From Candidatus Thorarchaeota archaeon (GTDB lineage Archaea > Asgardarchaeota > Heimdallarchaeia > Hodarchaeales > Hodarchaeaceae): a DNA stretch of 32,000 nucleotides. Below the pieces are notes generated by a model. It was not told where the DNA came from and searched no databases. It worked only from the letters and a program-made list of their open reading frames with translations. The stretch is from positions 87,486-119,485 of the forward strand of contig JBHLRO010000011.1 of the NCBI GenBank assembly GCA_048882505.1. The letters run 5' to 3'. This document shows, one piece after another, positions 1-32,000 of the stretch (position 1 is the stretch's first letter; every line of letters begins with the position of its first letter). Both the position numbers and the translations under genes were made by a program.

Positions 1-120
1 GGTGCTGGACTTTGGGTGAGTGGTATCTACCTTTTGAAAGAAGCTCTTCAGGATATTCGTAGGCTCGAAAAAACCCAATTCGCTCACCAATTTAATCATA
101 ACAAAGATAACAGTAACTGA
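1..120 (+). CDS. 3' end of an upstream CDS (partial), unknown product
   Basis: Frame 1 is open from the window edge (GAGLWVSGIYLLKEALQDIRRLEK...) to TGA at 118-120, 26 bp before the next co-oriented gene. Confidence 0.45.
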   Translation, partial: GAGLWVSGIYLLKEALQDIRRLEKTQFAHQFNHNKDNSN

Positions 121-146
121 AAGAAACGATCCTTTCTCTGGTTTAA

Positions 147-1172
147 ATGATGGTAAAACCGTTCAGAGTAATTCACGTGGGTCTTGGACCTATGGGGCGC
201 TTAATAGCTCGACTTATCATAGAGCGACCAAACCTCGACTTAGTAGGCGCTGTCGACATTGCTCCTGGGTTAGTTGGCAGATCTTTATCGGATATTCTTG
301 CGATTTCCGCTGGCCCAGCAGTAATTGTACGCCCTTCTCTCGCGGAAGTTCTCGAAACAAATCCAGTAGACGTTGTCGTAATAGCAACAGCATCCACACT
401 CCCCCACGTTGCCCCTCTTATTCAAGAATCGGTTTTGGCAAAATGCAATGTGATTTCAATCTGTGAAGAACTCGCGTTTCCTTATAGAAGATACCCTGAC
501 CTTTCAGAACAACTAAGTGAGGTAGCTGTTACCAAGGGAGTAACAATTACAGGAACGGGGATTAATCCTGGCTATCTTATGGATCTTCTTCCAATAGTTC
601 TAGCGGCCCCGTGCCAGAGAGTGGACAAAATATCCGTAACTCGGATGATGAATTCAGGACGGAGACGAACCCCATTCCAACGGAAGATTGGTACTGGTCT
701 CAGCACTGTGGAATTTGAGAAAAAAATCAAAGAACATCTGATAACGGGCCATGTTGGGCTCGAAGAATCGATCAGGTTGATCATGTCCGCGATGGGAATA
801 GAATGTGAAGATGTTTATGAATATCCCCCAGAAGCCATTACGGCAAATTCGGAATTTACTACTTCATATGGTGAGCTAGTGCCAGAAGGTTATGTCTGTG
901 GTTTACGTAGTCGAGCAACTGCAAACTACAATGGTCGGGAGTTTATCAATCTGGAATTTATCGCGTACGCAGGCGATCAAGAGGAATATGATTCTGTGGT
1001 GATTGAAGGATTTCCTCCTATTAATCAAAAAATCATAGGTGGCGTCCATGGTGACCTTGGTACCGCCGCTATGGTTGCAAACCTGATTCCAAGGGTCGTA
1101 AATGCAGCGCCGGGGATACAAACAATGAAGGACCTCCCAATCCCCTCGTATACAGCCAATGTTTGGCGCTAA
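147..1172 (+). CDS. NAD(P)-dependent amine dehydrogenase / 2,4-diaminopentanoate dehydrogenase-like protein (DapB-like N-terminal Rossmann fold)
   Basis: Rossmann motif HVGLGPMG and GAVD; family-typical GTGINPG, TGHVGLEES and GDLGTAAMVANLIPRVVNAAPG...DLP. Substrate cannot be assigned. Confidence 0.75.
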   Translation: MMVKPFRVIHVGLGPMGRLIARLIIERPNLDLVGAVDIAPGLVGRSLSDILAISAGPAVIVRPSLAEVLETNPVDVVVIATASTLPHVAPLIQESVLAKCNVISICEELAFPYRRYPDLSEQLSEVAVTKGVTITGTGINPGYLMDLLPIVLAAPCQRVDKISVTRMMNSGRRRTPFQRKIGTGLSTVEFEKKIKEHLITGHVGLEESIRLIMSAMGIECEDVYEYPPEAITANSEFTTSYGELVPEGYVCGLRSRATANYNGREFINLEFIAYAGDQEEYDSVVIEGFPPINQKIIGGVHGDLGTAAMVANLIPRVVNAAPGIQTMKDLPIPSYTANVWR

Positions 1173-1224
1173 ACAAATGTACTGGCATTGGATCCCGATC
1201 AACTGGTATTAGTAGATTAGGTTC

Positions 1225-2157
1225 TTAATGGACTGAAAGGGTCTCCATCGGTGAACCTTCGCCTCCAATAAGTATGGTGTGGAGCTTGTTCGCGTATTCT
1301 TCGCTGTTGGTATCCAAGGGCCTAATTTCGATCTTTTCTGGTCTATTTACTCCAAGTCCCAACTCTACAGCCCGAGATATCTGCTCTTGCTCGAAAATTG
1401 GACCGTTTGAGACCTCTTTCGTTGTACCATAATCACGAAGGATCGCTACTCCTACCGCATCAATAGCAATTCGATCTGGACTAGCTAACATTACATTGGG
1501 CGATACCAAAGTACCCCTCTCTGGTCCGCCATCAATAAATGCCTTCATACCATCCATAATGACTAATGTTGAATTAAAAACCTGGTTTATTTCGGCGATC
1601 ATACTCCGCTGGCGCGGAGAAGAGTGTAGTTCTTTCATATACGAATATCCATGACGCGGAACCAAACCGACCGCCAATTTAAGCGATAGTGTGAAATGCC
1701 CTCCAAAACGATGCGTCTTCAGACAGGGAAGTGCTATAAACGCATCAGCCCTTTTGATGAGTTTCGGAAACAGAAATCCGTCTCGCCAGTGTGACCCCTC
1801 TGGGCGGATATGGATCCACTCGTGTTCGGGTAAGGTGGAAAGATCTACAATGTTGAATCCCCGGATCTCTTCCTGGAGCTGATATAGCCCCTTCATCCTC
1901 ATTGTATCGTAGGTGTTCGCGGGGCCTGCGCGTTCCGCAACTATGATCTTTTTGGGATCATTCCCCTTTATATGCTCGATGACTCGCCTCAATAATTGAA
2001 TATCGGTAGATGCTGGCGGTGGATCTGCGGTATTGAAGTTCGGCTTAATTACCACGATCTTTTGATGTAGCGAGGTGAATAAATCCTTATAGTGAGCAAA
2101 AATAGCCTCAAGTCCCTCCTTTGCGCTATCGGTGTGGATTAGGGCAACTTCGGACAT
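1225..2157 (-). CDS. DUF362 domain-containing protein
   Basis: VVIKPNFNTADPPPAST, AERAGP, LPCLKTH...FTLSLKLAVG and DRIAIDAVG motifs. ATG at 2157 is preferred over the ORF-track start (2178) because GGAGGT lies just upstream on the minus strand. Confidence 0.85.
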   Translation of the reverse strand: MSEVALIHTDSAKEGLEAIFAHYKDLFTSLHQKIVVIKPNFNTADPPPASTDIQLLRRVIEHIKGNDPKKIIVAERAGPANTYDTMRMKGLYQLQEEIRGFNIVDLSTLPEHEWIHIRPEGSHWRDGFLFPKLIKRADAFIALPCLKTHRFGGHFTLSLKLAVGLVPRHGYSYMKELHSSPRQRSMIAEINQVFNSTLVIMDGMKAFIDGGPERGTLVSPNVMLASPDRIAIDAVGVAILRDYGTTKEVSNGPIFEQEQISRAVELGLGVNRPEKIEIRPLDTNSEEYANKLHTILIGGEGSPMETLSVH

Positions 2158-2386
2158 TTTACAACCTCCAATCAGCAATCATATTAATTGTCAACTAGTT
2201 CGCATTACCCCTTATATTCGTATGTAGGCAATCAGAGAGAGTAAGTTGTTTCCAATTTTGAATCCGATAACGTCGGAATATTGGAATGAGGGGAAGAATC
2301 TTTTTAACCTATACCTCCGTTTTCCTCCCACCTTTTTAAAACCAATCCTAGATTCAAGTCATCTTGGTATCTTGGAGCGTGTTCTC

Positions 2387-2995
2387 ATGGCGAAGATTGA
2401 CTTTAAAAAAGAATTAAAAGGGATATATTCCAATGTTTCATCTACAAAGTTTTCTATTGTGGATGTTCCTCCCCTTAATTTTCTGATGATTGATGGTCAA
2501 GGTGATCCTAACACATCGGCCGAGTATCAAGCTGCTATGGAGGCCCTGTACCCGATAACATATACCCTGAAGTTCATGATGAAGGAGAAAGGGAAGGATT
2601 ATGTAGTTATGCCCTTGGAAGGACTTTGGTGGGTGCCAAACATGGAAAATTTCAGTGAGGAAAATAAGGACGCCTGGTACTGGACCTCCATGATCATGCA
2701 ACCAGATTTTGTAACTCCTGCTTTGTTTGATCAGGCAATAGTCGAGGTTAAGAAAAAAAAAGCGCCTTCAGCATTGGATAAGGTTCGTTTCGAAGTATAT
2801 GAAGAAGGCAAATCCGCACAAATTTTGTATTTTGGGCCCTACTCTGATGAAGGTTCGACTATCGCGAATCTCCACGAATTTATTGAAAGGCAAGGTTATT
2901 CTCGCCGTGGCAAACACCACGAGATATATTTGTCCGATCCAAGACGAACGAAACCTGATCGGTTAAAAACGATCATTAGGCAACCGGTGAGCTAG
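2387..2995 (+). CDS. GyrI-like small-molecule-binding domain protein
   Basis: KIDFKKELK, FLMIDGQGDPN, PLEGLWW, HFGPY-like YFGPYSDE and HHEIYLSDPRR...LKTIIRQP. Family similarity begins at ATG 2387, so the TTG-started extension from 2246 is probably not coding. Confidence 0.85.
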   Translation: MAKIDFKKELKGIYSNVSSTKFSIVDVPPLNFLMIDGQGDPNTSAEYQAAMEALYPITYTLKFMMKEKGKDYVVMPLEGLWWVPNMENFSEENKDAWYWTSMIMQPDFVTPALFDQAIVEVKKKKAPSALDKVRFEVYEEGKSAQILYFGPYSDEGSTIANLHEFIERQGYSRRGKHHEIYLSDPRRTKPDRLKTIIRQPVS

Positions 2996-3123
2996 AACTG
3001 ATCATAAGAGGAGTTTTTTCGCAAAGTTAAAGGCCTCCAATGCTTTTTTAAAATGAAAAACACTCTAAGGGATTATTCTAGAGATCTGTTTTCTGAAACC
3101 TGAATTCAACAAGAGGGACAACA

Positions 3124-3819
3124 GTGTTCATTGGACATTATGGTATATCTTTCGCTCTAAAAAAGTATGATCAGACTTTATCCTTGGGCATCTTATTCAT
3201 CGCTGCGTAACTAACCGACATTTTTTTCACTGCTTTCATTATTTTGGGAATTGAAAATGCTCGAATTGTTCCAGGCTTTGCTGAAGCCTCCTTTTTCGAC
3301 CTCTATAATTTCCCCTTTTCTCATAGTCTATTAGGAACACTTTTCATGGCATTTGCTGCCTATCTCGTATTCCAGTATTGTATTCTTAGATTCAGCCAAA
3401 AAACAAAAGAGGAAAAGAACCAAACGTCTCTTCTGGTGGGAGTAGCAGTATCTTCACATTATTTTTTGGATTTTTTGGTCCATACTCCAGATTTACTCAT
3501 AATTCCTGGTATTGATTTAAAAATTGGGTTAGGTTTATGGAATTTTTGCCCAATAACGTTACTTTTAGAGTTAACGACCTTATTGGGAGGATATGTGATC
3601 TATTTCAGGGTGACCCGTCCTGGAGAAGGAGTCATAGGAAAATACGCGATGGGAGTGTTTATGGTGGTTCTTCTATTGACATCTACCATCCTTATTACCC
3701 CTGTTCCTCCGCCAGGTCTTGAAATAACTAGTGCTTCGTTTTTCCTTATATTACTCCTTTTAACCTTTGCTGGTGTGGCTTATTGGCTGGATAGGACACG
3801 AGCTCCGATTAGCGGTTGA
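3124..3819 (+). pseudogene. Membrane-bound metal-dependent hydrolase (YdjM-like) interrupted by an in-frame TAA
   Basis: GTG 3124 gives MFIGHYGISFALKK...LGILFIAA*LTDIFF..., in frame with the 3244..3819 ORF. The stop is TAA at 3208-3210. FSHSLLG and SSHYFLDFLVH motifs and several TM segments are intact downstream. Confidence 0.7.
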
Positions 3820-4078
3820 AAACAACGCATTTTGAACGATTCAAACAGAAGAATTCTTAATTATGGCTCCATAGATGATAGCAAATATTTTTTACTTTTT
3901 GGCAAGCTTTAAAAGTTATCCTTCTCAAAAAGTATCAGAAAATATAGGTGCAGTTTTTCAACTAATAGTGTCAGTAAAGACGTGAAAATGTCTGCTAGCA
4001 TTGATAACGGTTGGGAAACAGTATTTCGGCAGTAAAACCTAGATTTCAAAACCAGTTGGAAAAGAGATGAACTAATAG

Positions 4079-5161
4079 ATGAGCTTTCAAGAGTTAATAT
4101 CAAATTTGGGTGGGATGTATAACTTTGGTGATGCTATGTCGCATGATCAATTCACGGTATTTCCAATCTTGTCCAGAGGAACTACCGATTCGGGTGTACT
4201 AGGCATTATGGAAACCGAGGAGAAGGAACAGGCCTGGATACAAGAAACGGAAGGATCTGAAAGAGTGGACAAATTATTGGCGGTCAATAAGACCGAATTT
4301 CCTGTTTTAATTCCTTATCTCCATCAGGTTGAAGGAGGTAAGCAAGATAGGACAATCTTTGAACCAATCCTTGTACCTTCTGGGTACACTGAATCACAGC
4401 CTTTGGATATCCCTGCCAAGTGTATTGAACAATCTCGTTGGACTTATCGCAACTCGCGAGGTGCGGCGACATCCCACAAATTCAGATCAGCCAAAACTCG
4501 GTTGGCTAGCCATATGGCAAACATTTCGACCAATCAAACTACTCAAGGGATCATGTGGGATTCTATAGCTGCTGCATCCTCTGTTTTGGGGTACGGACGA
4601 GCTGAGGCACCGACGAGTTCATTCCGAGAAATTCAGGAGCACGCATACACAGAAGAAAAGGATTTGTCTGAGCTTCTAGAGAAGCTTACGCCAGCTGTTC
4701 AGATCAAGGGCCAGGTCGGATTGGTTGCATTTTATGGGGGAAAAATTTTGGGGGTGGAGATTTATGGATCACCCAACTTATGGCCTCAATTCAGTGAATT
4801 AGTGCTGAAAGGATTTTTAGCAGATTGGATGTTTCTAAAGGAAAAAGAGACCAAAGGAAAAATACCCTCTGATTTGGATCAATATCTTCGGAAGGAATTT
4901 TCTAAGATAAAAATAACCAAGGATGATGCAACTGGAGCTGGCCAACTATATCGGTTTTCTGACCAAAAATGGCAAGGGATTTGTATTCAATATGAAGGAG
5001 TTCCGCTTCACCTTTATGCTGCCAAAGAGCACATTGATATACTTAAAGGTCGGCGACGTTCAGGTCCAGGTATGGTTCGGCGTGAATCAAATGTTATAGA
5101 GACTGCTGCCATGCAACAAACGATATCTAATCGGATGGCTCCTGGAGATCAGGATGAATAG
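4079..5161 (+). CDS. ARPP-1 (DUF6569) family protein
   Basis: FTVFPI, E..GSERVDKLLAVN, GGKQDRT...ILVP, IPAKCIEQSRW, QGIMWDSI and QVGLVAFYGGKILGVEIYGSP match the family pattern as I recall it. Confidence 0.75.
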   Translation: MSFQELISNLGGMYNFGDAMSHDQFTVFPILSRGTTDSGVLGIMETEEKEQAWIQETEGSERVDKLLAVNKTEFPVLIPYLHQVEGGKQDRTIFEPILVPSGYTESQPLDIPAKCIEQSRWTYRNSRGAATSHKFRSAKTRLASHMANISTNQTTQGIMWDSIAAASSVLGYGRAEAPTSSFREIQEHAYTEEKDLSELLEKLTPAVQIKGQVGLVAFYGGKILGVEIYGSPNLWPQFSELVLKGFLADWMFLKEKETKGKIPSDLDQYLRKEFSKIKITKDDATGAGQLYRFSDQKWQGICIQYEGVPLHLYAAKEHIDILKGRRRSGPGMVRRESNVIETAAMQQTISNRMAPGDQDE

Positions 5162-5175
5162 GCACCACGAGGTGC
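5162..5175 (+). promoter_or_regulatory. Perfect 5-bp hairpin/palindrome GCACC-ACGA-GGTGC containing the SD (GAGGTG) of the downstream gene
   Basis: Starts immediately after the ARPP-1 stop (5159-5161) and ends 6 nt before TTG 5182. Confidence 0.45.
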
Positions 5176-5181
5176 GATCTC

Positions 5182-5793
5182 TTGTTTGATGTTTTGGCCG
5201 CGAAAGGTACAAGACAAATTTTGGAGTATATCAGTAGGAATCCTAACCAGACGAGTAGTGACATACACCACCAACTAAGGTCTGAGCTCACTACTGCGAC
5301 TATTTATCGCCGTTTAAAGGAGTTAGAGCTGGTGGGGTTCATCGCTCGGGAACCTCCACATTCTAACTCATTGATTTTAACAGAGCGGGGTCAAATAATC
5401 CTTGAAAGGTATATTCGAACACAACCTGAACTAGGAGAGTTAAGACGTACCAGAAGAGCAATTCTCCATCACCTCAAAGAGGATCCGACGGTTAATGTAG
5501 CTGAATTGAGTGAAAGAGCCCAAATTTCATCCCGAACGCTAAATAAGGAACTTAAAGAACTCTCCGAAATGGGATTGGTAGAGATTCAACGAAATTCGCC
5601 TGCTTCGATCCCGACTACAGGACCAGATCGAGACGTACCGCCTCCTGTGAAGTTAAAATCGAAAAAAAGAAGACGGGGAAGACCAGCCAAACGACATCGG
5701 CTGACTAGGAAAGGAGAGAGAATTTATTTAAGACAGAAACAACTTGAGGAAGAAAAAGTCCAGGAGAAAAAGCAAGAGTCAGATTTAGACTAA
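5182..5793 (+). CDS. Tandem winged-helix DNA-binding protein (ArsR/MarR-like)
   Basis: Two wHTH units: RQILEYI...TATIYRRLKELELVGFI...LTERG, and RAILHHL...SRTLNKELKELSEMGLV...GRP..HRLTRKG. TTG start with GAGGTG SD. Confidence 0.8.
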   Translation: MFDVLAAKGTRQILEYISRNPNQTSSDIHHQLRSELTTATIYRRLKELELVGFIAREPPHSNSLILTERGQIILERYIRTQPELGELRRTRRAILHHLKEDPTVNVAELSERAQISSRTLNKELKELSEMGLVEIQRNSPASIPTTGPDRDVPPPVKLKSKKRRRGRPAKRHRLTRKGERIYLRQKQLEEEKVQEKKQESDLD

Positions 5794-5931
5794 AAAGATA
5801 TGGAAAATTAGCGCGAAAAATGCCCAGCTATTCATTGGAAATTATTGGATTTCTTTATTGCACGAAAAATCTGCATTACCCAGAAGGTATCGTTTTAAGA
5901 CCCTTCCTTCGTTTGTGGATTGAGAGACAAA

Positions 5932-6396
5932 ATGGAAATTAAAGAGCTGGAATTTGAAACTGCTGCCCTGAATCATCTATCAGCAGTGATTTTACTCCTG
6001 AAACGTTTTAAACTTCCAGTAGAAGATGTCGAAAGCCAGCTGGCTAATTTTGTTGTTCTAAAAACTCAGGATCAGATAGTTGGTTGCGCTGGGCTTGAGA
6101 TTTACGGCAGTATTGCTCTTCTACGATCAGTGGCGGTACATCCTGATTGGCAAGGCAGAAGTCTAGGCAAAAAATTGGTTGAACACATGATGAACCGTGC
6201 CCATAACGAGGGAGTTGAGCGGGTTTATCTCCTGACTGAAACGGGGAAAGGATACTTCCTTAAATTTGGTTTTAGATCGCTTAGGAGAGATGAGGTGGAC
6301 GAAAAGATCAAACAAACCGAGGAATTCGCAAAACTATGTCCTGAATCTGCTATACCAATGGTTCGAGACTTGACATCAACGTTTGCATCTTTTTAA
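5932..6396 (+). CDS. GNAT N-acetyltransferase, ArsN2-like family
   Basis: LPVEDV, VGCAGLEIYGSIALLRSVAVHP..QGRSLG, VYLLT, F..LCPESA. ATG 5932 is preferred over TTG 5920. Confidence 0.8.
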   Translation: MEIKELEFETAALNHLSAVILLLKRFKLPVEDVESQLANFVVLKTQDQIVGCAGLEIYGSIALLRSVAVHPDWQGRSLGKKLVEHMMNRAHNEGVERVYLLTETGKGYFLKFGFRSLRRDEVDEKIKQTEEFAKLCPESAIPMVRDLTSTFASF

Positions 6397-6430
6397 TACG
6401 CTTTATAGATTTGCTTGCAAAAGAAGGAAA

Positions 6431-7687
6431 ATGTCAACCATGCCCTCAAATGTATTGGATAGATTTCTACGGTATGTAAAAGTTCATACAACGAGTCAGC
6501 CTGGAATAGAGGAAGTCCCAAGCACCAAACGCCAGTTTAACCTTGCAAATTTACTTCGAGATGAATTAAAAGCGATTGGACTCTCTGAGGCTACAGTTAC
6601 TGAAAATTGCTATGTGATTACGACAATACCATCAAATTTGTCTCCTGAGGAAACAAAAAAGGTTCCTGTCCTGTGTTTGCTTGCCCATATGGACACATCG
6701 CCCGAAGAACCGGGTGAAAACGTTAAACCCCGTATTGTTAGAAATTACGACGGTGGGGTGATAACCTTTCCAGGCAATCCTGATCTTATTCTATCCCCTG
6801 AAGAGACCCCAAAACTGAAACGGTTCGTCGGGAGTGACATTGTAACCTCTGATGGAACCACATTACTTGGTGGCGATAATAAAGCTGGAATAGCCGTTAT
6901 TATGACGGTGGTTGCGACTCTTATATCGAATTCTTCCATTAAACATGGAACATTAAAAATTGTGTTTACACCAGATGAAGAGGTTGGCCATGGTGTGGAT
7001 GCGCTTGATGTGGAAGCTTTAGGAGCTGATATTGGCTATACAATTGATGGCGATGAGATGGGGGTTCTGGAATCCGAGACGTTTAATGCCGCGGGAGGTA
7101 CAGTTACTGTAAAGGGATTTAATTTTCATCCTGGTTATGCTAAGGATAAGCTTGTCAACGCTGTTCGCATTATGGCAGAAATTCTAGGCAAATTTCCTTT
7201 GGATCAGGCTCCTGAGACAACTGAGGGAATGGAGGGGTATTTCCATGCCTATAATGTGCAAGGAAATGTAAATGAGACAAAGTTAAGTTTTATAATCAGA
7301 GATTTCGACTATATCGAAATGAAGAAGAAGATGGAATATATAGAAACGGTAATACAATCGGTTCGGGAGCGTTTTCCTAAAGCAAGAATCATCCTTGATC
7401 TCAAAGAGCAATACAAGAATATGAGATTCAAGTTAGAAGATGTCCCATTTGCTATTGAATATGCAGAAGAGGCTATCAAGATGACTGGGATCCCAGTGAT
7501 TCGTAAGGCCGTTCGTGGCGGTACTGACGGTGCTCGACTGAGCTATATGGGACTCCCTACTCCCAATATCTTTTCTGGTGCCATGAATTTCCATAGCAAG
7601 AAAGAGTTCGTTCCTGTCATCTCTATGGAAAAATCGGTAGAAACTGTGGTGAATCTAATTCAAATCTACGTTGATAAGTCGCTATAG
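6431..7687 (+). CDS. pepT: Peptidase T (M20 tripeptide aminopeptidase)
   Basis: RFLRYVKV.T.S, AHMDTSP, TSDGTTLLGGDNKAG, FTPDEEVG, HPGYAK.KLVNA, RGGTDGARLSYMGLPTPNIF and NFHSKKEF. Start is ATG 6431 or 6440. Confidence 0.92.
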   Translation: MSTMPSNVLDRFLRYVKVHTTSQPGIEEVPSTKRQFNLANLLRDELKAIGLSEATVTENCYVITTIPSNLSPEETKKVPVLCLLAHMDTSPEEPGENVKPRIVRNYDGGVITFPGNPDLILSPEETPKLKRFVGSDIVTSDGTTLLGGDNKAGIAVIMTVVATLISNSSIKHGTLKIVFTPDEEVGHGVDALDVEALGADIGYTIDGDEMGVLESETFNAAGGTVTVKGFNFHPGYAKDKLVNAVRIMAEILGKFPLDQAPETTEGMEGYFHAYNVQGNVNETKLSFIIRDFDYIEMKKKMEYIETVIQSVRERFPKARIILDLKEQYKNMRFKLEDVPFAIEYAEEAIKMTGIPVIRKAVRGGTDGARLSYMGLPTPNIFSGAMNFHSKKEFVPVISMEKSVETVVNLIQIYVDKSL

Positions 7688-7726
7688 CCGTAAAATTTTT
7701 CCTGTTACTTGAGTTCAGTTTGTTTT

Positions 7727-8338
7727 ATGAAAATCTATGACATTTCCTCATCTATTCACCCTCAGATGTCGGTTTATCCTGGGGATCCTCCCCCTCGTTT
7801 TAGAACTCTAGTCTTCCCGGCCGAAACCTCCTCAGCTAGAATGACCTGGATAGAATTCAATTCTCATACGGGTACTCATGTCGACGCAGCCGCTCACCTT
7901 TTCCCAGATGGACAAACTATCGATCTGATGTCGTTGTCCTCATTGATTGGAGACGCGGAGGTAGTTATGTTCAATGACCCTGAACATATGTACCCTGATT
8001 ACTATAAGGAGACGATACCTCTACGGGATACAATCTTGCTTTTAAAGACTTCTGTAAATAATTCTCGGGTAACAGGGGGAGGAAACCTTAGTCCGGAAGT
8101 AATCCGATTTTTTATCCAACAAGGGATTAAGGCCATCGGAATTGACACTTTATCCATAGAAGGAGTGGCACATTCTGGCCTTATGAACCACAGGTTATTG
8201 TTAAAAGCTCGTATCCCAATCATAGAAGGCCTGGTATTAAATCATGTTCCCTTTGGGCATTATTTCTGTGTTTGTCTTCCGTTAAAATTCAAAGGTCTTG
8301 ATGGCGCCCCTTCACGTTGTGTTTTAATTCGTTTCTAA
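7727..8338 (+). CDS. Cyclase family / kynurenine formamidase-like metal-dependent hydrolase
   Basis: YPGDP, HTGTHVDAAAH, GIDTLSIE, IPIIEGL and LPLKFKGLDGAPSR. Confidence 0.85.
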   Translation: MKIYDISSSIHPQMSVYPGDPPPRFRTLVFPAETSSARMTWIEFNSHTGTHVDAAAHLFPDGQTIDLMSLSSLIGDAEVVMFNDPEHMYPDYYKETIPLRDTILLLKTSVNNSRVTGGGNLSPEVIRFFIQQGIKAIGIDTLSIEGVAHSGLMNHRLLLKARIPIIEGLVLNHVPFGHYFCVCLPLKFKGLDGAPSRCVLIRF

Positions 8339-8483
8339 TAATGGTTTAGATTCTAGCTTTTTACCTACCATCTGAAGGTAATTGGGTGAAATGATGCCCA
8401 TAAATATGATATAGAAACCTTTTTCATCTCTCCCCCATAACATTACATGTTTTGAGGATAGAATCCAGTAAGAAAAAACAAAG

Positions 8484-8509
8484 AAACTTCTTTTTATTCA
8501 CAGAAGTTT
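8484..8509. promoter_or_regulatory. 8-bp perfect inverted repeat AAACTTCT-N10-AGAAGTTT bracketing a TATA-like TTTTTATT
   Basis: Arms at 8484-8491 and 8502-8509, about 50 bp upstream of ATG 8562 of the giant gene. Confidence 0.4.
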
Positions 8510-8561
8510 GAAATCTAAAAGAACCACCTGCTTGGTTAAATTTGTCATAGAGTTTTTAGAG

Positions 8562-11500
8562 ATGGCAACCCGCGAAGAAAAACATGTTCGACTGGAACTT
8601 CCGTCCACGTCGGGCGTGGAATGTGAGATTCACGAAAGCTTTAAACGTGATGAATATATCCTGAAATTTTATCAGAATGAACGCCTCATCAAAACGAGCA
8701 CACTCACAGGACCTTTCGTCCAGGATACGCTTGTAGAATTACTTTCTGAGGCAGAAATTGAATTTTTCAGCTTTTCTGCTATTTTCGATGTAGCTGACCT
8801 ATTATTAGAACATGTTAAAGCGTTTAGAGAGCTGGATTTAGGGGACGATAGTCGTTCCGTCACATCCGAAAGACCGCAGGGCACCATTCAAGAGGCTAAA
8901 CCGGTTTCAAAAGAAAAGGATGTAACAGAGATGGTTGAAACTCCATCGCTTAAAGTAGCTCCAGTACCTATCAAAAAACGACTCGTTGAATATGGCGATA
9001 AACTATTACACAAATTTGAAATGCCCTATTCGCGTAACGGGGAAGCAGGGATTTATCACACTCAAGATGGGAAATTCGCGGTGGTGTTATTTGACGGGGA
9101 AAAACAGGTGGTTCGGAAAAAATACAGCAAGAATTCGGTGGATCAAGATGATTTGGTTAACTTGATCACTGAGGCTGGAATAGAGTTTCTTTCTTTTTCC
9201 GCAATATATGACTCTGCTGAAAAGATTGAGAAGATGATTCAGCACCCTGAAGAATTCACGGAAGAATTAGGGGAAATTGAAACGGCTGTCAGTGACGTTA
9301 CAGATGGCGTAGCAACAGGGCGAACAAAGGAGTTTGAATTTGCTGAGGCCGAACTTGCCATGGTCGATCTTGCCGCATTCGATACTTCGAAATTCAAAAA
9401 TGCTAATGACCTAGACAGGTTCGTTGCGGAATTAACTGACTTTGTAAGCAAAGGCCAACCAATACCCATAAAAGAAATACCAATTGAAAAATCTGGACGG
9501 ACCATATTTGTGGTTTATAGGCAATTAGATCGTTGGTTCGCTCTTTTCAAGTACAGAGACGGAACATCTTCAGATTTACAGGAAGTTGACATCGACCACG
9601 ATGCCATCGCGAAGCTGATCAACCAGAATGTACCACAAATTTCCTTTAGTATATTGTATGATGAGAGCGAGAAAATCCAAAAGGCAATGGAACAACTAGC
9701 GCAACGGCCTATCAGCGATATTGTACTCAATGTAGCCATGGGCCATTTTCTAAAGGTTATTGAAGAATATGAGAAAGAGGGAAACTTGAAAGAAGCTGTT
9801 AAAGGTACCGAGGTTCTGTTTGAAAGGGCAAGGAAGGAACAAAATGCGACTGGGCTCCTACAGTTCGGGAAAAAGCTCATTCGCTATTATGATGATCAAA
9901 AAAAGACCTCTAAGGTAAGTAAGTTTCGAAATAAACTGACTGAGGACCTCCTAGAGATAGATAAAGATACTGCATATGTGTTTGTCGAATCTTCATTAGA
10001 TCCCTTGGCAGAGCAAGAAAAATTCCTCGTTGCGGCGAATCTTTGTGGGCTGCTCTTGGATCGTTATTTAATTGAAGAAGGCTCCCTTGACATTATCGCT
10101 CCTGTACTAAACCTTGGGAAAAAGCAGATCGATCTATATAAAAAGGCTAGACTGCAAACAGTTCAATGGGAAAATGCCGTTAGATACGCTCACTTTGCAA
10201 TAGAGCAGCTTGGAAAGGCCGACCCAGAAGCAATTCCTCGAGAGCAAAGAGAGATCTATAACAAAGACATTGTATACCTACTCGATGTCGCCTTCGAAGT
10301 TCAGGAAGAACAGCAACAATACTTCGAACTAATGGAGTCAATTGAGAAGACACTCCAATTCTTGAAAGAATCAAGGAATAAGGACACATACGCGAAATAC
10401 GTGGATCGGTTCATTCTTACGGCTGAAAACCAAAATAAAAGAGAAAAAGCGTTAGAAGTTGCCTTGGAGGCGGCCCGATACCTTCTAGATGCAGATAATT
10501 ATAGAAAAGCCTGCAACCTGGGTAACCAGGCGATCAAGCTCTTTTATGAGCTGAAAAGAATCGATGATGCCGTTGAATTTAGTTTGGACATTGTTAGGGG
10601 GCTTATCACATTGAGAGAGGCCGAAGCTGCAAGGAATTACTTGAAATTCGCTGAAAGCCTCATCGATCAAGCATATGCAAACGAGGAAACCAAGCGGATC
10701 GAGAAACAGTTAACCCTAGGCGATCTTTTTGGAAAATTAGGTGACCGAGAACATTCTAAATCGTATATTCAGAAAGCTCTACAAACAATACGGGATCCCA
10801 AAGAACGGGAAGAAATTATATTCAATTATGTTGACGAATTATTGAGTAGCAAGGCAATATTGACTGCTCAAGAGATGGCAAACTTGGAACTAGCCCGTCT
10901 GTTGGATGATAAAAAGATCGCAGATGTTTCCGAGTTCTGTATGAAATTCATTGCCAAACTTAAGGCTATTGGAGAACACAACATGGCCTGGGACTATATG
11001 AAGTATTTAGCATCCCTGATGTTCCAAACCGAATTTGTGAATTATGATTTACTCTTAGATTTTGTCAAGGATCTATTAAAACTCAACGCATTTGATCACG
11101 CCGCCTATATGATTGATCAGCTCTCAGCCTTGCAACTAAAGAATAACGATTACACGCGAGCAATTGATAATCTCTCACGATTTGTTGAACACCTATTGAA
11201 AGAAACAGATCGTTTTGACCTTGTAGAAAAGTATACACATAAAACATCGGAAACATATCGTGCCATGGGGGATCCTGAAGGTGCGATTGAACGGCTACTC
11301 ATCTTCCAGGAGGAAATCCTAGAAAAATCGATTGATCTGGCCCAAAAGATTACTGATGAAATTCTGAAGGAGTTAGAGAGTAAAGAAGACTATCAGAAAG
11401 CCATTGATCTTGTTTCAAGAATCATAGATAAGCAGATCGAACAGGAACGGTATCAGGACGCCTATATCTTTAGTGTCCAGAATGCTCGGTATTTAGAAAG

Positions 11501-13982
11501 TCTAGGGTCGATCGATGAAGTGGTGGGATATTTAGAAAGCGTTCGAAGCAAATTCATTGAAAAAGCTCAATATGAAAATTCAGATCGCATGACCGATCTA
11601 ATTCTGCGTTTTGGAAGGGGACATCGGCGATATCCTTTGGTGATTGCTTCGGTAAGGAAATACCTGGAAAAAGTAAAGGAACGGGGGGATAGCGAAGTAA
11701 TAACACGATTCACTCTGGAAATGGCCAAACTATTAGAGGAAGCCGGCAAGGGATCAGAATCGCTAAAAACCCTTCAAATGGTCTTTGATCAGATCTACGA
11801 ATCCGATAAACCGAACGCGCTCAATATTTTTAGGAGAATATTGAAATTAAGGGAGGATAGTGACGATTTTAAGAAAATTGCTTCCAAGTATTTGACCCCC
11901 CTCGTGTTAGAACATCCCGATCCAGAGCTGATCGATACTATCAAAAAAACGTTGTCTCCTTCCTTTGAAGAATTTACAGCCTTTTCAGAGAACTTTTATG
12001 ATAAACTGATAAAATCAGCGAATTTATCCGAGGAAATTGGTGAGGACCTGGTTGATTTTGTCCTCTCAGTGTATATGGACGGATCTGGGGTTGAGGGGGA
12101 CAGACTTTCGGAAAAATATACATCTGTCTTGCTAGAAGCGGATCTGATATCATCAGCTTCCCGATTAATGTCTGGTATGCTGGAAAACACCGAAAAGTCA
12201 TTGGCTGAAATGTTACCAAACGCTTTTGGTTTTATTAAAGGCCTTATTTCTCGAACACTTCTTGAGGGAGCTCGAGAATTCACAGATCGTATTATTCGCA
12301 CTGTAACGACTCAGGAAAGGTTCGGTCATGAGGGGCGACTACTTGCTGCAAAAATTGCAGAGAAATTTACACTATACGTAGCGGCAGAAAATCCAGATCT
12401 AGCCTCAGAATATGCATATCAGGCCTCAGACTTTTATCGAAGTATTAATGACTTTGAAGGAGTTTTAAACGTTTACACTAGCCTTGCAGATGAGGTTACT
12501 TCATCACGCCAGGCCATTCGAACGCTCCAACGTGGTATTACTCTATGCGATAAATATAATGCCCAAAAGTATGGGGCACTTTTGCAGGCGAAGATGACAG
12601 AGTTTTTAATGAGGATAAAGGACCAAAGCGCTGGATCTTCCTTCCAGATGGCCTTGGAAAAGCTCGAAGGGGTTGAGGACTTTGAATTACTCTTTAATAC
12701 TGTCCTACACTTACTAAAAGAAGGCATAGCCGCTGATAATGTAACGCTGGTCAAATCCTACGTTGATTATGCATGTCGGCTGGGAACCATGATTAATACT
12801 AGTGAGAAATTGGGTGCAATCTTGGTCTTTTTATCACGATATGCAAAGAAGAACAATGATGCCGATCTCGAAGCGTCTGTTGAAAAATATCTTTCTGAAT
12901 TTGAAATCAAGGAAAGGAAATATAAAAAAGAATATACTGAGCTAGAGAAAAGGCGTTTAGCTTCCGAATCGGTTGAAGAAGAAGAAATAAAGGTACCAGA
13001 GGCTATTGAAGTTGGTGAGGAATTAGTGGCGCCTCCAGAGCCTACGGACATCTCCAAATTACCGTCCTCATCTCTTCAAGTCTCACCTGAACCATCGGAA
13101 CTTTCTGAAGAGTTCCTAGAGGAAGAAGAAGTGGGAGAGATAGCAGGGCTCGTAGAAGAATCAATCGATATGAAAAATGAAGCTGAGGCCTCTGATAGCC
13201 TTGAACCACAGATTCCACAGGTCGATAGCGATATATTGTCTCTTCCAGAAGATAAAGTTGAAACGTTAACGCAGGCTTCTCTTTCTCAAGAAGAAGCTAT
13301 GTCTCTATTTCCCCAAGAGCATAGGATTGAAGAGCACACCCCCGTTGACCATAAACCTGTTCGCCTCACAGATGATGATGTTGAAAGCTTGTTTGCGCCG
13401 GTCGCTTCGGATTCATCTTCAAGGGATTCCGAACCAATTCCAGATCTCAACACACTGGAAGAGCCACAGGTTTCCAGCGAGGAATGGCAAGTAGACACAT
13501 TTGGCCGTCTTATTCGAAAAGAAGCAGAACCGATTTCTGAGGAAGAAAAAGAAACCACAAGTCCCTCAATTGAGGCATCTCCCGCCGAAGCTATTCCTGA
13601 CCTTACCCCGCTGGAAATCCTCCTTCAAGAAGAAGAATCTGCACGAAAACATGCCGAAGAGGTTGATATTTTGCCTGAAGAGGTTGTAGAAACGCAGCCT
13701 GGGCCCACTGAGAGTCCATTCTCACTACAAGCAACTTCATCGCCAGTAACCTCAATCATAGATGCCTTATCTGAAGACGAAACATCCACCGACAAAGATA
13801 TTTTTGATATCCCACAGGTTTCGTACGAAGAGATTCCTGACAAGGGACCAGAGGAAAAACTCTCTGAGACCCCTGCAGTCCAACCTCCAAGCCTTACTGA
13901 TATGTTTTCAGATGCCTTGTCAGAATTAGGAGGGATTTCAGGTAAAACTGGAGAAAAGACAAAGAAAAAGGATGAGGATTAG
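8562..13982 (+). CDS. Very large (~1,800 aa) protein: three N-terminal repeat domains, SNAP/TPR-like alpha-solenoid, acidic low-complexity tail
   Basis: Uninterrupted 5.4-kb ORF. About 1,100 aa of amphipathic helix pairs (e.g. AARYLLDADNYRKACNLGNQAIKLFYELKRIDDAVEF; ASEYAYQASDFYRSINDFEGVLNVY), then an E/P/S-rich tail from ~12960. ATG 8562 is preferred over TTG 8508. Confidence 0.85.
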   Translation: MATREEKHVRLELPSTSGVECEIHESFKRDEYILKFYQNERLIKTSTLTGPFVQDTLVELLSEAEIEFFSFSAIFDVADLLLEHVKAFRELDLGDDSRSVTSERPQGTIQEAKPVSKEKDVTEMVETPSLKVAPVPIKKRLVEYGDKLLHKFEMPYSRNGEAGIYHTQDGKFAVVLFDGEKQVVRKKYSKNSVDQDDLVNLITEAGIEFLSFSAIYDSAEKIEKMIQHPEEFTEELGEIETAVSDVTDGVATGRTKEFEFAEAELAMVDLAAFDTSKFKNANDLDRFVAELTDFVSKGQPIPIKEIPIEKSGRTIFVVYRQLDRWFALFKYRDGTSSDLQEVDIDHDAIAKLINQNVPQISFSILYDESEKIQKAMEQLAQRPISDIVLNVAMGHFLKVIEEYEKEGNLKEAVKGTEVLFERARKEQNATGLLQFGKKLIRYYDDQKKTSKVSKFRNKLTEDLLEIDKDTAYVFVESSLDPLAEQEKFLVAANLCGLLLDRYLIEEGSLDIIAPVLNLGKKQIDLYKKARLQTVQWENAVRYAHFAIEQLGKADPEAIPREQREIYNKDIVYLLDVAFEVQEEQQQYFELMESIEKTLQFLKESRNKDTYAKYVDRFILTAENQNKREKALEVALEAARYLLDADNYRKACNLGNQAIKLFYELKRIDDAVEFSLDIVRGLITLREAEAARNYLKFAESLIDQAYANEETKRIEKQLTLGDLFGKLGDREHSKSYIQKALQTIRDPKEREEIIFNYVDELLSSKAILTAQEMANLELARLLDDKKIADVSEFCMKFIAKLKAIGEHNMAWDYMKYLASLMFQTEFVNYDLLLDFVKDLLKLNAFDHAAYMIDQLSALQLKNNDYTRAIDNLSRFVEHLLKETDRFDLVEKYTHKTSETYRAMGDPEGAIERLLIFQEEILEKSIDLAQKITDEILKELESKEDYQKAIDLVSRIIDKQIEQERYQDAYIFSVQNARYLESLGSIDEVVGYLESVRSKFIEKAQYENSDRMTDLILRFGRGHRRYPLVIASVRKYLEKVKERGDSEVITRFTLEMAKLLEEAGKGSESLKTLQMVFDQIYESDKPNALNIFRRILKLREDSDDFKKIASKYLTPLVLEHPDPELIDTIKKTLSPSFEEFTAFSENFYDKLIKSANLSEEIGEDLVDFVLSVYMDGSGVEGDRLSEKYTSVLLEADLISSASRLMSGMLENTEKSLAEMLPNAFGFIKGLISRTLLEGAREFTDRIIRTVTTQERFGHEGRLLAAKIAEKFTLYVAAENPDLASEYAYQASDFYRSINDFEGVLNVYTSLADEVTSSRQAIRTLQRGITLCDKYNAQKYGALLQAKMTEFLMRIKDQSAGSSFQMALEKLEGVEDFELLFNTVLHLLKEGIAADNVTLVKSYVDYACRLGTMINTSEKLGAILVFLSRYAKKNNDADLEASVEKYLSEFEIKERKYKKEYTELEKRRLASESVEEEEIKVPEAIEVGEELVAPPEPTDISKLPSSSLQVSPEPSELSEEFLEEEEVGEIAGLVEESIDMKNEAEASDSLEPQIPQVDSDILSLPEDKVETLTQASLSQEEAMSLFPQEHRIEEHTPVDHKPVRLTDDDVESLFAPVASDSSSRDSEPIPDLNTLEEPQVSSEEWQVDTFGRLIRKEAEPISEEEKETTSPSIEASPAEAIPDLTPLEILLQEEESARKHAEEVDILPEEVVETQPGPTESPFSLQATSSPVTSIIDALSEDETSTDKDIFDIPQVSYEEIPDKGPEEKLSETPAVQPPSLTDMFSDALSELGGISGKTGEKTKKKDED

Positions 13983-15133
13983 ATCTGACGCTTGCTTCCG
14001 AACTTCTTAGGATCAAAGAGTGGAAATGTAACCACCTGGGCATCATGGAATCTTCCCCGTATTTCGTATTGAATTAAGGTTCCTGGATCGCTTACCTCTG
14101 GATACACGTACCCCATTCCAACACCTATCTGGAGCAAAGGCGAAAACCCACCCGAGCTTATATGGCCAATTTTTCTTGTATCTTGGTAAAGATTCACTCC
14201 AGATCTCGGGTTTGGCCCTTTTTTAGCCGCCTTCAACCCGATTCTAATAAGATCAGGATCCTTATCTTGTAGGCGCCTTAGTACTTCCTTCCCGATGAAA
14301 TCCGGCCCGTCCATATGTATAAAAGGAGGAAAAAATAAATCCGCTTCAATTGGGGTGATATTCTCATTAATATCGTTACCATAGAGACAATATCCAGCTT
14401 CCAGACGAAGAGAGTCGCGAGCGCCAAGCCCACACGGGATGGAAAATACCTCGGCATTCTTTGGCTCCAATAAGAGATTCCATACTTTTTTCGCATTGGT
14501 AGGATTCTCAACTGTGGTATCAAAGACAATAATTTCATAACCTCTCTCACCAGTGTAGCCTGTACCAGAGAGTATTACTTTTATATTTTCAAAGCTTGTT
14601 TCTACCACATTCCACGGTGATGGCGGATTTAGCTTGCTGAATTTAGTAGAAAGCAATTCAGAAGATAACGGTCCTTGTAATGCAAACATAGCGGAGGAAT
14701 TGGAAATATTGTTGATACTCACATCAACCTGGGAGAATTTTTTGATGGCTTCCAGAACGCTTCGAATCCATAGTTCAATTTTCTGGAGATTACCAGCATT
14801 CCAAACCAGTAACCACTTGTTCTCCTCAATACGTTCAAAAACCAGATCATCTTTAAACCCGCCTTGTTCGTTTAACATAAATGTATACGAAGCTCGTCCT
14901 ACTAATGTTTTGTCAAGGTCTCTAGGGGTCAAGTAATTTATAAAAACATCTGCATCGGAGCCTTCTATCCACATACGTCCCATATGGGAGACATCAAACA
15001 GCCCCGCGCTGTTTCGCACTGCCATATGTTCTTTTTGAATGGATGAATACATTACGGGCATCTGAAATCCCGCAAAGCTGATCAAATCACCATTTTCTTT
15101 GTGGTAGTCATATAATTGAGTTTTCATCAACAT
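13979..15133 (-). CDS. gcvT: Glycine cleavage system aminomethyltransferase T
   Basis: T.LYDYH...G, FAGFQMPVMY, EHMAVR..AGLFDVSHMG, TGYTGERGYE, GLGARDSLRLEAGYCLYG and SGGFSPLL..GVGMGYV. SD GGTGA upstream. Confidence 0.95.
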   Translation of the reverse strand: MLMKTQLYDYHKENGDLISFAGFQMPVMYSSIQKEHMAVRNSAGLFDVSHMGRMWIEGSDADVFINYLTPRDLDKTLVGRASYTFMLNEQGGFKDDLVFERIEENKWLLVWNAGNLQKIELWIRSVLEAIKKFSQVDVSINNISNSSAMFALQGPLSSELLSTKFSKLNPPSPWNVVETSFENIKVILSGTGYTGERGYEIIVFDTTVENPTNAKKVWNLLLEPKNAEVFSIPCGLGARDSLRLEAGYCLYGNDINENITPIEADLFFPPFIHMDGPDFIGKEVLRRLQDKDPDLIRIGLKAAKKGPNPRSGVNLYQDTRKIGHISSGGFSPLLQIGVGMGYVYPEVSDPGTLIQYEIRGRFHDAQVVTFPLFDPKKFGSKRQI

Positions 15134-15316
15134 GGGGGGAAATCACCAGGATACTTAGTAGAGAGAGCTGTGGGGGATGATTCTATCTGATTTACAAAGG
15201 GACATGTCATGAAATGATACGTGGCCTATTTTCAGTGCAGTTATGCGCAAGCCACGAATTCTTTAATATTTTAGCGAATTTTAGGTTGTCAGCGGTAGCT
15301 ATTGGTGATAACACAT

Positions 15317-16648
15317 ATGCATGACGACCCAGGGTTTTTACGCGTAAAGAATATCCTACTGAGGCATCATGAGTACTGGAAGAATGCTATTCCCCTTATC
15401 GCGAGTGAAAATTTAACAACACCAGCAGTTCGTGAGGCTGCAATAAGTGATCTGGCACACAGATATGCGGAGGGATGGATAGGCGAACGAGTCTACCCAG
15501 GAAACCAATACTTTGATGAACTGGAAGAACTTTGTTTAAAACTTCTACGAGAGCTTTTTGATGCGCCATTCGTGGATGCTCGTCCTATTTCGGGGGTCGT
15601 AGCTAACCTAACAGTTTATACAGCTTTTACCCAAGCAAACGACAAGATGTTGGCAATTTCGATTCCCGTTGGGGGACATATCAGCTCGGGCCCCCTCAAA
15701 GCGAAATCAGGGGCCTTTATTGGAGGAACAGCTGGCGCTGTTTCAAGATTAGACGTAGATTACCTTCCGTTTGACAGATATGGCTTAAATATTGACGTGG
15801 ATGCTTCAATTAAAGCTATTCAGGATATAAAACCCAAGCTAGTTCAATTCGGAGCGAGTGTGTTTCTATTTCCTCATCCTGTCGTGGAGTTGGCTGAAAC
15901 GGCACACAATGTTGGAGCCCATGTGAACTATGACGCTGCACATGTAGCGGGGTTGATTGCGGCTAAAAAGTTTCAGGATCCCTTAAGGGAGGGGACAGAT
16001 ACCATGACCATGTCGACCCATAAAACATTCCCGGGACCCCAGAAAGGCCTTGTAATAAGTGCAAAAGAAGAGTTGGTGGATCAGATCAAAGCGGCAGCGT
16101 TCCCTGGGATGACCTCTAACCATCACTTAATGCATGTTGCGGCTCTTGCGGTTGCCGCGGCTGAGTTCAAAAAATTTGGCGAAGCTTATGCAGAACAGGT
16201 GATCAGAAATGCGAAGGCCCTAGGGCAGGCTCTGTACGAAAGAGGATTCCAAGTTGTATGTCCGGATAAGGGTTTTACTGAGTCACATACATTACTTGTC
16301 GATATAAGCAACTTCCAGGGAACTATTGGGCTTGGAGCTGATGTGGAACAACTGCTGGAACGATCTCACATCGTTGCAAATCGAAATCTCCTTCCATGGG
16401 ATGTCATTGAGAAACGTAATTATCGGAATCCTGGTGGAATCCGTATAGGTACCCAAGAGATCACACGGTTAGGTATGAAGGAGACCGAAATGGAAGAGAT
16501 TGCGGAATTATTTAAGGGCGTTTTAATAGACAAGAAGGATCCCCTCGAAATGGCAAAACGGGTTGCTGAATTCCGCCAGGAGTATCAAAAAATCCACTAC
16601 GGCTTTGAATCAACCCGTCAGGCCTACGAGTACATCGAGATTACTTGA
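15317..16648 (+). CDS. glyA: Serine hydroxymethyltransferase, archaeal type
   Basis: LIASEN, HRYAEG...RVY, GGHISS, YDAAHVAGL, PLP-lysine motif STHKTFPGPQ and GIRIGTQE.TR. ATG 15317 follows GGTGAT at 15304-15309. Confidence 0.95.
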   Translation: MHDDPGFLRVKNILLRHHEYWKNAIPLIASENLTTPAVREAAISDLAHRYAEGWIGERVYPGNQYFDELEELCLKLLRELFDAPFVDARPISGVVANLTVYTAFTQANDKMLAISIPVGGHISSGPLKAKSGAFIGGTAGAVSRLDVDYLPFDRYGLNIDVDASIKAIQDIKPKLVQFGASVFLFPHPVVELAETAHNVGAHVNYDAAHVAGLIAAKKFQDPLREGTDTMTMSTHKTFPGPQKGLVISAKEELVDQIKAAAFPGMTSNHHLMHVAALAVAAAEFKKFGEAYAEQVIRNAKALGQALYERGFQVVCPDKGFTESHTLLVDISNFQGTIGLGADVEQLLERSHIVANRNLLPWDVIEKRNYRNPGGIRIGTQEITRLGMKETEMEEIAELFKGVLIDKKDPLEMAKRVAEFRQEYQKIHYGFESTRQAYEYIEIT

Positions 16649-16667
16649 AAGACGTATAAGGGTGAGA

Positions 16668-16982
16668 TTATTCCCAGGCATTAGTTGAAAGCCAATTCTC
16701 TATTACTTCTTTCAAGCTTTCCCAGGTACGGCTGGAGTTTAATGTAAAGGCTTTCATAGGAGCCCAGTAACTTGACATCTTTCCCTCTGCATCGGGATCT
16801 GCCCGATTGCGTTTTTGCCACCGCTGGATAACAACAATCCGTTTATCCGCATTATTGACATGCTGAACTAGAAGGGCGGCGGTCCACCATCGACCACGTC
16901 GCGAAATCGTCTTTCCTTTTATTAAATGGTAATAATCGCTCCTATATGGAAAATTCTCGCTTTCATTGGCTTCAACCATCAA
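16668..16982 (-). CDS. Small hypothetical protein, possible PC4-like ssDNA-binding fold
   Basis: GGAGGT SD upstream. Beta-rich, Trp-rich N-part followed by KAFTLNSSRTWESLKEVIENW, resembling the PC4 C-terminal strand-helix. Confidence 0.6.
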   Translation of the reverse strand: MMVEANESENFPYRSDYYHLIKGKTISRRGRWWTAALLVQHVNNADKRIVVIQRWQKRNRADPDAEGKMSSYWAPMKAFTLNSSRTWESLKEVIENWLSTNAWE

Positions 16983-17057
16983 TCAAACCTCCAAAATAAC
17001 TTTATGAAACCAGCTAGGTTTTTCATTATCAGGAATGAGCTCCGTGGAAAGTACATT

Positions 17058-17079
17058 TTTAAACCCCGTTTAAACCCCG
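17058..17079. repeat. Exact 11-bp tandem duplication TTTAAACCCCG x2
   Basis: Copies at 17058-17068 and 17069-17079, in the divergent intergenic region between starts 16982 and 17107. Confidence 0.8.
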
Positions 17080-17106
17080 TTAGGGAAACGATTTGGAAAT
17101 GATATT

Positions 17107-18129
17107 ATGAATGACTATGAGGTCTCTCTTCATTACGGTAGACTCATTGTTATCCTTCAGTTTGTTCTAATTCCAATTTACTTCTACGTTCTCTCTTTTA
17201 TTTTCAGTAATGGAGTTATATGGTTTTTTGACACTCCCACCCTACATATTTGGTCCGATATTATTGTGTATGGGATTGGACCGCTAGTTATGTCGTTTCC
17301 TTTTCTTCTTTGGACGTTGGGCCGTCGGTATCAAATTTCAGATGCCTACGAAACCTTTGGCTTTGAAGTATGGCGGTTACCAACCTCTATCAGGGCATTT
17401 TACGGATTCAACTTCTTAATTGGTATAATCTTTTTCTTCCCTCTCATAACTCCCATTGTTTCTCTTTTTGGGGGCTATTTTATTGCGGCCTATCTACTTG
17501 GATGGAGAGATCCTGATTCTCGTATCACCACCCAACGTAAAACGCTTCTTCTTACATTGTTATACCTTCCTCTCCCTTTATTTGTTATTTTAGGCTTCTA
17601 TTTCGGATTTGATGCATCAACTCCAGATACTGGTATTTTTAATTTCTTGACTCAACTGTTTATAACCTGGAATGAGAATATAGACCTTCTGTACACCTCC
17701 GCGCTCATTCTAGCTGATGCAGCTACGATTGGTGGAGTTATATATTTCATCTATGAAGGAGCGAAGCAAGTCGATTATACAGTTACTGTTCCTGATCGTT
17801 TGATCACAATCCTATCGATTTTGATGTTTATTTCTCTTGAAAGCCTGTTCTTAATATTTCGGGAATCCTTTGACGTCATTTTGGATTGGATTCATATCGG
17901 AGCGGTGGTTATTGGAATTCTAATGCTGTTCCTAAGGTATTGGAAAGGGTTAACAACAACGAGGGATACAAGCATAAGGGGTTGGTTAACCCTTGTTATA
18001 TTCCAAATTGTTAACTTTGCTTCAGGAAATCTTGCCGCAATTAGTCAATCAACAGCTATCTTACTGGCCTTCAGTATATTCTTGTTTCTTTTTGGCAGCG
18101 CTTATCGACACGCAAGTAAACGTTATTAA
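17107..18129 (+). CDS. Hypothetical polytopic membrane protein (~9-10 TM segments)
   Basis: Repeated long hydrophobic stretches. No recognised family motif. Confidence 0.8.
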   Translation: MNDYEVSLHYGRLIVILQFVLIPIYFYVLSFIFSNGVIWFFDTPTLHIWSDIIVYGIGPLVMSFPFLLWTLGRRYQISDAYETFGFEVWRLPTSIRAFYGFNFLIGIIFFFPLITPIVSLFGGYFIAAYLLGWRDPDSRITTQRKTLLLTLLYLPLPLFVILGFYFGFDASTPDTGIFNFLTQLFITWNENIDLLYTSALILADAATIGGVIYFIYEGAKQVDYTVTVPDRLITILSILMFISLESLFLIFRESFDVILDWIHIGAVVIGILMLFLRYWKGLTTTRDTSIRGWLTLVIFQIVNFASGNLAAISQSTAILLAFSIFLFLFGSAYRHASKRY

Positions 18130-18206
18130 CTTGGATCATAGCTTTATTGACAAAGATAACACCGAAATCTTTTAGGTCAGTGGGGAGATTCCATTAGGTG
18201 ACTGAA

Positions 18207-19238
18207 ATGAGTTCCTTTGAAAGCATCCCTCCTAATCGGCAATTTCAATTCCTATTAACAATTGAGGAATGGATGGGTACAGAGTTTGAAAGAGTTGCAA
18301 TCCAACATCCGAAATTATTAGATATTATAGATCAAGTTAGATTTTGTGGTGTGAATGGTCTGATTCAGCAAGTCAATCGAAAGATTAGTCCCTTCTGTTT
18401 TCAAGAAATTACTGAAAATCAGATTCGCTTATTAGTCATTGCTTTTTCAATTCCGATATTTCAATCATTAGATGCCATCACTATTCAGACTGGAATGGAA
18501 TACTTCAGTAATATCTTGAAATACATATTGTGTGAAAATTACACTACTCAAGAAGCAGAAAATGCAGCATTTGATGACATAAAGCGCCTCCATCCCATCC
18601 GTAAAAATAACGAAGAAATCGCACCTTATCAAGACTTTGTTGAGAAAATTGAGGGTCAAATGCGTATGAAAGTACGCCTAGGACTTCCAATTATTCCAAT
18701 TTCACAAATCGAGGAAAAGGTAAAAACGGAACGTCTGACCTTTTTGGATGAAATGAGAAAGGCCAAACGTGCACTTGGCAATATCAAAAGTAACTTGAGA
18801 GAATACTCCAAGGAAATCGCAACACAGTATCGTATCAATGTCGCACCTTATCTATTTCAAACCAGTTTGGAAAACCTGTTCCAGCCCTTGTACATTCCCA
18901 TATTTACCTTGAATTCCACTAATCGGGCTAATGAGATTTTTTCTGTCCTGGTTCTAACCGAGGAGGTAGTAAAACGGGTAAATAGTCGTCAATTAGAAGT
19001 TTTAATCGCTTACGAAATCATTGGAGCACGGATGCGATCCAAATTCTCTCGTGGTCCTCTTGAGAGAGAAATTTTCCTCATTATATCAAAGGACGAAAAA
19101 TCTGCTCCAGAAGATTACATTGAGAAAGAATTAAGTAAGTTTTTTGACCTTAAGGAAATTCGTGAGGCTCAAAATACGATACAAAACATTGTTGAAAGTT
19201 TGATCGAGGAATCCTACCCACTTATGATCCTAGAGTAG
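18207..19238 (+). CDS. Hypothetical protein with a degenerate zincin-like motif
   Basis: Long ORF with AGGTGA SD before ATG 18207 (ORF track starts at GTG 18198). LVLTEEVVKRVNSRQLEVLIAYEIIG resembles the zincin strand-helix with HExxH replaced by YEIIG. Confidence 0.7.
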   Translation: MSSFESIPPNRQFQFLLTIEEWMGTEFERVAIQHPKLLDIIDQVRFCGVNGLIQQVNRKISPFCFQEITENQIRLLVIAFSIPIFQSLDAITIQTGMEYFSNILKYILCENYTTQEAENAAFDDIKRLHPIRKNNEEIAPYQDFVEKIEGQMRMKVRLGLPIIPISQIEEKVKTERLTFLDEMRKAKRALGNIKSNLREYSKEIATQYRINVAPYLFQTSLENLFQPLYIPIFTLNSTNRANEIFSVLVLTEEVVKRVNSRQLEVLIAYEIIGARMRSKFSRGPLEREIFLIISKDEKSAPEDYIEKELSKFFDLKEIREAQNTIQNIVESLIEESYPLMILE

Positions 19239-19366
19239 TTTTCATACCGGTACGTAAAGCTATAGCAAAACTGATAACAAAGCAACAATACGGGTTGGAA
19301 CTGATCCTTACCAAATCTATGTTAACCGGGACATTTTAATCGGAGTTTGCTGGATTGAAAAGGCCG

Positions 19367-20068
19367 ATGAATCGAGGAAAGGTACAAAAGATATTGCTAA
19401 TGGCATTTCTTGTATTTTCATATGGTATAAATGCTTCACTCCAGCCAGCGAAGGTTAGGGCATCGCCTGAAGTAACAACTCAAAACACCGATGCCCGCAT
19501 ACAAATCCAGCTTATAAATCTCGAGGTTAAGGTGGGAAATCGATTTGTTGTGTTAGAAAAGTTGACGAGTGAAGTTTTAAATCCAGAAGAAGCAACAATA
19601 ATCCCTCAGGTGATTAATGGATCCACAATTCGGGTGAATACGAGCTACACAACTATTATCGGTGATAATACGAGTCTGGTTATGCATGAGTTCGCGGTTG
19701 ATGTGTATCAAGTGCGCTCAGGGGAACCAGATACTTTGAACAGATCTTGGGCCATAGTGTACCGTGACGGGGAACCCGAAGAATTGATTCTTACCCCAGG
19801 TGCTTCTAAAACTGAGGTTTTAGATATTCCTTCCTTCATTCTCCCTGCGTTTGGCACTTATAAATTTGTTTTTCGAGTTAAGTACCACACTTACAAAGGA
19901 TTAGGCGTAATTCCCAGAGATAGTCTCTTCCCTACAAACATGACTTTTGAGTTCATTCCAGGGCTTCCTCCGCCTCCTGAGATCCTGCTTTACCTCTTTT
20001 TCTTCGTGAGCTTCATTTTCGTTGCATTCATCGCTTTAGGGGTTTATGGAGATCGGAAATACAAATAG
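19367..20068 (+). CDS. Predicted surface protein: signal peptide, beta-rich (Ig-like) ectodomain, C-terminal TM anchor
   Basis: Basic-then-hydrophobic N-terminus (MNRGKVQKILLMAFLVFSYG), Pro linker LPPPPE, hydrophobic helix and basic tail DRKYK. Confidence 0.75.
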   Translation: MNRGKVQKILLMAFLVFSYGINASLQPAKVRASPEVTTQNTDARIQIQLINLEVKVGNRFVVLEKLTSEVLNPEEATIIPQVINGSTIRVNTSYTTIIGDNTSLVMHEFAVDVYQVRSGEPDTLNRSWAIVYRDGEPEELILTPGASKTEVLDIPSFILPAFGTYKFVFRVKYHTYKGLGVIPRDSLFPTNMTFEFIPGLPPPPEILLYLFFFVSFIFVAFIALGVYGDRKYK

Positions 20069-20109
20069 ATTTTATATTCCTAATCTTTTCGGATAATTGG
20101 GTGAATCCC

Positions 20110-21018
20110 CTACTCATCTTGGATATCTAGGGCCAGGGTGAGGTTAGGCATTTCCTGGGAATTTCGCCAGCCATCCATAAGTTTTAATTTTTCTATTTTA
20201 AGATGTGCCCGGCCAGGGTTTTTTGAATGCATCGAGAAAACAGCAAGGCGGCCAGATTTAATCGTTTCATGATACATCATCTTCTTTGTTTGTTCGCCTG
20301 GAAATTTCAGGTTAGAAATCATGTTGGTCATGGTAATTTGATATTCAAGTCGTAAATACTGCTTGGAAGGTAAACTTATCTCCATATTAACTGTAAAACC
20401 CATGTCAGCCGATGCCCGAACGGGCCCATCAATACGGATTCTTATATCTCGCCATTCGACCTCGGTTTTGGAGTGGACAATTGGGGTTGTTGGAATCGGT
20501 GGAACTAGGTATATCTCTCTAATTAGCTGCGTTCTGGTTGTTCTAAAGTCGAATTCTGTTTCAAAATCGTATTTGACTTCAATGGCCCGAGATCCTGAAG
20601 AATCAACACGATAAATACGAAAACCTGCGAAGTTAGGGGTCACCTGCATGGGATCTAATACTAATCCAAATGTAAGTGGATGCATTTGTTGGTAGGCATA
20701 TTGGGTGCGAATGTCGGTTCCAGAAAAAAACAAGCCGAGACCAGGGTGTGTATGTGCCCAACCAACGACTACTTCACCAGAATCAATTCTACTGAATGAT
20801 ACGAGAGAAAAAACCTTTTCATAGTCAGTAATGTCCACGTAAACTGCGTTTCCTGCATTCATCGGAATAATATCGGTTACAGAAATCCTAGAGTCTTCTA
20901 TTCGTCCTAGAATCAGCCCAATACATTCTTTCCAGTCCCTTGGATGGTCATGAGGGTTCGCATTTTCTAATGCAAACCGCAAAAACTTGACGTAGACTGG
21001 TTCGGGTAAGGTAATCAT
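20110..21018 (-). CDS. JAMM/MPN+ metalloprotease (Rpn11/CSN5-like) with C-terminal beta-sandwich extension
   Basis: Intact JAMM motif: KECIGLILG (catalytic E) and GWAHTHPGLGLFFSGTD (H-x-H-x7-S-x2-D), followed by TQ...GLVLDP. Confidence 0.88.
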   Translation of the reverse strand: MITLPEPVYVKFLRFALENANPHDHPRDWKECIGLILGRIEDSRISVTDIIPMNAGNAVYVDITDYEKVFSLVSFSRIDSGEVVVGWAHTHPGLGLFFSGTDIRTQYAYQQMHPLTFGLVLDPMQVTPNFAGFRIYRVDSSGSRAIEVKYDFETEFDFRTTRTQLIREIYLVPPIPTTPIVHSKTEVEWRDIRIRIDGPVRASADMGFTVNMEISLPSKQYLRLEYQITMTNMISNLKFPGEQTKKMMYHETIKSGRLAVFSMHSKNPGRAHLKIEKLKLMDGWRNSQEMPNLTLALDIQDE

Positions 21019-21824
21019 CTTGAATTCTCTTCCTGTGGAATGATCCTAATGGCATGAATCAGGATTCCAGAATATACTAGATCTCGAAATACGGGTCTCA
21101 TAATATGTTTCTTAGGATCAACAACAAAATTTCTTCGGGTGATTTCGAGAGTTTCACGTAAAACGAAGTATTGGTTCTCTTGGATTTGGGCAACAGTTTT
21201 TTCTACTTGCCCCCAGGAGGGAACAAAACACACTAATCTGCCACCACCCCTTAACACATGAGCAACGATATTGATTGCCTTATAAGGGGTAGAAAAATCA
21301 AGAAAAAATGCATCGAGTCCACGGATTTCCAGTGGTTCGAGAACGTCGTGGTTCGCAAATGTCACAAATTCCTCTAGTCCAGCTTTCTCCACATTGCTGC
21401 GTGCATTATCTAGATGAACCTTGTTATTATCAAAGGAATATACGTGCCCCTGAGGTCGTACTGCCGAGGCAAGAAATGTAGTTAGAGCCCCTGAACCACT
21501 ACCTGCCTCTCCTACCCTCATTCCAGGTGTAACGCCCGCCATGCTACAGGCAACGGCACAGTCGTCCTCGTATAGGATTTGAGTCTTCAAACGAAAATGC
21601 CGAATTAATTCGCGTGGGGTAGGCTTAAGGAGGAGAATCTGACCTCCCGTTAACGTAAGAGTGTCACCAAATGACCTTCCAATACAGTCATCATGGCTAA
21701 TCGTACCTAAGTGGGTAAAAAAACTACCTCCTTTATGTAACGTGAAAATCCACGATCGTCGCCGTCGAGAACTTAAGGTTTCTATTTGGACAATATCTCC
21801 TTCAACAAGTGGAATATTCTCCAT
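21015..21824 (-). CDS. trmI: tRNA (adenine-58-N1)-methyltransferase TrmI/Trm61
   Basis: F.THLG.I.HD..IG..G, LLLKPT, KTQILY, SAM motif GEAGSGSGALT, RLVCFVP..GQV and SGILI.A. GGTGA SD upstream. Confidence 0.9.
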   Translation of the reverse strand: MENIPLVEGDIVQIETLSSRRRRSWIFTLHKGGSFFTHLGTISHDDCIGRSFGDTLTLTGGQILLLKPTPRELIRHFRLKTQILYEDDCAVACSMAGVTPGMRVGEAGSGSGALTTFLASAVRPQGHVYSFDNNKVHLDNARSNVEKAGLEEFVTFANHDVLEPLEIRGLDAFFLDFSTPYKAINIVAHVLRGGGRLVCFVPSWGQVEKTVAQIQENQYFVLRETLEITRRNFVVDPKKHIMRPVFRDLVYSGILIHAIRIIPQEENSR

Positions 21825-21848
21825 TAAGAACTCTTCACCACGAGTGTT

Positions 21849-22235
21849 TCAGTTTCCGCTTGGGAATATCTTTGGTGGACGTTTCAAAGTTACAATGGGA
21901 ATGAAACGGACCAGCCCAGTGTGAGTATTGCCCAGATCGCGCTCTTCCAAATGAGAGAGAAACGATACTTGTTTGTCAGTCACTTGAAGGTCGTATCTGA
22001 TAATACTCTCTCCGACTTTCTCTATCGAAGTTTCATGAGTAACATAAAAAAGAACTGGCAATCCATGATAGTCATAATAACCAGGAAAAATCGCAAATGA
22101 TCCATAATTAACACGACTTTCTTCGGTAGACCACTTGAAGATTGTCGATGGTCTTTCTGGGCCAGAATTTGTGACCAATCTAACCAAATCTAGAAAGCTT
22201 TCTAATTCGATTGTATAGGCAGGTTCTAAAACCAT
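21849..22235 (-). CDS. Conserved archaeal hypothetical protein (resembles the small 'cren protein' family)
   Basis: IELESFLDLVRL, GYYDYHGLPVLFYV and C-terminal IPIVTLK resemble a TACK-type family as I recall it. Lies 24 bp from trmI. Confidence 0.6.
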   Translation of the reverse strand: MVLEPAYTIELESFLDLVRLVTNSGPERPSTIFKWSTEESRVNYGSFAIFPGYYDYHGLPVLFYVTHETSIEKVGESIIRYDLQVTDKQVSFLSHLEERDLGNTHTGLVRFIPIVTLKRPPKIFPSGN

Positions 22236-22282
22236 TCTAATCCGCTCTATTGTTCAGTATTTGAAAAAAAACCTGAGTATTT

Positions 22283-23035
22283 TTAATATTGGTTCCGAAA
22301 TGAGAGCCCGTAATAGTTCAGGAGGTGTGTGGTTGATTCTTCCGAGTCAACGATTTCCTTTTTCAGCCTTCGCCGATATTTTTTCTCATTTATTCCATCA
22401 GCAAGAATAACAATTTCCCGTTTCCGAACGGATGATAGAAATTTCTCAAAAACGATATATAATAATGATTTTTGGGGATCCGCGATCACAAAGGCGTCAT
22501 GGGGAATATGTAGACTTCCTATATGCTCTTGAATTGAATTTCCCTCCACAATGAAGATTTGCACGGGATTGCTTGAAATTAGAGCCGAAAGACGATCATG
22601 AATTTCATTCATTTTTTTGTTATCCTTTAAATCCGATTCGGTTTTGAAATCCTTGGTGACTTGTTGAGAAATATAGGACTGGATAAGACCTTGAGCCCGG
22701 GACATTTCACGTCTCATAGAACGTTTAAAGATTATACAAATGATTGTCGGTCGCTCTTTTAATCGCGGATCCGTGGTAAATACAGCCTCAACAATAAAGC
22801 TGAATATAAAACATAGATACTCTTCATCCGCGGGAATTGGCAAAGGTCCAAATAGATCAAAACTCGAACGGCCTATTTGCTCGCCAAGCAAAGTCATAAC
22901 CCGTACAGAGAGATTTAAGGCCTGATCGTCCGTAATAACAGTAGTTGAATTGAATACGACTTGGGGTCCGGCATCTGTAAATATACTGGTCAAAATCCCC
23001 ACCACTGGCGATTCAGGTTCATTTCTGGAATCCAT
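22283..23035 (-). CDS. Longin/uDENN-like domain protein with possible degenerate gelsolin-like C-terminal domain
   Basis: GILTSIFTDAGPQVVF (F-x4-GP strand pattern), MTLLGE, LPIP, FIFSF, DPR and IICIIF. C-terminus IFIVEG...DAFVIAD...LLYIV. ATG 23035 is preferred, with TATA-like TTTTTATAAA at 23087-23078 on the minus strand. Confidence 0.65.
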   Translation of the reverse strand: MDSRNEPESPVVGILTSIFTDAGPQVVFNSTTVITDDQALNLSVRVMTLLGEQIGRSSFDLFGPLPIPADEEYLCFIFSFIVEAVFTTDPRLKERPTIICIIFKRSMRREMSRAQGLIQSYISQQVTKDFKTESDLKDNKKMNEIHDRLSALISSNPVQIFIVEGNSIQEHIGSLHIPHDAFVIADPQKSLLYIVFEKFLSSVRKREIVILADGINEKKYRRRLKKEIVDSEESTTHLLNYYGLSFRNQY

Positions 23036-23306
23036 TGCCAATCCCAAGTCGAAGTTCGCGCGAATAAGCGATTAGCATTTATAAAAATCAAACTAGACAA
23101 TTCTTTCGGCTTTTTTAAGCTTTTCGTGGTTTGAAATAAGTCGTCGGTCGACTTCCTTAGTGTATATGGAAGATGAAGACGATCGTATCCAGATAAGGAG
23201 GTAGATTTCTTTCTCCGCAACAAATACCTGTTTTACCTTTAATACTCGTCATTTCTGCATGAATTCAGAAGTAGATATGTGGGATTTAACCTGTCCCTTA
23301 AATATA

Positions 23307-24416
23307 TCACGATGGAATAATCGATTCAATAACGCCAGTTGATTGAGCTAATCGAAGAGCCGCCACTTTGGTCAGACCTGATCGTCCCAAAATTGTGTAA
23401 ATGGGGCTCATCTTATGAGCTCGTAAAAGGGCATTTATAATTACTTCAGAGGGGATATCCTCTTCGAAATCATCAATGGTTACAGGGCAGCCCGCCGTTT
23501 CTAGCAAATTTTTGACATTTTGATAGTTTTGGTTTTGAAGCTTGGACATCAGGATCGTACCTAGGGCAACCCGTTCCCCGTGCAGGAGGGAGCTTCCTGA
23601 CGTATCATGTAGTTCTGCTGCTAGAGATGCTGCAAACATGTGTTCAGACCCATAACCGACTCGTATGTCATTAGATGTACCCATTAATACACCCGCTATC
23701 AATAAGGCTTTTAATACCACTTGAATGGCGTGATCAGGGTCAATTAACGCTTCAGAAACCTGGTTCTGAAAGAGCGTGTCAGCATTTTCTAGAACACCCC
23801 CTACAAAACGCGAATAGCGCTCTGATTTGATCCTGTAGGCGTGGCGCCAGTCCCAGATTGCTGTAATTTTTCCAAGTGTGTCTCCAACCCCTGCTGCTAG
23901 ATATCGTACCAAATTAGGGTGTTTAGCAATTTTATCAACATCTGCAATGACCGCAATTGGAGGACGGCACTCTCCGATAAAGGTCTCGGTCGGGTCATCC
24001 AGGAAGATAAAGGGCGAAGCGATTCCATCATGTGGAGTACTTGTTGGGACAGAAATCATTTCCATTTGTCCAGATGATTTAGACAAACAATACTTACCGA
24101 TTTCAATGATACGTCCTCCCCCTGCGGCCACCAATACATTCGGTTTGTATTTATTGACAATGTCTACATATGTTTCAGCTACTTCTGGGGTCACAACGGT
24201 ATTTTCAACAACCAATGTTTCATAATCGTAATCCTGATTTGCCATTATATCAAAAACTTCGATTCCAGCTATTTCACGAGTTTTCGGGCCCGTTAAGACT
24301 AGTACTTTGGGAATGAAACCGAAGGCGGAAATCACAGTTGTGATCCTGTCAAAGCACTGTGAACCGATAACTATCGTTCTCGGGACGACTGAATGAAGGA
24401 TTTCCGACCTTGACAT
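23307..24416 (-). CDS. egsA: sn-glycerol-1-phosphate dehydrogenase (EgsA) homologue, divergent
   Basis: PRTIVIG, AGGGRIIEIGK, SVPT..HDGIASP, GDTLGKITAIWDW, GSEH, LHGERVALGT and YTILG..GLT. Several consensus positions deviate (see findings). Confidence 0.8.
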   Translation of the reverse strand: MSRSEILHSVVPRTIVIGSQCFDRITTVISAFGFIPKVLVLTGPKTREIAGIEVFDIMANQDYDYETLVVENTVVTPEVAETYVDIVNKYKPNVLVAAGGGRIIEIGKYCLSKSSGQMEMISVPTSTPHDGIASPFIFLDDPTETFIGECRPPIAVIADVDKIAKHPNLVRYLAAGVGDTLGKITAIWDWRHAYRIKSERYSRFVGGVLENADTLFQNQVSEALIDPDHAIQVVLKALLIAGVLMGTSNDIRVGYGSEHMFAASLAAELHDTSGSSLLHGERVALGTILMSKLQNQNYQNVKNLLETAGCPVTIDDFEEDIPSEVIINALLRAHKMSPIYTILGRSGLTKVAALRLAQSTGVIESIIPS

Positions 24417-24936
24417 CTGATTTTCTAGTCCTTAAGTTAATGTATGTTGTCGATATCCTGGCTCAGAAAAAAGTTCTTAAACCAATTGTTTTTGTGGTTT
24501 TTCCTAAGAGAAAGGGCTTTTCTACTGAGTTAAGCTTGGGACATCCTCTAGTCTAGCCAAATCCTTTTTGCTTATGATCATTCGTATGTACGATTCTTAG
24601 GATCTACTCTATCACCACGAGTATAAAAGGTTCTTATAAGACTCTTCAGGATAATAGCCATCAGAAAAAGAGTATCCAGTACAGGCCTTATGAGCCTTGA
24701 TTTAATCTACTCTAGTTGGTTTAACAGGACATAATGGTGTTTCAAAACCCAGGACAATAGTGTTATGGTCTACTGACGAGTTAGGGGTATTTATGAAACA
24801 ATATCTCTCCGAGATACAGATAGATTTGCCTCTTGCCTGTTTTACCAAAATCTGATGGATTTTCTTTGGATTAGAATATGACTATCCAAGCTCGAAAGAG
24901 ATTGTATTATATTGTGTAGATTCGAGGTACCATGCT

Positions 24937-26871
24937 ATGGTGGCGCATAACGACAAGAAATATTCACACGAAGCATCGCTCGAACAATTAAAGGCTAATT
25001 TGATTAAAGAACTTCCCCCTAATGCTAGCATTAGCCAGGTGGCATTCGAAGGACCATTTGTGGTACTTTACTCGCTGAATCCCACGGTTCTTATGGAAGA
25101 CGGTGATATTGTAAAAAATCTGGCAAAAATATTAAGAAAAAGGATAGTAATACGCTCTGATGTTAGTGTAAGGAGAGAAAAGGAGGAAGCACAGGCTAGG
25201 ATAATGGAAATCGTGCCTGAGAACGCAGAGATCACAAATATTATCTTTGATGATGAACTTGGAGAGGTAATGATTGAAGCAAAGAAACCAGGGGCCGTTA
25301 TTGGGCGTAGCGGTGCCACATTACGAGATATCGGACGTTCGATCTGTTGGCGCCCGAGAGTTGTTCGTTCTCCCCCTATCCAGTCACAACTTATTCAATC
25401 GATCCGTAAAACCCTTACTGCCGAGTCAGAGAAGCGTAAACAGGCGTTGATAAATATTGGAAAACGAATTCATCGACCTCAAATTGCCGGTGATGATTTT
25501 ATCCGAGTTACTGGACTAGGAGGATTTTCTGAAGTCGGACGTTCGTGTATACTTTTAGAAACGGCAGAAACTAGAGTATTGATCGATTGTGGCCTAAATG
25601 TGGGATCGCGTGAACCTTCACAAATGTTTCCATACTTTAATGTTCCTGAATTCGATATTAATGCCATCGACGCTGTTCTCGTAACCCATGGTCATCTTGA
25701 CCATAGTGGGCTCGTACCTTTTCTTTACAAATGGGGGTATCGAGGACCTGTTTACACCAACGATGCCACCCTGTCACTGATGACCCTTCTTCAGAAGGAT
25801 TATATCGAAGTAGCGTCTCGTGAAAACAAACTAGTTCCGTATAGTCAACGAGACATCAAAAAAATGATTATTCATACAATCACAAGGAGATATGGCGAAG
25901 TTACTGACCTCAGTAATGATATTCGCCTTACAATGACCCCTGCAGGTCATATTCTTGGCTCATCAATTATGCACCTTCATATTGGTGATGGCCGTTATAA
26001 TTTGGCCATTGCGAATGATTTCAAGGCTAAATGGTCTCGCCTTCTTGACCGCGCCAACCGAAGGTTCCCTCGTCTTGAAACAATAATTCTGGAATCGACC
26101 TATGGTGGGCCTCGGGATATGATGGCAAGGCGTGATGATGCTGAACTTCTGCTTCTAAAAATCATTAACCAAACCGTAAGGCGCGGGGGAAAGGTTTTGA
26201 TCCCCTGTCTTGCCGTTGGGCGAGTACAGGAGTTTATGACGGTGTTGGCAAAATCTCATCGAAATCGTCAGCTCGTAGATGTTCCAGTGTATCTTGATAG
26301 TTTAATTGCAGAAGCCACCGCGATCCATTCTTGCCATCCCGAATACCTTTCATCTCGCCTCCAAGATCAAATCTTCAACGAGGGGAACAATCCGTTCCTA
26401 AGTGATATTTTCCATCGAGTAGATCGAGCCAATGAGCGACAGGCCCTCGTAAATGGGGAACCCGCTGTGATTCTTGCAACTTCTGGAATGTTGACAGGCG
26501 GAAATTCAGTCGATTACTTCAAAAATATGGCAGATAACCCCCGTAATTCAATTATTTTTGTGTCATCCCAATCAGAAGGCTCTTTAGGGCGAAGAATCCT
26601 TACGGGGGTCAAAGAAATTCGAAGCATCGAAGATGGCAGAATGAATATCCGGCGAGTTAATATGGACGTCCATCAGATCGATGGTTTCAGTGGACACTCG
26701 GATCGAGGCGAAATCATGAATTACGTTCGAGAACTGACCCCTAAACCGGAACGAGTTATACTTTTCCATGGACAGAGAAACAAGTCGCAATCTCTAGCCC
26801 AAGCGCTCACTAAGCGCTATAAAGTAAGAGTGGATGTACCATATAACCTGGAAACACTCCGTCTTGTGTAA
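24937..26871 (+). CDS. aCPSF1 (FttA) KH-domain beta-CASP ribonuclease / transcription termination factor
   Basis: N-terminal KH domains (EGPFVVLY, KRIVIR, KKPGAVIGRSG), LGGFSEVGRS, THGHLDH, AGHILGS, ESTYGG, SGMLTGG, DGFSGHSD and C-terminal NLETLRLV. Confidence 0.95.
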   Translation: MVAHNDKKYSHEASLEQLKANLIKELPPNASISQVAFEGPFVVLYSLNPTVLMEDGDIVKNLAKILRKRIVIRSDVSVRREKEEAQARIMEIVPENAEITNIIFDDELGEVMIEAKKPGAVIGRSGATLRDIGRSICWRPRVVRSPPIQSQLIQSIRKTLTAESEKRKQALINIGKRIHRPQIAGDDFIRVTGLGGFSEVGRSCILLETAETRVLIDCGLNVGSREPSQMFPYFNVPEFDINAIDAVLVTHGHLDHSGLVPFLYKWGYRGPVYTNDATLSLMTLLQKDYIEVASRENKLVPYSQRDIKKMIIHTITRRYGEVTDLSNDIRLTMTPAGHILGSSIMHLHIGDGRYNLAIANDFKAKWSRLLDRANRRFPRLETIILESTYGGPRDMMARRDDAELLLLKIINQTVRRGGKVLIPCLAVGRVQEFMTVLAKSHRNRQLVDVPVYLDSLIAEATAIHSCHPEYLSSRLQDQIFNEGNNPFLSDIFHRVDRANERQALVNGEPAVILATSGMLTGGNSVDYFKNMADNPRNSIIFVSSQSEGSLGRRILTGVKEIRSIEDGRMNIRRVNMDVHQIDGFSGHSDRGEIMNYVRELTPKPERVILFHGQRNKSQSLAQALTKRYKVRVDVPYNLETLRLV

Positions 26872-26892
26872 TACATCAAGGGAAGGAGTCTT

Positions 26893-27372
26893 GTGGCTAA
26901 TAAAAGGGAAATCGGTTCTAAACTTCAAAAATCAATCCTTAAACAAATCTCAGTACCCCCTGTTCCATTAAATCGTGTGATAGAGAGCATACGCTTCGGA
27001 TCAGAGGACGAGACGGGCAGTTTAACGCTGTTGTATAATAAAAGTCATGAGATCAGCTTTTTTAGGTATAAAGACCGATTTTTACCTTCATTAAGATTCA
27101 TTCGGGCGAATCCGCCGATAGATCTTCCCTCTGTCAAGGTGGATCAGGGAGCAGTTCCCCATATTTTAAACGGAGCAGATGTCTTCTGCCAAGGCGTAGA
27201 AAAAATAATTCATGATTTTGATGTAGGGGCAATCATCTTAGTTTTCAATCCACAAGATGCCGTTCTAGCCCTTGGAGAAGCGTTGATAGCCTCCCAGAAA
27301 TTGTTAAATGGAAAGGGAAAAGGCATCAAAACCATTCACTATCTAAACGACCAGATATGGACTGGTAAATGA
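26893..27372 (+). CDS. PUA-domain RNA-binding protein (MCT-1/Tma20-like)
   Basis: FLPSL, VKVDQGAVPHILNGADVF..G, LALGEAL, KGKGIKTIHYLND.IW. GTG start with GGAAGGAG SD. Confidence 0.88.
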   Translation: MANKREIGSKLQKSILKQISVPPVPLNRVIESIRFGSEDETGSLTLLYNKSHEISFFRYKDRFLPSLRFIRANPPIDLPSVKVDQGAVPHILNGADVFCQGVEKIIHDFDVGAIILVFNPQDAVLALGEALIASQKLLNGKGKGIKTIHYLNDQIWTGK

Positions 27373-27463
27373 GGTCTACCTCCCGAATACATCTTTTTTG
27401 GCAAAAAAATTAAAATAGCGTTCCTAAGATTGGGCACCCGCTCTATATAAGGATTAGATAACT

Positions 27464-27859
27464 ATGTCCTACAAGGTTATGAGTGATTACAGGTATCTTC
27501 CCGAACACGACTGGGCAAAATTGGAGGGTGAGCATGTCCTTGTTGGCGTGACCGATTATGCACAAAAAAGTTTAAAGGACGTTGTATACGTTGAATTACC
27601 TTTAATAGGTGATTCTTATGGTTTTAAAGATGTTTTTGGGGCCATAGAAAGCGTTAAAGCGGCCTCTGAGTTGTTTTTGCCAATTGGAGGTGAAATCGTC
27701 GCAGTAAATGACGCAGTAAACGATAATCCAGAGAAAGTAAATGAAGATCCATACGGGACTTGGTTGGTGAAGATTAAACCATCCTCTCTAAACGAGGATT
27801 GGAATAATTTGATGAGTGCAGAGGATTATAAAAAGTATGTCGAAGAACTCGAAGATTAA
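27464..27859 (+). CDS. gcvH: Glycine cleavage system H protein
   Basis: Y...HDW, VGVTDYAQ..L.DVVYVELP, lipoyl-lysine motif IESVKAASE...PIGGEIVAVN, and VNEDPYG.WL. Confidence 0.95.
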   Translation: MSYKVMSDYRYLPEHDWAKLEGEHVLVGVTDYAQKSLKDVVYVELPLIGDSYGFKDVFGAIESVKAASELFLPIGGEIVAVNDAVNDNPEKVNEDPYGTWLVKIKPSSLNEDWNNLMSAEDYKKYVEELED

Positions 27860-27861
27860 AG

Positions 27862-28731
27862 ATGATGAATAAGCTTCGTTCCTATAACGCCGAAAATGTC
27901 GGACTTAAATATGCCCAAGATTCACATCACAAAGACACGGAGCTAGTTTTTGTTGGTCTTGGCTTAGTGGGCTTTAAGAGCTGCTCACTAGAGATTCTTC
28001 AGGTTCTGCAGGCCTCAGATGTTATTTTCCTTGAGGATTATACTAACTTCATTTTGAGGGAAATTCCTCCACCGTTCCAGGATATTACAAAGAAAATAGC
28101 CACCATCACAAGGAAAGAATTGGAAGAAGATGATGAGGAATTTTTTAAAAGAATAAGGGGTTTAAAGGTCGTCCTACTCATACCAGGAGATCCTTTCATC
28201 GCTACCACTCACATTTCTTTAAGAATTTCAGCTGAAGAAAAAGGAATAAATTATCGAATCATTCACAATACGTCAATACTTTCAGCCGCTATTTCCGCAT
28301 CTGGACTCTCACCGTATCGTTTTGGCAGGACAGTAACATGTCCGTTTCCACAGAACCCTAGTGAACATCCCTATAACATTATCAAAGGTAATCAACAGAT
28401 AAAGGCTCATACATTACTTTTGTTGGATATCAATCCGGTTTCAGGCGAATTTGTCTCCATAGATCAAGCATTATCCATGTTAATGGACATGGAACATAAA
28501 AATCAGGAAGGTTTGATAAAGGAAACGAGTTTAGCAATCGGAATAGCTCGTCTTGGTTATAAAGATGTAACCATCGCGGCGGGTACCATACAGCAGCTGA
28601 TTGATCGGGACTGGAACGCTATCGGTCCCCCTCAGTGCGTAATAATCATAGATTCCGAGCTTCATTTTGCTGAAAAACAAACCTTGAAAACCGTTTGGAA
28701 GATTCACGATGATTTAAAACGGGATAAATAA
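27862..28731 (+). CDS. dph5: Diphthine synthase
   Basis: FVGLGL, DVIFLEDYT, PGDPFIATTH..L, IHNTSI.SA, GL..YRFG.TVT, HTLLLLDI, ARLG and GPP...II. Confidence 0.9.
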   Translation: MMNKLRSYNAENVGLKYAQDSHHKDTELVFVGLGLVGFKSCSLEILQVLQASDVIFLEDYTNFILREIPPPFQDITKKIATITRKELEEDDEEFFKRIRGLKVVLLIPGDPFIATTHISLRISAEEKGINYRIIHNTSILSAAISASGLSPYRFGRTVTCPFPQNPSEHPYNIIKGNQQIKAHTLLLLDINPVSGEFVSIDQALSMLMDMEHKNQEGLIKETSLAIGIARLGYKDVTIAAGTIQQLIDRDWNAIGPPQCVIIIDSELHFAEKQTLKTVWKIHDDLKRDK

Positions 28732-29402
28732 TGACAAGCACCTCCAACACGACAGAGCACTTCCATTTACTATTAAAGGACTTTTTGAAAGTAGCGTTTC
28801 TACTTACCCAGTCTCAACAGAGTTTTAACATTGAAGATTTCGCAGGCAAGCTTAGCAGAACCATAGATGAAGCAAAAGCGCTGTTATCTATTCTAATTAG
28901 CCTCAATATGGTTAAACTTGTTGGTAAAGCTAGTGGCAATTATCAGATAACGATTGGAGGTCGAAATAACCTTAGAATAGTAATGACGGGGGGTGCTTTC
29001 GATATCTTGCATCTTGGGCATCTAAAAACATTGCAGGCTGCAAAAAACCATGGTGATCTCTTGTTTGCGGTAGTAGCATCGGATCAAACCGTTGAAAGGA
29101 ACAAGGGAAGACCACCAATGAATAGCCAGAATAACAGAATGGCTCTTCTTTCCCACATTGACATTATTGATAAAGTGGTGGCCGGTGCCTCCGATCCTGA
29201 AAAATTCATTGAAACTGTCCGGCTGATACAGCCCGACGTAATAGCACTTGGCTACGATCAATCACTCTCGGAAGAACGTCTTCTAGAAATGCTTCATGAG
29301 AAAGGGGAGACGAATATCGAAATTATTCGATTGGAGGCAAACGTTCCGGATGAGAAAACATCACTAAAAATGCAATCTATCGATGATCACTCATTTGATT
29401 AA
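28731..29402 (+). CDS. ribL: FAD synthase RibL with N-terminal winged-helix-like extension
   Basis: GGAFDILHLGH (HxGH nucleotidyltransferase), GDLL..VVA.D, KGRPP and PDVIALGYDQ. Shares a TAATG overlap with dph5 and is adjacent to ribK. Confidence 0.82.
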   Translation: MTSTSNTTEHFHLLLKDFLKVAFLLTQSQQSFNIEDFAGKLSRTIDEAKALLSILISLNMVKLVGKASGNYQITIGGRNNLRIVMTGGAFDILHLGHLKTLQAAKNHGDLLFAVVASDQTVERNKGRPPMNSQNNRMALLSHIDIIDKVVAGASDPEKFIETVRLIQPDVIALGYDQSLSEERLLEMLHEKGETNIEIIRLEANVPDEKTSLKMQSIDDHSFD

Positions 29403-29403
29403 T

Positions 29404-30144
29404 CTAAAGATCGAATCGAGGACGAACCGTAACTTCTAGCTCATCACCATCTTGTACTTCATATGTACTTTTAATATGCTCCTCACAGATTAATTCCAGC
29501 TGATCTATGTGATGGGTTCTATCAGGATAGACGATGGCAGCGGGAATTAATTTATCTTGATTTGGTACTATTAAGTAGGCAGGCCAAACAAATGCTTTTC
29601 CAAAAACCCGCCCATTTTCGCTGAATTCCGAGACCAGTTCAGATGGAGCATTTAACAATCGCTTGAAATTCTCTAAATGAGGGTCAGATAAAAGTTGAAG
29701 GTTTAAAGTTCCAGCGTAAGGACGAAAACCGAGTATAGCTTCAAATTGTCGTTGGTATCCCTTCCGGCTCATGTAGTAACTACCGTCACCCATGCCTGTT
29801 ATCACCTTACCCTTAATGCGGATTTCTTCTGGAACCTCACGCCCCTTGCTTGCCAAAACCATCCATAAATCAGAAAAAATCTGATCGAGAAAGGCAGCCC
29901 CTTCGGGAGTGACCCGAATTGAGTTTCCTTGCCGAGTATAGGTTCGAACAATCAGATGTTCATTTTCCATAGAGGTCAACCGTCGTGATGTACTCTGCTG
30001 GGATAGTCCGATCGCCTCTCCTAGTGTTTGTGTTGTGACAACTATAGATCTACGAAGGCCGCCCAATTTCCCCAAGTGGAGGAGGATTGGTAAATAATCG
30101 GAGATAATCTGACTGGTATTGTTTTTCTTCTTTTCCGAAGACAT
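29404..30144 (-). CDS. ribK: CTP-dependent riboflavin kinase with N-terminal wHTH (RibK/RbkR)
   Basis: wHTH (LGEAIGLSQQSTSRRL..ME...LIVR...G..IRVTPEG), then GKVITGMGDG.YY, F.PY.GTLN, P.RTHH, LELI and DGD. ATG 30144 is preferred over 30201. Confidence 0.92.
   Translation of the reverse strand: MSSEKKKNNTSQIISDYLPILLHLGKLGGLRRSIVVTTQTLGEAIGLSQQSTSRRLTSMENEHLIVRTYTRQGNSIRVTPEGAAFLDQIFSDLWMVLASKGREVPEEIRIKGKVITGMGDGSYYMSRKGYQRQFEAILGFRPYAGTLNLQLLSDPHLENFKRLLNAPSELVSEFSENGRVFGKAFVWPAYLIVPNQDKLIPAAIVYPDRTHHIDQLELICEEHIKSTYEVQDGDELEVTVRPRFDL
29789..29964 (-). repeat. Copy A of the ribK 5'-half direct repeat
   Basis: Ungapped hand alignment to 31825-32000 gives 146/176 nt identical. CCCATGCCTGTTAT (29789-29802) is identical at the end where homology stops. 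Confidence 0.95.
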
Positions 30145-30280
30145 TTTGGATGGTTCCAAGGAAGAATTAGCAACCAATATCGATGAGAAGGGCGCAGACA
30201 AACGATGGTACTAGTCCCGTTAACCCCTTTTTTAATTCGGTCGGAGCATCCACAATGTCACACATCGGTGGGGAATTTGG

Positions 30281-31123
30281 TCAATCGGCGTATGACAAAC
30301 GATAATGCCCAGGAGATTCGTCCATTGAGCCGATGAGGAATGTGAGCTCAATGTCCTCGGCATTGATGTGCTGCAAACGCAAGGGTGTGTTGTCCCCAAA
30401 CTCCAGGGTTATACGATCACCTAGCCTGGTATCCAAGATGAGGGTTTTCTTGATATACTCAATAGGGTAGAAATTCCGAGCATGCTGTACCACACCAGAT
30501 GATGCAATGGGGTGGCGGATCGAGATTCCCTCCTGGGTTTCATCCGAAAAGTGGAAGTGGATCTCCTGGGCCTGCCCCTCAAACGTAACAGGGTGAAGTG
30601 GGGCGTAGTAACCAGGGGGGAATATCTCGGTCGGATCCTCAGGAAAGACTTCAGCAAACATACTCATAGTCTGAGTAAAGTCCTTCCTTACGATTTCAGC
30701 AAGGTACGGCAGTTCAAGTTCAACAGGATCGAGCATAATCACGCCATCGGCAATGGTCACGGGGATGTCATGCGAGGCACCTACCCGCATCACCGCTTCT
30801 TTCTGGATTAGTTCAAACAACACGGTTTCTTTCTCTCCCGCCCAAAATCGCACCTCTCGATCTAGTTCCTCAAGTGAAAGTCGGATTTGAGGTATGTTCT
30901 TACCCGACCTGAATGAGTAAAAAAAGGAGGAAGGAAAACGGAGGATTATCAGCATATATCGCCTCTTATCCATCTTTGATACTTGTAAACCTTGGTCGGA
31001 AATGGAGAAGATCACGTCGTCGTCGGGGATGTTTTTCAGTATCTCAATGAGGGTACGGAAGCCCTCCAACTTGTGAGGGGCGATTTCAAAGAGTTTTTCA
31101 GAAGGAGTTGTGTCTCTCACCAT
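30281..31123 (-). CDS. Divergent PCNA-like DNA sliding clamp paralogue
   Basis: FRTLIEILKNIPDDDVIFSISDQGLQVSKMD...LIILRFPSSFF matches the PCNA N-terminal helix/strands. YPIEYIKK...DRITLEFGDNTPLRL...LTFLIG matches the C-terminal pattern. 280 aa; GGAG SD. Confidence 0.75.
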   Translation of the reverse strand: MVRDTTPSEKLFEIAPHKLEGFRTLIEILKNIPDDDVIFSISDQGLQVSKMDKRRYMLIILRFPSSFFYSFRSGKNIPQIRLSLEELDREVRFWAGEKETVLFELIQKEAVMRVGASHDIPVTIADGVIMLDPVELELPYLAEIVRKDFTQTMSMFAEVFPEDPTEIFPPGYYAPLHPVTFEGQAQEIHFHFSDETQEGISIRHPIASSGVVQHARNFYPIEYIKKTLILDTRLGDRITLEFGDNTPLRLQHINAEDIELTFLIGSMDESPGHYRLSYAD

Positions 31124-31355
31124 GAATTACTCCATTTGAGTATTAGTGAATCCTTCCCCCTTATATGACTTGTCGTAATAGAATCCATCCTTAGTACTGG
31201 GAAATCACACAATGGCCGTGTGTCATGCGGTGGTCGTTTAGTTGTTGATCTGTCCAGTGGCTATATTTGGTTTCGGCCTGCGTTAAGACCTGTTCGAGAG
31301 TGATCGCTTGGCCCTTGTATAATTTCGGCCACACGCCATAATTCTGTCTCCCTCT

Positions 31356-31784
31356 ATGCTGGAATTTGGCAATCTTAGCCGCTTCAATTTTCCCCCCGTC
31401 GTCATTCTCCTTGCCCCTCAAATCGGCGAAATTTATAGTACCAGTCCCATTCCCATTCAATGGCAAGCCTCTGATCCAGACCACGACTCCCTAAAATGTT
31501 CACTATTTTACTGGGATGGGGAGGATTGGATATCCATCGTTGCGAATCTTGGTGGCTCGAAATATTTGTGGGATATCCAGGGTGTTCCTAGTGGGCCGTA
31601 TTACCGTATTAGAGTTGTTGTCAGTGACGGGTTCCTCATAGCTATCGACGAATCAAGCAGTCCATTTACAATAGAAAGATCCCAAGGGACTGGCACAGCA
31701 ATCATCTGGGGTTTCCTCGGTATCTTCATAGCAACCCTCTCAAGGATGGTATATGGACTAAATAAACCGAAACTTAAAGGTTGA
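31356..31784 (+). pseudogene. Single Ig-like domain plus C-terminal TM anchor; probable 5'-truncated surface-protein fragment
   Basis: N.PP.V.L..P..GE, W.ASDPD.D.L, W..I...L, Y.WD...VP.G.YYRIRV.VSDG and FTI, then a hydrophobic helix. No signal peptide; in-frame TAA at 31320. Confidence 0.55.
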
Positions 31785-31786
31785 TG

Positions 31787-31797
31787 AAAACAAAAAA
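31787..31797 (-). terminator. U-rich tract TTTTTTGTTTT downstream of the truncated ribK copy
   Basis: 14 nt after the TAA at 31814-31812. Archaeal termination favours U-tracts. Weak evidence on its own. Confidence 0.3.
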
Positions 31798-31811
31798 CCC
31801 CTACATTCTAC

Positions 31812-32000
31812 TTACCCTGGTGCGCCCATGCCTGTTATAACCTTGCCCTTAATGCGAATTTCTTCTGGTGCCTCACGGCCTTTGCTTGCTAAAACCACCC
31901 ATAAATCAGAAAAGATTTGATCCAGGAAGGCGGCCCCTTCAGGAGTAATTCGAATTGAATTCCCCTTCCTCGTATAAGTTCGGACAATTAGATTTCCGTT
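31812..32000 (-). pseudogene. ribK: Truncated second ribK copy (3' part of the wHTH domain to the first kinase motif); 5' end beyond the window
   Basis: Translates NGNLIVRTYTRKGNSIRITPEGAAFLDQIFSDLWVVLASKGREAPEEIRIKGKVITGMGAPG*, with 53/59 aa identical to the full RibK up to GMG. It is not in the ORF track because its start lies outside the window. Confidence 0.9.

Follow-up and report, generated by a model that had tools for sequence, protein, structure and literature searches.

Why does an archaeal contig end in two 5′ halves of ribK, placed in direct orientation about 2 kb apart with other genes between them? The window that we analysed (the whole stretch of DNA, 32,000 nt) ends at position 32000 together with its contig (C11, 119,485 nt), and the right-hand copy, B, could not be extended in the assembly; the left-hand copy, A, lies wholly within the window. 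The genome studied here (G000), that of a Heimdall-group (Asgard) archaeon, was compared with that of a sister species (G016). The direct repeat comprises 176 nt aligned without gaps, 146 of which are identical (83%), with a start-to-start spacing of 2,036 nt. At the protein level 53 of 59 amino acids are the same, and Nei-Gojobori counting gave 25 synonymous and 6 non-synonymous differences between the copies (dS 1.15, dN 0.046, dN/dS 0.04). The homology stops after the codons for I-T-G-M-G, the last 14 nt (CCCATGCCTGTTAT) being the same in both copies and the first difference beyond them lying at 31839, and left of the repeat edge at 31825 A and B are without any similarity. The 14 identical bp are just the conserved I-T-G-M-G codons that end a coding alignment. 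A sequence-only reading of the window had described this mostly synonymous repeat, its abrupt end after G-M-G with 14 identical bp, and a cargo of a PCNA-like gene and an Ig fragment between the copies; the repeat and its edge were reproduced, and both ORFs were recovered. The features of the locus are collected in Table 1.

Table 1. Features of the ribK locus, in coordinates of the 32,000-nt window.
Feature	Position	Strand	Basis
ribK/rbkR copy A, intact gene, putative wHTH and CTP-dependent riboflavin kinase domains	29404-30201	-	ORF, Pfam
Host-type 3′ part of copy A	29404-29709	-	97.7% identity to G016; tree; shared 12-kb unitig at 33x
5′ part of copy A, foreign (E-type), and the upstream region that belongs to it	29710-30280	-	identity drop, unitig branch
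Inserted foreign segment, 2,115 nt, in place of ~79 nt of host ribK	29710-31824	n/a	mosaic, reads, GC
Repeat copy in A, foreign type	29789-29964	-	A/B alignment
14 identical nt	29789-29802 and 31825-31838		edge of A/B homology
Orphan PCNA-like gene, 280 aa, sole intact cargo gene	30281-31123	-	Pfam PCNA_N, PDB profiles
C-terminal fragment of PAPS-reductase-like gene	31191-31484	-	multi-copy fragment family
Ig-like domain fragment with hydrophobic tail	31356-31784	+	relatives on C2, C20
Stub B, host ribK 5′ half, open at contig end	31812-32000	-	ORF; unitig 31510-31887 over junction
Repeat copy in B, host type	31825-32000	-	173/176 nt identical to G016 ribK; tree

Copy A likely starts at the ATG at 30144, yielding a protein of 246 aa, a form that is already on record as a called protein. 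Its residues 133-259 cover the whole PF01982 profile with 108.7 bits (cut-off 25), while residues 37-87 gave weak matches to HTH_Crp_2 (23.5 bits) and MarR_2 (20.8 bits), both under the cut-off of 27; the JGI orthologue of copy A has precomputed matches to the same two families. The motifs TGMGDGSYY and YAGTLN of copy A agree with the CTP-binding motifs quoted for taRbkR, which are the Gly-rich CTP-binding loop SGMGEGR and a second motif, YxGTLN (PMC5397151). Copy A also adjoins ribL. This domain architecture would match that of a working RbkR-type kinase/regulator, which copy A may well be.

The two parts of copy A have different affinities. Over 29407-29709 it is identical to the sister species at 296 of 303 nt (97.7%), and further 5′ the identity is 86% in the offset at 29710-29788, 81.9% in the repeat and 83% in the 5′-most part (Fisher p 2e-9 for the 3′ half versus the repeat), with the switch in mismatch density lying between 29696 and 29722, inside ribK. 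The foreign 5′ part comprises this 79-nt offset, the repeat, the remaining wHTH and about 137 nt before the ATG, and the foreign tract thus goes on for 79 nt beyond the 14-bp core, as far as about 29710. Separate trees of the two segments placed copy A incongruently along its length: in the 3′ segment A and G016 clustered (support 94/90), and in the repeat segment G016 and B clustered (98/98) with A outside. By identity and phylogeny, copy A is a foreign 5′ part fused to a host 3′ part, as the sequence-only reading had proposed when it called A an element 5′ half joined to a host 3′ half. The synonymous bias between the copies arises because the 5′ part of A and copy B are orthologues of two lineages and not decaying duplicates.

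Copy B, earlier proposed to be the displaced host 5′ half, proved to be of host type in both identity to G016 (173 of 176 nt) and phylogeny. It breaks off within the CTP-binding Gly loop, where TGMG is followed by APG and a stop codon; the host counterpart of the 79 nt at 29710-29788 is absent from it, and no foreign ribK sequence follows it. Its missing 5′ part was found on no other contig of the genome, and no contig start overlaps the end of C11. For annotation, stub B should be labelled a displaced gene fragment and not a second ribK, and it raises the question of whether a ligand-blind RbkR DNA-binding domain interferes with flavin regulation.

The empty site was found in relatives. G016 has one ribK and is collinear with window positions 26797-30150, with no collinearity of the region upstream of A beyond about 30150, and it contains neither the cargo nor the stub junction. 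The 40 other relatives searched have one ribK each, and none of them has the arrangement seen here, contrary to what an old fixed duplication would predict; a JGI contig likewise carries a single ribK adjoining TYW2. In G016, ribK is followed by TYW2 and PCMT, which in G000 are located on contig C80; this contig begins within TYW2 and has a 77-nt overlap with C36. The G016 ribK has an intron-containing tRNA upstream, found by Rfam and missed by ARAGORN. We considered whether the cargo could be the edge of an element integrated at this tRNA in the donor, but found no support for it: the foreign upstream region has no tRNA remnant.

Unitigs (k=31) from a sediment run, X1, which are independent of the MAG contig, span both junctions of the insert. 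A 12-kb unitig at 33.3x stops at 29709, where the graph branches (29709/29710), and unitigs at 17-19x continue through the 5′ part of A, the cargo and the cargo/B junction. One of these (29680-30076, 17.2x) spans the host/foreign switch, and another (31510-31887, 18.7x, no mismatch) spans the cargo/B junction, so that reads do cross the layout at either end. About half of the population seems to be without the insert, because depth drops from 33x to 17x at 29709; this second allele is deduced from the depth and the graph branch. X3, a run of another study, gave one contig piece over 29545-29825 with 15 mismatches, which was host-type across the junction, and no depth over the cargo. Between 31263 and 31401 the k=31 unitigs are interrupted by a short multi-copy repeat, and unitig depth rises to about 88x at 31261-31367, within the PAPS-reductase-like fragment. 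Since this repeat breaks the unitigs, A and B are joined solely by the MAG contig, and the evidence for their linkage is the assembler's join together with equal depth either side; a 1% sample of a raw-read run of the same study (X5) gave no matching reads.

The insert differs from the window in GC content (46.7% vs 42%). Its PCNA-like ORF matched Pfam PCNA_N with 23.7 bits against a cut-off of 20.3, and a profile of both PCNA-like copies in the genome matched archaeal PCNA chains in the PDB over residues 12-271 (E 5e-5), consistent with the gene belonging to the two-domain PCNA fold or sequence family. A search of 5.8 billion proteins found two members of this family, both from this species, and in the 40 relatives searched the gene was not found, canonical PCNA alone matching at 20-24% identity. 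Compared with its paralogue on contig C2, the gene has a dN/dS of 0.28. The PAPS-reductase-like fragment had no match in Pfam; it has further copies on C2 (two places), C56, C64 and C79, and a longer copy on C2 (151 aa) matched PHROG 424 (PAPS reductase) with E 2e-4. The Ig-like fragment shares 75% protein identity with a copy on C2, which showed weak Big_7 and Kre9_KNH matches, and is related to a repeat protein on C20. In agreement with the earlier remark that no integrase is visible, family searches matched no integrase or recombinase among the ORFs of 29965-31811 (the PCNA-like gene and the two fragments), and no meaningful terminal inverted repeat or tRNA gene turned up when the insert and its surroundings were searched.

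We favour, with moderate confidence, the explanation that this is a recent, population-variable insertion that yielded a mosaic essential gene by one homologous crossover in ribK and one illegitimate join. What the data show directly is the mosaic gene, an unoccupied site in relatives, read-derived sequence over both junctions and an offset of 79 nt. The ancestral host would have had one RbkR-type ribK in the order ribL, ribK, tRNA-Lys and TYW2. DNA, presumably linear, would have come in from a related but unsampled lineage whose ribK is about 82% identical; it would have borne the orphan PCNA-like gene, two gene remnants and an adjoining ribK promoter and 5′ part, where adjacency of cargo and ribK in the donor is assumed. 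One end of this DNA would have undergone a homologous crossover inside ribK at about 29696-29710, and the other would have been joined illegitimately to the host ribK 79 nt further 5′, within the G-M-G codons at 31824/31825. The outcome would be a truncated host 5′ stub (B), which presumably links to the ancestral upstream genes, then the cargo and a full-length hybrid gene (A). Three pieces would result because the incoming DNA supplied its own ribK 5′ part, and the product would have survived because of selection for a working ribK. No donor or other carrier of the cargo emerged from pattern scans, made with the PCNA-like protein or the two-copy alignment, of contigs from metagenomes, genomes and viruses, and for the foreign ribK 5′ part a protein search and metagenome scan gave nothing nearer than host-type proteins, with none above 87% in the protein collection.

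The sequence-only reading had seen in ribK an integration site with gene-half replacement. The replacement is borne out by the mosaic, whereas att-site integration was not upheld: a crossover at the core cannot yield a foreign tract that continues about 79 nt beyond those 14 bp, and neither an integrase nor terminal repeats are part of the insert. Precise excision is likewise impossible on sequence, because the stub lacks those 79 nt. Campbell-type integration was also rejected: had a circle with a ribK fragment entered by a single crossover, there should be either foreign ribK after the stub or no foreign sequence past the core, and both are contradicted.

Site-specific insertion could still be kept by supposing a recombinase-less satellite cassette, mobilised in trans, that inserts at short cores located in essential genes, within their 5′ parts, and brings along a 5′ end to replace the one cut off, the 79-nt foreign patch past the core then stemming from later recombination or repair. 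We consider this unlikely, and its case comes from the 14 identical bp at both edges and from a second locus of the same genome. On contig C2, a paralogous core of PCNA-like gene, PAPS-reductase fragment and Ig fragment (78-84% nucleotide identity) lies in mcm as a 2.26-kb cassette between 15-bp direct repeats (TTTGACATCAAGGGA), and there too a host 5′ stub is followed by cargo and by a replacement 5′ end, here an mcm start, fused to the host remainder. This cassette differs from the ribK insert in that its cargo is opposite in orientation to the target gene, the stub is just 9 codons long, and the 15-bp repeat is itself the site of crossover, past which no foreign patch is detectable, the identity of mcm to G016 being even directly past the repeat. 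The G016 contig terminates exactly at this 15-bp repeat with the gins gene unassembled, so the mcm empty site is unreadable in that genome. A crossover placed at the repeat may point to a process with more regularity than illegitimate joining by chance. Against a cassette of this kind, however, the ribK and mcm cores are dissimilar, the replacement ends are of different genes and flank the cargo core on opposite sides, foreign sequence in A continues past the 14-bp core and no foreign ribK follows the stub, integrase and terminal repeats are wanting, and with 79 nt gone excision cannot rebuild the host ribK.

It is similarly doubtful, though conceivable, that both inserts reflect one regular process, in which a recombinase-less cassette with the orphan PCNA-like clamp at its centre spreads among Hodarchaeales-type Asgard archaea by using a replacement essential-gene 5′ end as homology arm and is then anchored by dependence on that gene. 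The cassette could not be lost together with its arm, because the start of the host gene has been cut off; if this were true, dependence on an essential gene, and not any recombinase, would be what anchors it.

The stub, cargo and hybrid could also have been made earlier in another lineage and imported ready-made by two homologous crossovers in the flanks, in which case the local junctions would say nothing on the event in this host. Homologous exchange between lineages clearly occurs here (crossover at ~29700), and this allele varies within a population whose sequence is otherwise the same over 12 kb. B, however, is host-type at all informative sites to within 14 nt of the junction, so this import would need either a left crossover within the final 14 nt of the stub or a source lineage of host type and nearly identical, and the latter is the same event one step removed. 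We regard such an import as improbable.

Still less probable is that the contig end is a chimera of two co-occurring strains or species. B does lie at the contig end and is 98% identical to a sister species occurring in the same study (X2), and the short multi-copy repeat falls between the PCNA-like gene and the Ig fragment. An artefact of assembly is nevertheless contradicted by the independent unitigs across the switch and the cargo/B junction, by the agreement in depth (17-19x) either side of the multi-copy repeat, by the left unitig at 33x being the sum of the branches, which places the insert in the same genomic background, and by G016 itself lacking the cargo and the stub junction. In-place tandem duplication of the ribK 5′ half with later divergence would account for two copies in direct orientation 2 kb apart, but is hardly credible given a dS of 1.15 between copies of which B is 98% and the 3′ part of A 97.7% identical to the sister species, trees that put B with G016 and the 5′ part of A outside, and an arrangement present in no relative and apparently variable within the population.

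On the favoured explanation, insertion by one homologous crossover and one illegitimate join, the locus is a cleanly dissected instance of genes passing between lineages of the archaeal group that stands nearest to eukaryotes, with the crossover mapped to about 25 nt, the empty site known and the population apparently still polymorphic for the insert. It appears that a housekeeping gene, though essential, can be a natural inter-lineage hybrid, and that accessory DNA (an extra PCNA-like clamp in this case) can come in without an integrase by using a neighbouring conserved gene as anchor. Taken together, the ribK and mcm inserts suggest that this genome has repeatedly taken in DNA at the 5′ ends of essential genes.

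Among known systems, integrative elements that carry a gene end at attP, such as prophages and archaeal integrated elements, resemble the ribK insert in that the insert lies between direct repeats of part of the target gene, this gene is kept intact by the end that the insert supplies, and relatives show an empty site. The ribK insert differs in having no integrase, a crossover off the repeat edge, only 2.1 kb of cargo and no means of restoring the gene by excision. RbkR, the bifunctional archaeal riboflavin kinase/regulator (PMC5397151), shares with copy A the CTP-dependent kinase, the CTP-loop and GTLN, and probably an N-terminal wHTH, whereas no RbkR is known to be a natural inter-lineage hybrid or to lie beside a free-standing stub of the wHTH. 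In polymorphic toxin loci (Rhs/CdiA C-terminal tips, and the V. cholerae T6SS effector-immunity arrays; PMC5361080), a module likewise recombines via a conserved part and swaps one gene end, and the old end persists alongside as a non-functional ‘orphan’ remnant. There, however, the variable 3′ end of a toxin is swapped and diversity is selected, whereas at ribK the 5′ half of a housekeeping kinase/regulator, with DNA-binding domain and promoter, was swapped, apparently as a by-product of cargo gain. HFIR, described for bacterial transformation and conjugation and not for Asgard archaea, is similar in having one crossover in shared homology (here at ~29700), another junction without flanking homology (31824/31825), and a short recipient stretch lost (79 nt) as foreign DNA is gained. 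On the homologous side of the ribK insert, identity to G016 changes from 97.7% to 82-86% inside ribK, and on the other side there is no similarity left of 31825 and recipient DNA has been lost (the counterpart of 29710-29788). The ribK insert is unlike HFIR in that the illegitimate join fell inside the anchor gene, so that part of the gene was duplicated. The ribK locus is a clear yet mechanistically ordinary case of recombination-driven gene transfer.

The direct repeat described in the sequence-only reading was recovered exactly: 29789-29964 and 31825-32000 align without gaps over 176 nt (146/176 identical) at a spacing of 2,036 nt. The window covers G000:C11:87486-119485, and its position 32000 is the final base of contig C11. 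The intact ribK (copy A) and the displaced ribK 5′ half (copy B) are both on the minus strand and in frame. Their homology ends past I-T-G-M-G with a final stretch of 14 identical nt, beyond which the flanking sequences share no similarity. No further ribK-like sequence was found on any other contig of the 4.3-Mb assembly.

Each of the 40 related genomes searched, 21 of them from the same genus, gave one ribK match, and a second, partial match was seen only in the genome under study. The sister species G016, which has a single ribK, is collinear with 26797-30150 at 91% identity; thus the empty site sought in relatives is present. Identity to G016 varied along copy A, with a strong contrast between its 3′ part and its repeat segment (Fisher p = 2e-9). 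Separate maximum-likelihood trees conflicted accordingly: the repeat segment gave a clade of G016 and copy B (support 98/98) with copy A outside, and the 3′ segment a clade of copy A and G016 (94/90). Together, the identities and trees show that the original host gene consists of copy B and the 3′ part of copy A. Within copy A, the 5′ part derives from a third lineage, roughly equidistant from G016 (82%) and a JGI relative (78%). The two copies differ by 25 synonymous and 6 non-synonymous substitutions (dS 1.15, dN/dS 0.04), a bias explained by the copies being orthologues that selection maintained in separate lineages.

Features of the ribK locus, its insert and the compared loci (plain positions count within the window)
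Feature	Location	Strand	Description
ribL	28731-29402	+	FAD synthetase type; unassigned ~80-residue N-terminal extension ahead of cytidylyltransferase domain (Pfam match residues 85-192)
Copy A	29404-30201	-	ORF of 265 codons; likely start ATG at 30144, giving 246 aa
Copy A, 3′ part	29407-29709	-	296/303 (97.7%) identical to G016
Copy A, offset	29710-29788	-	70/81 (86%) identical to G016
Copy A, repeat	29789-29964	-	81.9% identical to G016
Copy A, further 5′ of repeat		-	83% identical to G016
Copy B	31812-32000	-	Open-ended ORF, 62 codons; matches copy A residues 80-138, then APG-stop
Copy B, repeat	31825-32000	-	173/176 (98.3%) identical to G016
97-aa ORF	31191-31484		C-terminal piece of PAPS-reductase-like gene
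PAPS-reductase-like fragments	window 31191-31484; C56:264-658; C64:265-413; C79:1-138; C2:216370-216527; C2:101142-101694
Paralogous cassette	G000:C2:99684-102560 (L055:3685-6561)		PCNA-like gene, PAPS-reductase fragment, Ig fragment; splits gins-mcm pair
G016 tRNA-Lys(CUU)	L038:3473-3577 (G016:C42)		Intron-containing; 128 nt upstream of ribK

Both G016 and the JGI contig carry TYW2/Trm5-like and PCMT genes upstream of ribK. Their counterparts here are on a 2.7-kb contig, C80, which begins at TYW2 residue 120 and whose end overlaps contig C36 by 77 nt. Since C80 starts inside TYW2, about 830 nt past 32000 are unassembled, a gap that would contain the remainder of copy B, then the tRNA gene, then the beginning of TYW2. 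Judging from this synteny, copy B most likely occupies the ancestral position. The G016 tRNA-Lys(CUU), located between ribK and TYW2, scored 59 bits with Rfam and is missed by ARAGORN; its counterpart falls in the assembly gap.

Run X1, a sediment metagenome, contains 92% of the words sampled. In it, 28800-29709 lies on a 12,040-nt unitig (33.3x) that stops at 29709, and unitigs at 17.2x carry on across 29680-30076 and 30049-31338. The cargo/B junction is crossed with zero mismatches by a 378-nt unitig at 18.7x (31510-31887), and the last unitig (26.9x) spans 31858-32000 and 112 nt beyond. Both junctions of the proposed layout thus exist in reads, and the fall to half depth at 29709 points to a second allele whose surroundings are otherwise identical. 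X1 unitigs are interrupted at 31263-31401, the site of a short multi-copy repeat, so linkage of the insert halves rests on the MAG contig and matching depths. Another inter-unitig break, with raised depth in that bin, coincides with 30047-30078, where 32 nt are identical in the foreign-type copy A and the host-type ribK of G016. Run X3, from another study, is of low depth and holds several strains. It contains pieces nearly identical in ribL, one piece of host type over the junction (29545-29825, 15 mismatches), and another passing from B-type sequence into the 5′-most ribK region; no depth was found over the cargo in this low-depth, multi-strain run, and these observations are no more than supportive. 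The G016-like species is present in run X2 and has one ribK there.

The 280-aa cargo ORF encodes a very divergent PCNA, 23% identical to the canonical PCNA on contig C67. Among 5.8 billion proteins its only relatives were itself and a paralogue on contig C2 (69% aa identity; dN/dS 0.28 between the genes). C-terminal fragments of the PAPS-reductase-like gene occur in at least six places in the genome, several at small-contig ends, and no full-length copy was found in its assembly. The Ig-like ORF, likewise a fragment, has a relative in a repeat protein encoded on contig C20. GC content is 46.7% in the insert versus 42% in the window, and the insert carries neither a recombinase nor a tRNA and has no terminal inverted repeats.

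Copy A contains a complete CTP-dependent riboflavin kinase domain (PF01982, 108.7 bits) and, on its N-terminal side, a weak match to a MarR/Crp-type wHTH. This combination is the architecture of RbkR (PMC5397151), which copy A is predicted to share. The G-M-G at the break point forms the start of the CTP-binding glycine loop, which reads SGMGEGR in T. acidophilum RbkR; thus stub B retains the predicted DNA-binding/dimerisation domain, without a kinase or ligand domain. The gene neighbourhood of copy A consists of ribL, gcvH and genes for a diphthine-synthase-like methylase and a PUA protein, and ribL and ribK are convergent, with 1 nt between their stop codons. The closest relative's protein is labelled Candidatus Heimdallarchaeota archaeon at NCBI.

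The C2 cassette has a cargo core 78-84% identical in nucleotides to that at ribK. In genus relatives gins immediately precedes mcm; on C2, gins is followed by a host mcm stub of 9 codons, the cargo, a gins-like 5′ fragment of 64 codons and finally a replacement start of mcm, and a 15-bp direct repeat (TTTGACATCAAGGGA, copies 2,259 nt apart) brackets the cassette. Identity of this mcm to G016 is even directly past the repeat, so no offset is visible. The end of G016:C52 (29015; L057) coincides exactly with where the 15-bp repeat lies, with gins of G016 unassembled, and the site may be variable or occupied there also. The mcm frame has 731 codons here versus 1,100-1,750 in many genus relatives (L059, L061, L063-L065, L069), whose length suggests inteins missing from this genome.

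At ribK, the foreign tract of copy A ends at about 29696-29710 and the stub at the equivalent of 29789, and the intervening host segment of 79 nt is missing from the locus. The empty allele must therefore be ancestral, and precise reversal of the insertion is impossible. This pattern fits a linear donor fragment, which would have carried the cargo followed by a foreign ribK promoter and 5′ part extending past codon 164, and whose integration would have involved a single homologous crossover within ribK plus a single illegitimate join, with recovered outcomes limited to those with an intact ribK. A more regular, cassette-like process behind the ribK and mcm inserts is a minority reading, kept alive because both share a logic of host 5′ stub, cargo and replacement 5′ end, yet differ in target gene, cargo orientation and the side of the replacement end. 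The suggested use of ribK as an att site is not supported here, since crossover at the 14-bp core, whether integrase-mediated or of Campbell type with a circle carrying a ribK fragment, would either end the foreign tract of copy A at the core or place foreign ribK behind the stub, and the insert has no recombinase. The central idea, that incoming DNA replaced a gene half and left the old half as a stub, is supported by the checks proposed with it, and the ribK locus is a well-resolved recombination-driven acquisition in an Asgard archaeon. Insertion by one homologous and one illegitimate junction is known from bacteria as the HFIR scheme (PMC3240628), and the linear-donor events proposed at ribK would follow the same scheme.

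Follow-up and report, generated by a model that had tools for sequence, protein, structure and literature searches.

A very divergent PCNA-family clamp gene in foreign DNA inserted into ribK of an Asgard archaeon

Introduction

Why would an archaeon of the Hodarchaeaceae carry a gene for a PCNA-like clamp beside ribK, ribL and dph5? The gene lies near one end of a stretch of 32,000 nucleotides (the window; contig C11:87486-119485, reaching the contig end) in a MAG of 4.3 Mb and 83 contigs that is 94.6% complete with 3.7% contamination. It had been picked out as a highly divergent, GC-richer clamp with an insertion and no replication genes around it, and the original prediction offered two origins, an element-borne clamp or a specialized paralogue with altered PIP-box binding. 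Asgard PCNA is reported to be mostly a single-copy, vertically inherited marker and is used in trees that place the eukaryotes (PMC12680538). Extra copies of PCNA, MCM and Cdc6 in integrated elements have been described as the 'shell' replication genes of archaea (Raymann et al. 2014, PMC3914693). Here we report that the gene encodes a PCNA-fold clamp of foreign origin, and we argue that it is probably a horizontally acquired, very divergent accessory 'shell' copy of the PCNA superfamily, derived from a virus or other mobile element, and not the replicative clamp. All that goes past a PCNA-fold clamp of foreign origin we infer.

Results

The protein has the PCNA fold

The clamp gene (30281..31123, minus strand) has an ATG start and 280 codons, and encodes an acidic protein (pI 4.9). 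Overall, the clamp falls short of the thresholds of the curated PCNA families. The Pfam PCNA_N cut-off of 20.3 bits was passed by the window clamp (23.7 bits) but not by a second copy found on contig C2 (see below), and the window clamp had no Pfam match to PCNA_C. The NCBIfam archaeal sliding-clamp models (PRK01115) gave E 1e-12 with a best score of 47 bits, far under the cut-off of 293, and the TIGR00590 score was 23.7 against a cut-off of 99.1. Comparisons over the full length were clearer. By phmmer against PDB sequences, residues 12-266 aligned end to end with a Thermococcales PCNA (E 4e-8), and by hhalign a profile of the two paralogues matched nine ordinary PCNAs over 243 columns with a probability of 99.1% (E 5e-19).

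Two AF2 monomer models (pLDDT 69 and 74; pTM 0.71 and 0.74) place the elements of each domain in the canonical order, with domain 1 at about residues 10-125, the interdomain loop at about 126-139 and domain 2 at about 140-264; these are the two similar beta-alpha-beta domains plus interdomain loop by which the PCNA superfamily is recognized. The best Foldseek matches in the PDB were all PCNA chains (probability 1.0, E 4e-17, TM 0.68-0.73, 14-21% identity), and the best structural matches in BFVD were viral PCNAs. As leads only, the ESM Atlas contains the clamp sequence, its nearest language-model clusters are divergent and mostly viral PCNA-like proteins, and its nearest structures there are archaeal PCNAs. 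The Pfam families of the 9-1-1 clamp fared poorly: Rad9 scored 12.7 bits against a cut-off of 25, Rad1 scored 12.6 bits (for the C2 copy) against 24, and neither clamp copy had a match to Hus1. Hence the profile searches and the monomer prediction did give a clamp fold, and the original view of a PCNA-like protein is borne out by the agreement of PCNA_N, phmmer, hhalign and AF2/Foldseek over both domains.

The genome encodes a canonical PCNA elsewhere

Given that a sole clamp grouping with its lineage would have to be taken for the host PCNA, the genome was searched for a canonical gene. One was found on contig C67 (3736-4608) with an RFC small-subunit gene directly after it (PCNA_N 5e-12, PCNA_C 2e-5). 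Its product shares 96.9% identity with its counterpart in the sister species (G016) and 50-56% with those of the other congeners; the divergent clamp is only 21-24% identical to the canonical PCNAs of the genus. In an IQ-TREE phylogeny the canonical PCNA fell with that of G016 inside the genus clade (support 98/95). The two divergent copies formed a clade of their own with a stem length of 3 substitutions per site, a long-branch placement that is meaningful only as outside the genus PCNA clade; within it the C2 copy has a terminal branch of 0.46 and the window copy one of 0.06. The divergent clamp thus shows neither the orthology nor the conservation of a core replicative PCNA, and it is not the only PCNA of the genome, the copy on C67 being the one that groups with its lineage. 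The canonical PCNA has a tail of some 30 residues, nearly all of them acidic, and the contig that carries its gene is only 4.9 kb long.

An extra loop, an altered pocket and basic inner helices

A Pro/aromatic-rich insertion in domain 2 and a terminal IGS in place of the usual motif had been noted in the clamp, and both are confirmed. In an alignment with 16 PCNAs the segment that follows helix alphaA2 is about 11-13 residues longer in the clamp, and in the better AF2 model it forms a low-confidence Pro/aromatic loop of 19 residues (159-177) between alphaA2 (146-158) and betaB2 (178-183). The loop is specific to the lineage of the two divergent clamps, which are identical at 23 of 27 positions in the loop region as compared with 69% overall. 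In the structure of human PCNA the alphaA-to-betaB connections are on the front face, the site of partner and clamp-loader binding, as is the betaC1-betaD1 loop of the PIP pocket, and the Lys164 hairpin is on the back. By canonical PCNA topology the conserved alphaA2-betaB2 loop would be on the front face.

The last strand has I-G-S (residues 264-266) in the window copy and I-G-P in the C2 copy at the position of the L-A-P that is near-invariant in PCNAs. On the alignment, used here in place of coordinates, the window copy has P266S at an otherwise near-invariant column of the PIP pocket and the C2 copy has M51K and P247L at conserved columns, the remaining hydrophobic pocket columns being mostly kept in both. 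Counted in the same way, which gives residue numbers and not an electrostatic map, the four inner helices hold 10 Lys/Arg in the window copy and 8 in the C2 copy, the counts being 6-7 for host PCNAs and 7-12 for PCNAs of other archaea. Both copies have the basic DNA-facing inner helices of a sliding clamp. Thus the pocket, in which altered binding had been suspected, does carry substitutions and the inner ring has stayed basic. A loop on the presumed front face together with a changed L-A-P motif points to a set of partners unlike that of the host clamp.

A second copy and no other relatives

The second divergent clamp gene (275 aa, C2:100315-101142) has 69% amino-acid identity to the window copy, with a dS of 0.71. 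No close clamp homologue was found in 21 congeneric genomes, the sister species included. A word-indexed search of 5.8e9 clusters returned nothing besides the clamp itself and its C2 paralogue, and HMMER searches of 1.84e9 protein cluster representatives returned the paralogue and remote ordinary PCNAs only, at E values of at least 6e-7. Pattern scans of IMG/VR, of GTDB genome contigs and of JGI metagenome contigs gave no clamp relative, and the clamp had no match in PHROGs or PADLOC. The two clamps, the sole members recovered from the data searched, thus make up an orphan family; its extra loop is conserved and would lie on the face presumed to bind partners.

Composition and upstream region

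The higher GC content claimed for the gene from a few hand-counted lines holds when the whole gene is computed. Its GC content is 48.3% against 41.1% for the genome, placing it in the top 1.6% of 843-bp windows, and its GC3 of 55% is at the 99.5th percentile of 1,919 long ORFs, which average 38%. The C2 clamp is similarly atypical in composition. The spacer upstream of the clamp (31124..31190, minus strand) contains an SD-like GGAG 7-10 nt ahead of the ATG and a 26-nt block (31161-31186) with a TATA-like CATATAA; this block is 100% identical in the C2 copy, as compared with 78-84% for the module that the two copies share. Both elements that had been claimed, a ribosome-binding site and a TATA-like sequence, are therefore plausible, the promoter function itself being putative.

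The clamp shares a module with remnants of two other genes

A three-gene block is common to the two copies (window 30312-31744 versus C2:100325-101954) at 78-84% nucleotide identity. The neighbor of the clamp, co-oriented with it and 67 nt away in both copies, is a phage-type PAPS-reductase-like PP-loop gene, here called X. In the window X is a 3' remnant of about its last 69 codons (31191..31400, minus strand), and the nominal X ORF (31191-31484) runs antisense into the third gene of the block. This third gene (31356..31784, plus strand) encodes 142 aa with an Ig-like domain and a C-terminal TM segment, and is apparently the 5'-truncated end of a gene for a large CARDB/Ig surface protein. Contig C79 (1-2796) contains a single open frame for a CARDB-domain surface protein of 932 aa or more. 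The C-terminal end of this protein has 83% identity to the start of the Ig fragment, and the frame is likely the full-length form of the Ig-fragment gene.

The longest X copy in the genome matches phrog_424 (1e-22), SspD (1e-10) and BrxP (1e-4), and full-length relatives of about 300 aa are common in IMG/VR viral contigs. The PP-loop half of X is missing in both modules, and there is an additional 186-bp deletion in the window and a 1-nt frameshift in C2. Within the 22 genomes of the genus X was found as about six remnants in this genome and one in G016, and nowhere else; we located it at C56 281-1117, C2 101216-101600, C2 216387-216530, C64 303-416 and window 31191-31400, and on contig C135 of G016. 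The X remnants have a common 3' boundary of homology, which is the X stop codon, and differ in their 5' truncations. The clamp follows X only in the two module copies, the four other remnants ending at the stop codon with no clamp behind it. Such a boundary pattern suggests that X was captured from DNA or a transcript with a fixed end. When HMMs made from both clamp copies were run over 29 viral loci with X homologues, no PCNA-like ORF was found within 5 kb.

A foreign insert replaced the 5' half of ribK

Positions 27906 to 30150 of the window (dph5, ribL and ribK) align to G016 at 92%. The clamp lies in a 2,036-bp foreign insert in ribK at codon 138 that is absent from the sister species, and that carries the Ig fragment, the X remnant, the clamp, and a ribK promoter of its own with a diverged 5' half of the gene. 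The outcome is an intact chimeric ribK (29404-30201). Its foreign 5' half (codons 1 to about 133; 29803..30201, minus strand) is 76-88% identical to the sister gene and has the depth of the insert, and its native 3' half matches G016 at 97-99% identity. The displaced native 5' fragment (codons about 80-138; 31839..32000, minus strand), 98.3% identical to sister ribK, runs off the contig end, the window stopping inside it 176 bp past the insert. Three-way alignment gave a 14-nt junction core, ATAACAGGCATGGG, with a left copy at 29789..29802 and a right copy at 31825..31838, both on the minus strand.

Both junctions of the insert are spanned by Logan unitigs from the sediment run that best covers the locus; as this run is possibly the source of the MAG itself, the unitigs are not independent proof of the assembly. 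Unitig depth was 17x over the insert with its foreign ribK half, 33x over the native 3' half and 27-31x over the displaced fragment. Because the depth is 17x as compared with 27-33x on the native flanks, we read the insert as strain-variable, which suggests that about half of the sampled population is without it and that haplotypes with and without the insert coexist. The insertion is recent, later than the split from a sister species of about 92% nucleotide identity. We also considered the converse arrangement, in which the intact ribK would be wholly native and the contig-end fragment foreign. We rejected it on the depth (17x for the 5' half versus 27-33x for the 3' half and the fragment) and also on the drop in identity to the sister at the junction.

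Neither an integration target nor an RNA gene turned up in tRNA and Rfam searches over 27-32 kb. No gene for an integrase, a capsid, a terminase or a replication function was found in the insert, and two of its three genes are truncated. The clamp resembles a shell gene in being an extra copy, in inserted DNA, of atypical composition. The mobile-element hallmark genes that accompany shell genes were not seen, the only hint of mobility being the truncated PAPS-reductase-like X.

Two further inserts of the same kind

Eight congeners have Cdc6, GINS and MCM as consecutive genes with GINS abutting MCM. In this genome about 2.2 kb with the C2 clamp lies between GINS and MCM (C2 about 100286-102559). 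The original statement that the clamp has no replication neighbors is right for the window copy, which sits among ribK, ribL and dph5; the C2 copy does have them. On its left side the C2 insert has a 9-codon MCM stub, and on its right side a degraded remnant of the GINS N-terminus followed by the start of the intact MCM gene. The 15-mer TTTGACATCAAGGGA is present at both ends of the insert, and from this 15-mer onward MCM is 94% identical to that of G016. The G016 assembly is broken on either side of GINS.

The third insert (367 bp, C2 216153-216520) holds an X remnant behind a GTPase gene, and here the gene end was likewise replaced. Comparison with the sister species gave one signature for all three inserts, at ribK codon 138, at MCM codon 9 and at the last GTPase codons: foreign DNA inside the end of a host gene, a diverged replacement end supplied, and the native end displaced. 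The junction cores of the three inserts are unrelated to one another, and no integrase, tRNA or known RNA was found. Candidate mechanisms are break repair that captured foreign DNA, Campbell-type insertion of a circle bearing a host-gene fragment, and site-specific integration.

Discussion

Of the two origins proposed at the outset, it is the element-borne one that gained support: the clamp came in 2,036 bp of inserted DNA that the sister species lacks, together with a replacement for the ribK 5' half, its GC3 is atypical, and the unitig depth suggests that it varies among strains. If the clamp is still a working protein it would form a ring around DNA, the 8-10 Lys/Arg kept in its inner helices comparing well with the 6-7 of host PCNA, and host RFC would presumably load it. 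While still in the source element, it may have brought a polymerase or further partners to that element's DNA. The present host can probably do without it, and the clamp may work either by itself or as a subunit of mixed trimers with host PCNA. We considered dN/dS as a sign of present function. The value between the clamp copies is 0.28, and this line was rejected, as the truncated neighbors give the same value (0.23 for the X remnant and 0.32 for the Ig fragment). Because the remnants share them, the dN/dS values reflect selection in the source lineage and not at the present locus. Signs of retention are that both clamp ORFs are intact, the shorter X being disrupted in both modules, and that the loop and the 26-nt block are conserved. 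No RNA run containing the locus was found, and one raw-read run had no reads on the stretch.

Much of this evidence would also fit a clamp that was functional in its virus or plasmid and is now a non-functional, decaying passenger, its disabling mutation yet to come. The truncation of the X and Ig neighbors, the recent and apparently polymorphic insertion, the low dN/dS common to obvious remnants, the loss of near-invariant pocket residues in each copy, the longer C2 terminal branch (0.46 versus 0.06) and the failure to find RNA evidence all go in this direction. We nevertheless think decay unlikely, as full-length ORFs of 280 and 275 codons were kept when the shorter X was disrupted twice (by a crude equal-rate estimate, a chance of about 0.02), and as the promoter-like block and the lineage-specific loop are conserved above the rest. 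It is very unlikely that the clamp is a specialized paralogue evolved in the host, whether as a subunit of a heterotrimer with canonical PCNA or as a 9-1-1-like checkpoint clamp. The fold is common to Rad9, Hus1 and Rad1, sub-threshold Pfam scores were obtained for Rad9 (12.7 bits) and Rad1 (12.6 bits), RAD9B (TM 0.71) is in the ESM Atlas structure list, and one copy is in the Cdc6-GINS-MCM cluster. However, the gene was not found in 21 congeners, among them a sister with a 97%-identical PCNA, its composition is foreign, both copies are in inserts that break conserved gene arrays, the best profile matches are to archaeal PCNA and not to the 9-1-1 families, and Asgard PCNA is reported as mostly single-copy (PMC12680538).

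The constant neighbor raises another reading, in which the clamp is the DNA tether of a two-gene module for DNA modification, defense or counter-defense with the PP-loop enzyme X (SspD/BrxP-like). The X-clamp adjacency and co-orientation, 67 nt apart in both copies, and the likeness of X to SspD (1e-10) and BrxP (1e-4) are what such a module would have. It seems highly improbable, as X is truncated or frameshifted with its PP-loop missing in both modules, four other X remnants have no clamp behind the stop codon, 0 of 29 viral X loci have a PCNA-like ORF within 5 kb and the clamp has no PADLOC match. Finally, the clamp could be the selected payload of small cassettes that pass from strain to strain by break-repair capture, with a non-replicative role as a decoy or poison subunit that diverts host or viral PIP-box proteins, or as a DNA tether for a PP-loop enzyme. 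Such cassettes would be joined through homology at one flank and through end joining at the opposite flank, replacing a gene end each time. We regard this as quite improbable; if true, it would add a novel functional class to the PCNA-fold proteins, and would do so in the prokaryotes most closely related to eukaryotes.

An accessory clamp of viral or mobile-element origin, the reading that we prefer, has precedents. PCNA2 of Thermococcus kodakarensis (TK0582) lies in the integrated virus-like element TKV3 and is non-essential (PMC3914693). Like TK0582, the clamp is an extra PCNA besides the core clamp, in integrated foreign DNA, absent from relatives and presumably dispensable. Unlike the clamp, TK0582 is a recognizable PCNA with solved structures (e.g., 3lx2) in a large element with hallmark genes, whereas the clamp is about 21% identical to any PCNA, is under the PCNA_C and NCBIfam cut-offs, has an extra loop on the presumed front face and came in a 2-kb insert without hallmarks. 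PCNA-like genes are also known from the Asgard viruses Opia, Nidhogg and Skoll (PMC11529989). These share with the clamp an Asgard host and an element-associated PCNA fold, and are thought to aid element DNA synthesis or to manipulate the host; their proteins have detectable relatives in Asgard genomes, whereas the clamp has no sequence relative in IMG/VR or the protein collections searched. As compared with canonical archaeal PCNAs (P. furiosus 1ge8, T. gammatolerans 5a6d and the host protein of C67), the clamp has the two-domain acidic fold, the basic inner helices, the interdomain loop and most of the hydrophobic pocket columns, but it has about 20% identity, a 19-residue loop after alphaA2 and IGS/IGP for LAP, is not beside RFC and is not orthologous. 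It resembles the eukaryotic 9-1-1 proteins (Rad9/Hus1/Rad1) as a divergent PCNA-fold protein with a specialized role in a lineage close to eukaryotes, and differs from them in scores far under the cut-offs, in lacking three distinct subunits and lineage-wide conservation, and in its foreign context.

The clamp is hence one more replication gene brought by mobile DNA, unusually divergent, and not a new kind of system. It has a practical side, as genomes of the Heimdall group can acquire very divergent foreign clamp genes, which need to be recognized and excluded from trees that use PCNA to place eukaryotes. The clamp family could also give access to an Asgard virus or plasmid not sampled so far. 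The mode of entry, with its replaced gene ends and apparent strain variability, is more unusual than the clamp itself. The same GINS-MCM locus may be variable or repeated in the sister species too. The G016 assembly, in which we found no GINS gene, has breaks precisely at the 15-mer core of MCM and within Cdc6, at the ends of contigs C52 (29015) and C119 (6510). On C2 of the present genome, about 3.5 kb beyond MCM, there is a gene for an N6/N4 DNA methylase of 504 aa (about 106104-107618).
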